Both the position numbers and the translations under genes were made by a program. This document shows positions 1 through 64,000 of a stretch of 64,000 nucleotides of DNA, piece after piece; position 1 is the first letter of the stretch; every line of letters starts with the position of its first letter. The notes below the pieces were generated by a model. The model worked only from the letters and a program-made list of their open reading frames with translations, was not told where the DNA came from and made no database searches. Source of the DNA: an uncultured Actinomycetota bacterium (GTDB lineage: Bacteria > Actinomycetota > Thermoleophilia > RBG-16-64-13). The stretch is taken from NCBI GenBank assembly GCA_963701105.1, contig OY969565.1, positions 1,101,086 to 1,165,085 of the forward strand, in the 5' to 3' direction.

Positions 1-1566
1 ATAATCGAGTTTACCATCCGAACTACGAAAATCTTCTGCGTAATTATTATCTGGCTGGCATCAATCTGTTCATCTTTCAGCCAGGATTCAACAAAAAGTT
101 TTGCTTTTAAGAATAACAAACCCCTGCGGAGAACTACCAATTTTTACCAGCCTGATTTATCGTACAGGATATGGCAGCAGTTCAATTTAATAAGAGAAGC
201 TAACTCAGGTGATCCGTTTGCTCAGCACGAACTGGGAATTAGATATCTTGTAGGTGAGGGAGTTGAAGCCGATACCCTTAAAGCTGCAAAATGGATTAAG
301 AGCGCCGCTGATCATGGTGTAACTGCAGCAAAATACAATTATGCAATTCTTCTTATTAACGGCTGGGGAACTGATTGGAACCCGTTTAAGGCGTTTACAT
401 ATTTTAAAGAAGCTGCTGAAGAAGGAATGCCGCAGGCACAATATGCAGTCGGACTGCTTTATACGGATAATCTTATCGTAAAAAGAAACTGGGGAAAAGC
501 TTTCAACTGGATAAATAAATCCGCTCAAAAAGGAAATGAAGACGCAAAGGAAACTCTAAAAGAAATAAAAACTAAGATCCCTGAATCGAAAATCGATACC
601 ACAGCTTCCAACCTTAACAAGGAAGATCAGGAAATTGGGACACAGGACAATTCATCCATCAAATCTTCACTGGGATTGGTGTATATAGATTTTGAGGATG
701 TGCTGGATACGATTCCGAATGTTACTAACAGAAGACTGCTTGAAGATTTAACTCACTCAGGTTATTCTATCCTTTCAGACTCAATTAAAAATAGCATACA
801 AGACACCAGCTTTACTTCGATCTCTCAGTTTATTCCCCTGATACATAAAGCTGCAACATTTGGGAGCCCGGAGGCATTAACATTTCTTGGTAAGCTTTAT
901 GAATCCGGAATTTATTTTGATAAAAATCTTCTCTCAGCAATTGAATATTATATCAGGGCTGCAAGACTGGATAGTCCTACCGCATCAATTCTTCTGTATA
1001 AAATGCAGAAAGCAGGAAAGTTCTTTCCTTTATTAAAGAAAGAAAGTGATGCAGACAATCCCGTTGCATTATTCGACTGGTATGGACTTGACGTATTAGG
1101 GTTTGATAATCAGATAACTATAACTGATGCGTTGAAGCTGCTTGAAAGATCTGCTGATAAAAACTTTTTACCCGCTTTAGTTGAGTATGGATTATATTAT
1201 TATTCCGGAAATGTTAAATTGCAGAATATTAAAAAAGCATTTTCCTTATGGCAGAAAGCTGTAAATCTTGGATCCGAAGAAGCGGAAACAAGAATGATTG
1301 CTGCGGTAGTACTTGATAGCTTATCCTATCTGAATTATAATGATGATATTGATAAGCTTTTCTCAGCGTCAGATAATGGTTCTGTACTTGCACAAACTGC
1401 TTTAGGTTATGCATACGAAAACGGGATAGTTTTGAAGAGAAATAAGGCTAATGCGGTAAAGTACTACAGGGACGCAGCGCAAAGGGGAAACAGGTTTGCT
1501 TATGAAAAATTAAAATACTTATACGATGCAATCCGCCCGTCATCACAGGAATTCGAGATAGACTAG
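1..1566 (+). CDS. Sel1-repeat (TPR-like) secreted protein, 5' end at or beyond the window edge
   Basis: Frame of ORF 427..1566 is open back to base 1 (IIEFTIRTTKIFCVIIIWLASICSSFSQDST...). It shows a signal-peptide-like stretch and further Sel1 repeats (AQHELGIRYLVGEGVEADTLKAAKWIKSAA; AQTALGYAYENGIVLKRNKANAVKYYRDAA). Confidence 0.85.
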   Translation: MIEFTIRTTKIFCVIIIWLASICSSFSQDSTKSFAFKNNKPLRRTTNFYQPDLSYRIWQQFNLIREANSGDPFAQHELGIRYLVGEGVEADTLKAAKWIKSAADHGVTAAKYNYAILLINGWGTDWNPFKAFTYFKEAAEEGMPQAQYAVGLLYTDNLIVKRNWGKAFNWINKSAQKGNEDAKETLKEIKTKIPESKIDTTASNLNKEDQEIGTQDNSSIKSSLGLVYIDFEDVLDTIPNVTNRRLLEDLTHSGYSILSDSIKNSIQDTSFTSISQFIPLIHKAATFGSPEALTFLGKLYESGIYFDKNLLSAIEYYIRAARLDSPTASILLYKMQKAGKFFPLLKKESDADNPVALFDWYGLDVLGFDNQITITDALKLLERSADKNFLPALVEYGLYYYSGNVKLQNIKKAFSLWQKAVNLGSEEAETRMIAAVVLDSLSYLNYNDDIDKLFSASDNGSVLAQTALGYAYENGIVLKRNKANAVKYYRDAAQRGNRFAYEKLKYLYDAIRPSSQEFEID

Positions 1567-1674
1567 AACTCACCATAAATACAATTAGTAATATATTTTA
1601 ATTATTTTAGGATGTGCTGTTTTGCACCTGATCTGTTATTCTGAATTAATTACTAAAACAAAATATCCAGGCAA

Positions 1675-2829
1675 ATGAATTACCAATCCGAATTAAAATC
1701 AAAATTACCTGACGTAGGAACATCAATCTTCTCAGTTATGTCGCGGATGGCGCTGGAGCAAAATGCAATTAATTTATCACAGGGTTTTCCTGATTTTAAC
1801 TGTTCCGAAGAATTACTCGATCTTGTTGATTATTATATGAGAAAAGGATTTAACCAATACGCCCCTATGCAGGGAATTCCGGTTCTGCGGCATAGAATCT
1901 CTGAGAAAATAAAAAAGCTGTATGGCCGTAAATACGATGCCGAGACAGAAATTAATATTACCGCCGGGGCAACTCAGGCAATTTATACTGTTGCTTCAAC
2001 TGTTATCAATCCGGGAGACGAAGTAATTTTATTTGAACCGGCGTATGACAGTTATCTCCCCTCAATAAAACTTAACGGAGGTGTTCCTGTTTTAATTCCG
2101 CTTAATAAAAATGATTTTTCAATCAATTGGGATCTGGTTAAGAACGCGGTTACTAATAAAACAAAACTGATTTTCATCAATTCACCACATAATCCGACCG
2201 GCAGTGTAATAACTGGGTCAGATATAAAAAATCTGGAAGAAATTACCAGGGATAAAGATATCTTTGTACTTAGTGATGAAGTTTATGAGCACATTGTTTT
2301 TGATGAGAAAGAACATTTATCAATTGCCGGCTCAAAAGAGCTTTCTGAAAAGGCTTTTGTTATTTCATCATTTGGTAAATCATATCACACTACAGGTTGG
2401 AAGATGGGCTACTGCGCTGCACCACATCGGTTGATGAATGAATTCAGGAAAATACATCAGTTTATCGTTTATGCAGTAAATACACCTATTCAATACGCAT
2501 ATGCAGAGTATTTAGAAAATGAAAGTCATTACCTGGGACTAAATAATTTTTATGAAAAGAAGAGAGATATCTTTCTCAAGGTTATAAAAGATTCCCGATG
2601 GAAAATCAAACCTGCTTCCGGTACTTATTTCCAATTACTGGATTACTCAAATATTACAAATAGCAATGACATGGAATTTGCAGAGCAGCTTACCAGGGAG
2701 GCTGGTATTGCAACAATTCCCCTATCCCCTTTTTACAATGATAAAAGAAGCGAATCCTTATTGCGTGTATGTTTCGCAAAAAAAGATGATGTACTTATAA
2801 ACGCAGCAGATATCCTTAGTAAAATTTGA
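1675..2829 (+). CDS. ybdL: PLP-dependent class I/II aminotransferase (methionine aminotransferase YbdL-like)
   Basis: Motifs AINLSQGFPDF, NSPHNPTG, SDEVYEH and SSFGKSYHTTGWKMGY (PLP lysine). Confidence 0.9.
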   Translation: MNYQSELKSKLPDVGTSIFSVMSRMALEQNAINLSQGFPDFNCSEELLDLVDYYMRKGFNQYAPMQGIPVLRHRISEKIKKLYGRKYDAETEINITAGATQAIYTVASTVINPGDEVILFEPAYDSYLPSIKLNGGVPVLIPLNKNDFSINWDLVKNAVTNKTKLIFINSPHNPTGSVITGSDIKNLEEITRDKDIFVLSDEVYEHIVFDEKEHLSIAGSKELSEKAFVISSFGKSYHTTGWKMGYCAAPHRLMNEFRKIHQFIVYAVNTPIQYAYAEYLENESHYLGLNNFYEKKRDIFLKVIKDSRWKIKPASGTYFQLLDYSNITNSNDMEFAEQLTREAGIATIPLSPFYNDKRSESLLRVCFAKKDDVLINAADILSKI

Positions 2830-2912
2830 AGATTAATAAATTGAGATTATTTAAAATATTTTTTTTATTCGTGCTATGAAACAGAATCAGACTCTAACAA
2901 TAAAGCAGAGCA

Positions 2913-4004
2913 ATGACTAGCCTTTATGAAAGACTGAGAAGACTTTTTCATTTTTATTCCGGTGACTTAAATTACCAGGAATTTCAAAAGCTTGTTAAGA
3001 AAGACGTCCCGGAAGTGTATGATTTTTATGTGAGAAGGATGAAGAAACCCGTAAAGGGCAGAAACAGGTTGGTGGATTTTATCCGCTTTGCAAGAAACCT
3101 GTTTGCTGAGTTTCTTAATCTGCTTACACCTGTGCGAAGAATAATTTATTCACTTGGATTAATCTTATTTATATTCGGTTACATGGGAAATGATTGGGGT
3201 TGGGCAATCTGGGCATTCATCCTGGTAAATCTGCTCGTTGCATTTGAACTTGCAGATAAGCTTACAGCCAAAGATGAACTTGAAGTAGCACGGGAAATCC
3301 AGATAAATTTAATGCCGGAAAAACCCCCGGAAAATAAATATTATGATATAAGCTGCTACATGAAAACCGCAAAAGAAGTAGGCGGAGATTATTATGATTT
3401 TATCCAACCGGGAAATAACGGTAAGACATTTGTTGTTATAGGAGATGTTTCAGGAAAAGGAATGTCAGCCGCACTTCATATGGTACAGGTGCAATCTAAT
3501 CTACACAATATTATTGCAGAAAATTCAACTCCGAAATTAATTCTGAATTCTCTCAATAAAAATTTGAAAAGAGTTTTACGCAAAGGTTCATTTCTCACTT
3601 TAAGTATTGCCGAGCTGAATTCACATGGTCAGATTCTGCTATCACGTGCAGGACATATGCCATTAATACATTACAGCAATTCGACGAAAAAATGCAGCAG
3701 AATTATACCGCGTGGAATTGGAATCGGTCTTGCAAATGAACAATTCTTTTTCGACTCTACTGAAGAGATTTCAATTCAACCAATGCCGGGTGATTTACTG
3801 ATATTTTTCACCGATGGTGTTGTTGAAGCCATGGATAATAACTACAATACTTTTGGTGAAGAGAAACTGATCAGGATCATTTGCCGAAGTGCTGATAAAT
3901 CTGTCAAAGAGATTCAGGATTTAATTATCAGTTCTATTGAGAATTTCACCTATGCTTCTTCTGTGCAGGATGATTTAACCCTAATTGTGATGAAAGCTAA
4001 TTAA
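2913..4004 (+). CDS. Membrane-anchored PP2C/SpoIIE (RsbU-like) Ser/Thr phosphatase
   Basis: Motifs EVGGDYYDF, VIGDVSGKG, AGHMP, FFTDGVVE and DDLT; two hydrophobic segments near residues 78-112. Confidence 0.88.
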   Translation: MTSLYERLRRLFHFYSGDLNYQEFQKLVKKDVPEVYDFYVRRMKKPVKGRNRLVDFIRFARNLFAEFLNLLTPVRRIIYSLGLILFIFGYMGNDWGWAIWAFILVNLLVAFELADKLTAKDELEVAREIQINLMPEKPPENKYYDISCYMKTAKEVGGDYYDFIQPGNNGKTFVVIGDVSGKGMSAALHMVQVQSNLHNIIAENSTPKLILNSLNKNLKRVLRKGSFLTLSIAELNSHGQILLSRAGHMPLIHYSNSTKKCSRIIPRGIGIGLANEQFFFDSTEEISIQPMPGDLLIFFTDGVVEAMDNNYNTFGEEKLIRIICRSADKSVKEIQDLIISSIENFTYASSVQDDLTLIVMKAN

Positions 4005-4017
4005 TTCGGGGAGTTTC

Positions 4018-5004
4018 ATGGCAACCAGTATATCTTTAAAGAAAAAAGCAGCCTACTTGTCACTGATTGTTGGCGTCTTAATGTTTTTATCTAAATCGGC
4101 CGCGTATTTAATAACAGGCTCTGCGGCTATTTTCTCCGATGCAGCTGAATCAGTTGTACATGTGCTTGCTACTTCCATGGCTTTGTACAGTATCATTTTA
4201 AGTTCGAAGCCTCCTGATGATTCTCATTTATACGGACACGGCAATATAGAATTTTTCTCCGCCGGTATTGAAGGATTTTTAATCCTGACAGCAGCAATAT
4301 TTATTATTTATACATCAATATTAGATATAATACACGGGCCGGATCTAAAACAATTAAATGTTGGTGTTATAGTTGTAAGCGCCGCAGGTGCAATAAATCT
4401 CTTGCTCGGAAACTACCTGGTGAAAATGGGAAAGAAGACGCATTCATTAACCCTGGTTGCTGACGGTAAACACGTACTTACGGATTCGTACACAAGTATT
4501 GGAGTTATAGTTGGTGTTCTTCTAGTAATGATTACAGGATTCCAATTATTTGATCCTATTTTTGCAATTGCAGTTGCCCTTAATATTCTATTTACGGGGT
4601 ATAAACTTATTCGGGAATCAATAGGCGGATTGATGAATGAAACAGATCCCGGTCTGCTTAACAAATTAGTTTCTGAACTTACCAAAATAAAAAAGAATTA
4701 CTGGATAGACTTGCACGAATTAAGATTCTGGAGATCAGGGGATATGATATTTTTGGATTTCCACCTGATACTTCCCTACTACTTCACAATAGAAAAATCG
4801 CACAAAGAAGAAAAAGAAATAGAAGAAAAAATGGCGGTTCAGTTTCCCAATATGCAGATCAAAATTCATTTTGATTATTGTATTACTGAATTGTGTAAAT
4901 ATTGCGCGTATGCTGATTGTACAGTCCGGAAAGAAGCAAAAACAATTCCATTTGAGTTAAATTCTGAAAAAATGACAGGCGACCCTATTTATCGCGTAAA
5001 ATAG
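4018..5004 (+). CDS. Cation diffusion facilitator (CDF/FieF-like) metal transporter
   Basis: Motifs SDAAESVVH, HLYGHGNIE, ADGKHVLTD and DLHELR; C-terminal Cys cluster. Confidence 0.9.
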   Translation: MATSISLKKKAAYLSLIVGVLMFLSKSAAYLITGSAAIFSDAAESVVHVLATSMALYSIILSSKPPDDSHLYGHGNIEFFSAGIEGFLILTAAIFIIYTSILDIIHGPDLKQLNVGVIVVSAAGAINLLLGNYLVKMGKKTHSLTLVADGKHVLTDSYTSIGVIVGVLLVMITGFQLFDPIFAIAVALNILFTGYKLIRESIGGLMNETDPGLLNKLVSELTKIKKNYWIDLHELRFWRSGDMIFLDFHLILPYYFTIEKSHKEEKEIEEKMAVQFPNMQIKIHFDYCITELCKYCAYADCTVRKEAKTIPFELNSEKMTGDPIYRVK

Positions 5005-5011
5005 GATTAAG

Positions 5012-6265
5012 CTAAACTTTTGTGGACGCTGCCTTTTTATAAAAAGGCACCTGAACTTTTTGAAGAATAATCAAACCAGCGATAAAAAATAAGCCGATAG
5101 CGAGAGCGGCAAATCTTTCATTTGATAAATCTGAAATAACTCCATAAACGAAAGGTCCTACCACAGCCGATGATTTACCAAACAGTCCGTCGTAAAAACC
5201 AAAGAACTCTGCTTCCCTTTCGTGCGGAGTCAGCAAGGCCATCAGGCTTCTACTGCAGGATTGAGAAGAACCGATAGCCATACCGGCTAATAATCCTACA
5301 ACATAAAATTCACCAACAGTCTGCACAAAAAACGCACCGAGAATTACAATTATCCACACAACTAAAGTAACTGTAATTGTTTTCTTCGGTCCAATATGAT
5401 CTGAAATAATTCCGAAAATAAATGAACCAAGTACCGCGGTACTCTGAACTATTACAAAAAATAAAATTATTTGTTCATCAGACATCTTCAGAATATTAGA
5501 TGCAAAAATTGAAGCAAATGCTATTATAGTAATTATTGCATCATTATATAAAAAGAAGGCAAACAGGAATCTTGAAACAGCGGGATATTTTCTCTGAAAA
5601 AATATCGCTTTGAAAGTTGTAAAGCTCTTTTTAATACCCTCACTTATTAAACCTGTTTTTAACCTTTCGTTTACATGCGGCTCACTTAAAAAAAGAAATA
5701 ACGGTGCGGAAAAGAAGAGAAAAAATGCAGCCGCGATAACGAAGGAAAGCCTGATATAAAAATTGTAATCAGGTGAATCTGAGGGTGGAAGAAGGACCAT
5801 GACTATTAATAAAACTGCCAATGCTCCGATATATCCCATTGCAAAACCGTAACCGGAAACTCTTCCAAAATTTTTTTTCTCTGTAAGATTAGGAAGAAAG
5901 GCATCGTAAAAAACCAGGCCCGCTTCAAACCCGATATTTGCAAGAACAAATAAAATAAATCCAAAGAGTATATCTCCTTTGTTGACAAAAAACATCAATG
6001 CTGTACAGGTTACGGAAAGCAGGGTAAATATTAAAAGAAATCTTTTCCTGTTGCGTGAAACATCAGCAATGGCTCCCAGCGGTGGACTAAGGAATGCTGC
6101 AATCACCATTGAAATACTGACTGCAAGTCCCCACAACCACCTCTGTCCGCCGGTAACATAATTTGAAAAGTATTTAGAAAAAATAACAGTGACTATAATT
6201 ACAGAAAAAGCAGTATTCGCGAAGTCGAATAAAGTCCAGATAAAGATCCTGCTTCGTTCCTTCAT
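5012..6265 (-). CDS. MFS transporter (UMF1/Atg22-like family)
   Basis: N-terminal WTLFDFAN, GAIAD...RKRF, FYDAFLP, RVSGYGFAMGYIG and AEFFGFY; about 12 TM segments. Confidence 0.85.
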   Translation of the reverse strand: MKERSRIFIWTLFDFANTAFSVIIVTVIFSKYFSNYVTGGQRWLWGLAVSISMVIAAFLSPPLGAIADVSRNRKRFLLIFTLLSVTCTALMFFVNKGDILFGFILFVLANIGFEAGLVFYDAFLPNLTEKKNFGRVSGYGFAMGYIGALAVLLIVMVLLPPSDSPDYNFYIRLSFVIAAAFFLFFSAPLFLFLSEPHVNERLKTGLISEGIKKSFTTFKAIFFQRKYPAVSRFLFAFFLYNDAIITIIAFASIFASNILKMSDEQIILFFVIVQSTAVLGSFIFGIISDHIGPKKTITVTLVVWIIVILGAFFVQTVGEFYVVGLLAGMAIGSSQSCSRSLMALLTPHEREAEFFGFYDGLFGKSSAVVGPFVYGVISDLSNERFAALAIGLFFIAGLIILQKVQVPFYKKAASTKV

Positions 6266-6271
6266 TAATGA

Positions 6272-6754
6272 TTACTTTTTGTGAGGTTGTTTTGAAATGG
6301 TCTCTTCCAGTAACCCGCGTCCGCTTTTATTTAAGCTGCCGCTTTGTTTAATCTCATTAAGTACAGCATCCAGGATTCCATTAATAAATTTTCCGCTGCC
6401 TGCGGTACTATATATTTTTGCAATCTCAATACATTCATTAATAGATACTTTTGGAGGGATATCCGGGAAATAGAAAAGCTCACAGATTCCCATCCGTAGA
6501 AGGAGCTTATCAATCAATGCAATCCTTCCCATTTCCCAGTTATCAACTCTTTCCTTAATTCTTAAATCCAGCTCCTTGTGATGAATTATCACTCTATTCA
6601 CCAGATCATTTGCGAAATCTTTATCAACAGGATCATTAAGATCAGAAAGAATTCCATCAACCAATAATTGTAATGATTCGTTGTTTAATTCGAAAGCATA
6701 AAGTATCTGAAGAACTCTTTCCCTGACAATCCTTCTTTTGAACATTTGTGTCAT
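6272..6754 (-). CDS. nusB: Transcription antitermination factor NusB
   Basis: Motifs RRIVRERVLQILY, DNWEMGRIALIDK, PPKVSINECIEIAK and FINGILD. Confidence 0.95.
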   Translation of the reverse strand: MTQMFKRRIVRERVLQILYAFELNNESLQLLVDGILSDLNDPVDKDFANDLVNRVIIHHKELDLRIKERVDNWEMGRIALIDKLLLRMGICELFYFPDIPPKVSINECIEIAKIYSTAGSGKFINGILDAVLNEIKQSGSLNKSGRGLLEETISKQPHKK

Positions 6755-6827
6755 TATATACGGCTACCAACTTTTTAAAGAACAACTGAATTTATAAAAA
6801 TATTCTGAATTATGTTTCAACTTTCTT

Positions 6828-7940
6828 TTACCTTTGAAATAGCTCACCAAGTCTGCCTGAAAAAACGGATTTGCCGGTATAGATGTTGCTGATTCTGCCT
6901 ACACTCTTAAGTCTTTCTTCTGCCATTTTATTTGATGCCTCGTAACTGGGAATTTTTTCATTTGATGATACTTCCAGTATTTTTCCTATAACGTCATATA
7001 TCTTTTCAGCCTGTTTTAATGCACGGTCCTGTCTGTATCCTTCAAGCTCGTTGGCTACGTTTATTAATCCTCCTGCATTAATTACATAATCAGGAGCATA
7101 AATAATTCCGCTTTCCATCAGCAAAGGTCCATGGATATTTTCTTTTTCCAACTGGTTATTTGCTCCGCCAGCCACGATTTCTGCCTTCAGTTTGCCTATG
7201 GTCTCATTATTTATTATTGCACCAAGTGCGTTGGGGGAAAATATATCAACATCCAATTCATAGATCTGTTCCGGTTTAACTACCTGCGCTTTAACAGTTT
7301 CAAGTACTCTTTTTATTTTAGAATCATTTATATCAGTAATAAATATTTCTGCACCTTCATTATAGAGATGTTCACATAAATATCTAGCTACCTGTCCAGC
7401 ACCCTGCACTGCTATCTTTTTTCCTGCAAGCGAATCACTCCCCCATTTAAATTTTGCACAGGCTTTCATTCCCACAAAAACTCCATAAGCAGTAACGGGT
7501 GAAGGATCTCCTGAACCACCGAGTGCTTTGGATACACCTGTTACATATTTAGTTTCCATTCTGACAAATTCCATATCCGTAACAGAGGTTCCAACATCTT
7601 CAGCAGTAATGTATCTGCCTGCCAGGCCTTCTATAAATTTTCCAAATGTTCTGAACAGTAATTCATTTTTTTGTGTTGCCGAATCCCCGATTATGACTGC
7701 TTTTCCTCCACCGAGATTTAAACCTGAAACAGCAGCTTTATACGTCATTCCTCTCGATAACCGGAGGACATCTTTTAATGCATCATCATGACTTTTATAA
7801 TTCCACATCCTTGTTCCGCCGAGCGCAGGACCTAAAGTAGTATTATGGATAGCAATAATTGCCCTTAAACCTGCTTCTTTATTAGAACAAAACACAACCT
7901 GTTCGTGATTAAATTCTTCAATAACTTCAAAATTAAGCAT
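6828..7940 (-). CDS. Leu/Phe/Val (ELFV family) dehydrogenase, leucine dehydrogenase-like
   Basis: Motifs HNTTLGPALGGTRM, LRLSRGMTYKAA, GGGKAVI, YITAEDVGT, GDPSPVTAYGV and YAPDYVINAGG. Confidence 0.92.
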   Translation of the reverse strand: MLNFEVIEEFNHEQVVFCSNKEAGLRAIIAIHNTTLGPALGGTRMWNYKSHDDALKDVLRLSRGMTYKAAVSGLNLGGGKAVIIGDSATQKNELLFRTFGKFIEGLAGRYITAEDVGTSVTDMEFVRMETKYVTGVSKALGGSGDPSPVTAYGVFVGMKACAKFKWGSDSLAGKKIAVQGAGQVARYLCEHLYNEGAEIFITDINDSKIKRVLETVKAQVVKPEQIYELDVDIFSPNALGAIINNETIGKLKAEIVAGGANNQLEKENIHGPLLMESGIIYAPDYVINAGGLINVANELEGYRQDRALKQAEKIYDVIGKILEVSSNEKIPSYEASNKMAEERLKSVGRISNIYTGKSVFSGRLGELFQR

Positions 7941-7968
7941 AAGTATTTCTCCAATGATTGAGTATTTT

Positions 7969-8988
7969 TTAAATTCCGAAGAACCAAAATATTAAAATTG
8001 CGGCACTTTCTCTTACCTTATAATAAATTTTATTTGTATAATTTAAATCCAGGTCAGATGCAGCAACATTAATTTTAAGGTGGTAAAAATCGGCTATCTC
8101 TTTCACTCTCGGAAGATGGTACGAATCTGAAATTACTATAATATTTCCGATACCCGGTTTATTTACTAATCTTGATCTAATGAATTGTATTTGTTCAATT
8201 GTTGAGGTTGTATTCTTTTCAATCCATACGTCATTTGTATCAATATTTTTTTTCTTAAGATAAGCAAAGGCCATTTCTGCTTCACTTAATTCACCGGGAG
8301 CATTTCCACCCGTTAATTGAATTTTTTGTACCTTACCTTCTCTATAAAGACTTAAAGCCTTATCAACCCTGGATTTAAGACTTGGGCTCGGTTCATTTCT
8401 CCAGACAGCAGCTCCCAAAACCACTGCTGTATTCGTGTGAATTGCCGATGCTTTTACTCCCGGAGTTTTGTTATAATTTAGAAAAATAAATGCAAACACG
8501 AGGAGAAAAACTGTAATTAAAATCGAATCAAGAATAGAACGAAGAAATATAAAATTTGATTTCCCGGACAAATTCATCCAGACCTGAAAAATCAACATGA
8601 ACTGCACAAATTGATAAATGAAAAATAATCCACTTATAAATATTTTATTGATAGGTTGATTTAATATTGTAATATCGGGAAGATGAACCTGCGATTTGGA
8701 AAATATCCAGGCGCTGAACAGCATTATTGTCATCACAACTGATAAGGTTAAAACCATCCCGATTGATAACCGTCCTTTGGAAGAAAAGACATTAAATATC
8801 AATCCGGTTATAAGAAGAGTGCTAAAAAGAAAGTTGAAGAGGTTTCCTAAGTTTGATAGTCTGAAATAGGAAACGGGTAAATGCTGATTGTCATATTTTA
8901 TATAGTAAATAAAAATAAGATCGATAATCACCAGTATAATTAAAAATATAATCAGGATAATATTTTTCTGCGCGGGATTTTGTTTCAA
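7969..8988 (-). CDS. YdcF/SanA-like (DUF218) membrane protein
   Basis: Several N-terminal TM helices, then AVVLGAAV...RVDKA...TGG...SEAE...STIEQI...ISDSYHLPR. Confidence 0.85.
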   Translation of the reverse strand: MKQNPAQKNIILIIFLIILVIIDLIFIYYIKYDNQHLPVSYFRLSNLGNLFNFLFSTLLITGLIFNVFSSKGRLSIGMVLTLSVVMTIMLFSAWIFSKSQVHLPDITILNQPINKIFISGLFFIYQFVQFMLIFQVWMNLSGKSNFIFLRSILDSILITVFLLVFAFIFLNYNKTPGVKASAIHTNTAVVLGAAVWRNEPSPSLKSRVDKALSLYREGKVQKIQLTGGNAPGELSEAEMAFAYLKKKNIDTNDVWIEKNTTSTIEQIQFIRSRLVNKPGIGNIIVISDSYHLPRVKEIADFYHLKINVAASDLDLNYTNKIYYKVRESAAILIFWFFGI

Positions 8989-9119
8989 ATTTTTTATTCT
9001 ATTACAGATTAAGTTTTTCTTGAGCCAGTATAAACATAAATTTTATAGGAATTATAAATATAAAGTACTGGGGATTAATTTACCCTGAATTATATAATTT
9101 CGATGAAAATATTTAAAAT

Positions 9120-9143
9120 GAAAAAGGCGTCTCGAAAGACGCC
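9120..9143 (-). terminator. Intrinsic terminator of tonB
   Basis: Minus strand reads GGCGTCT-TTCG-AGACGCC followed by a T run, starting 18 nt after the tonB stop. Confidence 0.85.
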
Positions 9144-9161
9144 CTAAACTTTTTTTATATC

Positions 9162-9821
9162 TTATTGAAGTTTGAATACGATTGGAATTGAAACCTGAAC
9201 TTTAACAGGTTTACCTCTCTGTTTACCCGGTTTAAATTTTGTAGCTTTAACAGCATTCAAAGCAGCATCATCAAGTCCTGCTCCAAGACCTTTAATAATT
9301 TCAGCCTTTGTTACTGTTCCTGTTTCATCCACAAAAGCAAGAACATAAACTTTGCCTTCAATCCCTGCTCTTTTTGCAATTTCCGGATAAACAATTTTAC
9401 TTTGGATTGCCTGGATTCCACCAATTGGTTCCGGCATTTCCTCAACCGCTACAAAGTATTGAGGTTCTTCATCAACTTTTTTCTCAACCTTAGGAGGCGG
9501 TGGAGCTTCAACTTGTTGATTAACATCAAGGTCAGTTGAACTTATTTCAATATCTTCAAGTACATCTTCTGAAGGAGCTTCAATTGGAATCGGGGGTTTT
9601 GGCGGCGGCGGTGGCCTGTTTTCCTGCTTTGTCTGCTGTACATCTTCAACTTTAAATAATTCCTGAGGACCTTCAGATAGTGCAGTAGTTGTGTCCATAT
9701 ACGGGAAAAATTTAAATGCAACGATTAAAACAGCCAGAGATATAATAAGACTTAGCTCAAAAACTTTTTTATAGCTACGTCTCAAATCCGCTTTGGGATT
9801 TTTATTGAGTGCCATTATCAA
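9162..9821 (-). CDS. tonB: Energy transducer TonB
   Basis: N-terminal TM, Pro-rich linker (PPPPPKPPIP) and TonB_C domain (YPEIAKRAGIEGKVYV...FKPGKQRGKPV). Confidence 0.92.
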   Translation of the reverse strand: MIMALNKNPKADLRRSYKKVFELSLIISLAVLIVAFKFFPYMDTTTALSEGPQELFKVEDVQQTKQENRPPPPPKPPIPIEAPSEDVLEDIEISSTDLDVNQQVEAPPPPKVEKKVDEEPQYFVAVEEMPEPIGGIQAIQSKIVYPEIAKRAGIEGKVYVLAFVDETGTVTKAEIIKGLGAGLDDAALNAVKATKFKPGKQRGKPVKVQVSIPIVFKLQ

Positions 9822-9852
9822 CTCCTCCTTAAGAGCAAATTAAATGCTCGCC

Positions 9853-9881
9853 AAGTTAATAAATGATGATTCTTTTGTCAA
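9853..9881 (-). promoter_or_regulatory. Primary-sigma promoter of tonB
   Basis: Minus strand TTGACA-N17-TAACTT about 32 nt upstream of the start codon. Confidence 0.6.
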
Positions 9882-9967
9882 ATTCCACTATTCATTAAAC
9901 GATAATATAAATAAATTGTTCCATCCAAAATGTATTTTTTAATGATTATTTTTCAGCATCCCATTTG

Positions 9968-10372
9968 TCATCTTATTTGGGGTTTATACTTTAAATAATT
10001 AATGATGATTCTTAAAATTCCCAAAGCAAGCAAAGTACCGGAAGCATCAGCCAGCCAATCGAGTATGTCACAATCCCTACCCGGTATGAAAAGCTGATGA
10101 ATTTCATCTAATCCTGCATATAATAAGGTAAAAATGAGAGTAAATAACCAGGCATTTTGTTTTAATTTTGGATACTTGTTCTGGAACATCAGGGTTAAAT
10201 TAAGAAGAAATGCCAGAATAAAATAAGCAGTGAAATGTTCTATTTTATCACTAACGCCTGTTTTCGGTAAATCGCGTGCAGGCAATGTTGTTGCAATAAA
10301 AAGAATTATCCAATAAATGATTAAAGGGAAATAAACCATCCATTTTTTATGAATTTCCAGCTTAGTTAGCAA
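9968..10372 (-). CDS. VanZ-family membrane protein
   Basis: Motifs DKIEHFTAYFIL, YAGLDEIHQLFIPGR and DWLADASG. Confidence 0.88.
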   Translation of the reverse strand: MLTKLEIHKKWMVYFPLIIYWIILFIATTLPARDLPKTGVSDKIEHFTAYFILAFLLNLTLMFQNKYPKLKQNAWLFTLIFTLLYAGLDEIHQLFIPGRDCDILDWLADASGTLLALGILRIIINYLKYKPQIR

Positions 10373-11930
10373 AAGTCTTCCTTAAGAATTTAATTGCTGA
10401 AGAAATATTTTTACTTATTTCAGTGGCAGTGTATCCGTATTCTGTATACTTTTTTAACAACAAATCCGCTGCCAGGCTATGAATATAAACTGCTGAAGTA
10501 ACAGCCTCTTCAATATTTTTCTTTTGTGCAATAAATGAAGCAATTACACCAGTTAAAACATCTCCGGTTCCAAACTTTGCCATACCAGGGTTTCCAGTCG
10601 TGTTAATTAATGCATCGCCACCCGGAGTGAAAATTATAGTAGGAGAACCTTTTAGTACCAGAAATGATCCGGTTTCTTCTGCAAAACTATGGCCGTATTT
10701 TAGAAGATCTTTTTCGAGTTCTTTAAGTTCAATTCCAATAAGGTGCGCAAACTCGGCATGATGAGGTGTCAGCACAACATTATTTAAATTAAAATGTTGA
10801 AAACCTTCTTCCCCGAGAGCAAACACCGCATCTGCATCAAGAACAAGATTTTTATATTTTTTTTCATTTATAATTTTAACAACCGCTTCTTTGGTTGCTT
10901 TCTCTCTCCCCAGACCAGGACCCATTGCAACAACATCCGCCCATTTAATTTTTTTGTTCAGTTCTTTAAGGTTACCTGCAGTTAAAAATTCCTTTTTTTC
11001 ATCTTCATAGGAATGCACTATCACTTCACCTAAATTTTTATGAACCAATCTTCTAACAGATTTCGGAAATGCCAGAATTGATGCACCGGAACCTGATAAA
11101 AGAACCGCTTTTGATGTCAGAACTGCTGCTCCCGGCAAACTACCCGAGCCTGCTATGGTGAAAACTTTACCGGCAGAATATTTATAATCATCTTTCTTTT
11201 TCTTTGGAAGGAATTCATAAGCATCCTCCGGTTCAATAAGATATTCTGAAGTTTCATATTTGTCATAATAAGAAAAATCAATACCTATACTTCCCTTAAA
11301 TATTCCTCCACAACAAACACTCCCCGTCCCAAAAAATAATCCCTTTTTTAATTCGCCCAGTGAAATAGTTAAATCAGCCACAAAAGCTTTTTCAGCATAA
11401 CCTTTATCTGTATTTAATCCTGTCGGAATATCAATCGCAACTTTAAAAGCTTTGTACTTATTTAATTCATCCACTATTGAACTATAAGGTTCGCGCAGGG
11501 ATCCCTCGATGCCGCTGCCAAGCATTGCATCGGCAATAACGGGATAATCTTTTATTTTCTTTAAATCAATAATGGATTTATAATCATAAAATAAAATTTT
11601 CCTGTTAGGAATATTAAGATTTTCAAGCACAGTGTAATTTAATTTACAGTCAGGAGTCATTTCTTTTGTGTCCCCTATTCTTACTACAGCAACTTCATAA
11701 CCATTATTAAAAAAATGTCTTGCAGCAGCAAATCCATCTCCTCCGTTATTTCCTTTCCCGCAAATCAAAGCAATTTTCTTAGGAAGATTATATTCTTCTC
11801 TTGCTAATTCTACATAATTGAATATCTCCAGGGAAGCATTTTCCATTAAAACAATTCCGGGAATTTTAATTTCATTGATTGCAAAATTATCAACTTCGCG
11901 GATCTGGCTGGTTGAAAATAAAGGTATCAT
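10362..11930 (-). CDS. nnr: Bifunctional NAD(P)H-hydrate epimerase/dehydratase
   Basis: YjeF_N motifs (LMENA, CGKGNNGGDG, DAMLGSG, AIDIPTG) plus the dehydratase domain (GPGLG, VLDADA, LTPHHAEF, VLKG, GTGDVLTG). Confidence 0.93.
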   Translation of the reverse strand: MIPLFSTSQIREVDNFAINEIKIPGIVLMENASLEIFNYVELAREEYNLPKKIALICGKGNNGGDGFAAARHFFNNGYEVAVVRIGDTKEMTPDCKLNYTVLENLNIPNRKILFYDYKSIIDLKKIKDYPVIADAMLGSGIEGSLREPYSSIVDELNKYKAFKVAIDIPTGLNTDKGYAEKAFVADLTISLGELKKGLFFGTGSVCCGGIFKGSIGIDFSYYDKYETSEYLIEPEDAYEFLPKKKKDDYKYSAGKVFTIAGSGSLPGAAVLTSKAVLLSGSGASILAFPKSVRRLVHKNLGEVIVHSYEDEKKEFLTAGNLKELNKKIKWADVVAMGPGLGREKATKEAVVKIINEKKYKNLVLDADAVFALGEEGFQHFNLNNVVLTPHHAEFAHLIGIELKELEKDLLKYGHSFAEETGSFLVLKGSPTIIFTPGGDALINTTGNPGMAKFGTGDVLTGVIASFIAQKKNIEEAVTSAVYIHSLAADLLLKKYTEYGYTATEISKNISSAIKFLRKTFAN

Positions 11931-11940
11931 ATTAGTTCCT

Positions 11941-11994
11941 AAAATAAAAATTCCGGTTTTATTTATTAGTGATAAACTAAGCTTTAAAACCGGA
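11941..11994 (-). terminator. Extended hairpin terminator after nuoN
   Basis: TCCGGTTTTA (11952-11961) pairs with TAAAACCGGA (11985-11994), with an inner TTAGT/ACTAA stem; T-rich tail on the minus strand. Confidence 0.6.
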
Positions 11995-12020
11995 GATAAG
12001 ATTTTAAATTTAAAAAGTTC

Positions 12021-13451
12021 TTAAGATAAGAAAGATGAAATTAAGCCTATTATTGTACCAGGAGCAATACCAAGCGCAATTACAAGAAGTACAGAAATGA
12101 CTACCGCAAGTAATCCCGTACTGGTATTGGATGGAGAAATATCCTCTTCGGGATCTTTAAAGTACATTAAAACAACAATCCTCAGATAAAAGTAAACACT
12201 GATAACGCTTGAAATAACACCAACAATAGCCAGCCAGGTTAAATGTGCTTCAATTGCAGAAATGAACACATAATATTTACCAAAGAAACCGGCAAACGGT
12301 GGAATACCTGCAAGAGAAAACATAAAAACCGAAAGCAATCCGGCAAGCAAAGGTCTTCTTGAACCAAGTCCTGCATAAGAACGGATAGATAAATTTGTTT
12401 CATCCTTACCTTCAACAATGGATATGATTCCAAAAGCACCAAGGTTCATAAATGTATAAGCTGCGAGGTAAAAGATAATACCGGCAATTCCATCGTAATT
12501 TCCTGCGGCAAGACCAATAAGCATGTAACCAGCGTGTGCTATTGATGAGTATGCAAGCATTCTTTTAATATTATCCTGAACTATTGCAACGATACTTCCA
12601 AATAACATTGAGAGAACAGCAATAACTGCCAGATAAGGAGTAAAAATGTGCGGTATTGCAGTACTTAAAATAGTGCCGAGTGATACAATTATCGCGCTGA
12701 ATGCAGCGGCCTTTCCACCGGTTGAAAATAATCCTGAAACAGTTGTGGCTGCCCCTTCATAAACATCAGGTACCCACATATGAAACGGGAATGCGGCTAT
12801 TTTAAATGAAAATCCTATTAGGAAAAGTAAAATACCCGCAATGAAAATAAAATCTCCGGAGAGTTGTGAATACCTTGAGATAATTCCCTCGATGGATGTT
12901 GTACCAGTTGAGCCGTATATAAGGGCAATTCCATAAATGGTAAAACCCGTAGCAAAAGCTCCAAGTAAAAAATATTTCAATGAGGCTTCATTAGCAGAAA
13001 GTCTTTTCCGGTTCAAACCGGCAAGTGCATAAAAACTGATTGACATAAGTTCCAGCCCGAGAAAGATTGTAAATAAATCTTTCGCTCCTGCCATCAGCAT
13101 CATCCCTAAAACAGAAGTCTGCATTAGAAGATAGAATTCACCATAGTTGGCACCGTACTTTTTCAGGTAATCCATTGAGAGAAGACTTACTAGCGCTGCT
13201 CCGAAAGTAAAGATGAAATAAAAAATATTAACAACGCCTCCGGTTGCGAGCATATTTTGCATAACTACAGAAACAGAGTTTACGGTTGCGAGCGAGTAAA
13301 AAGCTGCAGCGAGAAATATTATTACAGACATCCAGCCTAAAGTAGTTTCACTTTCTTTCTTAAACATTTCAATCAGCAGTGAAACCAGGATTCCTGCACC
13401 AACAATTATTAATGGCAATATGTTGTATAATTCCTGAATATTATTGAGCAT
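12021..13451 (-). CDS. nuoN: NADH-quinone oxidoreductase subunit N
   Basis: Motifs FLGLELMS, EASLKYFLLGA, GFSFKIAAFPFHMWVPDVYEGA, KRMLAYSSIAHAGY and GIPPFAGFFGK. Start taken at the internal ATG (MLNNIQ). Confidence 0.93.
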   Translation of the reverse strand: MLNNIQELYNILPLIIVGAGILVSLLIEMFKKESETTLGWMSVIIFLAAAFYSLATVNSVSVVMQNMLATGGVVNIFYFIFTFGAALVSLLSMDYLKKYGANYGEFYLLMQTSVLGMMLMAGAKDLFTIFLGLELMSISFYALAGLNRKRLSANEASLKYFLLGAFATGFTIYGIALIYGSTGTTSIEGIISRYSQLSGDFIFIAGILLFLIGFSFKIAAFPFHMWVPDVYEGAATTVSGLFSTGGKAAAFSAIIVSLGTILSTAIPHIFTPYLAVIAVLSMLFGSIVAIVQDNIKRMLAYSSIAHAGYMLIGLAAGNYDGIAGIIFYLAAYTFMNLGAFGIISIVEGKDETNLSIRSYAGLGSRRPLLAGLLSVFMFSLAGIPPFAGFFGKYYVFISAIEAHLTWLAIVGVISSVISVYFYLRIVVLMYFKDPEEDISPSNTSTGLLAVVISVLLVIALGIAPGTIIGLISSFLS

Positions 13452-13492
13452 ATAATAAAACCTTAGGCCTGCTATAAAGGTGGCAGGCAAAA

Positions 13493-13864
13493 TTATTCAA
13501 TAAATAAAATGTCTTCTTCAGATTTTTCAATTTTCACATTATGTTTTTCTTCAAGATATAAAGCAATTTTTTTATGGTTTTTTAAATCGAAAATATTTTC
13601 GTTCTTTTCAACTACTACCATTTTAATATTTTCATATTTGGAAACTGTTTCTTTTACGTTTTTTATTTCAAGGAAATAAAGTTCAGTAAACCCATCCTCT
13701 TCCTTCACATAAATTCCCTTTGAACTGGGAGAGAAATCGGTAATAATATCGTCTTCAATTATAACTTTTAAAAGATTACAATTGAACGGCAGCAATATCC
13801 TGTTACCGTAACAAAGTCCGTTTAGATTTTTGCTTAAAGTATTTTCAATTGTATTCATAATCAT
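13493..13864 (-). CDS. Hypothetical soluble protein inside the nuo cluster
   Basis: 123-aa ORF whose start overlaps the antiporter stop (ATGA at 13861-13864); no motif recognised. Confidence 0.7.
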   Translation of the reverse strand: MIMNTIENTLSKNLNGLCYGNRILLPFNCNLLKVIIEDDIITDFSPSSKGIYVKEEDGFTELYFLEIKNVKETVSKYENIKMVVVEKNENIFDLKNHKKIALYLEEKHNVKIEKSEEDILFIE

Positions 13865-15288
13865 CCTTTGCTATAAAAGAATATTAACCAGATAATTGCA
13901 TAAATCGGGACAAGAATTACTATAGAATATTTAACCATATAAGTAAAGAAACTAGGCATCTTAATACCCGCTCTTTCACTTATGGATTTAACCATAAAAT
14001 TAGGACCATTGCCTATGTACGTTATCGCACCAAAGAAAACAGCAGCAACAGAAATTGCCTGCAAATAAACATCATCGACAGAAACAAAATGAATTACGTG
14101 CATTTTATTTGTGACATCCAGTGCATACTTGCCCATTGCCGCACTAAGAAAATTCATATAAGTCGGTGTATTATCCAGAACGGCTGAAAGCGTTCCGGTT
14201 GCCCAATAAAAAACACCGGCGCTTAATTTATCGCCAAGTACGCGAGCTTCATGTGCAATAATCTGCAAAGCCGGTATCATTGTCGCAAAAATGCCAACGA
14301 ACAAATATGCTACTTCTTTTATAGGTTCAAAATCAAATTCATTTGCTTTGAGAATTTCAGTATCAGCTCCTTTGTAAGAGAGATAAACAACACCAAACAT
14401 TATAATTTCTCTTATTCCAAACGGTAAAGGTGCAAGACTTGGAACCCATGGCATAACAACCGGATCAATAAATACTGCTACAATAATTACTAAAAGATAA
14501 ACAAGATTTTTATACCCTTCGAACTGAATCTTTCCTGAGTACTCAATCTTTTCATACTCAGTTTTATTCATGGTATCAAAGACATAAAAAACAGCAAGTA
14601 TCATCAATAAGGCCGGTAGCCAGATGAACCAGACATTATCAATTACCCAGAAAAAGGGAACTCCGCTTAAAAAACCAAGAAACAGCGGCGGATCACCTAT
14701 CGGCGTAAGAGCACCACCAACATTACTCACTACAAAAATGAAAAATATAATGTGATACGGTTTAAGTCGTTCACGGTTCATTTTTATAAAAGGCCTGATT
14801 AAGAGCATTGATGCACCGGTTGTTCCTATCACATTTGAAATAATTGCCCCAAATAAAAGGAACAGTACGTTGAGCATCGGAGTCGATTCTTTATCAACCT
14901 TTATTAATATTCCGCCCGAAGCAACAAACAAAGAACTAAGCAATGCAATAAACGAAATATACTCAGCAAACGTGTGCAGCAGGCTGTGCTTGTCATTTAA
15001 TACTGCCAAATAATAAACGACAACAACTACACCAAGAACTATTGAAACTTTCGGATAATGTCTTTCCCAGAAATGTTTGTAGAACAGAGGACCCGTTGCA
15101 ATCATTAATAATAAAACAATAAACGGTATCACCATTAAAGGAGAAGGCAGAATCTGCTCACTCATATGTTCTACTGCACCTACTTTGCCTAGTGAATCTT
15201 TAACAGCAGAAACTTCAGATGCATTGATATTACAATAAAAAAAGAACGATAAAACAATTGCTAGAAATAATCTGCTGCCGCTTCTCAT
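13861..15288 (-). CDS. IT-superfamily transporter (putative Na+/H+ antiporter; CitMHS_2/NhaD-like)
   Basis: Motifs IGTTGASMLLIRP, SNVGGALTPIGDPPLFLGF, LSAVLDNTPTY and GAITYIGNGPNFMVK; more than 10 TMs. Confidence 0.85.
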   Translation of the reverse strand: MRSGSRLFLAIVLSFFFYCNINASEVSAVKDSLGKVGAVEHMSEQILPSPLMVIPFIVLLLMIATGPLFYKHFWERHYPKVSIVLGVVVVVYYLAVLNDKHSLLHTFAEYISFIALLSSLFVASGGILIKVDKESTPMLNVLFLLFGAIISNVIGTTGASMLLIRPFIKMNRERLKPYHIIFFIFVVSNVGGALTPIGDPPLFLGFLSGVPFFWVIDNVWFIWLPALLMILAVFYVFDTMNKTEYEKIEYSGKIQFEGYKNLVYLLVIIVAVFIDPVVMPWVPSLAPLPFGIREIIMFGVVYLSYKGADTEILKANEFDFEPIKEVAYLFVGIFATMIPALQIIAHEARVLGDKLSAGVFYWATGTLSAVLDNTPTYMNFLSAAMGKYALDVTNKMHVIHFVSVDDVYLQAISVAAVFFGAITYIGNGPNFMVKSISERAGIKMPSFFTYMVKYSIVILVPIYAIIWLIFFYSKG

Positions 15289-15296
15289 AAGTATTC

Positions 15297-16820
15297 CTAT
15301 TCAATACTTGCTTTGGCTGGAACATAAACCTGCTCTATAACTTTAGCTGTTGATTTTTTTGAAACATTTAAAAATGTACTGGGATAGATACCAATCCAGA
15401 TAATGAAAATAAATATTGGAATAAGAACTAACATTTCCCTTTTATTCATATCAGTGAGCGAATTCATTTTCGGATTTGTTACCTCCCCGAAAGCAACTCT
15501 CTGGTACATCCACAAAAGATAAACTGCAGCAAAAATTACTCCTGAAGCCGCAAAAATTGTATACCACCAACTTCCAAGAACTGGAGATTTGAATGAACCC
15601 AGGAGGATTAAGAACTCACCAACAAAACCGTTCAGTCCGGGTAAGCCTATGGAAGAAAGCGAAGCAAAGAGTAACGCAAACGCAAAGAAGGGAACTATTT
15701 TTGCAATCCCGCCATACTCAGCGATTTCCCGGGTATGAGTTCGTTCATAAATAATTCCAACGAGAAGGAATAAAGCTCCTGTTGATAATCCATGATTAAC
15801 CATCTGAATCACTGCACCCTGGATAGATTCCTGTGTCATTGCAAAAATTCCAAGTACAACAAATCCCAGGTGTGCAACAGATGAATAAGCTACAAGTTTC
15901 TTCATATCTTTCTGAACCATTGCAACAAGGGCGCCGTATATAATTCCTATCACAGCAAGAACTGAAATATAAGGTGCAAAATTCATTGCAGCCTGAGGGA
16001 AAAGAGGAAGACAAAATCTCAGCAATCCGTATGTTCCCATTTTAAGAAGAACACCTGCAAGAATAACACTGCCTGCGGTTGGCGCCTGAACGTGTGCATC
16101 CGGAAGCCAGGTATGCAGTGGAAAAAGCGGAACTTTAATTGCAAAGCTGAAGGCAAATGCTGCAAACATCCAGTTCTGAATGTTTTCTTTTACTGTTGGT
16201 CCGACTTTATAGAGTTCAGTTAAATCCGTGGTAAAATGTCCCAGCGGACCTGAGGCATAAACAGCAAGCCAGATAATGGCAACAAGCATCAACAAACTGC
16301 CGAACATAGTATAAAGGAAAAATTTTACCGAGGCATAAATTCTTTGCTCCCCTCCCCATATACCAATTATAAAGTACATTGGGATAAGCATTGCTTCCCA
16401 GAAAATGTAAAACAAAAACAAATCGATGGAAACGAATACTCCAAGCATACCTGCTTCGAGCATAAGCATAAAAAATGTAAATTCTTTAACCCGCTTGTTT
16501 ATACTAGACCAGCTTGAAATAAGAGTAAGAGGAGTAAGAAAAGTTGTTAGCATCAGCAGAAGCAAAGCCATTCCATCTATTCCGACCTTATAACTGATGT
16601 TCAGTTTATCAATCCATTTGAATTGGTGAATAAACTGAAATCCTGATTTAGACAAATCGAAATTAAAATAGATGACCAGAGATACTATAAAAGCAGCCAA
16701 TGATACAATCAGGCCAAACCAACGGATAGCATTTTCTTTTTCTTTATTCAAGAATAAAAGAATTATCGCACCGGCTAAAGGTGTAAAAAGAAGATATGTT
16801 AAGAGGTGACTGTTTTCCAT
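15297..16820 (-). CDS. nuoM: NADH-quinone oxidoreductase subunit M
   Basis: Motifs FYIFWEAMLIPMY, AFAIKVPLFPLHTWLPDAHVQAPTAGS, LLKMGTYG and DMKKLVAYSSVAH. Confidence 0.95.
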   Translation of the reverse strand: MENSHLLTYLLFTPLAGAIILLFLNKEKENAIRWFGLIVSLAAFIVSLVIYFNFDLSKSGFQFIHQFKWIDKLNISYKVGIDGMALLLLMLTTFLTPLTLISSWSSINKRVKEFTFFMLMLEAGMLGVFVSIDLFLFYIFWEAMLIPMYFIIGIWGGEQRIYASVKFFLYTMFGSLLMLVAIIWLAVYASGPLGHFTTDLTELYKVGPTVKENIQNWMFAAFAFSFAIKVPLFPLHTWLPDAHVQAPTAGSVILAGVLLKMGTYGLLRFCLPLFPQAAMNFAPYISVLAVIGIIYGALVAMVQKDMKKLVAYSSVAHLGFVVLGIFAMTQESIQGAVIQMVNHGLSTGALFLLVGIIYERTHTREIAEYGGIAKIVPFFAFALLFASLSSIGLPGLNGFVGEFLILLGSFKSPVLGSWWYTIFAASGVIFAAVYLLWMYQRVAFGEVTNPKMNSLTDMNKREMLVLIPIFIFIIWIGIYPSTFLNVSKKSTAKVIEQVYVPAKASIE

Positions 16821-16823
16821 AAT

Positions 16824-18761
16824 TTATAAACTTAAAATAATCCAGAATAAAGCGATAACAATTCCAAGCATCATAACAACAGCGTAAATCTGGGCAACTC
16901 CTGTTTGAATTTTCCTTATTCTTGCTGAAATAAAACCGATAATTGAAGCTGTTCCGTTCACAGTTCCATCAATGATTTTACTATCTGTAAATTTCCACAA
17001 AAATGATTCTGATCCTTTAACAATAGGATTTACAACTGCAGCATCATAAACTTCATCAACAAAATATTTATTCCACAGAAGATTATATATTCCCTTAAAC
17101 CTTGATGAAACTGATTCTGCAATTGCGGGTTTCTTTAAGTAAATATTTCGTGCAATCCAGATTCCGCCAACTGCAAGTATAATAGAAATTAGCATCAGGA
17201 TAATTTCAGAACCTGCAGAATGTGTTCCGTACAAAGCAAGTTTATGTTCTGCATTTTCAAAAACCGGAGCAAGCCAGCTTTCAAATTTATTTCCACCTTC
17301 TCCTGAAAATAATGCCGGTATTCCTACAAATCCCCCGATAGCGGCCAGAATAGCCAGCACAATTAATGGTATTGTCATTACCGAAGGAGATTCATGAGGA
17401 TGAAGTGATTGTCCGAATCTTTCTTTACCTTCAAATGTAAGAAAGTATAGCCGGAACATATAAAATGCGGTCATTAAAGCAGTTATTGCTCCGATCAGCC
17501 AGAGAATAAAACTCCCGTTAGCAAATGACATCCATAGAATTTCATCTTTGCTGAAAAATCCGGATAACGGTGGAACTCCGGAAATTGCCAGTGATGCAAC
17601 AAGGAAAGTTAATGCAGTTTTAGGCATATATTTTTTAAGTCCCCCGAAATGCTGAATATCCTGATGTTCATGCATCGCGTGGATCACTGAGCCTGCACCA
17701 AGAAATAAAAGAGCTTTAAAAAATGCATGAGTCATTACATGAAAAATTCCGGCAGAAAAAGCGCCTACACCCATTGCTAAAAACATATACCCGAGCTGAC
17801 TTATAGTTGAGTAAGCTAAAACTTTTTTAATATCATTCTGAACCATTCCGATAGATGCTGCAAAAAGAGCTGTTACAACTCCAATTACTGCAACCACTGT
17901 CATTATTGCCGGAGCAGAAACAAATATTATTGAACATCTCGCAACCATATAAACTCCGGCAGTAACCATTGTAGCAGCATGTATTAATGCAGAAACAGGA
18001 GTAGGACCTGCCATTGCGTCAGGCAGCCATACAAACAGAGGTATCTGTGCTGATTTACCTGTTGCTCCAATAAATAAAAACAATGCTATAAATGTATATA
18101 CACTTTCGTGAACATTAAAAAGATTGGCTCTTGTGAAGACCTCATTAAAATTTAAACTTCCGAATGTCATATAGATTAAGAACATTCCAAGTAAAAATCC
18201 AAAATCACCTATCCTGTTAACAATGAATGCCTTTTTAGCTGCATCACTTGTTGTACTTTTTTCAAATTTTTTATCATACCAGAAACCGATAAGTAAATAA
18301 GAACAAAGACCTACACCTTCCCAGCCAAGAAAAAGGAGAACAAAGTTATCGCCGAGAATCAGGTTCATCATCGCAAAAATGAAAAGGTTCAGGTAGGCAA
18401 AAAATCTCCAGAAACTTTTATCACCATGCATATAACCGATTGAATAAACATGAATGATAAATCCTACTCCGGTGACTATTAAAGCCATAATTAGCGAAAG
18501 CTGATCTACCTGGTATGCGAACCCGACATTAAGTCCACCAACTTTCATCCAGGCAAAGAGATTAACAATATGCTGTCTTTCTTCAACAGGAAGTCCCAGG
18601 GTTTGAATAAAAGCACCAACCACTATTAAAAATGACAACCCTATAGCACCACTGCCAATGATACCAATTATTTTCTCATTCTTTATTTTGGAACCGAAAA
18701 TTCCGTTGATAAGGAATCCCGCCAGAGGAAGAAGAACGGTTAAGTATATTAGATTAATCAT
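16824..18761 (-). CDS. nuoL: NADH-quinone oxidoreductase subunit L
   Basis: Motifs GWEGVGLCSYLLIGFW, GKSAQIPLFVWLPDAMAGPTPVSALIHAATMV and HAFFKALLFL. Confidence 0.95.
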   Translation of the reverse strand: MINLIYLTVLLPLAGFLINGIFGSKIKNEKIIGIIGSGAIGLSFLIVVGAFIQTLGLPVEERQHIVNLFAWMKVGGLNVGFAYQVDQLSLIMALIVTGVGFIIHVYSIGYMHGDKSFWRFFAYLNLFIFAMMNLILGDNFVLLFLGWEGVGLCSYLLIGFWYDKKFEKSTTSDAAKKAFIVNRIGDFGFLLGMFLIYMTFGSLNFNEVFTRANLFNVHESVYTFIALFLFIGATGKSAQIPLFVWLPDAMAGPTPVSALIHAATMVTAGVYMVARCSIIFVSAPAIMTVVAVIGVVTALFAASIGMVQNDIKKVLAYSTISQLGYMFLAMGVGAFSAGIFHVMTHAFFKALLFLGAGSVIHAMHEHQDIQHFGGLKKYMPKTALTFLVASLAISGVPPLSGFFSKDEILWMSFANGSFILWLIGAITALMTAFYMFRLYFLTFEGKERFGQSLHPHESPSVMTIPLIVLAILAAIGGFVGIPALFSGEGGNKFESWLAPVFENAEHKLALYGTHSAGSEIILMLISIILAVGGIWIARNIYLKKPAIAESVSSRFKGIYNLLWNKYFVDEVYDAAVVNPIVKGSESFLWKFTDSKIIDGTVNGTASIIGFISARIRKIQTGVAQIYAVVMMLGIVIALFWIILSL

Positions 18762-18802
18762 AAATTTCTGTTAATTAAAAATTCAAAATGATGAAAAACT
18801 GA

Positions 18803-19108
18803 TCACCATTTCAAAATATTTACTTCATCAATATTCAGAGTTAATTTATTCCTGAAGAGTGCAATAATGATTGCCAATCCAACAGCAGCTTCAGCTGCGG
18901 CAACCGTCATCACAAAGAAAACAAACAGTTGACCAATAGAATTTCCAAGATAAGAGGAAAAAGCAACAAGTGTCAGGTTTGCAGAATTAAGCATAAGCTC
19001 TATCGACATAAAAACAATAATCGCATTTCTTCTTATCAGAACACCGGTTACGCCAACTGCGAACATAAACGCACTAAGTATTAAATAATAATCAATTGGT
19101 ATCTGCAT
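18803..19108 (-). CDS. nuoK: NADH-quinone oxidoreductase subunit K
   Basis: Motifs [16 protein letters not shown] and [12 protein letters not shown]. Confidence 0.95.
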
Positions 19109-19112
19109 AATT

Positions 19113-19622
19113 TTATTTGAAATTCTTTTTTGCTAAAACTAAGGCTCCAATGGTTGCTGCTAAAAGTAAAAATCCTGCAGCTTCGAAAGGAACTATATAA
19201 TTGATAAAAAGAGTTCTTCCTATTGATTCAACAGTTCCCGCATTAATACTGGCTGCAACTTCTCCTGTAACTTCGCCGGATTTGGAAAAGAAAATCATGT
19301 AAGCTATCTGTAAAAAAACAAGAATAGTTATAACAATAGCCATAATTTTTATAGCTGGTTTATTCTCAAAAATACTTTCTTTTTGCGGTCTTAATAACAT
19401 TATTACAAAAAGAAACAAAACCATAATCGCTCCGGCATAAACTATAACCTGTGCAACTGCAATAAACTGAGCGTTTAACAAAAGATAAAGTCCTGCAATT
19501 GAAGCCAAATTAAGAACCAGAAATAAAGCAGATATTACAGCATCACTTCTGGTGATCATTATAACAGATGAAATTGCTGCAACAGCACCGAAGAGAATAA
19601 AGAGGATAATTTCTAAAGACAT
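19113..19622 (-). CDS. nuoJ: NADH-quinone oxidoreductase subunit J
   Basis: Motifs [21 protein letters not shown] and [16 protein letters not shown]. Confidence 0.95.
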
Positions 19623-19628
19623 AATAAT

Positions 19629-19663
19629 AATGGTTGATGTATGATGGTTGATGGTTGATGTTT
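19629..19663 (+). repeat. Tandem heptamer array (5 x GATGNNN), left flank of the four-helix-bundle gene
   Basis: AATGGTT GATGTAT GATGGTT GATGGTT GATGTTT. Confidence 0.85.
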
Positions 19664-19671
19664 ACTTTGCA

Positions 19672-20043
19672 TTATTTCACCTGATTTTGTTGAGCAGTCA
19701 TCTTAATGGAAGTAAATATCTTCTTCAACTCAAAACTTTCTTTTAAAATGTGATTAAACTTTCCGTTTTTAAATTGCTCATCAAGAATTTTGTCAAGTAC
19801 TCTTAACCAATGATTACTTTCACGCACTTCTTTCGATACAATTCCAATTTTGTGAATGAAATCTTTACTTGATTCAGCACCCTGTGCTTCCTCGTAATTT
19901 GCACCTACTGATGTCGATGCCTTTGCCAATTGAAAAGTTACTACTCTTAATGTAGCTTTTGAATGTAAAGATTCAAGGAACAATAAACAATCGACTCCAA
20001 AATCAAAAGTTCTTTTAAGTAGTTCTTCGGTTTTAGAATTCAC
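19672..20043 (-). CDS. Four helix bundle protein (23S rRNA-IVP / TIGR02436-like family)
   Basis: GTG start; RTFDF...QLAKASTSVGANYEEAQGAESSKDFIHKIGIVSKEVRESNHWL is the family signature. Confidence 0.9.
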   Translation of the reverse strand: MNSKTEELLKRTFDFGVDCLLFLESLHSKATLRVVTFQLAKASTSVGANYEEAQGAESSKDFIHKIGIVSKEVRESNHWLRVLDKILDEQFKNGKFNHILKESFELKKIFTSIKMTAQQNQVK

Positions 20044-20082
20044 AACTCTAATTTATATTTTCCAATTACAATTTTTACTAAT

Positions 20083-20117
20083 CCACATCTTCAATCACAC
20101 ATCAAACATCGTCCATC
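20083..20117 (-). repeat. Tandem heptamer array (5 x GATNNNN), right flank, inverted relative to 19629-19663
   Basis: Minus strand GATGGAC GATGTTT GATGTGT GATTGAA GATGTGG, starting at the G of the asnS TAG stop. Confidence 0.8.
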
Positions 20118-21412
20118 TAAGGAGTATTTCTGTAAATCATTCTTGGGAACGGAATAGTTTCCCTGATATGATCAAGTCCGCAAATCCATGAAACAGTTCT
20201 TTCTAATCCTAAACCAAATCCTGAATGTGGTACTGAACCGAATCTTCTCAGATCAAGGTACCATTCAAAATCTTTCATAGGGAGATCGTGTTCTTTAATT
20301 CTTTCTATTAATAAATCAATATTATCTTCCCTCTGACTTCCGCCAATAATTTCGCCATAACCTTCAGGGGCAAGAACATCCACAGCAAGTGCAAGTTTCG
20401 GATTTTCCGGATCTCTTTTCATGTAAAATGCTTTAACAACAGATGGATAACGATGAACCATTACAGGTCTGTCAAACTGATTTGAAATGATTGTTTCATC
20501 CGGTGCGCCAAAATCATTTCCGTATTCAAATTCACTTCCGTTCTTTTTCAGAATTTCTACAGCTTCATCGTAAGAAATTCTTGGGAGCGGTTTCTTAACA
20601 TTCATTAAAAATTTTATATCTCTCTCAAGAACTTTTAATTCTTCTTGTCTGTCTTTAATTACAATCTGAACAATATATTCAAGGAATTCTTCGGCTAAAT
20701 CCATATCATCATTTAAATCGGCAAAAGCAACTTCAGGTTCACACATCCAGAATTCTGTTAAATGTCTCTTTGTTTTGGATTTTTCTGCGCGGAATGTCGG
20801 TCCGAAGGTATAAACTTTTCCAAGAGCCATTGCACCGGCTTCTGCATACAATTGCCCCGACTGGGTTAAATAAGCTTTACCTAAATCAAAATATTCTGTT
20901 TCAAATAATGTAGAAGTACCTTCGCAGGAAGACGGAGTAAGAATAGGAGGATCCATTAAAGTGAATCCGTTCCCGTCAAAGAAATCTCTAATGGCTTTTA
21001 CTATTCTATGGCGGACACGAAGAATTGCAACCTGTTTGCTTGAACGTAACCAGAGATGACGGTTATCCATTAAAAATTCTACACCATGTTCTTTTGGAGT
21101 AATCGGATAATCGTGAGTTTCAGAAATTATTTTCAGATCAGATGCGTCAAGTTCAAATCCGCCCGGTGCTCTCTGTTCAGCTTTTACTTTGCCGGTAATT
21201 TCAATTGAAGATTCCTGCCCTAATTTTCCCGCTAACTCAAATACTTCTTCGGAAACGTTTCCTTTAAAAAACACACACTGCAAATAACCTGATCCGTCTC
21301 TTAGAATAAGAAAATGCAGTTTGCCGCTTGATCTTTTATTGTAGAGCCAGCCTTGTATCTTAATTTCTTTGCCAACGTATTTCGATAAATCTGATATGAA
21401 AATTTTCTGCAT
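20117..21412 (-). CDS. asnS: Asparagine--tRNA ligase
   Basis: OB-fold N-terminus ([17 protein letters not shown]), [17 protein letters not shown]...RHLTEFWM and GFGLGLER. Confidence 0.95.
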
Positions 21413-21445
21413 TAATTATTGCAATATGTTGAAAAATTTAATTAA

Positions 21446-21477
21446 CAAATATAAAGAGGGGTGCGTATAAATGCAAA
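21446..21477 (-). promoter_or_regulatory. Bacteroidota-type promoter (-33 TTTG / -7 TAnnTTTG) of asnS
   Basis: Minus strand TTTG-N20-TATATTTG, 33 nt upstream of the ATG. Confidence 0.6.
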
Positions 21478-21546
21478 AAAGGGAATATTTGCTGATACTG
21501 ATTCCTCTATCAACAATTTTACGATTGAATACTTATCTCGGTATTT

Positions 21547-22281
21547 TCATTTATTTATGGTGCTAAATAGAGACTCCGCTTTTTCACGGAGATTTTTTGC
21601 ATTACTTATCGCTGCTTCAAGTATATTATTTTCAATTACTTCCATCGATTCATCAATAAATTCTTTTATAGGCATACCTCCATGAGTCTGGGTTTTGTCT
21701 TTTCTTCTCTCGTGTCCAAGTTCAGTATCAACAGAAGGAGGAATAATTTCAAATACTTTTACAGTTGTTTCTTTTAGTTGATGCCTTAATGACATTGTTA
21801 TTGAATGAATCGCTGCTTTGGTAGCACAATAAACGGGCATAAAAGCTATAGGAACAAAAGCGAGCCCGGATGATATATTCATGATTGCAGAATCGTCCTT
21901 GTCTTTAAATCGTTCAGCAAACAACGATGAGAGATGAATTGGTGCTACAAGGTTTATTTCTATTTCCTTGCCTATTCTCTCAAGATTAACTTCCTTTGTC
22001 ATATCAGCTACCAGTTGAATTCCGGCATTATTGATAAGAATATTTAAATCGGGATAACTTTCTATAACCCACTGATACAATGCTTCTCTTTCTTCAACAA
22101 TGCTGACATCACAAATTGTAGTGATAATTCCAGGAAATTGTTCAGTTATTTCCATAAGGCGATCTTCTCTTCTGCCGCATATAATGACGGTATTTCCTCT
22201 TTTCATAAATTCTTCTGCAAAACCACGACCAATTCCTGAGGTTCCGCCGGTAATTAAAATTGTGTTCCCTGTTGTCTTCAT
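21547..22281 (-). CDS. Short-chain dehydrogenase/reductase (DltE-like)
   Basis: Motifs TGGTSGIG, NNAG, ISSGLAF and YCATK. Confidence 0.9.
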   Translation of the reverse strand: MKTTGNTILITGGTSGIGRGFAEEFMKRGNTVIICGRREDRLMEITEQFPGIITTICDVSIVEEREALYQWVIESYPDLNILINNAGIQLVADMTKEVNLERIGKEIEINLVAPIHLSSLFAERFKDKDDSAIMNISSGLAFVPIAFMPVYCATKAAIHSITMSLRHQLKETTVKVFEIIPPSVDTELGHERRKDKTQTHGGMPIKEFIDESMEVIENNILEAAISNAKNLREKAESLFSTINK

Positions 22282-22480
22282 AAATTTTTCTCCCGAACAA
22301 AACTAAATATTATTTTTATTTAATAGATTAATTCTAATCACTTGATATATAATTTACTGATTTGCGATTTAACTAATTGACTAGCATTTTCGCGGCTTTT
22401 TATATTTTATATTTTTGATTTAATTCCAATCTTAATGTAATTTTTCAGTTCACAAAAAAAATCTCAGCAATTTCGTAAAA

Positions 22481-23437
22481 ATGAATTCCACAGAAGAAAC
22501 TTTAGTTGATATTCCTGCTGTCGAAGTTAAGGATGTTTATAAATCATTTAAAACCGTAAAAGCTGTTAACGGTGTAAATCTCACTATTCAGCCGGGGCAA
22601 TTTACTGCATTGCTTGGTCCTAACGGCGCAGGTAAAACAACTCTAGTGGAAATGATTGAAGGAATTCAGAAACCTGATAAAGGTGAAATCCATATCTTTG
22701 GCAAGAAGTGGGACGGCCATTCAAATGAGCTTCATCAGTTAATAGGGCTTTCTTTACAGGAGACAAGATTTATTGATAAGCTAACCGTTGAAGAAACAAT
22801 GAAAATGTTTGCCAGCTTTTATAATCTTGGCGATGAAAGAGTTAATGAAATAATAGATGAAATTAATCTGAGTGAAAAACGGAAATCTTTTACCGTAAAT
22901 CTTTCGGGAGGCCAAAGACAAAAGCTGGCATTAGGAATTGCACTTCTCAATAATCCGAGAGTTCTTCTGCTGGATGAACCGACAACCGGACTCGATCCAA
23001 ATGCGAGAAGAGAAATCTGGAAAATTCTTCTCCAGTTAAAAAACAAAGCACACACTTCCCTTATTTTAACAACCCATTATATGGAAGAAGCCGAACAGTT
23101 GTGCGATTACATTATAATAATAGATAACGGAAAAATATTACTGGAAGGAACACGCGAAGTATTACTTAATTCTGATGATAAAAAGATTATAGAATTCACT
23201 CCTGAAGGAGGAGAATCTGAAATTAATGAGCTTGTAAAAAACAACTCTCACTTTGAAATTAACTGGGATGAAAATATACGAAAAGGAGCTATTACGATAG
23301 ATAATCTTGAAACTGAACTTCCTGAGTTTCTTACATATCTGAAATCGAAGAATATTCAATTAAAGAATTTTGAGAGCAGAAGAAAAACTCTCGATGATCT
23401 CTTTACATCGTTAACAGGGAGACACCTGAATGCCTGA
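22481..23437 (+). CDS. ABC-2 type exporter ATP-binding protein
   Basis: Walker A GPNGAGKTT, signature LSGGQ, Walker B LLLDEPT and H-loop TTHYM. Confidence 0.93.
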   Translation: MNSTEETLVDIPAVEVKDVYKSFKTVKAVNGVNLTIQPGQFTALLGPNGAGKTTLVEMIEGIQKPDKGEIHIFGKKWDGHSNELHQLIGLSLQETRFIDKLTVEETMKMFASFYNLGDERVNEIIDEINLSEKRKSFTVNLSGGQRQKLALGIALLNNPRVLLLDEPTTGLDPNARREIWKILLQLKNKAHTSLILTTHYMEEAEQLCDYIIIIDNGKILLEGTREVLLNSDDKKIIEFTPEGGESEINELVKNNSHFEINWDENIRKGAITIDNLETELPEFLTYLKSKNIQLKNFESRRKTLDDLFTSLTGRHLNA

Positions 23438-24552
23438 TTCCGGTAGAAACCAGTTCTTGACTTTGTTTATTATCCACACAAAATCACTTATGCGCGAACC
23501 GGCGGTTCTGTTCTGGGGAATTATATTTCCCCTGTTGATGGCACTTGGACTGGGACTTGCCTTCACACAGAAGACAGATACACTTCATAAGATTGCAGTA
23601 ATTAATAATACTTCCACAGATACAATGAACCGGTTTGAACAATTTCTTGTCAACAGAACGGAGAAGTTTAAAGACGGTACTACAAAGGAAAATGAATATA
23701 GAATTACTGTCAAAGATAAAAAGCTCGGGAATAATACTTATATCTTCATAAGAAGCAACCTGGAGTGATGCAACAAAACTATTGAAACGAGGCGAGATCA
23801 ATTTGATTATTGAAGAAAAGGATGGTAAAACAGAATATCATTTCGATCCTGTAAATCCTGAAGCAAAATTGACTTACCTGAATCTCACTAAAATAATTAA
23901 TAATGAGATACAGTTAAGTAGAGATGAATCGATTGAGCCATTAACTCTAACCGGCACAAGGTATATCGATTTTTTCATCCCCGGGTTAATTGCTATGGGA
24001 TTGATGATGTCATCAGTCTGGGGTTTGGGTTACGGGATAATTGAAACACGCTCGAAAAAACTATTACGCAGAATGATTGCAACACCGATGAAAAAATCAT
24101 ACTTCCTTATTTCACTTATAAGTGTACGCTCGATAATGAATTTTTTTGAGGCCGGATTACTGTTCCTGTTCTCTTATCTTGTGTTCGGAATTACCATACA
24201 GGGAAACATAATTGCATTAATTCTGATTTTCATTGCGGGTAACATAAGTTTTGCCGGAATTGCAATCGTTACTGCATCGCGCACAGCAAACCCTGAAGTT
24301 GGTAATGGATTAATAAATGCTATTGCCACACCTATGATTGTACTATCCGGAATATTTTTCAGCTACCATAATTTTCCTGATTGGGCTATCGGGTTTATTA
24401 AAATACTTCCACTCACAATTTTAGCCGATGGAATCCGGAGTATTTTTATTGAAGGTGCAGGACTAACTGAAATGGTGATTCCTTTCTTCGCACTCCTGGC
24501 TACGGGTGTTATTTGTTTCTATGTAGGTTTAAAATTCTTTAAGTGGTATTAA
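23430..24552 (+). pseudogene. ABC-2 permease split by a +1 frameshift at about 23750
   Basis: ORFs 23430..23768 and 23782..24552 are in different frames. Deleting one A in TTC ATA A GAA gives ...YIFIEATWSDATKLLKRGE..., a continuous 373-aa permease. Confidence 0.75.
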
Positions 24553-24565
24553 CTCGTTAGACTGG

Positions 24566-24597
24566 GGGAATCAGTATATGGTTAGCTGCTGATTCCC
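24566..24597. terminator. Hairpin between convergent genes
   Basis: 9-bp stem GGGAATCAG / CTGATTCCC with a 14-nt loop. Confidence 0.5.
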
Positions 24598-24624
24598 GAG
24601 AAAAACACAAAACATACCTTTTCT

Positions 24625-26106
24625 TTACCAACCCAATTTTATTTGAGCATAATATGAATATGTACCTACAAAATCATCATAAGCATATGCCCCGTCAAGC
24701 TGCAGAGCCCTGTAAATATTAAACCCTATACCGCCTGTAAATCTTTTGTCTGCCATTCCTGCTCTGAATGCGATCCCGAGCTTATCTTTTATAGCATCAA
24801 GCCTGTACTCAGTGCCAACTCTGAGACGTGAAAGGTAATCTTCATACCTGATATCTTTTTCAGAAATATCCGCCAAGTCAAATTCTACATCCCAGTTTTC
24901 TGTTATCGGATGAATTGCCCCGAAATTAATTATCATTGGAAGTTTAAGATCGAAGGGAATGCCGATATGATATGTTTGTGATACCGATTGAATCACAGTA
25001 TCTCCCTGAGCGTTTATGACTATATTTCCATTAGCATCTCTCTTATAATCCAGGTAGGTGTTAGCAAAATCTGTGGTTAATGTAGAAGTAATTTTTTTTA
25101 CGGGAATTATATTCTGGATAGATAAACCAATTTCTGTTCCTGTAGGAAACTTGTAAAGTCCTCCTAAATCAAGAGTAACACCTGTAGTGTATTGATTCAA
25201 ATCGCGTTTAAGAATATTCAGAATATCATTATACTGTTCAAGAAGAAGTTTCTTGGCTGAGAATCTCCTGTGAACAACTTTAATATTTGCTCCTATATTT
25301 AAATTCTTTGCTATATTAAATGAATAACCGGCAGCCCCAACAACATCAACGTAAGAAACTGAATATGCAAAAGGTAAAACATCCGTAAAATCGTTACTAT
25401 TAAATATTGGCTGAAGAATTCCCTGTAATGCAAGTATTGCGTTTTCAACTTGCTGCGGATTACTGAGATCATCAGGAATTGGAATACTTAACAATGCATC
25501 AATTATTGGACTTTGCTCAACTTCAAATGCTGATTGCCCTACTCCGTACAAAGTGAATCCGAAATTTCCAACCTGCACTGCAAGTGATGGAATAGTTCTT
25601 ATGCCATGCGTAGCCGGGTTTTCAGATGTACCTATTAATTGCTGAAACAGATCTCTCGGAAATTTTAATCCATCCTGAATTTTTTTAACTGCTGCGAGCT
25701 GCTGGTTAATATCCGTTGCGTTCTTAAAATCGGATATGCCATTCCACACCTCTTTGAGAGAAAGTGCATCCTTAAATTCCTGTAAATGATTATTCAGAAA
25801 ATTTGCCGCCTCATATGTTTTAGGCGGTAAACTTAAACTTACTGTAATTCCGTCAATTGAAAAACGGCTCCTGCTAAGCAACGCGGGATTGTAGAGCATA
25901 GCATTAATCTTTCTGCCATTTGCTACACCGGTCTTCCCCATTCCCACATATTTAACATCTTCCCTGTTTGTAGGGATAGGGAGAGAAATTGATTCCGTAG
26001 TTATTTGCTGATCGGGCAGCATAAGAACATTTGGATCAAGCGAATATTGTCCAAATACTACACTGCTAAAGAGTAAAAGATTCAAAAGAATTTTCAGGTG
26101 TTTCAT
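24625..26106 (-). CDS. Outer-membrane beta-barrel, TraF_2/FadL/PorV-like
   Basis: Signal peptide, N-terminal plug motif GMGKTGVA...NPALL, amphipathic beta strands and C-terminal YAQIKLGW. Confidence 0.7.
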   Translation of the reverse strand: MKHLKILLNLLLFSSVVFGQYSLDPNVLMLPDQQITTESISLPIPTNREDVKYVGMGKTGVANGRKINAMLYNPALLSRSRFSIDGITVSLSLPPKTYEAANFLNNHLQEFKDALSLKEVWNGISDFKNATDINQQLAAVKKIQDGLKFPRDLFQQLIGTSENPATHGIRTIPSLAVQVGNFGFTLYGVGQSAFEVEQSPIIDALLSIPIPDDLSNPQQVENAILALQGILQPIFNSNDFTDVLPFAYSVSYVDVVGAAGYSFNIAKNLNIGANIKVVHRRFSAKKLLLEQYNDILNILKRDLNQYTTGVTLDLGGLYKFPTGTEIGLSIQNIIPVKKITSTLTTDFANTYLDYKRDANGNIVINAQGDTVIQSVSQTYHIGIPFDLKLPMIINFGAIHPITENWDVEFDLADISEKDIRYEDYLSRLRVGTEYRLDAIKDKLGIAFRAGMADKRFTGGIGFNIYRALQLDGAYAYDDFVGTYSYYAQIKLGW

Positions 26107-26288
26107 ACTAGGATTCCTTAGATAGTTTTTCGGGTTAACCTAAATAGTACATGCGAAAAACGTTAAGATTATAGCTCAAACATATTGTTATGCTCTTTTT
26201 ATTTCAATTTTGATAATTCCCGGTCTTATTAATTATCGTAATTGAAAAACAGTACATTTGATAAATGTTTATATCCCCTTAAGCCCGG

Positions 26289-26304
26289 CGGCACGGATAT
26301 TGCT
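26289..26304 (+). promoter_or_regulatory. Sigma54 (RpoN) -24/-12 promoter of the metal-efflux operon
   Basis: CGGCACG-GATA-TTGCT versus consensus TGGCACG-N4-TTGCW; exact GG-N10-GC spacing; 36 nt before the ATG at 26341. Confidence 0.75.
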
Positions 26305-26340
26305 TTTGATGCAGCGATAATTTATGTTTGTCAATAATTG

Positions 26341-26769
26341 ATGAAAAGAAAAATCTTCATATTAACATTACTAAGTATTTTCTTCGTAGCTACTACGGGG
26401 TTACCTCTTGTAATTCATATATGCAGTATGAACGGAATGTCTCCCACCTCAACCTGCAAAATGCACAAAGAGATGAAGGAAGAGCATAGCTGCTGTAATA
26501 ATAAAGAAAATGAAAACCGTGTTAAAATTTCTTTAAATGATTTTAACGCATGCTGCCAGTTCAAAGTATTTAACAAAAATATTACAGATCAGTTTCTTTC
26601 ATCCGGCAACGATTTAAGCCTGATATCCAATGTTAAAATTATTAATGCCGGTATCTTCACTGATTATCAGTCACCGGATGTTACAGTACAATTTAATTAT
26701 ACAAGCAGTTCCCCCCCGCCTCTTTTAGATAACCATATTTATTTAGACAACTCAGTATTTCTTATTTAA
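26341..26769 (+). CDS. Cys/His-rich exported protein (HYC_CC_PP-type)
   Basis: Signal-like N-terminus, then HIC, C, CC, CC and C-terminal SSPPP; first gene after the sigma54 site. Confidence 0.7.
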   Translation: MKRKIFILTLLSIFFVATTGLPLVIHICSMNGMSPTSTCKMHKEMKEEHSCCNNKENENRVKISLNDFNACCQFKVFNKNITDQFLSSGNDLSLISNVKIINAGIFTDYQSPDVTVQFNYTSSSPPPLLDNHIYLDNSVFLI

Positions 26770-26773
26770 TACC

Positions 26774-26877
26774 CGTACAATTCTTTGTATGAAGGGATAT
26801 TTATATCTCTTCCAATCTGTTATTCCGTTGAATTAACAGTTTCCCGATCATTTAATTGATCAAAGTAAATTTGTACG
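26774..26877 (+). ncRNA. Candidate cis-regulatory four-way-junction RNA upstream of cusC
   Basis: Closing stem CGTACAA..CTTTG / CAAAG..TTGTACG encloses three hairpins and ends on the first G of the GAGG RBS. Folded by hand only. Confidence 0.35.
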
Positions 26878-26886
26878 AGGAATTAA

Positions 26887-28158
26887 ATGTGTAGAATTAA
26901 AAAAATATTATTTCTTATCTGTTTATTGCTTACACCGGGATTTATTTTCGGACAGTCGCTTGATTCGTTAATGAACCGCGCAATTGAAGTTAGTCCCAAA
27001 CTGAAAATGCTCCAGGCGAAGTCTGATGCGGCTGCAAGCAGAATTGATCAAAATTCAAATCTTCCGGATCCCACTTTAACATTAGGACTGGCAAACCTCC
27101 CTGTTAATTCATTTTCGTTTACGCAGGAACCAATGACAGGTAAAGTTATCGGGTTAAGCCAGGGTATTCCATTCCCCGGAAAACTTGGTGCTGTTGCGGA
27201 TGTTGCCGGGAAAGATGTTGATATAATTCAGCAGGAAATTATAGATGCAAGGAATGAAATAATAAAAGATGTGAAACAGAATTATTATGAACTGTGCTAC
27301 ACCAGGAAATCTATAACAATTGAGAATGAAAATCTGAAACTCCTTAAGGAGATTTCAAAAGTTGTAAAAACAAAATATGAAGTATCAACAGCAAGCCAGC
27401 AGAATCTATTAAAGGTTGAACTTGAACTGACAAACATTAGTGATAAAATTGAAGACCTTAAAAGTAAAGAAGAATCATTACAGGCAATTTTAAATGCTGA
27501 ACTCCTTCTTCCGGCTGATAATAAAATAACAACTAGTGAAATCGGCGAAATAAATTTTCAGAATTATTCTTCAGATGCACTCGATTCGCTCGCAGTTAAG
27601 CATCGCCCTTACTTAAAAGGATTTCATATCGCACAGGAAAAAGCTTTGATGCAGGAAAATCTTGCAAAGTACGACCGCTACCCGAACTTCAATCTTTCTG
27701 TTCAATATGCACAAAGAGATGATATTGCAAAAACAAACACACCTTTAACTGATTTTTTTTCGGTAATGATTGGAGTTACACTTCCGTTAAACTACGGTGG
27801 CAAAACAACTGCAAAAGTAGAAGAAGCTGAATCAATGCAGCAGATGTACAATCAACAATATTTACTTGCTCAGCAGGTTTTAAATCAGAATTTCGGTTCT
27901 TCTGCTGCGATCTTAAATTCTCTTTGTAAAAGAATTAAGCTGATAAAAGAAGGAGAATTTCCACAGGCTCAACAGGCATTTAATTCTGCTTTATCAAGTT
28001 ACCAGGTTGGTCAGATTGATTTCTTAAATGTAATTGAATCGCAGACAAAACTTTATACTGTTGAAACAAAACTCTACAGGTTGAAGACAGATTACTTAAA
28101 AGAAATTGCATCTCTCGAATTCCTTACAGGAACAGATTTGAATAAGAGTTTGAAATAG
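26887..28158 (+). CDS. cusC: TolC-family outer-membrane efflux protein (CusC-like)
   Basis: Motifs LPDPTL...MTG..IGLSQGIPFPGKL, RYPNFNL, GVTLPL and SYQVGQIDFLNVIES; upstream of cusBA. Confidence 0.85.
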   Translation: MCRIKKILFLICLLLTPGFIFGQSLDSLMNRAIEVSPKLKMLQAKSDAAASRIDQNSNLPDPTLTLGLANLPVNSFSFTQEPMTGKVIGLSQGIPFPGKLGAVADVAGKDVDIIQQEIIDARNEIIKDVKQNYYELCYTRKSITIENENLKLLKEISKVVKTKYEVSTASQQNLLKVELELTNISDKIEDLKSKEESLQAILNAELLLPADNKITTSEIGEINFQNYSSDALDSLAVKHRPYLKGFHIAQEKALMQENLAKYDRYPNFNLSVQYAQRDDIAKTNTPLTDFFSVMIGVTLPLNYGGKTTAKVEEAESMQQMYNQQYLLAQQVLNQNFGSSAAILNSLCKRIKLIKEGEFPQAQQAFNSALSSYQVGQIDFLNVIESQTKLYTVETKLYRLKTDYLKEIASLEFLTGTDLNKSLK

Positions 28159-28167
28159 GAGATTATA

Positions 28168-29859
28168 ATGAAAAAGAAATATTTAATAATAAGTTTAATA
28201 ATAATTGCAGTTGCTGCAGTCGGATTAATTTTAACTACACCTTTCAGTAGCAGTAATGAAGTAAAAACACAAAAGCAGTTATACACCTGCGGAATGCATC
28301 CACAAATAATTGAAGATCATCCCGGCGATTGCCCTATTTGCGGGATGAAGCTCGTTCCGGTTAAGAATAGTACCTCTGGAAATGTAAAATCCGGGGAGCG
28401 AAAAATACTTTACTGGCGTGCACCGATGGACCCAAACGAAATTTATGATCATCCCGGAAAATCTAAAATGGGAATGGATCTCGTTCCTGTTTATGAAGAT
28501 GAAGAAGGAAATTCAGGAATTGTAAAAATCGATCCTGCTGTTGTTCAGAATATGAATGTTAAACTTGCAACTGTTGAAGAGAAAAATCTTTCTTCGGTTG
28601 TAACTACAAACGGTGTTCTTAAGTCAAATGAAAAAACCGATTACATTGTCACGACTCGCGTGAGCGGCTGGATAGAAAAACTTTATGTTAATTACACAGG
28701 CGAAAAGGTTTCCAGAGGCGAAAAGCTAATGGATATTTATTCTCCTGAACTTGTTTCTGCCCAACAGGAGTTACTTACAGCTCTTTCCTATAATAATAGT
28801 GTAAGCCAGTCATCTATAAAAAATATTCTTGACAGCGGAAATGAATTGGTTAAAAATGCAATCCGCAAACTTCAGCTTTTGGAAGTTCCCGAAAAAGATA
28901 TTGAAAAACTGAAGGAGACAAAAGAAATAAAAACTTATGTAACTCTTTATGCACAAAACAGCGGAACAGTTATTTCCAAAAATGTTCTTGAAGGGCAAAA
29001 GATAATTGCGGGAATGCCGCTTATGCAGATATCTGATTTATCAAACCTGTGGCTGCTTGCCGATGTTTATGAATATGAGTTATCAAAAATCGATGTCGGT
29101 TCACCAGCAAAAATAAAATTTAATTATCTGCCGGGACAAACATTTAACGGTAAGGTTTCCTTTATTTATCCGACACTCGATCCAAAATCAAGAACAGTAA
29201 AAGTGCGTCTTGATATAAATAATTCAAACGAAAAATTAAAACCTGAAATGTTTGCCAATGTTGAAATAAGCGGAAAGGATTTTGGACTCACTCCGGTTAT
29301 ACCCGAAAATGCTGTTATCAGAAGCGGAACAAAAGATATCGTTATCCTATCACTAGGCGACGGCAAATTCAAACCTCAGACTGTAACTCTTGGCGGTTAC
29401 TCAAACGGATACTACCAGGTGCTTAAGGGACTTACTGCAGGATCAAAAATAGTTATCTCTGCACAGTTCTTAATTGATTCTGAAAGTAATCTTAAATCCG
29501 CAATCGGTATGATGCAGGATACTCCCCCGGATTCTTCAACTCCTGAAAAGCAGATGGATATGAAGAAAGATAAAGAAATTAAAAAACCGAAAGAAAAAAA
29601 TAAACCTAATTCCGAATCGGAAATAAAGCAGAACAAAAAAGTAGAAGCAACTACAGAAAATATTGTCCGTACGGGAGTAATTGATTTACAGGCAATCGAT
29701 AAAAATAATGATGGAAAACTTTTCCAGGATGAAATGGATTGGAATGTAATCTCAGATAAATTTGGTAAATGCACTCTATGCGGAATGACACTTACAGAAT
29801 TGCCGATTGAGCAGGTAAAGAAAAACCTGATCGAAAACGGATTTAAGGTCAAAGAATGA
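28168..29859 (+). CDS. cusB: CusB-like RND periplasmic adaptor with three heavy-metal-binding modules
   Basis: Motifs YTCGMHPQI...CPICGMKL, YWRAPMDP...KSKMGMDLVPVY, IYSPELVSAQQE, YPTLDPKSRTVKVR, AQFLIDSES and C-terminal CTLCGMTL. Confidence 0.92.
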   Translation: MKKKYLIISLIIIAVAAVGLILTTPFSSSNEVKTQKQLYTCGMHPQIIEDHPGDCPICGMKLVPVKNSTSGNVKSGERKILYWRAPMDPNEIYDHPGKSKMGMDLVPVYEDEEGNSGIVKIDPAVVQNMNVKLATVEEKNLSSVVTTNGVLKSNEKTDYIVTTRVSGWIEKLYVNYTGEKVSRGEKLMDIYSPELVSAQQELLTALSYNNSVSQSSIKNILDSGNELVKNAIRKLQLLEVPEKDIEKLKETKEIKTYVTLYAQNSGTVISKNVLEGQKIIAGMPLMQISDLSNLWLLADVYEYELSKIDVGSPAKIKFNYLPGQTFNGKVSFIYPTLDPKSRTVKVRLDINNSNEKLKPEMFANVEISGKDFGLTPVIPENAVIRSGTKDIVILSLGDGKFKPQTVTLGGYSNGYYQVLKGLTAGSKIVISAQFLIDSESNLKSAIGMMQDTPPDSSTPEKQMDMKKDKEIKKPKEKNKPNSESEIKQNKKVEATTENIVRTGVIDLQAIDKNNDGKLFQDEMDWNVISDKFGKCTLCGMTLTELPIEQVKKNLIENGFKVKE

Positions 29860-29872
29860 TTGAGAACAGTGG

Positions 29873-29933
29873 TGTCATTCTTAGCTTGACTCAGAATCTT
29901 TTTAAAAGACCCTGAACCAGGTTCAGGGAGACA
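29873..29933. mobile_element. MITE/REP-like double-hairpin element (TGTCAT...GACA family), copy 1
   Basis: TGTCATTCTTAGCTTGACTCAGAATCT-TTTTAAA-AGACCCTGAACCAGGTTCAGGGAGACA; perfect stem CCCTGAAC/GTTCAGGG. Confidence 0.65.
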
Positions 29934-29985
29934 AAATCAAAACTATCTTTTTAATGGAAAATGAATTTTTAATCAGGAGATTTAG

Positions 29986-32900
29986 ATGATATCCAGCGAT
30001 TCACAAAAAGAAGGATTGATTCAGAAACTCATTGAGTGGTCAATCAACAATAAATTTTTAGTAATACTTTTTACTGCCGCACTTATTCTCGGCGGAATTT
30101 GGGCAGTCCTTAACACTAAAGTAGACGCTATTCCGGATCTGAGCGATGTGCAGGTTATTATTTATACCGAATACCCCGGGCAGGGCCCGCAGATTGTGGA
30201 AGATCAGGTTACTTATCCTCTTACAACAAAAATGCTTTCAGTCCCTTATGCAAAGGATGTACGCGGTTATTCATTCTTCGGATTTTCGATGGTGTATATA
30301 ATATTTGAAGATGGTACGGATCTTTACTGGGCACGAAGCAGGGTCCTTGAATACCTGAACGGATTACGTTCTCAATTACCAGAAGGCATTAGTCCGCAGC
30401 TCGGTCCTGATGCCACAGGTCTCGGCTGGGTTTATCAATATGTACTTCAATCAGACAAGCGAAACCTGCAGGAGTTAAGATCTATACAGGATTATTTTCT
30501 AAAGTATGAGTTGTCTTCAATTCCGGGTGTTTCCGAAGTTGCAAGCGTTGGCGGATATGTAAAACAATACCAGGTAAATGTTGATCCTACAAAACTTGCT
30601 TACTATGGAATTCCACTTCAGAAAGTTAAAATGGCTATCCAGAGAAGCAATAATGATGTGGGGGGTCGGCTGCTGGAAATGGGTGAAGCAGAATATATGG
30701 TCCGCGGGCTGGGATATATAAAAAGTATAGATGATCTAAAGAAGGTTGCAATAGGTGTTTCATCTAATTCAGGTTCACCAATATACCTGGGTGATGTGGC
30801 AGATATAAATCTTGGACCGGAACTGAGACGTGGTTTAGCAGACTGGAATGGTGAAGGTGAAACCGTCGGCGGAATAATAATAATCCGTTACGGAGAAAAT
30901 GCCTTATCTGTTATTGAAAAAGTTAAGGAGCGTCTTGCCGAACTAAAAAAATCTTTACCTGCTGATGTTCAGATAAAAACCGCATACGACAGATCCAGTT
31001 TAATTGACCGTGCGATTAATAATCTTAAAGACAAGCTTTTTGAGGAAACCATTGTTGTTGCATTAATTATTATTCTTTTTCTACTTCATATCAGGAGTTC
31101 ACTCGTTGCAATATTCACTCTTCCCACTGCAGTGCTTGCTGCATTTCTTGTAATGAAAATGCAGGGAATAAATGCAAACATTATGTCTCTGGGTGGAATT
31201 GCAATTGCAATCGGTGCAATGGTTGATGCTTCAATTATCCTTGTTGAGAATGCACAGACGCATATGGTGCATAACCAGGAGAAACCTTTAAGTGAAAGAA
31301 TACCGCACTGGAAAGTAATACTGGAATCAGCTAAAGAAGTTGGTCCCTCAATATTTTATTCACTTCTAGTTATAACAGTTTCATTCATTCCTGTTTTCAC
31401 ACTTGAACAACAGGAAGGCAGAATGTTTAAACCTTTAGCGTTTACAAAAACATATTCAATGGCTGCTGCTGCAATATTAACTGTTACCATAGTTCCGATT
31501 CTTCTTGGATATTTTGTAAGGGGAAAGATGAAAAGAGAAGATGAAAACCCCATTACAAAGTTCCTGGCAAAACTGTATCATCCGGTCGTTGATTTCGTAA
31601 TGAACAAAAGATGGTGGGTAATGGGAGCAGCTGTTCTTATTGTACTGGTAACTTACTTCCCATTCTCTCAATTAGGTTCCGAGTTCATGCCTCCACTCGA
31701 TGAAGGTGATCTTCTTTATATGCCCACAACTCTTCCCGGTATTTCAATTACAAAAGCAAAAGAACTTCTTCAGCAGACAGATAAAATAATTAAATCATTC
31801 CCCGAAGTTGAATCAGTGTTTGGAAAAATAGGAAGAGCGGATACTCCTACTGATCCGGCACCGCTTTCAATGATTGAAACTACAATAAGATTAAAGCCGC
31901 ACGACCAGTGGCGATCAGGAATGACTACTGAAAAACTTATTGAAGAAATGAATAACGCAATCCAGATTCCAGGTTTAACAAATGCCTGGACGATGCCTAT
32001 CAAAACCAGGATAGATATGCTCTCAACGGGAATTAAAACTCCTGTAGGAATTAAAATTGCAGGACCCGATTTGAATGTTTTGCAAAACATAGGCAAACAA
32101 ATTGAAGAAGTTGCCAAAACAATTCCCGGGACACGCTCAGCTTACGCGGAAAGATCTGTGGGCGGAAATTATGTTGATTTCAATATTAACCGGGACGCTA
32201 TTGCACGTTACGGTTTAACCATTGGTGATGTACAGGATGTTTTTATGTCTGCTATCGGTGGAATGAATATAACAAAAACAGTAGAAGGACTTGAAAGATA
32301 TCCGGTTAATCTTCGTTACCAGAGAGATTACAGGGAAAATCTTGAAGCATTGAAGCGTGTTCTTGTTCCTACTCCTGCCGGCGGAAATATTCCGCTTGAA
32401 GAACTCGGATCGTTTGAAGTTAAAAAGGGTCCTCCGATGATCAAATCTGAAAATGCCCGACCAAATACCTGGGTTTATATTGATATACAAAACATCGATG
32501 TAGGAACTTATGTTGACAGGGCAAAAGAAATTATAAACAGCAAGGTAACTCTGCCTCCGGGCTATTCAATCAAATGGAGCGGACAGTTTGAATATATGGA
32601 AAGAGCATCGAAACATTTAATGCTTGTAATTCCATTAACTATCCTAATCGTAATAGTACTGCTTTATATGAATACAAAATCAATTCTGAAAACAGGAATT
32701 GTACTTCTCGCACTTCCCTTCTCAATGGTTGGGGCAATCTGGTACCTGTATATCGCGGGATTCCATTTAAGCGTCGCTGTTTGGGTTGGTGTTATTGCAC
32801 TTCTTGGTGTGGATGCAGAAACCGGAGTGGTTATGCTTCTTTATCTCGATATAGCTTATGAGAAATTCAGGAAAAAAGGTTTGCTTACAAGTATATCAAA

Positions 32901-33162
32901 TCTTAGAGAGGCAATATTTGATGGAGCGGTTAAGCGAGTCCGTCCGAAACTTATGACAGTACTAACAATGCTTTTCGGTCTTCTTCCGATTTTGATAGGA
33001 ATGGGAACCGGAAGTGATGTAATGAAAAGAATAGCTGCCCCGATGGTAGGCGGAATTCTAACAAGTTTAATTCTAGAACTCACTGTTTATCCGGCAATCT
33101 TTTTTTCAATTAAGAAAAGAGAAGTTAGTAAACAACTAAAAATTAACAATGAACAGTTATAA
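29986..33162 (+). CDS. cusA: CusA/SilA heavy-metal (Cu+/Ag+) RND efflux pump
   Basis: Motifs DAIPDLSDVQVI, LGPDATGLGWVYQY, NIMSLGGIAIAIGAMVDA, EFMPPLDEGDLLYMP, WTMPIKTRIDMLSTG, RVRPKLMT and RIAAPMVGG. Confidence 0.95.
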   Translation: MISSDSQKEGLIQKLIEWSINNKFLVILFTAALILGGIWAVLNTKVDAIPDLSDVQVIIYTEYPGQGPQIVEDQVTYPLTTKMLSVPYAKDVRGYSFFGFSMVYIIFEDGTDLYWARSRVLEYLNGLRSQLPEGISPQLGPDATGLGWVYQYVLQSDKRNLQELRSIQDYFLKYELSSIPGVSEVASVGGYVKQYQVNVDPTKLAYYGIPLQKVKMAIQRSNNDVGGRLLEMGEAEYMVRGLGYIKSIDDLKKVAIGVSSNSGSPIYLGDVADINLGPELRRGLADWNGEGETVGGIIIIRYGENALSVIEKVKERLAELKKSLPADVQIKTAYDRSSLIDRAINNLKDKLFEETIVVALIIILFLLHIRSSLVAIFTLPTAVLAAFLVMKMQGINANIMSLGGIAIAIGAMVDASIILVENAQTHMVHNQEKPLSERIPHWKVILESAKEVGPSIFYSLLVITVSFIPVFTLEQQEGRMFKPLAFTKTYSMAAAAILTVTIVPILLGYFVRGKMKREDENPITKFLAKLYHPVVDFVMNKRWWVMGAAVLIVLVTYFPFSQLGSEFMPPLDEGDLLYMPTTLPGISITKAKELLQQTDKIIKSFPEVESVFGKIGRADTPTDPAPLSMIETTIRLKPHDQWRSGMTTEKLIEEMNNAIQIPGLTNAWTMPIKTRIDMLSTGIKTPVGIKIAGPDLNVLQNIGKQIEEVAKTIPGTRSAYAERSVGGNYVDFNINRDAIARYGLTIGDVQDVFMSAIGGMNITKTVEGLERYPVNLRYQRDYRENLEALKRVLVPTPAGGNIPLEELGSFEVKKGPPMIKSENARPNTWVYIDIQNIDVGTYVDRAKEIINSKVTLPPGYSIKWSGQFEYMERASKHLMLVIPLTILIVIVLLYMNTKSILKTGIVLLALPFSMVGAIWYLYIAGFHLSVAVWVGVIALLGVDAETGVVMLLYLDIAYEKFRKKGLLTSISNLREAIFDGAVKRVRPKLMTVLTMLFGLLPILIGMGTGSDVMKRIAAPMVGGILTSLILELTVYPAIFFSIKKREVSKQLKINNEQL

Positions 33163-33192
33163 CCTAAAACCAAAATACAAAAGGAGCACAAA

Positions 33193-33615
33193 ATGAAAAA
33201 CGTTCGCTTTATTAACACAGCAATCTTTACTGCAGTTTTAACTTTATTCCTGATATCTGGTACTCTTGCCCAGGATAAAAAGGATGATGCCTGCTGTAAA
33301 TCTTCGGATAAGAAAACAGAAAAGATGGAACACTCAGATAAAGATTGTCCCGGTATGAATAAATCGATTGAAAAGTTGGGAGATAATCAGTCCACCAATC
33401 CGGAAGCTAAACAGGTTGACAGCAAACTTGTTGCGTGGAATATTGTTTGCCCCGTGAGAGGTGAAGAAGTAGATCCGGAAGCAAATAAAGTAGAATACAA
33501 TGGAAAAGTGTACGGATTCTGCTGCAACGGCTGCGATACCAAGTTTATGAAAGATCCTGTAAAGTATTCCAAAAATCTAAGTGAAGATGGCAAAACTTTT
33601 GTTGGAACCAAGTAA
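33193..33615 (+). CDS. Exported YHS-domain protein
   Basis: Signal peptide, CCK and CPGM motifs, then CPVRGEEV...EYNGKVYGFCCNGCDTKFMKDPVKY. Confidence 0.85.
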   Translation: MKNVRFINTAIFTAVLTLFLISGTLAQDKKDDACCKSSDKKTEKMEHSDKDCPGMNKSIEKLGDNQSTNPEAKQVDSKLVAWNIVCPVRGEEVDPEANKVEYNGKVYGFCCNGCDTKFMKDPVKYSKNLSEDGKTFVGTK

Positions 33616-33626
33616 TATAAATATTA

Positions 33627-33650
33627 GTAGCTCAGGACTCCTGTCCTGAG
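33627..33650 (+). repeat. GTAG-REP-like hairpin
   Basis: GTAG-CTCAGGAC-TCCT-GTCCTGAG; the 20-mer core is identical at 38792-38811. Confidence 0.8.
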
Positions 33651-33718
33651 CTTACATTTTTTTGATGCTAATAAGCACATGGGCTTCTTCTTTTCTTTCT
33701 ATTGAATACATGACCCTG

Positions 33719-33782
33719 GTAGCCCGGGTTACTTATTTTGTTAATACAAAATAATTCATTGTAATCCAGGATTACAGGCTAC
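33719..33782. repeat. Cluster of GTAG-led palindromes upstream of copB
   Basis: GTAGCCCGGGTTAC (33719-33732), inner stem TTATTTTG/CAAAATAA, perfect TGTAATCC-A-GGATTACA (33760-33776), and minus-strand GTAG at 33782-33779. Confidence 0.6.
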
Positions 33783-33839
33783 ACTTTACAGATACTAAAT
33801 ACAGTGACAATAACTAAAACATATACTTAAAACTGTGAT

Positions 33840-33941
33840 ATGATGGAGATACTAATAATATTGGCTTTTGTTGGAATTGTAATATTCGCGGCAGTAAGAA
33901 AATTTAAACAAACAGATAAAGGAAAGGATTGTTGTAAATAG
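33840..33941 (+). CDS. Small single-TM protein with C-terminal CC (33 aa), absent from the ORF track
   Basis: MMEILIILAFVGIVIFAAVRKFKQTDKGKDCCK*: hydrophobic helix, basic inside-positive patch and terminal Cys pair. Confidence 0.65.
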   Translation: MMEILIILAFVGIVIFAAVRKFKQTDKGKDCCK

Positions 33942-34045
33942 ATTTATTAAAGATGATGATTAATAATTCTGTAAATAATAATCAACAAAATGTAACGCAT
34001 AATAATTTCAACAACTTATTTTAGTAATAAAGTTCAATTAAAAAA

Positions 34046-36118
34046 ATGAAAAACAAACATCACGGTCACGACAAACATTCAGAAATGGATCATACAAAAC
34101 ATAATGACCAAAGTTCTCATGAAAAGATGAATCATAAAAAAGATGAGCACTCAGGACATAACCATTCCGCACACCATGGTCATATGATTGAAGATTTCAA
34201 GAAAAGGTTTTGGATATCACTCGGAATAACAATTCCAATCCTACTACTCTCCCCTCTTGTTCAGCAATTTCTCGGACTAAAAGAAACTTTGCGCTTCAGT
34301 GGTGACTTATATGTTTTGTTCGCACTTTCAACATTCACGTTTTTCTACGGCGGCTGGCCTTTTTTAAAAGGACTATTTGATGAGTTGAAAAAAAAGCAGT
34401 CCGGGATGATGACATTAATCGCACTTGCAATTTCGATCGCCTATTTCTACAGCGGTGCGGTTGTGTTCGGAGTTAAAGGTGAGGTATTCTTCTGGGAACT
34501 CGCAACCCTGATTGATATTATGCTTCTCGGTCATTGGATAGAAATGAAATCAGTAATGGGCGCTTCAAAAGCCCTAGAAGAACTTGCCAAACTTATGCCG
34601 GATGAAGCTCATAAAATTGATGAAGACGGGAATGTTACTGGTGTTCCGGTTTCCGAACTTAAGCACGAAGCTAAATTATTAATAAAACCGGGAGAAAAAA
34701 TTCCGGCCGATGGAAAAATCTATGAGGGTAAAACGTCCATTAATGAAGCTATGATTACAGGCGAGTCAAAACCTGTTTCAAAAAGTGAGGGCGATAGTGT
34801 GATTGGCGGTTCAATAAACGGCGAAGGATCAATTAAAATTGAAGTTGAGAAAATAGGTGTTGAAACTTTCCTTTCGCAGGTGGTAAAAATGGTTAAGGAA
34901 GCACAGGAAAGTAAATCCAAAACTCAGAATTTTGCCGACAAAGCTGCATTCTGGTTGACTATTGTCGCAATTACTTCCGGCGCGTTAACAATGTTTGTAT
35001 GGCTTGTGTTTACCGGGCAAAGTTTTAATTTCGCATTATCCAGAACAGTTACGGTGATGGTAATTACCTGTCCTCACGCTCTCGGTTTAGCAATACCGTT
35101 AGTTGTTTCAGTTTCAACAGCTCTTTCCGCAAAGAGTGGTTTACTCATAAGAAACAGAAACGCATTCGAACAGGCAAGAAAGATCCAGGCAATCATTTTT
35201 GATAAGACAGGAACATTAACCAAAGGTGAATTCGGGGTAACGGAAACTATTAGTTTCGATAAAGATTATGACGAAAAAGAAATATTAAAATATGCTGCAG
35301 CAATTGAATCAGAATCAGAACACCCAATTGCATTAGGGATTGTTAAATCAATAGAAGAAAAATATGATCTTAAAGATTTCAACTCAATTCCCGGTAAAGG
35401 TGTGGAAGGAAAAGTTGAGGGCAAAGATGTGAAGGTTGTTAGTCCCGGTTATCTTGAAGAAAACAAGATTGAGACAAAAGAAAAAGATAAAATAGATAAA
35501 CTGTCCGGGCAGGGAAAAACTGTTGTATTTGTTTTGATTGAAAATAAACTGGTCGGAGCAATTGCATTAGGTGATATTATCCGCGAAGAATCTAAAGAAG
35601 CAATAAAGCAGCTGAAAGAAATGGGTGTTAAACCTATGATGCTTACCGGAGATAATAAGCAGGTTGCTAAATGGGTCGCAGATGAACTCGGACTTGATGA
35701 TTATTTTGCAGAAGTACTTCCCGATAAAAAAGCAGATAAAGTAAAAGAAGTGCAATCACGCGGATTAATTGTAGCAATGACAGGCGACGGTGTAAACGAT
35801 GCCCCCGCACTGGCACAGGCTGATGTTGGAATTGCTATAGGCACAGGAACGGACGTAGCGGTTGAAACTGCAGATATAATTCTAGTAAAAAGTAATCCGA
35901 AAGATGTTGTTACATTAATTAAATTTTCAAAAGCAACTTATAGTAAAATGGTTCAGAATTTAATTTGGGCCACAGGTTATAATCTTATCGCTATTCCCCT
36001 TGCTGCGGGAGTTTTGTTTTCGGATGGGATTGTTTTAAGTCCTGCAATGGGTGCTGTATTAATGTCACTCAGCACTATTATTGTTGCAGTAAACGCAAAG
36101 TTGTTAAAGGTTAAATGA
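34046..36118 (+). CDS. copB: Copper-translocating P1B-3 type ATPase (CopB)
   Basis: His-rich N-terminus, TGES, CPH in the TM, DKTGTLT, SEHP, TGDGVNDAPAL, WATGYN and MSLST. Confidence 0.93.
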   Translation: MKNKHHGHDKHSEMDHTKHNDQSSHEKMNHKKDEHSGHNHSAHHGHMIEDFKKRFWISLGITIPILLLSPLVQQFLGLKETLRFSGDLYVLFALSTFTFFYGGWPFLKGLFDELKKKQSGMMTLIALAISIAYFYSGAVVFGVKGEVFFWELATLIDIMLLGHWIEMKSVMGASKALEELAKLMPDEAHKIDEDGNVTGVPVSELKHEAKLLIKPGEKIPADGKIYEGKTSINEAMITGESKPVSKSEGDSVIGGSINGEGSIKIEVEKIGVETFLSQVVKMVKEAQESKSKTQNFADKAAFWLTIVAITSGALTMFVWLVFTGQSFNFALSRTVTVMVITCPHALGLAIPLVVSVSTALSAKSGLLIRNRNAFEQARKIQAIIFDKTGTLTKGEFGVTETISFDKDYDEKEILKYAAAIESESEHPIALGIVKSIEEKYDLKDFNSIPGKGVEGKVEGKDVKVVSPGYLEENKIETKEKDKIDKLSGQGKTVVFVLIENKLVGAIALGDIIREESKEAIKQLKEMGVKPMMLTGDNKQVAKWVADELGLDDYFAEVLPDKKADKVKEVQSRGLIVAMTGDGVNDAPALAQADVGIAIGTGTDVAVETADIILVKSNPKDVVTLIKFSKATYSKMVQNLIWATGYNLIAIPLAAGVLFSDGIVLSPAMGAVLMSLSTIIVAVNAKLLKVK

Positions 36119-36215
36119 CAGAACTGCTCTGTTCATCACAACTTTAGTCATAGGATGAACCGATATTTAAATAATGTGTTGAATAAATTGAAAAATAATA
36201 TTTAAGGAAATTAAA

Positions 36216-36443
36216 ATGTTTCATGGATGGATGTGGGGAGGAGGAATGTGGTTTGGCTGGATTTTCTGGCTCGTTATAATTGGTGTTATTGTCTGGCTGG
36301 TTATGAATCAATCCGGCAGAAACCGGAATCAGAACCAGGTAAATCCACACCAGGAATCACACCTGGATATACTTAAAAAAAGATATGCCAGAGGAGAAAT
36401 CAACAAAGAACAATTTGAACAGATGAAGAAAGATCTGGAATAA
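36216..36443 (+). CDS. SHOCT-domain small membrane protein
   Basis: MFHGWMWGGGMW, then a TM, then LDILKKRYARGEINKEQFEQMKKDL. Confidence 0.88.
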   Translation: MFHGWMWGGGMWFGWIFWLVIIGVIVWLVMNQSGRNRNQNQVNPHQESHLDILKKRYARGEINKEQFEQMKKDLE

Positions 36444-36486
36444 TTAGTTAGTTAATATTATAATAAACTCAATGAAGGAGGTTCTA

Positions 36487-36951
36487 ATGAATATTTTAAA
36501 GAAAATTATGCGGTATAACACTATTCTTTTTACGGGAATTTTGTTTTCAGTTTTAATAATTGCTCCACAGTCTTTCGCACAGCAGAATATGGGAAATATG
36601 CATAACAATATGAACCAGAATATGCAGCACCAGATGAATAATATGCATGAAATGATGCAGCAGATGAACAATATGAATGATCAAATGGGAAATATGATGC
36701 AGCAGCAGAATCAAATGCAGAATATGCAGGGAATGAATTCACTGATGGGAAATATGCATAATATGTCCGGGCAAATGAAAGACATGTTGTCTCAAATGGA
36801 TGAGATGATGCAGAACAAATCTTACCAGACGAATGAGGGAATGCACAAGAACATGGAAGAAATGATGGACAATATGAAAAACATGATGAACAATTTTAAA
36901 GGGATGATGAATAACTTCGAAGAATCAAAACCAGATAAAACTCAGAAGTAA
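36487..36951 (+). CDS. Secreted Met/Asn/Gln-rich protein
   Basis: AGGAGG RBS precedes the ATG at 36487; signal peptide ends SFA|QQ; about 33 Met and 5 His in the 123-aa mature part. Confidence 0.8.
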   Translation: MNILKKIMRYNTILFTGILFSVLIIAPQSFAQQNMGNMHNNMNQNMQHQMNNMHEMMQQMNNMNDQMGNMMQQQNQMQNMQGMNSLMGNMHNMSGQMKDMLSQMDEMMQNKSYQTNEGMHKNMEEMMDNMKNMMNNFKGMMNNFEESKPDKTQK

Positions 36952-36953
36952 GA

Positions 36954-37802
36954 ATGTCCTTAAATAGAAAATTTCTCATTTCATTTGCTATTTTGTTTGC
37001 AGGTTCGCTTAGTGTTAATGGACAGAGTAAATGGTCAGTCAGTACAAACTTACAGTTTGCAAGCGGCAATTATCTATCTACCGAAAGGTTAAACAGCTAT
37101 TACCTGTTCGGTGGTGTAAGATATGAAACCGATGATTATTCAATTGCCCTGTCCATTCCTTTTATAGTTTCAAACGGACAGAATGTTTCGCAGTTCGGAA
37201 ATATCTATTTACCCAATCATATGGGTTCGGGTTCTTCTGGTATGATGGGAACAGGAGGTCAGGGCGGAGGCCATATGCCGGGCAGCGGAAGTTTGCTCTC
37301 CACTTCATCATCTGAAAATTCAGGTATTGGTGATCTTTACCTCTATTCTAATTACAACCTTTTTAATCAGTACTCATCGCCGTTAGGTTTAGCTATCGGG
37401 GGTTATATTAAATTCCCAACTGCATCCACAGCAAGTGGATTTGGTACAGGTAAATTTGATTTCAGTTTATCAACCACACTAAAGAGGAGTTTTAACTCCT
37501 GGCTTGTTTATGCCAGCGGAGGATATATTTTTCTAGGGAAACCTGACAGTGTTGATTATAAAAATCCTTTTACTTTGAATGCAGGAATAGGAAAATCTTT
37601 TGGGGATGGTGATTTCTCGGTTTTATTAAGTTACAGTCTTTATTCTAAAATTCTGGATATTTATGAAATGCCGCAGGAATTATCTTTGGGATTAAATATA
37701 ATTGCAAATGATAAAATATCTTATTCTTTAATTGGTTCAGCCGGTCTCTCAAACTCTACTCCTGATTACGTATTCTCCGCAGGATTAAAATATAATTTAT
37801 AA
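36954..37802 (+). CDS. Outer-membrane beta-barrel (MetA-pathway/SphA-like transporter) with a Met/His/Gly loop
   Basis: Signal peptide; GIGDLYL, IKFPTA...GFGTGKFD; loop NHMGSGSSGMMGTGGQGGGHMPG; C-terminal AGLKYNL. Confidence 0.7.
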   Translation: MSLNRKFLISFAILFAGSLSVNGQSKWSVSTNLQFASGNYLSTERLNSYYLFGGVRYETDDYSIALSIPFIVSNGQNVSQFGNIYLPNHMGSGSSGMMGTGGQGGGHMPGSGSLLSTSSSENSGIGDLYLYSNYNLFNQYSSPLGLAIGGYIKFPTASTASGFGTGKFDFSLSTTLKRSFNSWLVYASGGYIFLGKPDSVDYKNPFTLNAGIGKSFGDGDFSVLLSYSLYSKILDIYEMPQELSLGLNIIANDKISYSLIGSAGLSNSTPDYVFSAGLKYNL

Positions 37803-37891
37803 TGTTAGACATTGACTTATGGTATACATCCAATGCAGCTCATCTACTTTAAAAGAAATATGCCGGCTCTTAAATCTCCGGCAGTCAGATA

Positions 37892-37912
37892 CCTGCCTGT
37901 CTGAAAGGCAGG
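37892..37912. repeat. CCTGCCT-N7-AGGCAGG hairpin element
   Basis: CCTGCCT-GTCTGAA-AGGCAGG; adjacent TGCCGG..CCGGCA stem at 37861-37883; lies between convergent genes. Confidence 0.7.
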
Positions 37913-37954
37913 CTTCAGGTTGAGCAATAAATTATAGTAAAGACTTTAAATTTA

Positions 37955-38497
37955 TCAATCCAGACTGCTTTTTGCATCGTTGCCATGATCTCTCAATTGA
38001 GCATCAAACCATTGATGTATAGCATTTATTACTTCAGATTGCGTTGAAACAAATGTAAGCTGTGCCCCATCAGGTAATTTTTTATATTCAACTTTAAACT
38101 TACCCTTTGCTCCGGATAAAATATCTAAGCCGGGCATATTCATTCCGTGCAGAGTTTTGGGATCTCTGAAATCCGCATTTGAAAATAAAGTACATTCTTT
38201 TTTCAGGTGACTTTGTACCAGGGCTGCTTGTGTCGTGTCTTTCATATCTTTTGTCTTTATTATTAAAATACCCCCGTTATCATCTTTGATAAAATAGTGA
38301 GTGACTTTATTCATATCAAAAGGCATAACCATCGGACTTTCGGAATGAATCATATGTTGCCTGTGCATCGAAGTTGAATCACTCATATGATTATTGTTTT
38401 CATCCTGTGCATATGAACTGCTGATTATAAACAGGCAGGCAAAAACCAGCATAAGTAAAGTATATTTAATTTTCCCGATTATTGAAGTTGTTTTCAA
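37955..38497 (-). CDS. Exported His/Met-rich conserved hypothetical protein
   Basis: TTG start at 38497 with AGGAG 6 nt upstream; signal peptide ends SYA|QD; NHMSDSTSMHRQHMIH...MPFDMNKVTHYF...GG; ends QLRDHGNDA. Confidence 0.7.
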   Translation of the reverse strand: MKTTSIIGKIKYTLLMLVFACLFIISSSYAQDENNNHMSDSTSMHRQHMIHSESPMVMPFDMNKVTHYFIKDDNGGILIIKTKDMKDTTQAALVQSHLKKECTLFSNADFRDPKTLHGMNMPGLDILSGAKGKFKVEYKKLPDGAQLTFVSTQSEVINAIHQWFDAQLRDHGNDAKSSLD

Positions 38498-38563
38498 TTT
38501 AATCTCCTGAGAATAGTTTTTAAACTCTGTTAAAATTTCCCTCACTCCCCTTCCACAATTTTT

Positions 38564-38586
38564 ACCTGCCTGCATACAAGGCAGGT
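38564..38586. repeat. CCTGCCT-N7-AGGCAGG hairpin element
   Basis: ACCTGCCT-GCATACA-AGGCAGGT. Confidence 0.7.
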
Positions 38587-38787
38587 CTCTTCTTCCTTTA
38601 GGCATATAAACAAGCTGGTCAATTTCTTGTGATTTTTTCGCATCTTCTGTTTTTGAATTATCTACAAGCTGTTTTACTTTATCGGGAACCCCGACATTTA
38701 TTTTACTTTTTATATCATTAATTAGTTTAAACATAACAAGGGAAGATGATTTACTCAACAATTAATTTTTATTCGATCTTCTGATCC

Positions 38788-38811
38788 GTACCTCAGGACT
38801 CCTGTCCTGAG
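38788..38811 (+). repeat. REP-like hairpin, second copy
   Basis: GTAC-CTCAGGAC-TCCT-GTCCTGAG, same orientation as 33627-33650. Confidence 0.8.
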
Positions 38812-38832
38812 ATAAATAATTAAGTTGAAAAT

Positions 38833-38856
38833 AAAAAAGGGAGCCGCAGCTCCCTT
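38833..38856 (-). terminator. Intrinsic terminator of 38883..40892
   Basis: Minus strand GGGAGC-TGCG-GCTCCC followed by TTTTTT. Confidence 0.85.
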
Positions 38857-38882
38857 AATAATCACCAACAAAATTACCTGGA

Positions 38883-40892
38883 TTATTTGATAAGGACCAT
38901 CTTTTTAACTGCAGTATAACTGCGGGCTTTTATACTGTACGTATAAACTCCGCTCGGCATATCTTGTGCATTCCATGTAAGCTCATATGTGCCCGCTTGT
39001 TTCTCTTCATTAACAAGGGTTGTAACTTCTTTACCAAGCATATCAAAAACTTTTACCACAACTTTTGATGATTGTGGAATTGAATATTTTATTTTCGTAC
39101 TTGGATTAAACGGATTGGGATAGTTCTGTGAAAGTGTAAATGATGATGGAGCAATCCCTACTTCAACTACTCCTGAATATTTAAAAGTCCCGTCATTATC
39201 AATTTGTTTTAACCTGTAATAAAGTTTATTTGATTTTACATCAGATAGTTTATCAGAATACAGGTAATGCTGTGGTTCTGATGTTGTTCCCTTTCCTTCT
39301 ATAAAACCAATCGTTCTCCATTCATTTTTTTCAGAACTTCTTTCAATATTAAATCCGCGGTTATTTAATTCTGTTGCTGTTGTCCAGTCAAGAGTAACAA
39401 CATCCGCAGATGCAGAAGCCGAGAATGAGGTAAGTTCTACAGGAACAATACCTGAGGTGATATAACTGTAATAAACATCCTGTTCATTATTAAATGTAGC
39501 AGCCCATGCAAGACGCGCACCTAAACTATCGGAAACCATATGGAAGTAATCACCCATCTTATCCTGGTTCGGCCAGCCAACGTTAGGATCAAAATAATCC
39601 GACATTCTTTCATTCGGCGACCAGGTTACTCCCTGATCAGTGGAATTGGAATAATATAAAGCCGATAAATTAGTTCCGGGATGATCGCGTGTATCCAGCC
39701 ATACTGCATCGATGCGTCCGGTGGGAGCAACGGACATAGTACCGAACCATTGAATTGCTGAAGTTCCGGGATCATCATTAACTCTTACAGGTGCACTGAA
39801 ACTTGCTCCGCTGTTTGTACTACGGGCAAACATAACATCAAGGGGATCATTGTTAGAATTTCTTACAACCGAACATAATAAGTAAATGTTTCCGTTGGAA
39901 GGTCCGCCGGAAGTGTCTATGGCTATTGATGTTTGTCCTCCAAGTCCGTCGGGATTTGGTCCGATACCATAAGTAATATAACCATCAAGATTAACCGAAG
40001 TTGCCATATCCCATGTTACCGGTTGTCCGGATATCTGTGCATTTGAAGATCTTGCAACCACGAAATCGAATGAGCCGGATGCGCCGACATAAAGTTTGCC
40101 GTCAGGACCAACCATGATTGTACCCCAGGACGGATCATTAGGAATCGTAATGCAGTCTTCAAAACTTGAACCGTTATCGGTTGAACGAGTAAAAAATCCG
40201 GGATAACATGTACTGAAGTAACTTGTCCAGAAAGCATAAATATGTCCGTTACCAGGTCCATCAGTTTTATCAATAGTCATCCATTGTTTATCACCGCCAT
40301 GTGCATCAACACCACCATCCCACGATTCTCCGCCATTGCTTGATTTAAATACTTTACAATAATAGTCCGGGTTATTTGTTAAACTGTTGTAATAAAAATT
40401 TCCATTAACATCATAATCAAGCACAGGGTCTGAACGGAAAAAACCGGGCTGTATTACACCGGGGAAGGTCCACGTTTGTCCGTCGTCTGTTGTATATCCG
40501 TATCCTGCCTGCCGGAAATTATTGGTAACAGTGTTAAACTGCCTCCATCCTATCACCATTTTATTATGATCATTCGGATCAATGGCCATTGAAGGTTCGT
40601 TTGCGGCATCGCCTACTATATTCAGTCCGTTTGCATCAACATTAACCTGTACAGTAGTAATCCCTGCATTTGTATAATGATAGGCCGGTGATCTTCCAAG
40701 ATCATCTCTTGAAACAGGAACATAATCATCATCCTTAACCTCGTGATGAAGCCTCGGATCATGACGATTGCCATTTTGTTTTTCGTTTGTTTGAGAAAAA
40801 ATCAGGTTTGGTGAGACAAGAACAATTATAATCAGGAAAGAAAACAAACTGGTTATAAAATTCATTTTTTTTGGTTCAGATATGCTACTCAT
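38883..40892 (-). CDS. Secreted sialidase-like (Asp-box/BNR propeller) protein with T9SS type A C-terminal domain
   Basis: Asp-boxes TTDDGQTW, SSNGGESW, STDNGSSF, STNSGASF and STDQGVTW; PVELTSF domain; SQNYPNPFNP...KKMVLIK. Start moved to the ATG preceded by GGGAG. Confidence 0.8.
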   Translation of the reverse strand: MSSISEPKKMNFITSLFSFLIIIVLVSPNLIFSQTNEKQNGNRHDPRLHHEVKDDDYVPVSRDDLGRSPAYHYTNAGITTVQVNVDANGLNIVGDAANEPSMAIDPNDHNKMVIGWRQFNTVTNNFRQAGYGYTTDDGQTWTFPGVIQPGFFRSDPVLDYDVNGNFYYNSLTNNPDYYCKVFKSSNGGESWDGGVDAHGGDKQWMTIDKTDGPGNGHIYAFWTSYFSTCYPGFFTRSTDNGSSFEDCITIPNDPSWGTIMVGPDGKLYVGASGSFDFVVARSSNAQISGQPVTWDMATSVNLDGYITYGIGPNPDGLGGQTSIAIDTSGGPSNGNIYLLCSVVRNSNNDPLDVMFARSTNSGASFSAPVRVNDDPGTSAIQWFGTMSVAPTGRIDAVWLDTRDHPGTNLSALYYSNSTDQGVTWSPNERMSDYFDPNVGWPNQDKMGDYFHMVSDSLGARLAWAATFNNEQDVYYSYITSGIVPVELTSFSASASADVVTLDWTTATELNNRGFNIERSSEKNEWRTIGFIEGKGTTSEPQHYLYSDKLSDVKSNKLYYRLKQIDNDGTFKYSGVVEVGIAPSSFTLSQNYPNPFNPSTKIKYSIPQSSKVVVKVFDMLGKEVTTLVNEEKQAGTYELTWNAQDMPSGVYTYSIKARSYTAVKKMVLIK

Positions 40893-41115
40893 AATATTTC
40901 TCCCGGTTAAGTGTGGGAAGTATAAAAAATTTATTTTCCCTAATTTACAAAATATATTGATGTTACACTTCAACAAAATAAATTTCTTTCTTCCGGGAAA
41001 ACTAAGTGGAAGTTTCACTAGGCGATGGCTGTGCATCAATTATTGTAAAAAATATCAATCTAAAGTCTTAACCCGCCAGAGCTATATTCCTTTTTTATAT
41101 ACGGATAAAAAATGA

Positions 41116-43296
41116 TTAAAGAACTATATTGACAGCAATATTTGCAACCACACCGTCAAGTGGTGCATAGATTTGTTTAAAAGTTGGATTACTTATTGGT
41201 GGATTATAAATTTTTTCATATTTGGTTTGTCTTACATCGAATAAATTTTCAACATTTGTAATTACCGAAAAATGATTGAAATATTTCTGGAACATCACAC
41301 CTATTGTCTAGTAATCCGGTGACTTTGTTCCGTTATTCAGATATTCTCTCCCTGTATAAAATGCCTCAATACCTGTTCTCCAATTGCTTTCTTCTTCAAG
41401 AGTAAGAGTAATGTTTATTTTACTTTTTGGCGTAAGCTGAATAAAATTGCTGTAATTTGCAAAAACCTGTTCGGCTTGTGTATATGTATATTCGAAATAA
41501 AATTCAAAATCTTCTAGCGACAGATGTATATTTGTATCAAGTCCCTTTGCTTTCAATTCTGATAAAGAATTGTAAAAATAATATCCCGGCAGCTTTCTCA
41601 AGCTAAGACTATCTTCCCCAAGCATAACCGGATCAGTTACCAGTGTATAATAAAAGGCCTGATTAAAATTCAGATTTATAATGTTAAATAATATCGTTTT
41701 ATAATTTAAGTCAGCACTTAGAGAATAAGATCTCTCAGCTTTTATAACTGTAGAAATAGGCATCACATCATTAAAAATTCTTTCTTCAGCTTCATTAGTA
41801 AATGCGGTGGGTATTTTATAACCCAGTCCACCACCTAACCTGATATCGAAATTTTTATTAAGCTTATAAAATAAAAACGATTGGGGAAGCACAAAATATT
41901 TGTACTTATTCTGATAATCAGTTCTGAATCCGAGTTGCCAGATCAGATTATCATTAATTTCCCAATTATCCATAGCAAACAGACCCAACGTGTAATGATT
42001 ATAATTAAAATTTACCGGAGAACTCTCAACATGGCTAAATTTATCCGAATTAAAATTTAGACCGAACACAAATTTATTTGTCTCCAGATTCATTAAATAT
42101 GATAATTCGGTAAATGTTGTAAATTGCTTTCCGCTAAAAACATCTGACAAAGAATTAATTTTTCTATAGTAACTGTTCAGACTGTTTTTAAAAGTTAAAC
42201 TACTGCCGCCGGAAAAATTATACTTATACTTAAATTCAGAATTATATCTTAATGACTTATTCTCAAGTAAATATTTATGTAAAGAATCCGGTTTCCCGTT
42301 AACAGCCAAAAGATCTCCCCCCTTCCGATGATCATAAGAAAAAGATAATTGTTCTGATAACGTCTGGTTTTCATTTATATAATAAAATAACTTTGGCGTT
42401 ATATTAGCCTGTTGGAATTTTGGAATATCTGTAAATCCATCGTGATCTACATCTACTGCTTTCTGAATATTATAATCTGAGAACATGGTGAGACCGAATT
42501 TGTTCTTCCTTCCGGTAAAATATCCGCTAAAGTCTGTTTCCCCTTTTTGTGTCTGATTAAATAGAAATGAAAACTTCGGTATTTCGGACGGCATTTTAGT
42601 AACCAAATTTACAATTCCGGCGATTGCATCCCCACCGTATAATGTAGATGCAGAACCTTTGACAACTTCTACTTGTTGAAGATTTAGTGGTGGTATTTGT
42701 AATAAGCTTAATCCGGATGAAAAACCGCTGTAAATAGGAAAACCATCGCTTATCAGTTGAGTATATTCCGCCGGCAATCCCTGTATTCTAATTGCCACAT
42801 TTCCTGAAGCGGCTGAAGTTTGCTGTAGCAATACTCCTGATGTTTCACCAAGCAGCTTTGATATATTCCCGGGTTTAATCCCTATTTCTTCATTTACCTC
42901 ATCAGGTCCCAATACTTCAACTCTTACTGGTGTATTGGAAATTCTGTTCTCAGTCCTGGTTGACGAAACGATAATTTGGTTGAGATCAACACTTTGCTGT
43001 TGAAGAAATAATACTCTTATTTTATTTGGATTTTTTTCAGGAAAAGAAATCTTTAGTTCTTTTGTTTTATATCCGATATACGAAAATACTATTGTGTAAT
43101 TGCCTTCAGGGATATTTCTGATTTCAATCTTTCCATTTGAATTGGAAGCGGCTCCTTTATCTATAGATTCTATGAATGCATTAACCCCAATTAATGATTC
43201 ATTAGTGAGACTATCCTTTACAATTGCTTTGAAAGAGTTTTGAGAAAATATTACTCCTGTATATAAAATAAATAAAATAAATATCTTTGATTTCAT
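41116..43296 (-). pseudogene. TonB-dependent receptor interrupted by an in-frame TAG at 41308-41310
   Basis: CarboxypepD-like N-domain, plug (IRIQGLPAEYTQLISDG, QQVEVVKGSASTLYGGDAIAGIVN) and barrel. Reading continues in frame after the stop: SPDY*TIGVMFQKYF...NVENLFDVRQ...YAPLDG...NIVL. Confidence 0.85.
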
Positions 43297-43336
43297 AAAT
43301 GCTAATTAAATAATCAAAAATAAATCTATATAATTC

Positions 43337-43355
43337 TATAATGATTATCTTTAAT
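43337..43355. promoter_or_regulatory. Candidate Fur box upstream of the TBDR
   Basis: TATAATGATTATCTTTAAT matches GATAATGATTATCATTATC at 15/19; 41-59 nt upstream of the ATG. AT-rich context lowers specificity. Confidence 0.45.
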
Positions 43356-43398
43356 TTATAATTCAAATAAGCGATTTAACAGAGTTATCATTTAAGTT

Positions 43399-43911
43399 TT
43401 ATTTCCTGCGTTCAAATATTTTATTTCCATACTTTTGTAAATACCGGTACTCATGCCACACCAATAAAATAATTACCATATCCAGAACAGAGAGGAGCAA
43501 AAGTCCGGTTGAGTGTGTCAGCGAAAATCGGTACATCTGGTATGCGAGGAACACCAAAAGGAACCAGATTGCCGTTACATATGCCCATATTTTATTGCGC
43601 CACAAAGCAATAAAAAGACCAATCTTAATAAGCCCGTGGACAAGCAGATATACTGATGCAAAAATTGTTGTCCCGGCAGATATATGATGGGTAGTATTCA
43701 CAATGTAATTTGCGACAACATCATGAGGATCTTCTGAAAGTTCGTGCGAGGTTAGAAATGCAGCTACAGCGGTAAGTGATGCTTTACCAAACACAGCAAG
43801 TACAATACTACCAATAGTTTCAAGTACTCCATCCAATCCTTTAAATGCGATTCCGAATTTGAATAATTTGTGAAGACGATTTTCTGACATTAATAAATGA
43901 AAACTTTTCAT
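43399..43911 (-). CDS. DUF2127-family membrane protein
   Basis: Motifs KGLDGVLE, ELSEDPHDVVA, YLLVHGLIK and YQMYRF...LLLSVLD. Confidence 0.8.
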   Translation of the reverse strand: MKSFHLLMSENRLHKLFKFGIAFKGLDGVLETIGSIVLAVFGKASLTAVAAFLTSHELSEDPHDVVANYIVNTTHHISAGTTIFASVYLLVHGLIKIGLFIALWRNKIWAYVTAIWFLLVFLAYQMYRFSLTHSTGLLLLSVLDMVIILLVWHEYRYLQKYGNKIFERRK

Positions 43912-44127
43912 TTTATTGAAATCCGACTAATTAACTTGCCTGCATTAGATTGAGTTATCAAAGTCTCTTATAATAAATAATTATTATATGCTGTCTTGTG
44001 ATTTGATGTCAGGATTAAAAAGAGACAAAAATTTATTTAATTTTTTTGGAATTAATCTTAAAAAAATGAGTTAAAAATTTTAACAAAAAGTTGAAGACTT
44101 TTTTCTCCGGACAAAGAGTTGATCTTG

Positions 44128-44156
44128 TTGACATTAAATCCTTAAAATTTTAAGTT
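44128..44156 (+). promoter_or_regulatory. Primary-sigma promoter of the AraC-type regulator
   Basis: TTGACA-N17-TAAGTT, the same form as the tonB promoter. Confidence 0.55.
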
Positions 44157-44248
44157 AAAATAAAGAGCCTATCCTAATCCAAGAATTTCTCATCCTGAAA
44201 AAACTACTTAGGCTTCAAAGTACCTTTTGAAATTTTAAGGGAAAGAAA

Positions 44249-45364
44249 ATGCCAATTTACATGGATATACATGATACAACCGAAGCAACGGTAGAAGATG
44301 TTGCTGCCGATCATCAAAGAGATTTTGCTTTACAGGATGATTTTAATTGTAAATTCATTTATTTCTGGCACGACATTCCCAATAACACTGGATTCTGCGT
44401 GTTTGAAGCACCGGAAAAAGAATGCGTAATTAATTTGCACAACGCATCACATGGGCATACTCCCAATCAAATAATCGAGGTTGAGCTAAGTGAGGTAGAA
44501 TTTTTCCTGGGTAAAGTTGCCGATATAGCATGGAATAAAAATAATCATCCCTTTGAGGGATACATTAGTAAAACAGCACACCGTGCTATTATGTCTCTGG
44601 AAATTAATAATCCGTTATTCTTAAAACTCCAAATCAATAAAGATAAATTTGCTGAGGCAGAAAACTTGCATAAAAAAATCATTAATGATTCTCTTTTAAA
44701 ATTGGAAGGGAACAAAGTATCGTGGGAAAAGGGAAACATTTTGATTTCTTTTCTATCCGGAGAAAATGCAATAAATTGTGCCGCAGAAATCCAACACAAA
44801 TTTAGTACTCCTGCAAATGAAGAAAATATTGAAACCAGTGTTTCAATAGGATTAAACCTTGGTGCACCGGTTACGAAAAGTGATGATCTTTTTGGAGATG
44901 TTATAAGCCTTGCGAATAAATTAGGATATTTTGCAGGGCAAAATCGGGTACTTATATCATCTTCATTAGGTAAAGTATATAACTACCTGAAAAATAAAAC
45001 CGGTCTCAGGAATGGTTTTATTAAAGTTGTTAATTCACGAAATGAACAATTCATAAATGAGCTTTTCGAAGCTCTTGAAAAAAAATGGAATCTTAAAGAG
45101 TTTAACATAGATAATTTGGTTAAGCAGTTTGGAATGAGCAGAGCACAATTGTATAGAAGAATTTTAAATTTGACCGGTCATTCACCTAACAATTTTATAA
45201 GGGAAGTAAGATTAAAAAATGCAGTAAGAATGATTGAGGAACAAAAGGGCAGTATTTCCGAAATTGCGTATGAATCTGGGTTTAATAATCCATCTTATTT
45301 TTCAAGATGTTTCTTTAAAAAATATGGAATTCAACCCTCAGAGTATGCACGCGAGATAATTTAA
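44249..45364 (+). CDS. DUF4242 (SCO4226-like) + degenerate class III cyclase-like + AraC HTH regulator
   Basis: MPIYMDIH...HQRD...FCVFEAP...HNASHGH..QIIEV; central LGAPVT..DDLFGD; C-terminal GMSRAQLYRRI...SPNNFI...ISEIAYESGFNNPSYFSRCF. Confidence 0.85.
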   Translation: MPIYMDIHDTTEATVEDVAADHQRDFALQDDFNCKFIYFWHDIPNNTGFCVFEAPEKECVINLHNASHGHTPNQIIEVELSEVEFFLGKVADIAWNKNNHPFEGYISKTAHRAIMSLEINNPLFLKLQINKDKFAEAENLHKKIINDSLLKLEGNKVSWEKGNILISFLSGENAINCAAEIQHKFSTPANEENIETSVSIGLNLGAPVTKSDDLFGDVISLANKLGYFAGQNRVLISSSLGKVYNYLKNKTGLRNGFIKVVNSRNEQFINELFEALEKKWNLKEFNIDNLVKQFGMSRAQLYRRILNLTGHSPNNFIREVRLKNAVRMIEEQKGSISEIAYESGFNNPSYFSRCFFKKYGIQPSEYAREII

Positions 45365-45450
45365 TCCGTACCCTTAACAATCCGGAATAAATATAAACAA
45401 ACCTACCATCTCTCCTTTTTATTTTATTAAATAATTTGCCAACATAGAAC

Positions 45451-45483
45451 AAATGTGCTAGCATTTGAATTAAATGTGAGAGC
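45451..45483 (+). promoter_or_regulatory. Direct repeats 21 bp apart (putative AraC-family site), then TATAAT at 45503-45508
   Basis: AAATGTGCTAGC (45451) and AAATGTGAGAGC (45472). Confidence 0.55.
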
Positions 45484-45609
45484 TAAATACTCATTTTAAA
45501 ATTATAATTGTATTAGTTCCCGGCCAATAATAATAACTTCTGTTTTTTTACTTTGTTGGTATCGGAATTCCAAAAAACCAGTCATAAATAAATAAAAAAG
45601 GAGTTCGAT

Positions 45610-46107
45610 ATGAAAAAGCTGTTTATACCTCTCTTCGTTTTCTCATTTTTGTTTGTTCTGGGATGTGAGCAAAGCCAATCCACAGAACCTGCAGCAACCA
45701 TACAGAACAACTCTGGTTCAGAAGTACTGCGAAAACCGGTGTTCGATAATATATTTGAAGCTCATCAGAACCTTGTAGATGTATTTGCTACACAGGATGC
45801 AGAAGCTATGGCTGCCTTATATACGCAGGACGCACAGCTTATGCCGCCTAATGGAGATTTTATTACCGGTAATACTGCCGTGGGGGCTTTTTGGAGCTCA
45901 ATGTTTACTTCGGGTTTTGATGGTTTAACAATCGAAACCCTGGAAGTTTATGGTAATGGAAATAATGCGGCAGAAGTCGGGTTGTGGTCTCTTTTTCTGA
46001 ATGGAGAAAATTATGACAATGGAAAGTTCATTGTGATCTGGAAAAAGATACAAGGCAAGTGGCACGTGCACCGCGACTGCTTTAACTCAAGTAATCCGGC
46101 TCCATAA
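45610..46107 (+). CDS. SnoaL-like/DUF4440 (NTF2-fold) lipoprotein
   Basis: Lipobox VLGC; DAEAMAALYTQDAQLMPPN...DNGKFIVIWKK..GKWHVHRD. Confidence 0.85.
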   Translation: MKKLFIPLFVFSFLFVLGCEQSQSTEPAATIQNNSGSEVLRKPVFDNIFEAHQNLVDVFATQDAEAMAALYTQDAQLMPPNGDFITGNTAVGAFWSSMFTSGFDGLTIETLEVYGNGNNAAEVGLWSLFLNGENYDNGKFIVIWKKIQGKWHVHRDCFNSSNPAP

Positions 46108-46223
46108 TAATTCCATAACCGGCACTATCCCATTGAGGGAATAGTAAAAGATTGAAGACCGCGAAATTAAAAACCATTTGTAATTAAATCCTTCATTAAA
46201 TTAAATGGAAAATAGAGCCGTTA

Positions 46224-46257
46224 ATAATTAAGCCCTCAATATTGAGGGCTTAATTAT
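46224..46257. terminator. Perfect 34-bp palindrome between convergent genes
   Basis: ATAATTAAGCCCTCAAT|ATTGAGGGCTTAATTAT. Confidence 0.65.
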
Positions 46258-46337
46258 ACAATAACATCAATTCCTATTAGACTTACTTTGCAGAAAAAGA
46301 AGTAGCAAACTAACATTTCAAATAAAATTGAAAAAGT

Positions 46338-48203
46338 TTACCTGAGAAGGATCATCTTCTTGGTTTGTATAAAATCTCCTGCTCTTAGTTGATAGAAATA
46401 AACTCCGCTTGGTAAGTTGGCTGCGTTAAACTCTACTGAATAATTCCCCGCTGATTTATCTTCGTTAACTAAAGTCGTTACTTCTTCGCCCAACAGGTTA
46501 AAGAGTTTCAAACTAACTTTACTAATCTCAGCTATTGAATAATTTATTGTCGTACTCGGGTTAAATGGATTAGGATAGTTTTGTTCAAGTGCAAATTCAT
46601 TTGGTAAAGCTGTTTCTTCTTCAATGCCAACCACAATACCATCGAACTCATCTGCACCAATATCAGGAGTTATTGCATTACGCGTATCTCCATCAAAGTC
46701 CATATCTATTCCCGGGATTGGGGTGCCTCGTGATTCAATATATGTAGCGATTGTATCATCAATATGTAAAAATGGTTCAATGAAATGTGGCATTTCAATA
46801 TAACTTTGTAAATCGTTTGCAGTTGCCTGCCAATCTGCTAATGTGTTGTATCTAGTGCTTCCAATTCTTACTAATGTATTATTCTGGTTTGGCGCGTAAT
46901 ATAGAATGTTATTATCTGAAGTAAGGTTTGTAGCTGTGTGATCATAAATTGCTGACGCACAATAGGGAGAATCAACTCTTGTGTTTACTAAGATATTATT
47001 CTTTAATGTTACGTTTGAACAGGAATGATGTATGTAAAATGCAGCGGAACCCTGATGATTGGCCCCAGTACCTGAAAGATAAACTGAGTTATAGAAAATG
47101 TTCGGATTATTTTGCTGCCAGATTTGGATTCCGGCAACTCTACTGTCGGGCCAAGTCGATGTACTTTGAATATCGTATATCATATTATTATAAACCATAT
47201 TACCACTCCCTGTCTTACCAACATCACCGGATAATTGAATCCCTGTTGAATGAATCCCACTAAGAGATTTAAAATTATGGACTATATTGTTTCTAATTGT
47301 ATCACTGGCACCCCAATATGAGTTTATTCCCTTATTAACACCATCCCATGTATTATTGTTATAAAGTTTGAGATTTTTAACGATATTATTTTCAGCAACT
47401 GCATTTTGAGATTTTTCGATTTGAATTCCCCAGGCAATTAAGCTGTCGGTCTCAGAACCAACTTTATTCCCTCTGATAACATTGCCTATATGTTTTGTAT
47501 TTGCATTTGCCCAAGAAGCTGTAACAACTATTGCGGCCCCTGCTTTTTTAATAAAATTGTTTTGAATGAGATTACTATCAGGTGCGAAAGGAGAATTAAC
47601 TGAGCACACCAAAAAGATTCCTATCCCTGTCCTGGATATATCCTCACAGATAACGATTACGTTTTGAATAATGTTGTGATCCGCATCATTAGAAAATACA
47701 ATCCCATTGTTTTCAACATATTGTTGGTTGAAAACAGAGTGGACAGTAAGCGTAGTTGTACCTTCATAGCTCACGCCATCCAATGTCAAATAGCTTATAT
47801 CATTAAATGTCAATACAAAACTCCAATTACCCTCAATTGTGACATTTGTATTTGCCGCAGGTTTTATTATAACCCTGCTATTTGGTCCAGCCCCTGATAT
47901 TGGTCCATTTAACAAAAATCCAAAAGTATCAGGAGGTGCTATGTATAGATCATCTATTAATTCAAGTGTAACCTCCCCGGCAATACCGTCAATACTGAGT
48001 TTGTTAAATGCAGAATCAATTGTTGGAAAATCGCCTCCAGTGCCAACAGAATAAGTACCGGCAGGTAGAGGATCGAGTACTAGCTTTTGAAATTTTTCAG
48101 GAATTGTAAAATCATAACCTCTTCTTATTGAACCAAGTTCCTGTGAAAAACATATTTGCGATAGCAGCAAAAGGAAAAACAAGGTTTGTAAAATAGTTTT
48201 CAT
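46338..48203 (-). CDS. Secreted right-handed beta-helix protein with T9SS C-terminal domain
   Basis: Signal peptide ending CFS|Q; GTYSVGTGGDFPTI; repeated NNII/NNIV/NNMI beta-helix rungs; DFDGDTRN..TPDIGADEF; EQNYPNPFNP tail. Confidence 0.8.
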   Translation of the reverse strand: MKTILQTLFFLLLLSQICFSQELGSIRRGYDFTIPEKFQKLVLDPLPAGTYSVGTGGDFPTIDSAFNKLSIDGIAGEVTLELIDDLYIAPPDTFGFLLNGPISGAGPNSRVIIKPAANTNVTIEGNWSFVLTFNDISYLTLDGVSYEGTTTLTVHSVFNQQYVENNGIVFSNDADHNIIQNVIVICEDISRTGIGIFLVCSVNSPFAPDSNLIQNNFIKKAGAAIVVTASWANANTKHIGNVIRGNKVGSETDSLIAWGIQIEKSQNAVAENNIVKNLKLYNNNTWDGVNKGINSYWGASDTIRNNIVHNFKSLSGIHSTGIQLSGDVGKTGSGNMVYNNMIYDIQSTSTWPDSRVAGIQIWQQNNPNIFYNSVYLSGTGANHQGSAAFYIHHSCSNVTLKNNILVNTRVDSPYCASAIYDHTATNLTSDNNILYYAPNQNNTLVRIGSTRYNTLADWQATANDLQSYIEMPHFIEPFLHIDDTIATYIESRGTPIPGIDMDFDGDTRNAITPDIGADEFDGIVVGIEEETALPNEFALEQNYPNPFNPSTTINYSIAEISKVSLKLFNLLGEEVTTLVNEDKSAGNYSVEFNAANLPSGVYFYQLRAGDFIQTKKMILLR

Positions 48204-48227
48204 TAATCCTCCTAAATATTTTAATTC

Positions 48228-48252
48228 GAGCGAGTCATCGACTCGCTCCTAC
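48228..48252 (-). repeat. GTAG-REP-like hairpin
   Basis: Minus strand GTAG-GAGCGAGTC-GAT-GACTCGCTC. Confidence 0.75.
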
Positions 48253-48260
48253 TTTTTTAT

Positions 48261-48349
48261 TGTCATCCCGAATCTACCTTTCGGCAGACAGGTTCATTTC
48301 TGGATCTACCGATAAATAGTCAAAATTCTGAAACAAGTTCAGAATGACA
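48261..48349. mobile_element. MITE/REP-like element copy 2 with an internal GGCAG-type insert
   Basis: TGTCATCCCGAA[TCTACCTTTCGGCAGACAGG]TTCATTTCTGGATCT...ATTCTGAAACAAGTTCAGAATGACA. Confidence 0.65.
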
Positions 48350-48354
48350 ATAAA

Positions 48355-51162
48355 TCACTTCAACAACAACATCTTCTTCGTCTGCACAAATGCACCTGCT
48401 CTTAACTGATAGAAATAAACTCCACTTGGTAATGTTGATGCAGTCCACGTTAACTCATAAGTGCCTAATGGTTTTTCTTCGTTAATCAGTGTTTCTATTT
48501 CGTTGCCAAGTATGTCAAATACCTTTATAAGTACGTTTGATGATTGTGGAACGGAATACATTATTTTAGTGCTTGGGTTGAAGGGATTTGGATAGTTTTG
48601 TTCAAGCGCAAATTCTGTAGGAGCATTTTCGTCATCAGCAATATTATCTGGTTTCTGAAAGAAGAATTCTAATGCATTATCCAAATGTGCACGCCAGCTT
48701 CCCCAACTATGTGCCTCGTGCCATTCATTCCAAGCCAGATCGTATCCTATATTTATTAATCCGTCCCTCATTGGAACCGCATTTACCAAAATCGTCCATT
48801 CATAAGTTCCCCAATCCAAATACCATTTAATATCTTTTTGTGGTCCATTAAGTACAAGATTAAATACTTCCATATTCTTAGCCCAATATGAAGGTGAGTA
48901 AGGTGCACATAGACCGAATTCTTCCGAGTGATTATAGCATATTTGAGTTGTAATAAGTCCTCCATATGATAAACCACCCATTGCTCGTTTATGTGGATCT
49001 GTCATTGTTCTATAGGTAGAGTCTATATGTGGCATGAGTTCATCAATAATGAATGATTCAAATTGCTGCGTTAGATTTAATGCATATTCGTTATCCCTAT
49101 CAACCGGTGGAACAAACACACAAATGATTGGATCAATTTTACTTAAAGCAATTAAATAATCCAGAATATTATTTGCAGTGGCTATATTTAAATAATCAAG
49201 ACCATCGTGAAGAAGTAGTACAGGGAAATGATCCGTACTCTGCGATTCGTAATTAAAAGGAATATAAATTTTAATAGTTCGTGTATTACCAAGTATTGTA
49301 CTTGTAAACTCAAATGAATCTATCGTTCCATGAGGAATATTAGGATAATATTCTACTTCAGGCGGTTGAACATAGTCAGGCATTGCAAGTTCCGAATTCG
49401 GTCCATATCCACCAGGTACCAAATTAGGATTAAGTGGATCTAGTATCCATTCATTTCCGTTTAGATAATATTTATAATCCAGCCTGGCATCTGATTCATA
49501 AACAGCTTCATGATACCAGAAGGTGGTACCCACGAGTTTTGTCATAGGAGAAGACATTGTTGCCCATTCATTTGCATCTCCCGGTACATTTACACTCGAA
49601 GCAGCACCCTGATAAATATAATAAACAATTGTGTTCTCCTCGATAATCGGAAAAGAAGATGAAGCATTCATAAAGCTGTCAATTATAGTTTGCTTTTCAT
49701 TTGAGGGTACCGAATTTACACGATTAACAAATGCTCTGAATTTTGGTCCCAGTAATTCATTTTGAAATTGTGCATTAGGATCACCACCATAGGCGCCCAT
49801 ATCCACCCTTATTTGACCCAATCCCCAATTACAATCAAGGAACCAATCTGTGATAGCTGGATTTCCGGCATCGATACATGGAGAATTTAAGCCATTCCCA
49901 CAATCAGTCGACATAAGGTGAAAATCATTATTTAAAGTATCTCTGAATAAAGGATCCAAATCAATATTTCCTATTCCGGAAAAACCACCTTCAATATCAC
50001 AATAATGAACACTTGCATTGCCATAAATCTCTGATCCTGATGTGTTTGTGTTTTTCCAAAGCACTGAATTTTCTACATCAATAGAACTACTTCCTGAATA
50101 AATAGCTCCACCTTGTCCATTTGTTGCCAGATTGGAGGATATTGTATTATTCAAAAGATTTGGCGATTGTGCTGTTAGACAGCTAATGCCACCTCCTGAT
50201 GTTGCAGTATTTCTGATAATGATATTGTTTCTAATTAACTGATTGCTTCCATTACTCAAGTTAATTCCTCCCCCAAATGATCCACTGGAACCTTGAACAA
50301 GGTTATCCATCACTGTATTGTTACTGAACAAAAGTGGGGTATCCGATCCGAACGAATGGAAACCACCCCCATAACAAGGATAGGCAGTGCAATTAGGAGC
50401 CATCGCTTGATTACGCGCTATAAGATTACCAGATACAACAACATCAACAAATATTAAAGCAATACCACCTCCATTGCTGTTCCAATTGGCTCCGTTTGTT
50501 CTTGCAATGTTGTCAGTTATGGAATTGTTTATCAGACGTGTTTTCGAAAAAATGCCAACACCACCTGCCCCTGTCTGAAAAAAATCCGACAGGATATTAT
50601 TATGATTTATATCATTGTATTCTATAATAACTACCTTTGAGTTGTCACCGCCACAAGCAATTCCGCCTCCGTAGGCACCGTTGGCTGTTGTTTGGTGGAT
50701 AGTGTTATTTGTAATGATATTGTGACTGATGCGTGCCCCAGCACCTATATAAATACCACCACCTATTCTATCGTTAGTCCCATAAAAACCTTGATCGGTG
50801 ACGGTTCCTGTCCCACCTCTAATTGTGAAACCGCATAGAACTGAATTAGTGTCCTCACCTGCAATAAAACTCACAACAGATCCACTATCAGGATTTACAG
50901 GCTGACTTCCGTCAATTATGGTCTGTGATATGTGTGTCTCTATTCCATCAACCAGATAATAGCTGGCAACGGTTATTGCTTTCCCTTTAAAAGTTATGTT
51001 CTCGTAGTATGTATTTTCAGACACAAGAATAATGTCTCCATTGGTCGATGCATCAATTGCAGCCTGAATGGTTGTGTAATCTTCTGGAACTTTTATTGTA
51101 TCCTGTGCAAATGAAAGAATTGAACACAAAAGAAAAACAAAAAATGTTAATAACTTTTTCAT
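48355..51162 (-). CDS. Secreted multidomain protein: beta-helix + E-set/CBM48-like + Fes-like alpha/beta-hydrolase + T9SS CTD
   Basis: KVPEDYTTIQAAID; GGGI repeats; DPLF..DFHL...SPCIDAG..DMGAYGG; ARLDYKY...DPLNP; LLLHDG, GLSYGG nucleophile elbow, HEAHSW; NYPNPFNP. Confidence 0.82.
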   Translation of the reverse strand: MKKLLTFFVFLLCSILSFAQDTIKVPEDYTTIQAAIDASTNGDIILVSENTYYENITFKGKAITVASYYLVDGIETHISQTIIDGSQPVNPDSGSVVSFIAGEDTNSVLCGFTIRGGTGTVTDQGFYGTNDRIGGGIYIGAGARISHNIITNNTIHQTTANGAYGGGIACGGDNSKVVIIEYNDINHNNILSDFFQTGAGGVGIFSKTRLINNSITDNIARTNGANWNSNGGGIALIFVDVVVSGNLIARNQAMAPNCTAYPCYGGGFHSFGSDTPLLFSNNTVMDNLVQGSSGSFGGGINLSNGSNQLIRNNIIIRNTATSGGGISCLTAQSPNLLNNTISSNLATNGQGGAIYSGSSSIDVENSVLWKNTNTSGSEIYGNASVHYCDIEGGFSGIGNIDLDPLFRDTLNNDFHLMSTDCGNGLNSPCIDAGNPAITDWFLDCNWGLGQIRVDMGAYGGDPNAQFQNELLGPKFRAFVNRVNSVPSNEKQTIIDSFMNASSSFPIIEENTIVYYIYQGAASSVNVPGDANEWATMSSPMTKLVGTTFWYHEAVYESDARLDYKYYLNGNEWILDPLNPNLVPGGYGPNSELAMPDYVQPPEVEYYPNIPHGTIDSFEFTSTILGNTRTIKIYIPFNYESQSTDHFPVLLLHDGLDYLNIATANNILDYLIALSKIDPIICVFVPPVDRDNEYALNLTQQFESFIIDELMPHIDSTYRTMTDPHKRAMGGLSYGGLITTQICYNHSEEFGLCAPYSPSYWAKNMEVFNLVLNGPQKDIKWYLDWGTYEWTILVNAVPMRDGLINIGYDLAWNEWHEAHSWGSWRAHLDNALEFFFQKPDNIADDENAPTEFALEQNYPNPFNPSTKIMYSVPQSSNVLIKVFDILGNEIETLINEEKPLGTYELTWTASTLPSGVYFYQLRAGAFVQTKKMLLLK

Positions 51163-51259
51163 TACTCCTCCTAGTTATGGATGATTAAATTTTTACCTCT
51201 CCCAAATTCTCTCTCCTTCCTTGGTTTCATTCAGGATAAAGGAATGCGAAACAGTCTGT

Positions 51260-51289
51260 CTGCCCTGCCAATCGGAAGGCAGGCGGCAG
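51260..51289. repeat. Doubled CTGCC..GGCAG hairpin element
   Basis: CTGC-CCTGCC-AATCGGAA-GGCAGG-C-GGCAG. Confidence 0.6.
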
Positions 51290-51336
51290 GCTGGGTTGAG
51301 GTTGTTTTTTATTTTAACAGCAATATCTTTGTTGAT

Positions 51337-51906
51337 TTATTTTATAGTTTTCAAAATTTTATTCATCTTAAAATTTCTTAAACACCAACCAAGTGCCCAG
51401 CCCTCATTTTCATTAGTATAATATTCAGCGCATTGCTGGGGTTTATTCGCAATCGAAGTAATATCTTCATTTGTAATACATATTAAAATTTTTGATGTAA
51501 CAGTGTTCAGAAATTCAGATGCTGTTTTATAATCGACATTTGGATCTTCCAGGTAAACACGGCAAAAATGCTCCTGCATTTGTTGTGAGTACGGGAGCCA
51601 GGTATTACCGCCATCTTTAGTCTGCATTGCTGAACAATAAATTTCCGATGACCAGAAAAAGTCATTATTCACAGGCATTGAAATTATTGTATTCGTTTCT
51701 TTCAAATTCCAGGTATTACCTGCATTGGTGCTGACAAAAAGTTCATTACTCTTAGAAACAGCAAATCCTTCTTGCTGTGTTGTAAAAAAAATGGAATAAA
51801 TTCTTATTCCCTCCGTAGGTGCATCTTTCCAATAATCATTTGTCTGTGTAAGGTAATTTGTTTGTAAAAAAATCAATATTAGTATCATCATATAACTAGT
51901 TTTCAT
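51337..51906 (-). CDS. Exported hypothetical protein with two Asp-box (YCF48-like) motifs
   Basis: ATG at 51906 with a GAGGTG RBS; signal-like N-terminus; STNAGNTW and TKDGGNTW. Confidence 0.65.
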   Translation of the reverse strand: MKTSYMMILILIFLQTNYLTQTNDYWKDAPTEGIRIYSIFFTTQQEGFAVSKSNELFVSTNAGNTWNLKETNTIISMPVNNDFFWSSEIYCSAMQTKDGGNTWLPYSQQMQEHFCRVYLEDPNVDYKTASEFLNTVTSKILICITNEDITSIANKPQQCAEYYTNENEGWALGWCLRNFKMNKILKTIK

Positions 51907-51932
51907 TTCACACCTCACATAAATTTTAATCC

Positions 51933-51957
51933 GGGCGGGTCTTAGGCCCACCCTAAC
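51933..51957 (-). repeat. Degenerate GT(T)AG-REP-like hairpin
   Basis: Minus strand GTTA-GGGTGGGC-CTAAG-ACCCGCCC. Confidence 0.5.
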
Positions 51958-51980
51958 GTCCAGTATCTAATTTCCTCCTA

Positions 51981-53276
51981 CTATTTGAGAAGAATCATTT
52001 TCTTCGTACTTACAAACGAACCAGCTTTTAGTTGATAAAAATAAACTCCGCTTGGCAGTTGCTCTGCATACCAGGTAATTTCATAAATGCCAGTTGGTTT
52101 TTCTTCGTTGACTAATGTTTCTATTTCATTTCCTAAAACATCAAATACTTTTATAATTACTTTAGATGATTTTGGAACTGAATATTTTATTTTTGTACTT
52201 GGGTTAAATGGATTTGGGAAATTTTGTTCTAAGTAAAATTTTTGTGGCAAGCTAACTTCATCTCCTTCGACAGATGATGGAATCTTATCAGAAGTGGCAT
52301 ATCCAATGCCATATGGCCCAGTACTGGTTTGACTACTGTACCACATTTTATAAAGATTGCTATCTGAATCTTCAATAACAGATGGAAAACCTACAAAATT
52401 GTTCTCCCAACTCCCTGGGGTTACATCTATCAGAATTGAAGTGTCTTTTGTCCACGGCCCGCTAAAAGTTGATGAAGTTGCATAACCTATACGCCAGTTA
52501 TATTGAGCCCCACCCGAATAAAACAGATAGTACTTAGCTGTATTGGAATTAAACACAACACTGCCTGGTTGAACTCTTGGATAATCCCATCTTCCAGGTT
52601 GCCCATAAAGAAGTATAGGGTCTGGTGATTTCGTCCAACTAGTATCATTAGGTGAAGTTGCATATCCTCCCTGAAAGTGTAATCCATCATAGCCATTGTA
52701 TATCATTTCAAATGTTGTCCCATTAAAAAATATTGGACCGGGACCAATGCCTGCATTATCCCAGATGGAAGGTCCTGGATTCATGACAGGATTTGTAGGA
52801 TTTTTATCCCAGATAATTCCATCAGAAGAAGTTGCATAACCCACACGATCCGTGGTGCCCTCATTTCCAATATACCATATATGATAAGTTGAACCATCAA
52901 AATATATTGATTGCGCATAAACCCAGTTATTCTCCCATGCTCCTGGCCCCAGGTTTACAACAGGATCACTTTCAGCATATGGCGGATTGGTGGTGGAAGG
53001 ATCATCATATTTTGTCCAATTAATTCCGTCCGGAGAAGTTGCATAACCGATACGAAAATGTAATCCATCCCATCCACTATACCACATTTTGTATGCATTG
53101 CCATCATAAATTACAGAAGAAAGAGCTACACCTTCACCATCCCATTCCCCAGATGAACCCGGTGTTAAAACAGGGTTTCCTGAATATTTGGTCCATAATG
53201 TTTGTGCCGTTAAAACACCATTGCTTAAACATAGAATTGAGAATAACAATAAAAGTTTAAATGTAAATGTTTTCAT
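51981..53276 (-). CDS. Secreted five-bladed beta-propeller glycoside-hydrolase-like protein (GH32/43/130 fold group) with T9SS CTD
   Basis: Repeated W(T/D)K..NPV..PG...WD...YKMWYSG....RIGYATS.DG units; EQNFPNPFNP tail. Confidence 0.75.
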   Translation of the reverse strand: MKTFTFKLLLLFSILCLSNGVLTAQTLWTKYSGNPVLTPGSSGEWDGEGVALSSVIYDGNAYKMWYSGWDGLHFRIGYATSPDGINWTKYDDPSTTNPPYAESDPVVNLGPGAWENNWVYAQSIYFDGSTYHIWYIGNEGTTDRVGYATSSDGIIWDKNPTNPVMNPGPSIWDNAGIGPGPIFFNGTTFEMIYNGYDGLHFQGGYATSPNDTSWTKSPDPILLYGQPGRWDYPRVQPGSVVFNSNTAKYYLFYSGGAQYNWRIGYATSSTFSGPWTKDTSILIDVTPGSWENNFVGFPSVIEDSDSNLYKMWYSSQTSTGPYGIGYATSDKIPSSVEGDEVSLPQKFYLEQNFPNPFNPSTKIKYSVPKSSKVIIKVFDVLGNEIETLVNEEKPTGIYEITWYAEQLPSGVYFYQLKAGSFVSTKKMILLK

Positions 53277-53391
53277 AAGAACCTCCCGTTGATTATCTAA
53301 TTGTTTTAGTGACTGTTCATTCCAGCATGATTACAGAATTATTGAAAACTCTAAATGCATTTTATTTTTAGGTTTGAACAAATTTTGTCAA

Positions 53392-53496
53392 TGTCATTTC
53401 GATCCCGAAGTAATCGGGAAGAGAAATCTTAATGCTTAAAAAGATTCCCCGATCAAACAATTGCCTGATGGCAAGGCAGGCTAAACCGAAATTACA
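53392..53496. mobile_element. MITE/REP-like element copy 3 with two nested small palindromes
   Basis: TGTCATTTCGA[TCCCGAAGTAATCGGGA]AGAGAAATCT...AAGATTCCCCGATCAAACAA[TTGCCT-GATGGCA-AGGCAGG]CTAAACCGAAATTACA. Confidence 0.6.
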
Positions 53497-53532
53497 TCGT
53501 CGAACTTTTTGGTAAACCTCCGGCTTTATCTT

Positions 53533-54765
53533 TTATTTCAACAAAATCATTTTCCTTGTTTCAATAAAACTTCCTGCCTTTACCTGGTACAAATACACAC
53601 CACTCGGTAAATCCACGGCATTGAAATCAATTGAATAATTCCCCGGTTCTTTTTGTTCATTAAGAATTGTTTTTACAGTTTCTCCGATGCTGTTAAATAT
53701 GTCTATCCGTACATTGGAGTTTTCTTCAACTCCAAATTTTATTGTGGTTGCAGGATTAAAAGGATTAGGATAATTCTGATCGAGGTAAAAAGTATAAACA
53801 GATTTAACTTCAACATTAACTTCGTCCGAGTAATTAAATGCTCCGTTGAGATCAATTTGTTTCAACCTGTAAGTATATTTTCCCTCCGGCACTTCTTTAT
53901 TTGTAAATGAATATTGATGTTGATCAGTAGTAGTCCCATTCCCTTCTACAAATCCAATAACTTCCCACACCGACTTCTGATCTCTAGCCTCCGACCTCTG
54001 AACCTCAAATCCTTTATTATTAGTTTCTGTTGCTGTTGACCAGTTTAATAATACCTCATTTTCAATCGCTACAGCAGTGAATGAAGTTAACTCAACAGGA
54101 ATAATATCTCCATTAATTCTGAAACAATTATCGGGCTCTGTACCCACACTGCAATCTGTTAAACGGTATCCCCACGATGGAGTACAGAGAGTTCCAAATC
54201 CTCCTCCGGGATTCATCCATGCGGATTCACTGAAAGACTGTACCGTCCTCCCTGTCCAACCCCACTGTCCGGAGGAGTAATCCATATTAGCCTGTACACA
54301 AAGCCAATACCATCCTTCAGTTAATACAACAGGATTTGGCAGATCAATTGTAAATGAACCATCTGCTAATCCAGCAGACGGAACAATATCTAAAGCAGTA
54401 TAAATAATGTTCTGAGGTAAACCGCCGAGACCATCTGAAGAGTATATCCAGACATTTACCGATGCAGCAGGACCTGATCCGTTATAATATGCGCCCGCAA
54501 CTTCTACTGACCCGATTGACCAGATATCATCCATCAATGCAAAATCAGCAGCAGCAAAACTATCGAATATATCATTAGCGGCTTCGAAATTTTGGGAAGT
54601 AATAGAATTTGTACCGGGATTATCCATTTGATCATAAAGCACACTCCGGGCGGGACCTGAAACTATTCCTGTTTCCGGAAAGGTTAATGTAGGGTTCTCT
54701 TGTCCCTGCAAAATATTCGGCAACAAAGATGAAAGTAGAAATGTTACTATGTAAAGCCTTTTCAT
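53533..54765 (-). CDS. Secreted protein with PVELTSF domain and T9SS CTD
   Basis: ATG after CAGGAGG; signal peptide; LYDQMDN...AADF domain; IPVELTSF...DQNYPNPFNP...RKMILLK. Confidence 0.8.
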   Translation of the reverse strand: MKRLYIVTFLLSSLLPNILQGQENPTLTFPETGIVSGPARSVLYDQMDNPGTNSITSQNFEAANDIFDSFAAADFALMDDIWSIGSVEVAGAYYNGSGPAASVNVWIYSSDGLGGLPQNIIYTALDIVPSAGLADGSFTIDLPNPVVLTEGWYWLCVQANMDYSSGQWGWTGRTVQSFSESAWMNPGGGFGTLCTPSWGYRLTDCSVGTEPDNCFRINGDIIPVELTSFTAVAIENEVLLNWSTATETNNKGFEVQRSEARDQKSVWEVIGFVEGNGTTTDQHQYSFTNKEVPEGKYTYRLKQIDLNGAFNYSDEVNVEVKSVYTFYLDQNYPNPFNPATTIKFGVEENSNVRIDIFNSIGETVKTILNEQKEPGNYSIDFNAVDLPSGVYLYQVKAGSFIETRKMILLK

Positions 54766-54865
54766 TTTACCCTCCTGGTTAATTGTTTGTAAGCTGTGGT
54801 TCAAAAATTAATTGTAAATTATGGATTGTTCTAACATTTGGTATGGAAATGGTCTTTGCGTATTA

Positions 54866-56170
54866 TTAAAACATAATTCCAATACTCAGCACAAAATATG
54901 AAAATGACTGTTTTCTGCTATCACTATACTTTTCAGAATCCGTTGAACCTTGGTAGGATAAAATTAAGGTCTCATCGTATTTGAGTTCAGGTTTCCCCAG
55001 GTTTAAGTATTTTGCAGAAATAATAATAAGATTGTTTATTATTAATCCTCCCCCCAAACCAAATCCGAAGGAGGTGGTGCTCTTATATTCATCTTTGATT
55101 TCACCCGAGAGCAGGTAACCATCTGTAGTCATACCGCTGATTTTATCTGTCTCGTTTCCTACTTTGATAATCGAAAAATTTATCTGCCCGGTGAATATAA
55201 AATCTAAATCCGGGGATATTTCACTGGTATAACTCAATCCCGTCATTATGGGGATCAAAGTGTAACCGCCGACTTCTTTGGATACATCAAATCCTAAAGA
55301 CTGGAGAATATTTTCATTAATATCAGAATTGTTCCCGTTATACAGGAGTCCGGCACTGGTAACCCAACCTAATCCCGATGAACTGACTGGATAGTTTAAT
55401 TCCGCAAAGCCGCCAAATCCTAGAGATGCATAACCATCCCCATCATTTCCCTTATCAGCAGCCAAATCACCGATTGGTACGGGTAATATTCCAATTATTG
55501 AAAATTTTAACCCTTTTGAAGCGATGATAAATTTTACAGAGTTTGAAATCTTGCCGTCAAGAATTGGACTAAAAACAGAGATATAATATTCCCCATCCCG
55601 GGAAAGATCGGCAGGTGTAAGCTCGGCTTCCAATTCGTTTGCTCCTATATAGATAGTTTTCTTATCAATATTATTCATTCGTACGGATGAACCATAAACA
55701 AAATTTTTTCCACTAATTTTTAAGGTGACCTTTTCGTAATTAGAATAGACATTATTTGGAGAAACACTATATATTTCAGGAAGAAGATTTTGGGAAATAT
55801 CATCAATAATTTTTTTTAACTGAGGTGGATCCTTTTCTATGTCTACTCTATATTTCGGCACCATAATTAATAGATTTTTTACAGCTTCATTAGCGTCCTT
55901 TTCAAGTTCTTCAGCAATATAAACTAGTCCTAGTAGCCTGTATGCTCTTCCTTTTTCAGCTTCAGTTAATTCATTTGATTTCAGGCAGGGCTTTATAAGA
56001 TCAACCGCTTCAGAAAAATTACCTGCCTGGTATTCTCCTTCAGCCTTTATCAGCTTCGCGGCACAATCCTCCGATTGAGAAAATGTGAATGATCCGTAAT
56101 CCGGACATAATACCGGTAGTAATAATGCAACCATCAGGCAAGTCTTTAAACTTAATTTTTCATTTAACAT
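54866..56170 (-). CDS. Outer-membrane protein: TPR-like helical N-domain + IPT/TIG Ig domain + beta-barrel
   Basis: AEGEYQAGNFSEAVDLIKPCL...AYRLLGLVYIA...DPP; PEIYSVSPN...LKISGKNFVYGSSV; amphipathic strands ending SIGIMF. Confidence 0.72.
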   Translation of the reverse strand: MLNEKLSLKTCLMVALLLPVLCPDYGSFTFSQSEDCAAKLIKAEGEYQAGNFSEAVDLIKPCLKSNELTEAEKGRAYRLLGLVYIAEELEKDANEAVKNLLIMVPKYRVDIEKDPPQLKKIIDDISQNLLPEIYSVSPNNVYSNYEKVTLKISGKNFVYGSSVRMNNIDKKTIYIGANELEAELTPADLSRDGEYYISVFSPILDGKISNSVKFIIASKGLKFSIIGILPVPIGDLAADKGNDGDGYASLGFGGFAELNYPVSSSGLGWVTSAGLLYNGNNSDINENILQSLGFDVSKEVGGYTLIPIMTGLSYTSEISPDLDFIFTGQINFSIIKVGNETDKISGMTTDGYLLSGEIKDEYKSTTSFGFGLGGGLIINNLIIISAKYLNLGKPELKYDETLILSYQGSTDSEKYSDSRKQSFSYFVLSIGIMF

Positions 56171-56283
56171 TTTTTTCCTCTTTGATTTAATTTGCCATAG
56201 GACAGAATTTCATTTTTCAATTTTTCGGGAACCCCTGGTATTGTATTGTTAACACATTATGCTGCTATTAGGGAGTGTAAATA

Positions 56284-58392
56284 TCATTCAATCTTTTTTA
56301 GCTCAAATGTAATCTTTCGATCTTCTCCTTCATAAATATCATAATCAATTGTAATTTCTTTCACTTCGGAAGGATAATAACCATTTTTCTTAACCTGTAT
56401 CGTGTATTTCCCTGGCTTAACTGAATATTCTGCCGGTGTAGTTCTACCGGTTGATCTTTCGTTTATAAATATCTCTGCTATTGTTGGTTTGGAAATAATC
56501 TTCAATTTTCCTTTGCCAAAATCAATATTGAACTTTTGAAGAGTCTCATTATTAATTTCAATTTTTTTTATCCACTCACCTAAGGATTCGTTAACTACTC
56601 TTAAAATATGTTTACCCCCAGAAATTTTAACTTGATACGGTGCAAATGCGTTTTTTACTTTTAATTGGCCATCAACATATATGTCCCCGGAAGGTCTGAC
56701 TAATAATTCAACCTGTCCAACTAACGTTATCAACTCCGGGGATATATTTATTGGTTTGTCAACTTCAATTTTTATTTTTTCGTTATACGGTTGGAACCCT
56801 GTTTTCCTGACAGTAATATTGTGTTCACCAAGACTCATTTTATCGCTTGTATATTTACCTGTCCCAACCAACTTATCATCAACAATGATCTCAGCATCTT
56901 CCGGTTCAGCAAAGATTGTAAGTTTCCCCAAGTGGGAAAGATTTATAGTAGGCACTGTAGTTGTCTTGTTTCGTGAAATCACGACAGATTGTTTGTAATC
57001 ACTAAAACCAGACCTATGAATCAGAATCCTATGAGTGCCTGTTGGTATCTCTGACTTTTCAAGAGGTGTTTTACCTAAGTTTTCTCCGTTAAACCAAACT
57101 TCTGCTCCAGCAGGGTTTGATGAAATATTTAAACCGCCTGAATCCATTGTCTTAGAATTTGAGTTAACAGTGGAATTTACATTTGGCATCAGGCTGAAAG
57201 CTAAGTTTAATGTCTTTCCAAATTCCGTTCTTATCAGCGTATCAATTGTGTCAAATCCTTGTTTACTTATTAATAGATTAATGTCTCCCTCTTTATCAAG
57301 TACAAATTGATCAAGCGGAGAATTTCCGATCACCTTCTTATCAATTGTTAATTTAGCTCCGGGAGGATTAGTCGATAACGAAAGAAAGGACTTTAACTTA
57401 TTGTTACCAATCGGAACAATAAGCAACAGGTAAACCAGGGCAAGTCCCAACAATAAAATAAAAGAGGATATAATGAATGCCGGCTTTCTAAGGAAAGATT
57501 CCTTTTGAACTTTTTCCGTCTCTGAGTGGACAATGACGGTTTTTTCTTCATCGACAAGGTTTGCCTCGAATTTCTGCACTGCCTCCAGCATTTCTTCAGC
57601 TGATTGATATCTTTTTTCTGGATCCTTAGCTATAGATTTCAGGATTATTTTAATTAGTTTTTTAGGTACATCAGGACAGAACGTTAGAGGGGAAGGAATT
57701 TCTCCGTCGACTATTTTCCTTTGAATCGTGAAGTCGGAATCTGTTTTTTCGAACGGTACCCTGCCTACTATCAATTCATATATTGTCATACCTAAAGAAT
57801 ATATATCACCTCTTTTGTCCACATTTTTTAATCCTTTAACTTGCTCAGGGGACATATAATATAGAGTTCCTGCTCTTGCCTGGGTTACAGTTGCGCCGCT
57901 TTCATGCTCCTTTATCAATTTGGCAAGTCCGAAATCTGTAACTTTAGCTGTTCCGTTATGACAGAGTAAAATATTGCTTGGTTTAATATCCCGGTGAATA
58001 ATATCAGCCTGATGTGCAAATCCTATAGCATTAAGAAGCTGTTTTGTTATATTGAGAACATCCTTCAGCTTTAATTTCCCCTTTTCCCTGATACATTGTG
58101 AGAGTGGTTTGGCATCGACATATTCCATCACCATAAAAAAATATGAACTGGTTTCTCTGAATGCATAAACGCTGACAATGTGAGGATTATCCAGCTTTGC
58201 AAGAGCTCTGGCTTCCGTCTTGAACCGACGGATAAATGTTTCATCTTTTGCAAGAACAGGGTCAATCATTTTTAAAGCCACTATTTTATCGAGGTTAGTA
58301 TCGAGTGCTTTAAATACAACTCCCATACCGCCGCGTCCGATAATTTCAAGAATTTTGTAGCTGTCGAGAATCTGACCTATTAATGATTCCAT
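56284..58392 (-). CDS. Hanks-type Ser/Thr protein kinase with TM and about 5 PEGA repeats
   Basis: Motifs GRGGMGVV, VALK, HRDIKPSN, DFG, GTLYYMSPEQ and DIYSLG; TM FIISSFILLLGLALVYLLLIV; repeats STNPPGAKL, SSNPAGAEVWFNG..GKTP and ISKPTIAEIFIN. Confidence 0.92.
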   Translation of the reverse strand: MESLIGQILDSYKILEIIGRGGMGVVFKALDTNLDKIVALKMIDPVLAKDETFIRRFKTEARALAKLDNPHIVSVYAFRETSSYFFMVMEYVDAKPLSQCIREKGKLKLKDVLNITKQLLNAIGFAHQADIIHRDIKPSNILLCHNGTAKVTDFGLAKLIKEHESGATVTQARAGTLYYMSPEQVKGLKNVDKRGDIYSLGMTIYELIVGRVPFEKTDSDFTIQRKIVDGEIPSPLTFCPDVPKKLIKIILKSIAKDPEKRYQSAEEMLEAVQKFEANLVDEEKTVIVHSETEKVQKESFLRKPAFIISSFILLLGLALVYLLLIVPIGNNKLKSFLSLSTNPPGAKLTIDKKVIGNSPLDQFVLDKEGDINLLISKQGFDTIDTLIRTEFGKTLNLAFSLMPNVNSTVNSNSKTMDSGGLNISSNPAGAEVWFNGENLGKTPLEKSEIPTGTHRILIHRSGFSDYKQSVVISRNKTTTVPTINLSHLGKLTIFAEPEDAEIIVDDKLVGTGKYTSDKMSLGEHNITVRKTGFQPYNEKIKIEVDKPINISPELITLVGQVELLVRPSGDIYVDGQLKVKNAFAPYQVKISGGKHILRVVNESLGEWIKKIEINNETLQKFNIDFGKGKLKIISKPTIAEIFINERSTGRTTPAEYSVKPGKYTIQVKKNGYYPSEVKEITIDYDIYEGEDRKITFELKKIE

Positions 58393-58492
58393 TTATCTCA
58401 CTCTGTTATTGTATTTGTTTTGATTCTCCGTATGATATTACTTGTCTACAATTTTAAGGTGTGGTAAAGAGGTTTAAACTCAGCATCATTTT

Positions 58493-58960
58493 TCATTGTG
58501 GAATAAGGGTAGCAACAGGATCTATTTCAACGACCGGGACGGGGCGTGTAATGCCATCTTTTTCCAGGAGTGAATAATATCCTGCCGGGTAGATATATTT
58601 TTTTGCCGGCTGAGTTCTGTCTTTAGGAACAACAAATTCGTAACCGTGACTTTTGCTAACCCATCCCGCAAAATGGTCCCCATCATTATCTTCCCAATGT
58701 GTCTGAAATAATACTCCACTGCCATCAAGACTTCTTTCAAAAACAGCTTCGCCGTTTTCTGTTCTAACTAAAAGATAATTTACTCCCGCAGGTACCGTTC
58801 CCTCCGCATCATAATTAACTATTACATTAGGATAATAATCTTCATCAACCAGAGCGCCTCCATTCATAAACCAGGAGGCACAACCCACCATTACCAATAA
58901 AAGAAAGACTATGAAAATAAACAGGTTTCTAATTTGCATTAAAGTTTTTAGTAATTTCAT
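58493..58960 (-). CDS. Hypothetical lipoprotein
   Basis: Lipobox MVGC; no family recognised. Confidence 0.7.
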   Translation of the reverse strand: MKLLKTLMQIRNLFIFIVFLLLVMVGCASWFMNGGALVDEDYYPNVIVNYDAEGTVPAGVNYLLVRTENGEAVFERSLDGSGVLFQTHWEDNDGDHFAGWVSKSHGYEFVVPKDRTQPAKKYIYPAGYYSLLEKDGITRPVPVVEIDPVATLIPQ

Positions 58961-59277
58961 AGAATACCTCTCTAAAATTATTTTATGTTAATTTATTATT
59001 TATACTACTTTTTGAGTAACAACCTTAAACAGATAACCTCCTTTCGGGATAAAAGTTTATAATATTAGAATTTTTATTCAGTATAAGAAGCTCTCATTTT
59101 ATAAGCTGTTTTGCCTACCAAACAAAAATCTGATGCTGGTAAATTCTTATTTCATCGGAGGGATACCACCAGAATATAGCCTCATATGCGTCGGTGCGGT
59201 TTGTTAATTTTATTTCATTAATTAAAAGTAAATTTAAAGTTTATGTTTCAACTTTCTTCTGATCTGTTTTCTTAAAT

Positions 59278-59850
59278 CTAAATTGAGATTCCGCCACCAA
59301 CATAGAAAATCGGGGCGAATGTTACATTTGTATCATCACTACCTCCCGCTGGCTGGCTCAGGAATCCAATGATACCGAAGGGGGCGATATTACTATGTAT
59401 ATTGAATTGGAATTCGATACTAAGATTTACTCCAAATCCTTTCACATCATCTGCTCCTTTGATATCGACAGATTCTCCACGATATCCGAGTTGAATGCCG
59501 GGTTTGATCGCAAGTGATCCGCCTGAAAGAATAAAACGTGGTTTGATTGATATACCGAATTCATATATAGTAGCAGTTTCATCTGTTTCTTCAAAAGAAG
59601 CACTAGAATAGTTAACATAAACTCCCATAGCCAGTTTCTCAATGAGATAGAAATCTGCAAAACCTTGAAGCAGAATACTTGTCTCTTTGTTGATATCGAC
59701 ATCATAATATTCTAAATAGACCTCACCTCCTAACCATGCACCGACAGCTAATCCATAATCCGAAGTTTTATTTTTAAAAAAAGATTCCTGACAGAATATA
59801 TTAATACTCATAGAAAAAATGAGCGCCATAAGAGCCAATAAACTTTTCAT
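59278..59850 (-). CDS. Small (8-stranded) outer-membrane beta-barrel protein
   Basis: ATG after CAGGAGG; signal peptide; alternating aromatic/Gly strands; ends FYVGGGISI. Confidence 0.72.
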   Translation of the reverse strand: MKSLLALMALIFSMSINIFCQESFFKNKTSDYGLAVGAWLGGEVYLEYYDVDINKETSILLQGFADFYLIEKLAMGVYVNYSSASFEETDETATIYEFGISIKPRFILSGGSLAIKPGIQLGYRGESVDIKGADDVKGFGVNLSIEFQFNIHSNIAPFGIIGFLSQPAGGSDDTNVTFAPIFYVGGGISI

Positions 59851-60129
59851 TAGAACCTCCTGGAGTTTGTTAATGATGAATTGAAATGTTAAAAATGCAG
59901 TATTATATTTTCGATACTGCACGCAATAAATAATTAATTCAAATTGATAGTTTCACGAGCGGAAAATGATTAAAAATATCCTATTCATTATAATTTTGTA
60001 AAATGACTGGTTGGCGATTTGCGTAAACATTTAATTACTTCAAATAATATTAGAATTTAGGATTTTAGGAGAGGAGGTAATTCAGTTCTGATATCAAGAA
60101 ATTTTCTTATTGAATACAAATGTCTCCAG

Positions 60130-60522
60130 TCAGGCTACCAGTCGGGGTAACGATCTGTGACATTGTTTGAATGTTAATTGCTGCTGATTTGATCCGTCTG
60201 TATTCATGATATATATTTCATCATCACCGTCCCTATTACTTACAAAAGTTATCTTATCGGATGCAACATTAAAACATGGAAAACCGTCATTTGCACTATT
60301 GCTTGTAATCTGTTTTTGATTTGTGACGTTAATATTCATTATAAAAATTTCTGCATCTCCATCAATGTAGCAGGTAAAGACTATTTTATTCGATACGGAG
60401 GCAGGCGTGGATTCAACCGGATTTGAGCTATCTTTCTGCAAGATTGAAAAAAATAGAGTTGACAATATTATAGCTGTTATAAAAAGCCATTCTGTTTTTA
60501 TTTGTTTCATAATATTCATCAC
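60130..60522 (-). pseudogene. TolB/PD40-repeat fragment, apparently frameshifted and truncated
   Basis: Two PD40 repeats (KIVF...DAEIFIMN; KITFVSNRDGDDEIYIMNTDGSNQQQLT). An extra A near 60167 shifts FNNVTDRYPDW out of frame, and that frame then hits TAG. Confidence 0.6.
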
Positions 60523-60699
60523 TTTTATTTGGCTTATGTGAAAGTCATATGTCGTTTGATTATCTTTTTATTAAAGATTTTTAGTGTTTGATTTTTAATA
60601 TTTTCTCACAGCTTCGCCCCCTCAGTCACAATTTTAAGAGTCAATAGACTAATTATTTTTCATCGATAAGAGGATTTGATCAATTAGGTCTCGCTACTG

Positions 60700-61014
60700 T
60701 CAGTTAAAGAGTATCATTTTTTTGGTCATTATGTAATTACCGGCTTTAAGCCTGTAGAAATATTCTCCATCATTCAATCCTTCTGCATCAAACTCTATTT
60801 CATATGTTCCTGCTTCCTGGTTTGCATTGACCAGTTTTTTAATCGGGTATCCATCTGAGTTAGAGACTGTAATCTCCACAACTGTTTTATAGGCTACACA
60901 GTATTTGATAGAAGTCTTATATTTGAAGGGATTTGGATAGTTCTGACTCAAGTGAAATTTCAACGGGATCATTTCACTTTCTGTTTTTCTCTCTGGAAGC
61001 ATTTTTTCCCTCAT
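60700..61014 (-). CDS. Stand-alone T9SS-CTD-like domain protein without a signal peptide
   Basis: FHLSQNYPNPFKYKTSIKYCVAYKT...LVNANQEAGTYEIEFDA..L..GEYFYRLKAG...KKMILF; start may be the ATG at 61002. Confidence 0.8.
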   Translation of the reverse strand: MREKMLPERKTESEMIPLKFHLSQNYPNPFKYKTSIKYCVAYKTVVEITVSNSDGYPIKKLVNANQEAGTYEIEFDAEGLNDGEYFYRLKAGNYIMTKKMILFN

Positions 61015-61089
61015 TGTTATTGTCGGGGAGATTTAAGATTTCAATATTCTTCACACTATTAATAATTCTTAGTATGGACTAATTCTATA

Positions 61090-61118
61090 AGAATTGTGTA
61101 TAATACTATTAGAATTGT
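61090..61118 (-). promoter_or_regulatory. Direct repeat ACAATTCT x2 with 21-bp period (putative HTCS/AraC site)
   Basis: Plus-strand AGAATTGT at 61090-61097 and 61111-61118, between the HTCS stop and the CTD-only gene. Confidence 0.5.
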
Positions 61119-61138
61119 CTACTTACGGGAATTTCTGA

Positions 61139-64000
61139 TTATTTTTTCAGATTTTGAAAATATTGGGAAGGGGGTATGCCGAATTGCTTTTTAAAACAAG
61201 CGGTAAAGTATGAAGTATCGTTAAAGCCAACCTGGAAAGCTATTTCAGTAATATTGCCGTGATTATTTTCCAGTAGTTTTGCAGCTCTGTTTAACCTTAT
61301 TCTTTTAATTAATTCTCCGGGAGTTTCTCCAATTAGTGAGTTAAACTTTTTGTGAAGTAATGAGCGGCTGATAGTAAGACATTCTGCGAATGTTTCAATA
61401 TTAAAATTAGGATCAGCAATATGAGCATCGATTATTTTTACTGCTTCCTGCATAAATTTTTGATCTACGGAAGTAACATGTTTTTGTTCTAATTCAAAGA
61501 TTCCAAATTTTCTAAAATATTCATGTATTCTTTTCCTTTGTTCAAGAAGGTTCTTTATTCTTGCAAGTAACTCAGCGGCTACAAAAGGTTTCTGAATATA
61601 GGCATCAGCACCCGTTTGTAATCCTTCCAGTTTATCCTCGAGAGTAGATTTTGCGGTTAATAAAATTAAAGGGATGTGACTTGTCCTCGTGTCAGTTTTA
61701 AGTTTAACACATAATTTAAATCCATCTATTTTCGGCATCATCACGTCACTAATGATTAAATCCGGTATAAATTTTATTGATTTGCAGAATCCCTTTTCGC
61801 CGTCTGAAGCTTCTAATATTTTATAGTCATGATATAGAATTTCAGTTATGTATTTTCTTAAATCAGCATTGTCATCAATTACTAATACTGTTGGCTTTTC
61901 AGTATTGGTAATATCGTCCAAACCGATTATCTCAGAAGTTGAATATGAGTCAATTTCTTTAGGAATGTTAATATCTGAAATGTTATCTCCGGGCAAATCA
62001 TCTTTTCCAGATATGCTGTCCTGATCAATTTCTTCCGGAAGCAAATACTTTTTACTAAAAGGTAAAACTATTCTGAATTCGGAACCTTTACCTTCCTCAC
62101 TTTCAACTGAAATACTTCCTTTATGAAGCTCAACCAGTTCTTTTGTAAGAGAAAGTCCTATCCCGGTTCCTTCATATTCTTTTGAAAGCCTGTTATCAAC
62201 CTGGTAAAACCTGTCAAATATTTTACCAAGCTGTTCTTTCGGAATTCCAATACCTGTGTCTGAAACTGAAATCTCCACATAACAATCATTGTCTTTCTTT
62301 CCCATAGTCATAGAATCCGTGCCTGCCATAATATTGCCTGAAGCAAAGTTGATTTTTATTTTAACATGAACGTGCCCCTTTTCCGGTGTGAATTTAATCG
62401 CATTCGAAAGGAGATTCCCCAATATTTTATCAAATTTATCTTTATCCAGGTACATAAATATTTTTTGTTCGCCGGGCGTAAAATTCAGCCTGATATGTTT
62501 TTTTTCTGCAAATGATTGAAATGAAGAAATTATCTGTTCAATTACCTGGATTAAATCCATCCTGCTTGTTAAAAGCTTCATTTTGCCAGCTTCTATTTTC
62601 GATAGGTCAAGTAATTGATTTGCCAGCCGGTTTAACTTTTTTGCGCTTCTGTAAATCAGGTTTGCTTCCTCTTTAACTTTAATGTTGGTTGACAGCCTGG
62701 TAATTTGTTCAGCCGGTCCAAGAATTAAGGTTAGGGGTGTTCTGAATTCGTGCGAAAGATTGGCAAAAAACCTTGATTTTATATTTTCAATTTCACGAAG
62801 ATGACAGGCTTCCAACTCCTGTATTTTAAAGTTATTCTGCAATCGTGTTCTGTAAGCCTGGAATTTTATTATACCCCAGACTCCAAGTAAAAAAATAAAA
62901 ACATAAAAACACATTGCCCATATGGTCCGCCACCAGGGAGGTAATATAATTACTTTCAGTTCACTTATATTTTTATTCCACACTCTGTCACTATTGGTAG
63001 ATTTGACTTTAAAAATATATTGACCGGGATTCAGGTTTGTATATGTTGCAAAACGTCTTTTACCGCTTTTTATCCATTCTTTATCAAATCCTTCCATCTT
63101 ATATGTATATTGAATTGATAGAGGAGAAATGTAATCCAGTGCAGCAAATTGAAAAGAAAATGTATTCTGAGTGTAAGATAATATTATTTCTTTTGTATTA
63201 AGAATGCTCTTTTTCAAGATTGAATTTTCACCTGGTTCAATAGATTTATTAAAAATCTGAAAATCTGTTATAAGTACAGGTGGAACGAAAGTGGAAAGTT
63301 TTATCCTTCCGGGCAGGAAACAATTAAGACCGGATGTGCTTCCCAAAAAAATCATACCGTTATCATTTTTATATGCTGATGAAGAATTAAAACTCCCTCC
63401 TGAAATACCATAAGCCTCATTGAAATTTGTAAATTTATTTTTTTCAGGATTAAATAATGAAATGCCTGTGTTTGTACCAATCCATAGGTTACCGTCGTTA
63501 TCTTCCGTTATAGATTTGATTGAATTATTTGGCAGGCCGTCTAATGTTGTGTAATGAATTATTTTTATCACGAGCCCGGGATAATTATCCGCCGTATCAG
63601 AATCGTTAATGATGAATTTACTTAAACCATTATTTGTTCCTATCCAGAGTATTGTATGATTGAATTTTAAAGAACTATCTTTCTTTGTCGATTCAAAGAT
63701 TGAATAAATGCTATTTCTGCCCGTGTTACCGGGGTTATTTTTTTCAAAGAGCCATCTATAAAATTGTCCTCCGTTTTTTTCACCAAATAAATTTATTCCG
63801 GCACCGTTAGTGCCAATCCATATTCTTCCTTTTGTATCCTGGTAAATTACCCACACGTCATTAAGACTTAAGCTTCTTAAATCATTCGGATTATTTAACC
63901 AGTGTTTATATAGTCCTGTGGAAGAGTTGATACATCCCAAACCAAATCCCCAGTATCCGATCCAGATATTATTTTTACTATCACAGATTACAGATTTAAT
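61139..64000 (-). CDS. Hybrid two-component system (Reg_prop propeller, Y_Y_Y, TM, HisKA, HATPase, REC, AraC HTH); 5' end beyond the window
   Basis: Frame open to base 64000 (IKSVICDSKNNIWIGYWG..); IWIGT repeats; ATYTNLNPGQYIFKV; FFANLSHEFRTPL; DTGIGI; ISDVMMP; ITEIAFQVGFNDTSYF. Confidence 0.93.
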   Translation of the reverse strand: MKSVICDSKNNIWIGYWGFGLGCINSSTGLYKHWLNNPNDLRSLSLNDVWVIYQDTKGRIWIGTNGAGINLFGEKNGGQFYRWLFEKNNPGNTGRNSIYSIFESTKKDSSLKFNHTILWIGTNNGLSKFIINDSDTADNYPGLVIKIIHYTTLDGLPNNSIKSITEDNDGNLWIGTNTGISLFNPEKNKFTNFNEAYGISGGSFNSSSAYKNDNGMIFLGSTSGLNCFLPGRIKLSTFVPPVLITDFQIFNKSIEPGENSILKKSILNTKEIILSYTQNTFSFQFAALDYISPLSIQYTYKMEGFDKEWIKSGKRRFATYTNLNPGQYIFKVKSTNSDRVWNKNISELKVIILPPWWRTIWAMCFYVFIFLLGVWGIIKFQAYRTRLQNNFKIQELEACHLREIENIKSRFFANLSHEFRTPLTLILGPAEQITRLSTNIKVKEEANLIYRSAKKLNRLANQLLDLSKIEAGKMKLLTSRMDLIQVIEQIISSFQSFAEKKHIRLNFTPGEQKIFMYLDKDKFDKILGNLLSNAIKFTPEKGHVHVKIKINFASGNIMAGTDSMTMGKKDNDCYVEISVSDTGIGIPKEQLGKIFDRFYQVDNRLSKEYEGTGIGLSLTKELVELHKGSISVESEEGKGSEFRIVLPFSKKYLLPEEIDQDSISGKDDLPGDNISDINIPKEIDSYSTSEIIGLDDITNTEKPTVLVIDDNADLRKYITEILYHDYKILEASDGEKGFCKSIKFIPDLIISDVMMPKIDGFKLCVKLKTDTRTSHIPLILLTAKSTLEDKLEGLQTGADAYIQKPFVAAELLARIKNLLEQRKRIHEYFRKFGIFELEQKHVTSVDQKFMQEAVKIIDAHIADPNFNIETFAECLTISRSLLHKKFNSLIGETPGELIKRIRLNRAAKLLENNHGNITEIAFQVGFNDTSYFTACFKKQFGIPPSQYFQNLKK

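Follow-up and report, generated by a model that had tools for sequence, protein, structure and literature searches.

What kind of element occupies the junction between asnS and nuoJ, where a small gene is enclosed by two arrays of heptamers that point towards each other? The locus lies in a 64-kb stretch of DNA (hereafter the window), and an earlier note made from its letters had suggested that the gene, which codes for a four-helix-bundle (4HB) protein of the S23p/IVP family, forms with the two arrays a self-contained cassette, possibly mobile or comparable to the intervening sequences (IVSs) of 23S rRNA. To our knowledge, the S23p/IVP family is still without a known function, about 30 years after the rRNA intervening sequences were described.

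The contig that carries the window is a 1.34-Mb chimera, with a GC content of 65% up to ~990 kb and of 35% beyond. The window falls in the low-GC part, which belongs to the Ignavibacteriaceae by its protein homologues. Because the contig is chimeric and the high-GC relatives of the assembly (65% GC) gave spurious matches, relatives were sampled around Ignavibacteria loci.

Layout of the asnS-nuoJ junction

Every gene of the region, like each part of the cassette, was annotated on the minus strand. The upstream host gene, asnS (20117-21412), was taken from the list of open reading frames and codes for an asparaginyl-tRNA synthetase of 431 aa, with Pfam matches to tRNA-synt_2 (3.9e-73) and tRNA_anti-codon. 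The downstream host gene, nuoJ (19113-19622, likewise from the ORF list and Pfam), codes for chain 6 of the NADH-quinone oxidoreductase (169 aa) and is followed by nuoK and nuoL. The 494 nt from the asnS stop codon to the nuoJ ATG (19623-20116) make up the whole cassette, whose extent was set by comparing this gap with the empty sites of relatives. From upstream to downstream, it consists of a 5′ arm of five heptamers (GATGGAC, GATGTTT, GATGTGT, GATTGAA, and GATGTGG; 20083-20117), an A/T-rich spacer of 39 nt presumed to be the 5′ leader of the 4HB ORF (20044-20082), the 4HB gene itself (19672-20043, 123 aa, GTG start; PF05635/TIGR02436), and a 3′ arm of five heptamers of the reverse-complement type (AAACATC, AACCATC, AACCATC, ATACATC, and AACCATT; 19629-19663). 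The arms fill the asnS-nuoJ gap in the way that had been described: the asnS TAG stop (20117-20119) shares its last base with the first G of the 5′ arm, a 1-base overlap, and the 3′ arm ends 6 nt ahead of the nuoJ start codon.

A search for five consecutive GATN4 units with at most one mismatch gave exactly two matches in the 64 kb, on opposite strands, which are the two arms (the 5′ arm with no mismatch). By chance, 0.01 matches would be expected, and none of 100 shuffled sequences reached two, which confirms the two inverted five-unit arrays around the 4HB gene. The 24 of 35 positions matched between the arms by hand agree with the 24 identities over 32 columns obtained by a strand-neutral local alignment, and the unit GATGTTT is indeed common to both; in a repeat search, the arms were 79% complementary over 24 nt. 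Tandem Repeats Finder recognized the 3′ arm (period 7, 4.4 copies), the sole other period-7 array in the window being TTTTATA (2.6 copies, 22398-22415). This arm is the left one on the contig, and no other ATG-phased array on the entire contig reaches four units.

The ORF between the arms scored above the cut-off of both family profiles, PF05635 (2.1e-12, 47.6 bits, cut-off 33.8) and TIGR02436 (5e-19, 68.4 bits, cut-off 24), and it belongs to a subfamily that is divergent and low-scoring within them. Its AlphaFold2 model (pLDDT 94.5) is an up-down four-helix bundle (helices 3-24, 30-54, 59-86, and 94-122), whose best Foldseek matches were 2RLD (TM-score 0.75), 2GSC, and Avd; 2RLD was also matched by sequence (2.5e-18). 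The structures 2RLD and 2GSC contain five chains each, and the Xanthomonas S23p protein is reported to be a homopentameric toroid (PMC4990558). By analogy with these relatives, the protein of the window is probably a homopentameric ring as well.

The DGR accessory protein Avd (PDB 4DWL, 8UB7) shares the four-helix-bundle fold with a TM-score of ~0.7 and acts as a pentameric ring in complex with RNA. However, its sequence identity to the 4HB protein is ~12%, heptamer arrays are not known to flank Avd genes, and no reverse transcriptase, template, or variable repeat lies near the cassette. As a profile search for reverse transcriptase (PF00078) gave no match anywhere on the contig, the cassette is not a DGR.

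A single insertion followed by vertical descent

The asnS-4HB-nuoJ order is kept in 25 related loci besides the window, and these loci have (GATGNNN)n directly past the asnS stop and (NNNCATC)n directly ahead of the nuoJ start. The asnS-nuoJ gap of the cassette-bearing loci measures 481-687 nt, against 494 nt in the window. Empty asnS|nuoJ sites, which the earlier note had proposed to look for in relatives, were found in seven Ignavibacteria genomes (L129, L131-L134, L136, and L137) with a gap of −1 to 6 nt (e.g., TAATG), and an eighth can be added if L152 is counted (gap of 21 nt). Arms and gene are alike missing from these empty sites. They bear out the notion of a self-contained cassette and show that a unit of ~490 nt entered precisely at the border of the asnS stop and the nuoJ start, a junction that is tightly coupled in relatives without the insert.

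On a tree of AsnS, the empty sites are basal, and 22 cassette-bearing sequences fall into several strongly supported clades. Absences are also nested inside these clades, where L128 is the sister of L025, and L130 and L131 are the sisters of L030. L025, which carries the cassette, and L128, which lacks it, are ~93% identical in their flanks and differ by an indel that runs exactly from the stop to the ATG; a solo array of 48-51 nt (AATGTAC type) stands in place of the cassette in L128 and L130. No target-site duplication was visible at the cassette borders, either in the window or between L025 and L128, and no transposase was found in the cassette, where the 4HB gene is the only ORF.

The 4HB proteins themselves tell of the same descent. 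A tree could be built with 20 of the syntenic copies; 19 of them group in a single clade (100/97), within which the subclades parallel those of AsnS. The copy of L044 groups with non-syntenic copies (100/93), and its arms have the TATGG dialect of those copies; therefore, the whole unit must have been replaced or re-inserted at asnS|nuoJ in this lineage. Each genome has one copy of the subfamily found in the window, and G086, whose asnS|nuoJ site is empty, carries the 4HB gene elsewhere. Relative to AsnS, the gene evolves at a roughly 10- to 30-fold higher rate, with a median dN/dS of ~0.16 among orthologues, which indicates purifying selection, and two copies (L032 and L076) contain stop codons.

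These data show a single insertion in the ancestor of one Ignavibacteriaceae clade, after which the cassette was vertically inherited while purifying selection acted on its protein; occasionally, the entire unit was lost or replaced. The idea of a mobile cassette is thus upheld as far as a discrete insert with empty sites is concerned, but at asnS|nuoJ this insert is old and vertically transmitted and not recently mobile.

The same design across the family, and arrays without the gene

We gathered 81 loci of the subfamily from Ignavibacteriota, Bacteroidota, and Fidelibacterota. At least three ATG-phased units upstream together with at least three CAT-phased units downstream are present in 65 of them, the reverse orientation being rare. 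The 3′ arm has four to five units in 56 of the 81 loci, the upstream arm reaches up to 17 units (five per arm in the window), and the spacer from arm to start codon has a median length of 41 nt (39 nt in the window). Across the subfamily, the units follow the consensus R-ATG-G-W-A, with the ATGG core retained across the three phyla at 48-60% protein identity; in a divergent protein clade (L082, L086, and L092), different units have taken their place. Members of the Pedobacter clade have a degenerate upstream arm, and their folds predict no closing stem.

Among 80 loci, the non-syntenic cassettes occupy about ten other lineage-specific operon junctions. Of 58 loci, 45 have co-directional neighboring genes, and the first arm unit begins no more than 9 nt from the upstream stop in 34 of 43, so the suggested preference for operon junctions is seen beyond asnS|nuoJ.

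Complete genomes of relatives contain 2-17 PF05635 genes each, and inverted heptamer flanks above the 99th percentile of shuffles surround 13 of the 20 paralogues from two genomes, each with its own heptamer (e.g., AATGTAG, CCGGATN, AAATCTC, or GGTATAN). In the Bacteroides araMPRDAB operon, araD and araA are separated by a gene 98% identical to the crystallized BT_0352 (PDB 2RLD); the gene is flanked by (TTGACAA)5 and (TTGTCAA)4, which are predicted to form a 31-bp stem in both the MFE and the centroid folds (z = −4.4). Inverted 7-mer flanks around other family members, raised in the earlier note as a check on its proposal, are therefore found in the subfamily, around paralogues, and around this relative of BT_0352. 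The published paper on the ara operon treats the BT_0352-type gene only as hypothetical, and our literature search found no paper linking PF05635, TIGR02436, or BT_0352 to heptamer repeats. Hence, the cassette is part of a widespread design of which the searched literature gives no description.

Arrays of the same dialect also occur alone, at 5-10 other intergenic sites per genome. Most of these solo arrays are in sense orientation and directly past a stop codon at operon junctions (fabH|fabD, nuoC|nuoD, and lpdA|lipB); they are conserved between two related genomes and have no partner array within 1.5 kb. The heptamer dialect is genome-specific and is common to the cassette arms and the dispersed solo arrays. 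All six sampled genomes with an orthologue have more than ten ATG-phased arrays each. Three genomes without a strong subfamily match (G053, G068, and G163) nevertheless have many such arrays, and since several genomes without the orthologue are rich in them, the arrays are not exclusive to the 4HB gene. Arrays occurring independently of the gene, which the earlier note had held to speak against its reading, thus exist in part, as the solo arrays at other operon junctions.

Other forms were observed as well. Heptamer arrays of many kinds, control phases included, are abundant in three Ignavibacteria genomes (G146, G200, and G055), a MITE-like element of ~115 nt that contains an array is present in ~20 copies in G160, and array pairs without an ORF lie beside L031. 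We considered solo arrays as scars of former cassettes; in the small sample compared, they had no junctions in common with the cassettes found elsewhere, and this candidate was rejected.

Cyanobacterial STRRs are intergenic heptamer direct repeats. So are the TAACTGA repeats of Beggiatoaceae, Cyanobacteria, and Bacteroidetes, for which no protein partner is described (PMC4679880). Both resemble the arrays studied here in being tandem 7-nt units in 2-6 or more copies, intergenic and mostly forward near start or stop codons, in having sequences specific to a lineage, and in their patchy occurrence across the phylogeny. However, they have been described as solo direct arrays without a linked protein, whereas the arms of the cassette are an inverted pair that frames a gene family.

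Pairing of the arms, likely mechanism, and alternatives

In the RNA sense, the 5′ arm reads GAUGGAC GAUGUUU GAUGUGU GAUUGAA GAUGUGG (20117-20083) and the 3′ arm AAACAUC AACCAUC AACCAUC AUACAUC AACCAUU (19663-19629), the latter ending 6 nt ahead of the nuoJ AUG. That the two could pair had been proposed, and both the MFE and the centroid folds of the window do pair them. The stem of the window is weak, with a longest helix of 7 bp and a whole fold that is not better than shuffles (z = −0.78). Across the family, 67 of 80 cassettes have their ORF enclosed by 20 or more pairs between the flanks (median of 41 pairs; the longest helix has a median of 11.5 bp), a level reached by 33 of 150 controls offset by 900 nt (median of 7 pairs and longest helix of 5 bp). 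The median complementarity of the arms over the 80 loci is 26 nt at 87%. Moreover, an arm pairs better with its own partner than with the arms of other loci (double-centered residual of −5.5 kcal/mol, z = −6.8), and none of 5000 permutations was as good.

Conversely, three observations speak against a simple RNA-stem constraint. The excess of sense-strand G.U over A.C among the arm mismatches was not significant (61 vs 43, p = 0.095), many arm-to-arm mismatches being transversions; the RNAduplex pair census, which is biased towards G.U by construction, was set aside for this test. The unit numbers of the two arms are not correlated (rho 0.17). Finally, between the close relatives L018 and L090, units were reshuffled in one arm only, the other remaining unchanged.

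A promoter scan within the cassette found no site above chance, and no terminator was predicted by a scan between asnS and nuoJ; therefore, the cassette is probably part of the asnS-nuoJKL message. An Rfam search of the window gave no family at the gathering score and no rRNA, and at E ≤ 1 only a chance snoRNA match.

Among known elements, the S23p-bearing IVS of 23S rRNA comes closest. ORF-bearing IVSs that encode S23p/IVP are present in Coxiella burnetii, Leptospira, Xanthomonas, and Brucella (PMC4990558). In the Coxiella IVS (428-444 nt), terminal inverted repeats form a closing stem of 28 bp, inside which RNase III cleaves; the 5′ arm consists of GACAGAT heptamers in tandem, 2-3 copies depending on the strain, and the S23p protein is apparently not made, the ORF being in decay (PMC4990558). 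The cassette shares with such IVSs the protein family and the size class (494 vs 428-444 nt), an ORF looped out by terminal inverted repeats of ~28-35 nt (for the cassette, in predicted folds), a tandem-heptamer arm of varying unit number as in the Coxiella 5′ arm, and absence from relatives combined with vertical inheritance within the lineage. It differs from them in lying between two protein genes of an operon and not in helix 45 or 25 of 23S rRNA, in having a stem interrupted every 5 bp, and in an ORF that is under purifying selection, in contrast to the decaying and apparently untranslated ORF of Coxiella. Excision by RNase III, shown for the rRNA IVSs, would follow for the cassette by analogy. 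In structure, the cassette has everything that characterizes an IVS except the location in rRNA. The likeness to an IVS is thus closer than the earlier note had proposed, as the Coxiella arm also consists of tandem heptamers, but it does not extend to the location.

We moderately favor the explanation that the locus is an IVS-type cassette in an mRNA operon instead of an rRNA gene, with arms that loop out the ORF and are a likely RNase III substrate and with a pentamer that reads the heptamer units. RNA looping with RNase III processing and recognition of the repeats by the protein appear to be the most likely mechanisms. The cassette would probably be transcribed within the asnS-nuoJKL message, where the arms would pair into a closing stem of ~25-30 bp, with the ORF looped out and with the asnS stop and the nuoJ start brought side by side at the stem base. 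As in rRNA IVSs, this stem is a likely substrate of RNase III, and rnc is present in the cassette-bearing relatives; cleavage would free the 4HB message and part the flanking cistrons.

The heptamer units would most likely be recognized one by one, as RNA or DNA, by the encoded ring-shaped pentamer. We infer this unit-by-unit recognition because the 7-nt period, the 3′ arm of four to five units, and the ATGG core are not needed for pairing. Such binding might serve autoregulation, stem protection, or the spread of the cassette. TRAP-type ring proteins bind evenly spaced short RNA repeats and provide a working analogy, in which each subunit of a ring oligomer could read one short repeat; however, the fold of TRAP is unrelated and its period different, and binding by the cassette protein is putative.

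It is possible, though we hold it only tentatively, that the main role of the arrays is to bind the pentameric 4HB protein, as single-stranded RNA or as DNA, with one 7-nt unit per subunit, and that pairing is a by-product. The inverted layout would then bracket the protein's own gene and regulate it, and the solo arrays would be its regulon, an account that overlaps in part with the explanation favored above. The 7-nt period is universal although the arm sequences of the paralogues are unrelated, which argues for a reader of units, as do the prevalence of four to five units in the 3′ arm, the ATGG core kept across three phyla with one divergent clade that switched its unit, and the genome-specific dialect that unites arms and solo arrays. 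The shuffling of units in the arms with no compensating changes points the same way, and so do the five chains in the crystals of the family and the RNA-protein complex in which Avd works. Yet a reader of one RNA strand would not recognize the complementary arm, and complementarity is greater within loci than between them. The three genomes that are rich in ATG-phased arrays with no strong subfamily match also fit poorly with a regulon of this protein.

An element acting at the DNA level, in which the arrays would be terminal inverted repeats or hairpin ends moved without a transposase of their own by a host or trans-acting enzyme, seems to us unlikely. The 4HB protein might then be an end-recognition factor, in a manner comparable to REP/RAYT systems or MITEs. 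In REPtrons, inverted REP sequences surround the gene of a RAYT transposase, and further REPs are scattered over the genome. The cassette is like them in that inverted copies of a repeat, itself also dispersed intergenically, enclose a single-copy gene, and like an IS or MITE in having terminal inverted repeats (24 nt, 79% complementary). However, it has no Y1-transposase or nuclease domain, its repeats are periodic arrays and not single palindromes, and they come without target-site duplications. With no transposase, no target duplication, and a single copy per genome, it is neither an IS nor a MITE nor a REPtron.

Movement as DNA would account for the presence/absence polymorphism with exact boundaries, the ten or so occupied junctions, the whole-unit replacement in L044, and the displaced gene of G086, but the single subfamily copy per genome and the co-divergence with the host down to ~77% AsnS identity do not suit it. 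Likewise, the pseudogenised copies, the ORF-less array pairs beside L031, and the multicopy element of G160 speak for such movement, yet the gene is under purifying selection, neither target-site duplications nor a transposase were seen, and no reverse transcriptase lies on the contig. In addition, the arms of close relatives differ by slippage-like changes of units, where a DNA element would be expected to have conserved termini.

Strongly disfavored, and in our view highly improbable, is an incidental association in which the gene merely sits among heptamer repeats generated by generic intergenic slippage: many kinds of arrays do abound in G146, G200, and G055, and solo arrays do occur at other junctions, but the 64 kb contain no such arrays besides the two arms, the upstream-sense/downstream-antisense order of 65 of 81 loci is almost never reversed, the same design recurs with unrelated heptamers around the paralogues and the BT_0352 relative, and empty sites lack arms and gene together.

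More speculatively, the IVS-type explanation could be extended to the whole family. S23p/IVP pentamers may be sequence-specific readers of 7-nt units, matched paralogue by paralogue to their repeats, and gene and arms together may make up widespread transposase-free cassettes that ride on transcripts. The rRNA IVSs would then be copies that landed in rRNA, and solo arrays (TAACTGA, STRR, and GATGGAA) would be footprints or targets; we put this forward as a tentative idea.

The locus links the S23p/IVP family with bacterial heptamer tandem repeats, both so far unexplained. It provides a dated insertion into a once-overlapping stop/start junction, with 25 orthologous loci, empty sites, losses, and one replacement, and the same design is found inside the arabinose-inducible araMPRDAB operon of Bacteroides, around a relative of the crystallized BT_0352. 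If the arms loop out the gene and are cut, the cassette would be an mRNA counterpart of the rRNA IVSs and, if true, this would show how an insert can sit harmlessly inside a translationally coupled operon.

The contig carrying the window

The window lies on a single 1.34-Mb contig of its assembly (G000:C1), whose GC content falls from ~65% to ~35% near 990 kb. This switch point, at about 980,000–1,000,000, is outside the window (C1:1101086–1165085), and the contig appears to be a chimera in which sequences from two organisms have been joined. It is the high-GC part that determines the taxonomy of the assembly and its "relatives", and the sole RNase III match of the contig also falls there. Within the window, Tandem Repeats Finder reported overlapping imperfect tandem repeats of periods 30 and 21 at 36604–36705, which are rich in A, G and ATG.

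Heptamer arms in other lineages

A relative of BT_0352, the crystallised member of the four-helix-bundle family (PDB 2RLD), was found between araD and araA in the arabinose operon of Bacteroides (loci L176–L178, 1935–2430). This gene, 98% identical to BT_0352, is framed by the near-perfect arms (TTGACAA)5 and (TTGTCAA)4, which form a stem of 31 bp.

At L020 and L033, the heptamer arms are interrupted by inserted GC-rich palindromes (e.g., CCCTGCCTTGCCGGCAGGCAGG), and at L032 the upstream flank is expanded to 197 nt and the four-helix-bundle frame contains stop codons. The cassette at L031 is flanked on both sides by gene-less hairpins, in which an ATGG array runs straight into a CCAT array without an intervening ORF. 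In the Pedobacter/Sphingobacteriaceae clade (L066, L077, L078, L081, L083, L084, L088 and L089), the loci have a degenerate upstream sense arm or lack one, and CAT-type arrays are present both upstream and downstream; hence, no closing stem is predicted for these loci.

Heptamer arrays lacking the four-helix-bundle gene

Solo ATG-phased arrays, of the same heptamer dialect as the cassette arms, were found at L094–L113 in four genomes (G041, G043, G044 and G046). They occupy the operon junctions fabH|fabD, nuoC|nuoD, lpdA|lipB and ugd|fcl and also occur downstream of a toxin–antitoxin pair. The majority are sense-oriented and immediately 3′ of a stop codon, and the arrays are kept between G043 and G044.

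Genome G160 (L114–L125) contains ~20 occurrences, often at contig ends, of a MITE-like element of ~115 nt, in which ACATAGCGCGGTAAACCGCA is followed by a 31-nt GATGGAA-type array and then by a TTGACA...TACTATA promoter-like tail.

Finally, the asnS|nuoJ gap of L128 and L130, where sister genomes have the cassette, holds a nearly identical solo array of 48–51 nt (AATGTAC AATGTAT ... AATTAAG); the two genomes belong to different AsnS clades. Its unit is unlike the ATGG arms and resembles the AATGTAG-type arms of a different paralogue (L159, L171). This solo array may be the scar of another cassette, or it may be a product of recombination.

Follow-up and report, generated by a model that had tools for sequence, protein, structure and literature searches.

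Within the window (the whole 64,000-nt stretch of DNA that was analysed), a small ORF and tolC, the first gene of a heavy-metal RND efflux pump, lie on the same strand and are followed by genes for a CusB-like adaptor and a CusA/CzcA permease (Table 1). The operon is of the copper/silver type. The product of the small ORF is a membrane-anchored, Cys-rich protein of the HYC_CC_PP type with 142 residues counted from the ATG, or 143 from an alternative TTG start that is possible at 26338. It scores 20.9 bits against NF047658 (HYC_CC_PP), which is under the 28-bit cut-off; the orthologues that exceed the cut-off are those of loci L055 (32.4 bits), L037 (31.4 bits) and L010 (28.3 bits). Features common to these small proteins are an N-terminal helix, H-x-C, CC, CC and SPP motifs, and a C-terminal tail, ..NSxLLI*, that is kept in 68 loci. 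A search of 300 genomes of the phylum with NF047658 gave no matches, and the controls likewise gave none.

Table 1. Features of the small ORF-tolC-cusBA locus and of its first intercistronic spacer (window coordinates)
Feature	Coordinates	Strand	Description	Basis
sigma54-type -24/-12 element	26290..26303	+	GGCACGGATATTGC; probable operon promoter, upstream of small ORF	sequence
Small ORF, HYC_CC_PP type	26341..26769	+	membrane-anchored, Cys-rich; stop codon TAA 26767-26769	
P1, 5' arm	26767..26780	+	stop codon UAAU, CC (26772-26773), CGUACAA (26774-26780)	MFE and centroid folds
U-rich tract	26779..26790	+	AAUUCUUUGUAU; second anti-SD-like sequence, alternative partner of GUACGAGGAAUU (26873-26884)	
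P2 hairpin	26791..26812	+	GAAGGGAUA-UUUA-UAUCUCUUC, 9 bp, one G.U	fold; 2 pairs with double changes in the near clade
P3 hairpin	26817..26839	+	CUGUUAUUC-CGUU-GAA(U)UAACAG	fold; 3 pairs with double changes
P4 hairpin	26846..26861	+	GAUCA-UUUAAU-UGAUC	fold; 3 pairs with double changes
P1, 3' arm	26871..26885	+	UUGUACG (26871-26877), A26878 bulged, GG (26879-26880), AUUA; includes Shine-Dalgarno GAGGAA 26877-26882	folds
tolC (OEP-family outer-membrane factor)	26887..28158	+	first pump gene	Pfam OEP, 4.6e-44
CusB-like adaptor	28168-29859	+		HlyD_D23 and two HMBD domains (Pfam)
CusA/CzcA RND permease	29986-33162	+		Pfam ACR_tran; TIGR00914 CusA/CzcA, 1224 bits

The sigma54-type element stands about 35-45 nt ahead of the small ORF. 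Of 63 orthologous loci, 23 have an equivalent element equally far from the small ORF (about -474 relative to its stop codon); among them are all of the near-clade loci except L052, which gave no match and where the upstream sequence is perhaps missing. None was found within the spacers of the 63 loci, and a promoter scan of the window spacer found no good sigma70-like site. Terminator-like sites were not found between 26000 and 27200; the spacer lacks the GC-rich hairpin and U run of an intrinsic terminator, and in its relatives P4 is followed by an A run. Since the conserved sigma54 promoter precedes the small ORF and the spacer has none, we infer co-transcription: the spacer probably sits inside a polycistronic mRNA that reads, from the sigma54 promoter, small HYC_CC_PP ORF, spacer, tolC, cusB and cusA. 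The co-variation of the P1 arms (below) also implies a transcript that spans the spacer.

The next long gap in the operon, the 126-nt cusB-cusA spacer (29860-29985), is no more structured than its shuffles (z -0.33) and forms a single long local hairpin at about 29873-29933.

A four-way junction between stop codon and start codon

The gap between the small-ORF stop codon and the tolC ATG is 117 nt (26770-26886). A sequence-only reading had folded this gap by hand into four helices. The minimum free energy (MFE) fold of 26774-26877, computed with ViennaRNA, is the same four-way junction, with all four helices where they had been placed and an energy of -25.7 kcal/mol. Dinucleotide shuffles average -13.3 +/- 2.8 kcal/mol (z -4.48) and none of 200 is as good, so the hand fold also survives the comparison with shuffled sequence that its author had proposed; z is -3.87 when flanks are included, and the reverse strand folds too (z -3.36). 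The length of the gap had been given correctly, as had the end of P1 at G26877, the first G of GAGG and 10 nt before the ATG at 26887. Two details of the hand fold need correction. The outer helix of P1 stands, but the internal loop on its 3' side is TAAAT, 5 nt between CAAAG and TTGTACG, rather than AA. P4 and the inner extension of P1 are likewise present, but C26861 had been assigned to both; the computed fold gives the inner extension 4 bp (CUUU/AAAG), with 26783-26786 paired to 26862-26865. The structural claim itself, a conserved and non-chance four-way junction at the tolC ribosome-binding site (RBS), is confirmed.

The 5' arm of P1 begins 3 nt past the small-ORF stop codon, and the helix can be extended outward into the Shine-Dalgarno (SD) sequence, where C26772-C26773 pair with G26879-G26880 and A26878 is bulged. 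When the fold runs from the stop codon to the ATG, the stop codon itself (UAAU) pairs with the AUUA just 5' of the AUG. The 3' end of 16S rRNA (GATCACCTCCTT) is present in the genome, and the spacer holds a second anti-SD-like sequence, the U-rich tract. Its pairing with 26873-26884 gives an alternative outer helix, which is the MFE structure when 26770-26889 is folded without the stop codon and which, by eye, is partly kept in L007. The overall probability that the SD is paired is 0.78, entirely with the first 35 nt of the spacer.

Crude gene calls delimit 121 same-strand spacers of 90-160 nt in this genome, and by z-score the window spacer ranks fourth among them. It alone combines z <= -3.5 with a probability above 0.7 for pairing between the RBS and the first 35 nt. 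The energy of the end-to-end duplex alone does not discriminate the window spacer from the genome's other spacers, and the partner-specific probability does. Among the most structured spacers of the genome in this crude survey are two others of the window, both on the minus strand, at about 38735-38882 (z -6.4) and about 48203-48354 (z -5.5).

An ORF of 15 codons (MKGYLYLFQSVIPLN and a stop codon) at 26789-26836 overlaps P2 and P3. It has no SD, is missing in L007, L009, L011 and L020, and is probably meaningless; a leader peptide was rejected on this lack of conservation.

Conservation within the near clade and across the family

TolC-based searches yielded 17 genome loci and 80 metagenome loci. 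Eight orthologous spacers from related Ignavibacteria-type genomes (L006-L011, L052 and L020) make up the near clade together with that of the window; their TolC proteins are 64-83% identical to the window's over the matched segment. Each of these spacers folds independently into a closing helix and three hairpins. Even L020, whose TolC is 64% identical and whose spacer interior is only about 55% identical to that of the window, retains the four helices. The nine spacers, window included, were aligned with MAFFT together with a common structure. In this alignment 86.7% of cells are paired, versus 33-47% with slid partners. Co-variation among orthologous spacers, another of the checks proposed with the hand fold, is present: compensatory double changes occur in 10 of 34 pairs, and none of 500 shuffles reaches the observed values. 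In P1 a G-C pair is replaced by U-A (CGUACAA/UUGUACG in the window, CUUACAA/UUGUAAG in a variant), accompanied by G.U pairs, and departures in this helix include A.C as well as G.U. A double change in P4 is illustrated by GAUCAG/CUGAUC versus UAUCAG/CUGAUA in L008.

Sequence conservation is concentrated at the ends of the spacer, where 25 of 40 columns are invariant. In the interior, 17 of 46 paired columns but only 7 of 50 unpaired columns are invariant, and no invariant stretch in the interior is longer than 2 columns. The relatives have almost no junction left, since their U-rich J1/2 and A-rich J4/1 merely lengthen P1. A covariance model of the four-way junction finds strong matches only in its 9 seeds and scores the orthologous spacers of other clades at E values of 0.09-8; the four-way architecture is thus confined to one clade and does not define a broad family.

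What the wider family shares is the arrangement small ORF-spacer-tolC and the closing of the spacer's two ends. The arrangement is found in 68 loci with 63 distinct spacers of 93-195 nt (median 119 nt); TolC identity to the window falls to about 42% across these loci, and the spacer sequences diverge in parallel. A closing helix is predicted with p >= 0.5 in 45 of the 63 spacers. Its 5' arm starts at a median of 3 nt past the stop codon (within +10 in 89% of the 45), and its 3' arm ends at a median of 6 nt before the ATG, covering the tolC SD. The arms come in at least 15 unrelated kinds of sequence. The number of inner branches varies as well: 2 in 27 spacers, 3 in 17, 4 in 2 and 5 in 1. The 18 spacers without a confident closing helix belong mostly to the most distant clade, where the contacts are 4-bp CCUC/GAGG pairings. 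The longest spacer, of 195 nt (L053:633-827), owes its length to an additional, very stable long hairpin (about 80 nt) that is inserted 3' of the first hairpin and ahead of the 3' arm; its closing helix is retained. In five other loci (L032, L049, L050, L065 and L068), tolC occurs without the small ORF and is preceded, across a gap of 274-476 nt, by an ORF of about 310-400 codons ending in ..LYSKIE.Y...

The partnership between the two ends is specific to each spacer. In the native spacers the end-to-end duplex has a mean energy of -8.95 kcal/mol. Exchanging 3' ends between loci weakens it to -7.15 +/- 0.27 kcal/mol, and none of 20000 permutations reaches the native value; when the set is reduced to 26 dissimilar representatives, 11 of 20000 permutations do so. 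Likewise, the mean probability that the SD pairs with the first 35 nt is 0.61 in the family, versus 0.26 when the upstream part is shuffled and 0.18 in the 121 control spacers of the same genome. The degree of masking is another matter: the total probability that the SD is paired has a family mean of 0.76, not higher than the 0.73 of shuffled sequence, and the cost of opening the RBS (7.5 kcal/mol) is not above that in control spacers (9.5 kcal/mol). Since the partner of the SD is special and the degree of masking is not, selection seems to act on that partner and on closure of the ends. Across the family, neither strand is favored by folding energy, so the assignment to the sense strand rests on gene orientation.

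Its own genome and the genomes of 7 relatives each contain one copy of the spacer element, which in all loci lies between a HYC_CC_PP-type small ORF and tolC. No match was found by a DNA search of 60 relatives or by a covariance-model search of 400 genomes of the class. A TolC search in 40 relatives found no orthologue, and therefore the operon is patchy even within the genus; five genomes of the same genus (G001-G005) yielded neither a TolC orthologue at E <= 1e-40 nor a match to the spacer. TolC copies that are 73-83% identical occur in other Ignavibacteria/'Bacteroidetes' MAGs, and the metal island looks patchily distributed, perhaps through horizontal transfer. Together, the structural and comparative work identifies a conserved, uncatalogued intercistronic RNA structure that is specific to the HYC_CC_PP-tolC junctions of HME-RND operons in Ignavibacteria-type genomes.

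Proposed translational linkage and competing explanations

The reading that we favor, at a probability of about 0.45, is that the structure couples translation of tolC to that of the small ORF or masks the tolC RBS. The conserved core in this model would be the closing helix, formed between the 10-15 nt right after the small-ORF stop codon (an anti-SD-like CC/pyrimidine tract) and the tolC SD region, while the 2-5 inner hairpins (three in the window clade, giving the four-way junction) would bridge the roughly 117 nt and keep the two ends in contact. On reaching the end of the small ORF, a ribosome would cover or unwind the 5' arm, which starts 3 nt after the stop codon, and so free the tolC SD. 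Because the helix sets the stop and start codons side by side, the ribosome or its 30S subunit might also be handed over directly to the tolC start. In either case, translation of tolC, and hence assembly of the pump, would be tied to translation of the small ORF. Both the masking and the reliance of tolC on small-ORF translation are inferred.

Simulation of a ribosome on the stop codon, with the stop codon and the 11 nt after it constrained to be single-stranded, agrees with such a model. Across the 63 spacers the cost of opening the RBS falls by a mean of 2.4 and a median of 1.8 kcal/mol, versus a gain of 0.15 kcal/mol in 120 control spacers (Mann-Whitney p = 2e-7). Thus, to judge from this gain and from the position of the 5' arm at +3, the masking strand lies within reach of small-ORF ribosomes; the downstream RBS is engaged in secondary structure, though not above shuffles. 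The window copy gains just 1.0 kcal/mol, because its U-rich tract can re-pair with the SD.

Apparent selection on the SD's partner and on end closure, rather than on hiding of the SD, leaves room for a proximity or hand-over mechanism. An extreme version, quite unlikely in our estimation and drawn by analogy, is a bacterial 'shunt': the 117 nt would be folded away, and a terminating 70S or 30S would cross the base of the closing helix and re-initiate at tolC without release. Such crossing, if it occurs, would explain why the end-to-end partnership is selected while the degree of SD masking is not. In the 35S RNA of cauliflower mosaic virus, a large structure is closely flanked on both sides: a few nucleotides separate its base from the end of the preceding ORF, and a few separate its 3' side from the next start codon. 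The window spacer has the same geometry, and the resemblance is geometric only. The viral shunt belongs to eukaryotic scanning and makes use of a very short ORF, and to our knowledge nothing comparable has been shown in bacteria.

Among known bacterial systems, the closest in logic is coupling by RNA unfolding, a model that has been reviewed together with examples such as Escherichia coli rpmI-rplT (L35-L20, at a spacing of +52 nt) and the coat-lysis/replicase genes of phage MS2 (PMC12548453). As in those cases, the downstream RBS is paired to a stretch occupied by ribosomes of the upstream ORF, and the distance from stop to start is too long for simple re-initiation of the overlap type. The differences are that the strand complementary to the RBS is found immediately 3' of the stop codon rather than within the upstream coding region, that a multi-branched fold spanning about 117 nt joins the two strands, and that masking in silico is not above chance. 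Coupling usually declines with the distance between stop and start, and a structure right after the stop codon can inhibit it (PMC12548453).

A multi-hairpin fold behind a stop codon could also serve to separate the two cistrons, either by blocking read-on and re-initiation in the manner of a 'ribosome termination structure' or by acting as a nuclease barrier or processing site that gives the small-ORF and pump segments different half-lives. The stable structure does begin 3 nt after the stop codon, as in the conserved, stable structures that lie precisely downstream of operon stop codons and lower re-initiation (Chemla et al., bioRxiv 10.1101/2020.02.10.941153), and since the RBS is masked no more than by chance, masking may not be its purpose. 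However, those termination structures are defined by local stability and insulate, and neither an insulator nor a decay barrier needs a 3' strand that is the downstream SD. Here the co-varying partner of the stop-proximal strand is the SD of the next gene, which suggests linkage, not insulation. The hairpins are, moreover, AT-rich and individually weak, no second such element occurs at the cusB-cusA gap, and P1 is too short and too interrupted for RNase III. We consider this explanation doubtful. The sequence-only reading had allowed for a new element that was either metal-responsive or concerned with mRNA processing or stability; a new mRNA element is indeed possible and is backed by the co-variation, and its processing/stability alternative comes closer than a riboswitch, yet the pairing of the stop-proximal arm with the SD points to translation. 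As for a ligand-sensing riboswitch, in which a metal ion or other effector bound at the junction would stabilize or open P1 and so set access to the tolC SD, its appeal is the classic translational layout (a multi-helix junction with P1 over the SD) in a metal-efflux operon, together with the alternative SD-pairing helix of the window copy and the recurrent sequence signature of P2. The NiCo (czcD) riboswitch (RF02683), to which the hand fold had been likened, is also a four-way junction upstream of a metal exporter gene, and that part of the likeness holds. Beyond it the comparison fails: a cmscan of 26000-27500 gives no Rfam match in the spacer, NiCo included, even at E <= 10, and 14 related loci give none at gathering score. 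A ligand pocket should be the best-conserved part of the fold, and the unpaired interior columns are the least conserved; in the relatives J1/2 and J4/1 extend P1, so that no pocket-like junction is left, and both helix number and spacer length vary. The element also follows a translated ORF rather than forming a 5' leader, it has no terminator platform, and, with P1 as part of the aptamer, a ligand would turn the exporter off, which is the wrong logic. A riboswitch is therefore distinctly unlikely, and a false lead is removed for this spacer.

Explanations at the level of DNA fare worse. The hairpins might be palindromic operators (with the P2 dyad GAAGGGATAT..ATATCTCTTC, for instance, serving as the site of a regulator) or an internal promoter driving tolC-cusBA. 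In favor of this, the two strands fold about equally well, the P2 dyad is partly conserved in sequence, and TAAATTTG at 26866-26873 fits the -7 box of Bacteroidetes promoters, whose consensus is TAnnTTTG. This match is missing in L006, L007 and L020, though, and the spacer holds no sigma54 or sigma70-like promoter; P3 and P4, unlike protein operators, alter their sequence and keep their pairing. Above all, P1 arms that lie 90-130 nt apart co-vary with many different sequences, which is explained only by base pairing in a transcript that spans the spacer. A DNA-level role is very unlikely. Sigma54 and -7 box promoters in the spacer were rejected as absent or not conserved, and an ECF-sigma promoter (GGAAT-N14-CGTC), seen in some clades, was rejected on its spacing, which is too short, and its absence from the window clade. 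The arms of P1 also bracket the entire spacer like terminal inverted repeats, and bacterial MITEs of the Correia/NEMIS-like kind at start codons similarly fill a stop-to-start gap with an inverted-repeat-closed element of about 110-160 nt that carries the SD. A resident or domesticated element of this sort is scarcely credible here and was rejected: the spacer is single-copy, operon-specific and vertically conserved, hence not mobile. The searches of the 60 relatives and of the 400 class genomes found no further copy, and the same gene junction is occupied in all 68 loci, with spacers that diverge alongside TolC.

The structure adds an uncatalogued, covariation-supported RNA element to the heavy-metal RND efflux operons of Ignavibacteria-type bacteria. 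If translational coupling between the small ORF and tolC is true, the uncharacterized HYC_CC_PP small proteins would be linked to the pump at the level of translation, a hint at a stoichiometric or obligatory partnership of the small protein with the efflux complex. The spacer would also provide a natural test case for whether RNA structure can stretch coupling far beyond the usual spacers of a few nucleotides, a question that current reviews leave unresolved.

One feature falls outside what the coupling model explains. A first hairpin at +25 to +45 is general in the family, and in 27 of 63 spacers, from several clades, it carries the signature GGGAUAA(N)U(NN)RUCY. This signature recurs (at 26791-26812 in the window, and in loci from L012 to L098) while the other helices vary freely; it could be a protein-binding or ribosome-contact site.

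Follow-up and report, generated by a model that had tools for sequence, protein, structure and literature searches.

A methionine-rich exported protein family encoded beside an outer-membrane barrel in copper/silver resistance islands, a candidate Cu(I)/Ag(I) binder

What is known of how the periplasm handles Cu(I) and Ag(I) comes mainly from proteobacterial CusF, SilE/PcoE, CopC and multicopper oxidases. SilE and PcoE are the periplasmic Ag(I)/Cu(I) ‘molecular sponges’ of the sil and pco determinants, and SilE is disordered in its apo form and becomes helical on binding ~6-8 Ag(I). The Csp1 and Csp3 copper storage proteins (DUF326) are Cys-lined four-helix bundles. The ligand residues of SilE are spaced i, i+3/i+4 and line one helical face, and they include His as well as Met, nine and four of which, respectively, have been mutated (PMC5008109). 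At the outer membrane, the PcoB/CopB barrel carries a His/Met-rich disordered N-terminal domain and has PcoA as its periplasmic partner (PMC12509749). MxxM and MxxxM clusters in the Met-rich inserts of the multicopper oxidases CueO/CopA, and in the “Mets” motifs of Ctr1, recruit Cu(I) and Ag(I) (PMC11494321; PMC5008109).

Here we describe a gene for a Met-rich exported protein in a 64,000-nucleotide stretch of contig OY969565.1 (assembly GCA_963701105.1; hereafter the window). Like SilE and PcoE, the protein is Sec-exported, Cys-free and ~120 aa long when mature, is encoded in a Cu/Ag resistance island, and spaces its potential ligands along one face. However, SilE relies on His plus Met, whereas the window protein has 33 Met and just five, poorly conserved, His, and the barrel partner of most Met-rich family members is absent in SilE. 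An initial sequence-only reading had seen no sequence likeness to SilE/PcoE or to Csp, and dedicated searches agree. The NCBIfam SilE model (NF047789) has no match in the window protein at E ≤ 0.01 (controls: SilE, 285 bits; PcoE, 154 bits), BLASTP against SilE/PcoE yields a non-significant E of 0.063 over 34 aa, and hhalign of the family alignment against SilE plus PcoE returns a probability of 0.04%. A motif search finds neither MxxHxxxxxHxxM nor HxxMxxxHxxM, the SilE motifs defined in PMC5008109, in the window protein. It likewise has no Cys, and neither it nor 14 family members match DUF326 (Pfam).

The resemblance to Csp is one of concept, that of a helical bundle core in which soft-metal ligands replace aliphatic residues and possibly hold many Cu(I). 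Csp, however, offers thiolates in four helices, whereas the three predicted helices of the Met-rich protein would offer thioethers, expected to be weaker and oxidation-tolerant. CusF and SilF are comparable as small periplasmic proteins of cus-type islands that would pass on Cu(I)/Ag(I) via Met to an export machine, but CusF folds as a small beta-barrel and has a single Met2His(Trp) site, whereas the Met-rich protein has tens of Met and a helical predicted structure; no CusF-type gene occurs among the island ORFs scanned (Pfam, NCBIfam). The CueO/CopA inserts and Ctr1 Mets motifs are segments of larger proteins, whereas here the entire protein is Met-rich and, by spacing count and motif search, free of M-x-M. 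Our best reading of these comparisons is a candidate functional analogue of SilE/PcoE or CusF rather than a member of either family.

Composition, export signal and predicted structure

The gene has a clear ribosome-binding site and Sec signal (Table 1). A start at the upstream ATG (36472) was rejected because it overlaps the AAGGAGG site and mismatches the N-termini of orthologues. The signal peptide consists of a K/K/R n-region and a hydrophobic core, with cleavage after SFA and before QQ. This architecture is common to all family members, and every one of 79 family sequences has Gln at +1.

Table 1. Features of the Met-rich gene and its surroundings (window coordinates)
Feature	Position	Strand	Details and basis
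CusC-like OEP, CusB-like adaptor with HMBD domains, CusA-like RND pump	26887..33162	+	Pfam, NCBIfam matches
YHS-domain protein (metal-binding domain), between cusA and ATPase	33193..33615	+	Pfam PF04945
Copper P1B-type ATPase, CopB type	34046..36118	+	TIGR01511, 1.5e-190
Small membrane protein with SHOCT domain	36216..36443	+	Pfam PF09851; 43 nt upstream of Met-rich gene
Ribosome-binding site AAGGAGG	36475..36481	+	5 nt before ATG at 36487; read from sequence
Met-rich exported protein gene	36487..36951	+	154 aa plus stop; ORF listing, sequence
Sec (SPase I) signal peptide, ~31 aa, no lipobox Cys	36487..36579	+	Sequence features
Mature protein, 123 aa	36580..36948	+	Three predicted amphipathic helices, a/d/e/g face nearly all Met
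Outer-membrane beta-barrel, PF13557 Phenol_MetA_deg family	36954..37802	+	Pfam match 2.8e-8
Gly/Ser/Asn-rich flexible barrel loop carrying Met and His, LPNHMGSGSSGMMGTGGQGGGHMPGSGSLLSTSSSENS	37209..37322	+	Alignment

The mature chain contains 33 M (26.8%), 26 N, 19 Q, 5 H and 0 C, exactly the Met, His and Cys counts made by hand in the sequence-only reading, and 16% of the residues of the window protein are charged. That reading had also called the protein secreted, which the signal peptide bears out, and had placed Met mostly at every third or fourth residue. Met-to-Met spacings of 3 (x15) and 4 (x8) indeed dominate, the others being 1 (x6), 6 (x2) and 11 (x1). The Fourier spectrum of Met positions peaks at 98 degrees, or 3.67 residues per turn. 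Of 5000 shuffles, none attains this height within the helical band and six do so anywhere in the spectrum. Met content averages 2.2% (sd 1.7%) over the 4690 ORFs of the assembly that have 80 aa or more, and the Met-rich gene ranks first at 22.6%, as counted on the 159-aa ORF from 36472 with the signal peptide included. Composition and Met periodicity are thus far beyond chance. Repeats in the underlying DNA are weak and degenerate (periods of 30 and 21 nt, 68-72% matches), so the ORF is no artefact of recent slippage.

AlphaFold2 with a 14-sequence alignment predicts three helices (mature residues 5-43, 50-83 and 86-115; pLDDT 68, pTM 0.51), and the single-sequence model has a pLDDT of 83. In a heptad analysis of these helices, 30 of 30 helix Mets fall on a/d/e/g positions. 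The protein is therefore predicted to form three amphipathic helices with an inward stripe built almost only of Met, and the modelling upholds the earlier proposal of helices with a Met-lined face. The packing of a Met core is suggested by heptad positions in a moderately confident model, and Met at a/d could merely form a flexible hydrophobic core. Foldseek against the PDB returned no significant structural neighbour at E<1, and a PDB profile search with the family matched only designed coiled coils and generic bundles, so the protein was assigned to no fold family.

Family distribution, methionine conservation and genomic setting

Judged from sequence comparison, the protein belongs to a conserved, previously unnamed family, which is found almost only in Cu/Ag-resistance gene clusters of Ignavibacteria-type bacteria. 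A profile search identified carriers in 83 of 301 genomes of an Ignavibacteria-type order, a sample centred on G425, the genome of locus L016. Orthologues in Ignavibacteria-type MAGs share 48-77% identity. Exhaustive phmmer recovered eight true relatives and a profile word search three additional ones; a word-indexed protein search with the single sequence, a method defeated by low-complexity sequence, gave no match. No homologue was found in the relatives and phylum of the source genome (G000). The source contig is compositionally chimeric (65% GC up to ~998.5 kb, 36% GC beyond), so the genomes taken as relatives of G000 represent the wrong lineage for this gene. A tblastn search of plasmids gave no match, a negative weakened by the BLAST low-complexity filter. 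Full-text literature searches found no description of the family.

Neither Pfam nor NCBIfam has a family that matches the window protein. Weak matches among 14 family members were to DUF948 (12 members; best E 4e-4, cut-off 37 bits) and to Metal_resist (PF13801; 5 members; best E 0.03, far under the 29.2-bit cut-off), and both were rejected as coiled-coil or composition noise. The LTxxQ motif of CpxP/Spy/ZraP is absent from the window protein by motif search, and Pfam detected no CusF, CopM (DUF305), CopC or CopK domain in it or in 14 family members, even at E ≤ 1. The family is instead recognized by its Sec signal with Gln at +1, a mature chain of 120-176 aa, an essential lack of Cys (absent in 78 of 79 sequences), three predicted amphipathic helices, ~20 near-invariant Met and location in Cu/Ag islands, and the window protein has all of these traits.

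Conservation is concentrated on Met. In close orthologues, Met columns are 93% conserved versus 64% for other columns, and in distant members the values are 65% versus 22%. Across 79 sequences, 21 positions are ≥ 85% Met with ≤ 5% Ile/Leu/Val, and elsewhere in the core, at mature 70, 106 and 110, only Leu or Tyr/Phe occurs. The near-invariant Met include mature 15, 19, 22, 25, 29, 39, 46, 56, 59, 62, 66, 73, 77, 95, 99, 103 and 109. Since the Met positions resist Ile/Leu/Val while the neighbouring core is fixed as Leu/Tyr/Phe, Met is selected as Met and not as a generic hydrophobic residue. The polar filler, on the other hand, drifts freely: the share of N+Q varies between 12 and 46% in the family against a Met content of 16-32%, so N/Q-richness is a lineage-specific filler and not a conserved functional feature. 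The sequence-only reading had noted that N/Q richness also allows disordered or condensate behaviour; on the strength of this comparison, a prion or condensate reading was rejected as the main feature.

Could so biased an ORF be spurious, or a decaying low-complexity sequence without function? Its extreme composition and the empty word-based homology search would fit such an origin. However, frame, signal peptide, length and ribosome-binding site are kept in >80 genomes with position-specific conservation, and the idea is effectively refuted.

The Met-rich protein is part of a Cu(I)/Ag(I) resistance island. The Met triad of the CusA-like pump (M573/M623/M672) is conserved in an alignment to E. 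coli CusA structures, and the CopB-type ATPase has a CPH motif and a His-rich N-terminus, with 14 His in the first 47 residues of its translation. In the closest relatives, the SHOCT, Met-rich and barrel genes form a conserved trio (synteny). The sequence-only reading had named homologues unlinked to metal loci as the observation that would count against it. Instead, Cu/Ag genes (counting CusA/B/C, P1B ATPase, multicopper oxidase, HMBD, YHS and cupredoxin genes) lie no more than 8 kb from 78 of the 81 homologues found in 80 other genomes, and more distant members on other contigs likewise have Cu/Ag gene neighbourhoods.

A copper setting is also where Met might serve as a sacrificial oxidant sink, with exposed residues scavenging the reactive chlorine or oxygen species that copper stress generates in the periplasm. 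Copper stress does cause periplasmic Met oxidation (PMC9302797). The precedent is MrpX of Azospira, a small Sec-exported protein with a Met content of 20%, which hypochlorite oxidises and YedY/MsrP returns to the reduced state (PMC4436054); the Met-rich protein resembles it in composition, both being small periplasmic proteins with at least 20% Met. The likeness ends there. MrpX is 44% charged and lacks sequence conservation (PMC4436054), whereas the window protein has low charge and the Met-rich family has position-specific conservation, a predicted helical Met face and a copper context, and lacks linkage to a reductase. No YedYZ/MsrPQ reductase was found in the window island (Pfam, NCBIfam scan), a weakly matching molybdoenzyme-like ORF lies near just 3 of 80 loci, all closely related, and PF00174 (MsrP family) is absent from 38 of 40 carrier genomes and >1.5 Mb distant in the other two. 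Met buried on a helical face would moreover be a poor design for a scavenger, and we regard an oxidant sink as very unlikely. The PF00174 match of G000 sits in the 65%-GC part of the chimeric contig.

Pairing with an outer-membrane barrel

The barrel gene begins 2 nt past the stop of the Met-rich gene. In 69 of the 81 family loci a barrel homologue follows the Met-rich gene directly and in the same orientation, often so closely that stop and start codons overlap, and the two genes co-occur in 75 of the 83 carrier genomes. They are either both present or both absent in 288 of the 301 genomes (Fisher p 6e-55, uncorrected for phylogeny). The flexible loop of the barrel is enriched ~6-fold in the same potential ligands, with 10.2% Met and 3.0% His versus 1.8% and 0.5% in the remaining barrel (65 barrels). 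In 7 of 81 members, SHOCT-DUF302-ATPase genes follow in place of the barrel, and the distant members L009 and L024 also have none, so the barrel is not obligatory. Barrel-less members still adjoin genes for P1B ATPases, multicopper oxidases, YHS proteins and cupredoxins. So tight and conserved a pairing suggests that the protein acts as a relay or partner, perhaps more so than as a free-standing sponge.

The arrangement recalls PcoB/CopB, in which an outer-membrane barrel, a Met/His-rich flexible segment and a periplasmic partner also come together in one operon of a copper island. There, however, the Met-rich segment is an N-terminal extension and the partner a multicopper oxidase, whereas here a PF13557 barrel has an internal loop and the partner is a separate helical protein.

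The barrel may alternatively be an export channel. Its profile has a weak match to FapF, the amyloid secretion channel of Pseudomonas (PDB 5o65; E 2e-4, 24 bits, several short stretches), and a substrate-like gene directly upstream in 69 of 81 loci, encoding an N/Q-rich protein in the window, would suit secretion of a Met/Asn/Gln-rich protein that builds a Met-rich layer outside the cell and might trap metal there. The match to FapF, however, is weak and may reflect only common barrel ancestry in the PF13557 superfamily; no other Fap genes were recognised in a general survey of the neighbouring genes. The protein is predicted to be alpha-helical, not a beta-repeat like an amyloid subunit, its N/Q-richness is not conserved, and some family members have no barrel. 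Secretion through the barrel therefore seems improbable to a high degree.

The close coupling of the two genes might also mean that the protein is a non-metal structural partner of the barrel, such as a helical periplasmic lid, plug or assembly factor, with Met just a flexible hydrophobic residue and the copper-island location a regulatory convenience. The substrate of the barrel might then not be a metal. PF13557 barrels are otherwise annotated in relation to hydrophobic-compound pathways (Pfam description), and the Met replacements in distant members are mostly Ile/Leu/Val. Yet ~20 positions resist these residues across the 79 sequences beside a core of fixed Leu/Tyr/Phe, the barrel loop is likewise enriched in Met and His, and barrel-less members keep their copper-handling neighbours. 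We think a purely structural role quite unlikely.

A possible thioether relay for Cu(I) and Ag(I)

So, what might the Met-rich protein do? We consider it reasonably likely that it binds Cu(I)/Ag(I) in the periplasm through thioethers and cooperates with the PF13557-type barrel. Thioether-only Met motifs bind Cu(I) and Ag(I) (Rubino et al. 2010; Singh et al. 2011 for CueO; as cited in PMC5008109). This chemistry, also seen in the Met triad of CusA, supports a binder. The metal would be held through thioether sulfur, probably at two- to four-Met sites between helices, with several ions probably accommodated per molecule, in either a preformed bundle or a chain that folds on binding. Cu(I) pumped into the periplasm by the neighbouring CopB-type ATPase would be buffered by the Met-rich protein and then handed to the barrel with its Met/His-bearing loop, and/or to CusCBA.

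A bolder version of this relay, which we hold to be unlikely though worth stating, would make the protein the thioether counterpart of Csp stores. Stacked Met layers in a three-helix bundle (~30 core Met in ~8-10 layers) would hold a column of Cu(I)/Ag(I), dock on the dedicated PF13557-type barrel and feed ions through its Met/His loop. Cu(I)/Ag(I) would in this way leave across the outer membrane by an energy-independent route encoded by two genes and distinct from CusCBA and PcoB.

If a Cu(I)/Ag(I)-binding role is true, these bacteria would have arrived at a structurally different solution to periplasmic Cu(I)/Ag(I) handling, a protein with an entirely methionine hydrophobic core. The protein would offer a natural model of a helical scaffold that holds several Cu(I)/Ag(I) ions by thioethers alone, which bears on both Ctr1-type Met chemistry and the de novo design of metalloproteins. 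It would also give a first functional lead on the PF13557-type barrels of metal islands, and a candidate answer for outer-membrane copper transit in bacteria without PcoB. Both genes are currently annotated “hypothetical”, and the pair could then serve as a marker for Cu/Ag resistance in metagenomes. About one in four of the genomes sampled from this lineage, which is abundant in soil and sediment, carries the Met-rich protein and the outer-membrane barrel with its Met/His loop as a new, conserved module of two genes.

A methionine-rich exported protein

The methionine-rich gene is intact and follows a strong ribosome-binding site (see table). The N-terminus of its product has the usual features of a Sec signal peptide, namely K/K/R, a hydrophobic stretch and SFA|QQ, and lacks a lipobox. 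The mature 123 residues comprise 33 Met (26.8%), 26 Asn, 19 Gln, 5 His and 0 Cys, in exact agreement with the hand count of Met, His and Cys made in the sequence-only reading. Counted on a 159-aa ORF starting at 36472, the Met content is 22.6%, the highest in the assembly, where the 4690 ORFs of 80 aa or longer average 2.2% (sd 1.7%). Methionines are nearly always spaced by 3 or 4 residues, M-x-M is absent, and the Fourier peak lies at 98 degrees per residue, or one turn every 3.67 residues, with a helical-band value reached by 0 of 5000 shuffles; the helical periodicity claimed earlier thus holds. Tandem repetition in the DNA itself is weak and degenerate (30-nt and 21-nt periods, the shorter one equal to one heptad), so the gene did not arise by recent slippage.

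AlphaFold2 predicted two long helices without an alignment (pLDDT 83, pTM 0.30) and, at moderate confidence, three helices with a 14-sequence family alignment (pLDDT 68, pTM 0.51). All 30 helix methionines fall at heptad positions a, d, e or g and none at b, c or f, as expected from the amphipathic helices with a Met-lined face that had been proposed. Other candidates for the hydrophobic core are only two Leu, two Phe and one Tyr, and the heptad pattern suggests a Met-lined core. The matches of a PDB profile search were all designed coiled coils or generic bundles, and Foldseek found no structural neighbour at E<1.

Family distribution and conservation of methionine

The protein has no above-threshold match in Pfam or NCBIfam, and a word-indexed protein search with its sequence recovered no relative. 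An exhaustive phmmer search of 1.84 billion representatives returned 8 true relatives (145-171 aa), all secreted and Met-rich, and among the neighbours of barrel homologues were orthologues sharing 48-77% identity, from MAGs of Ignavibacteria, Ignavibacteriales and Melioribacteraceae. Judged by sequence, the protein is a family member, not an orphan; full-text searching of the literature found no description of the family.

Searches of the genomes counted as relatives of the window's own assembly, or as its phylum, turned up no family homologue. The 1.34-Mb contig changes abruptly from ~65% to ~36% GC at ~998.5 kb, outside the window, and is probably chimeric, uniting DNA of two organisms, with the window in the low-GC, Ignavibacteria-like section. 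The null result is an artefact, because the taxonomy used belongs to the other organism. The survey was therefore re-centred on G425, the genome holding family locus L016: a family member is present in 83 of 301 genomes of its order and in 21 of 401 at phylum level, where that order again supplies most of the carriers and a few come from elsewhere.

Columns occupied by Met in the window protein are 93% Met among close orthologues in the 14-sequence alignment, versus 64% identity elsewhere, and 65% versus 22% in distant members. Across 79 unique family sequences, Met accounts for at least 85% of residues at 21 positions and Ile/Leu/Val for no more than 5% there, and the fixed non-Met core positions are Leu at mature 70 and 110 and Tyr/Phe at mature 106. 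This conservation excludes a spurious ORF. Met makes up 19% to 32% of these sequences (median 27%), Cys is absent from 78 of the 79, and His varies from 1 to 14, with moderate conservation at only three or four positions. N+Q content spans 17% to 43%, and N/Q are exchanged for K/E/D in more distant members; by this comparison, the window protein owes its N/Q-richness to filler specific to its lineage. Because Met columns are kept while filler residues change, selection targets methionine as such. An oxidant sink resembling MrpX would agree in composition (PMC4436054), and we regard it as improbable: the reductase link that defines the MrpX system is missing, with PF00174 absent altogether from 38 of 40 carrier genomes, and MrpX, in contrast to this family, shows no conservation and is highly charged (PMC4436054).

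Copper/silver islands and the partner barrel

Pfam and NCBIfam annotation of the window ORFs places the gene inside a Cu/Ag island. Alignment to CusA structures shows that the island CusA keeps all three Cu(I)-binding methionines of E. coli CusA (M573/M623/M672), and the His-rich N-terminus and CPH motif of the copper P1B ATPase mark it as CopB-type. Among the closest relatives, too, the SHOCT gene accompanies the Met-rich gene.

Features of the island and of related loci (window coordinates unless a locus or mature numbering is named)
Feature	Coordinates	Strand	Remarks
Gene 1, HYC_CC_PP-like			weak
Gene 2, OEP			CusC-type
Gene 3, CusB-type adaptor			bears HMBD domains
Gene 4, CusA			TIGR00914
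Gene 5, YHS-domain protein			
Strong GC-rich hairpin	33629-33652		just 3' of YHS gene; AGCTCAGGAC-TCCT-GTCCTGAGCT; scores as bidirectional terminator
Gene 6, copper P1B ATPase			TIGR01511, 1.5e-190
Gene 7, SHOCT membrane protein	36216-36443	+	75 aa; Met/Trp/His/Gly N-terminus, MFHGWMWGGGMWFGW
Ribosome-binding site	36475-36481	+	AAGGAGG, 5 nt 5' of ATG
Gene 8, Met-rich gene	36487-36951	+	154-aa product
Predicted helices, mature numbering	5-43; 50-78 then short helical turn 80-83; 86-115		
Gene 9, outer-membrane barrel	36954-37802	+	282 aa; PF13557 (Phenol_MetA_deg) family; starts 2 nt past Met-rich gene
Barrel loop	37209-37322		Gly/Ser/Asn-rich, between two conserved strands
Convergent ORF	37955-38761	-	268 aa, true start likely internal; product probably secreted, contains His/Met, ..NNNHMSDSTSMHRQHMIHSESPMVMPFDMNK..; no match in Pfam or NCBIfam
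Second Met-rich family	L003:2188-2604; L005:8195-8626; L018:10663-11073; L019:12287-12535		
Small HMBD-domain proteins	L022:6956-7660; L007:122-616		

Homologues unlinked to metal loci had been named beforehand as a refuting outcome, and this is not what the family shows. In flanks of +/-8 kb taken around 80 family matches, with neighbours annotated by BLASTP to a limited, Pfam-identified reference set, 78 of the 81 family ORFs counted have a recognisable Cu/Ag gene; the other 3 lie on short contigs or close to contig ends. Flank genes encode HMBD proteins (59), CusA (45), CusB (35), OEP (29), SHOCT (29), P1B ATPases (28+13), multicopper oxidase (23) and YHS (19+13). Among more distant members on other contigs, that of L009 adjoins YHS, Rieske, P1B ATPase and two multicopper oxidase genes, those of L024-26 lie near CusA, DUF2231, DUF302, SHOCT, HMA/YHS-ATPase, cupredoxin and YHS, others adjoin SHOCT, and that of L027 adjoins a sigma54 response regulator and cytochromes.

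Other Met-rich products occur in these islands. A second secreted family, unrelated-looking (82-143 aa, 18-23% Met, motif ...MMGYMMNNQN.R..MM..MF...), was seen by BLAST in 4 of the 81 loci, in related MAGs. Small HMBD-domain proteins of these islands have Met-rich N-terminal regions, one with exact tandem repeats of MMSNHKAMMMKKGMMKDGMMNCDST in 3-4 copies. In many genomes the gene just before the Met-rich one encodes an HMBD protein.

A barrel homologue lies directly downstream on the same strand in 69 of 81 cases, typically with a gap of -3 to +18 nt; in 7, SHOCT-DUF302-ATPase follows instead. Among the 301 genomes, 80 have the barrel and 83 the Met-rich gene (both 75, Met-rich gene alone 8, barrel alone 5, neither 213; Fisher p 6e-55, uncorrected for phylogeny). 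Across 65 barrels the loop measures 10-58 residues (median 34) and contains 10.2% Met and 3.0% His, versus 1.8% and 0.5% in the remainder of the protein. At E 2e-4, the barrel profile has a weak match to FapF, an amyloid secretion channel (PDB 5o65). That the Met-rich protein is the secretion substrate of such a channel seems unlikely, given the weakness of this match, the predicted helicity of the protein and the family members without a barrel. A purely structural, non-metal partnership with the barrel is hard to reconcile with the Met-specific conservation and the copper contexts of barrel-less members.

A putative role in periplasmic metal handling

So, is methionine here a ligand or a hydrophobe? 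We favour the ligand, because Met-specific positions stand beside Leu- and Tyr-specific ones, the barrel loop is independently enriched in Met and His, and the context is exclusively copper/silver, barrel-less members included. Known chemistry points the same way: two to four thioethers coordinate Cu(I)/Ag(I) in Mets motifs, in the Met-rich helix of CueO and in the Met triad of CusA (PMC5008109, PMC11494321). On balance, the protein is probably a periplasmic binder of Cu(I)/Ag(I) with thioether ligands, which would buffer Cu(I) arriving through the CopB-type ATPase and cooperate with the barrel and/or CusCBA. Before metal arrives the protein may already be a bundle with a Met core, analogous to Csp but with thioethers, or it may fold on binding like SilE, and its metal handling may be storage or relay.

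SilE and PcoE are the closest functional analogues, and the Met-rich protein may work likewise: all are periplasmic and Cys-free, carry known or putative ligands on a helical face and are encoded in Cu/Ag islands. It is not a member of their family. SilE and PcoE sequences taken from a plasmid of Klebsiella michiganensis match NCBIfam NF047789, which does not recognise the window protein; BLASTP and hhalign (probability 0.04%) found no relationship, and SilE motifs are absent. Csp membership is ruled out by 0 Cys, no DUF326 match and three predicted helices, so the earlier impression of no sequence likeness to either group stands. CusF and CopM/DUF305 were rejected for want of a Pfam match, and CpxP/ZraP because matches are sub-threshold and LTxxQ is absent. 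In PcoB, too, an outer-membrane barrel goes together with a Met-rich element, the His/Met-rich disordered N-terminal domain (PMC12509749), but the barrel here is of another family and its Met-rich element is a separate gene. Among periplasmic soft-metal binding proteins, the family would stand out by an all-Met core and by a conserved barrel partner that is newly recognised.
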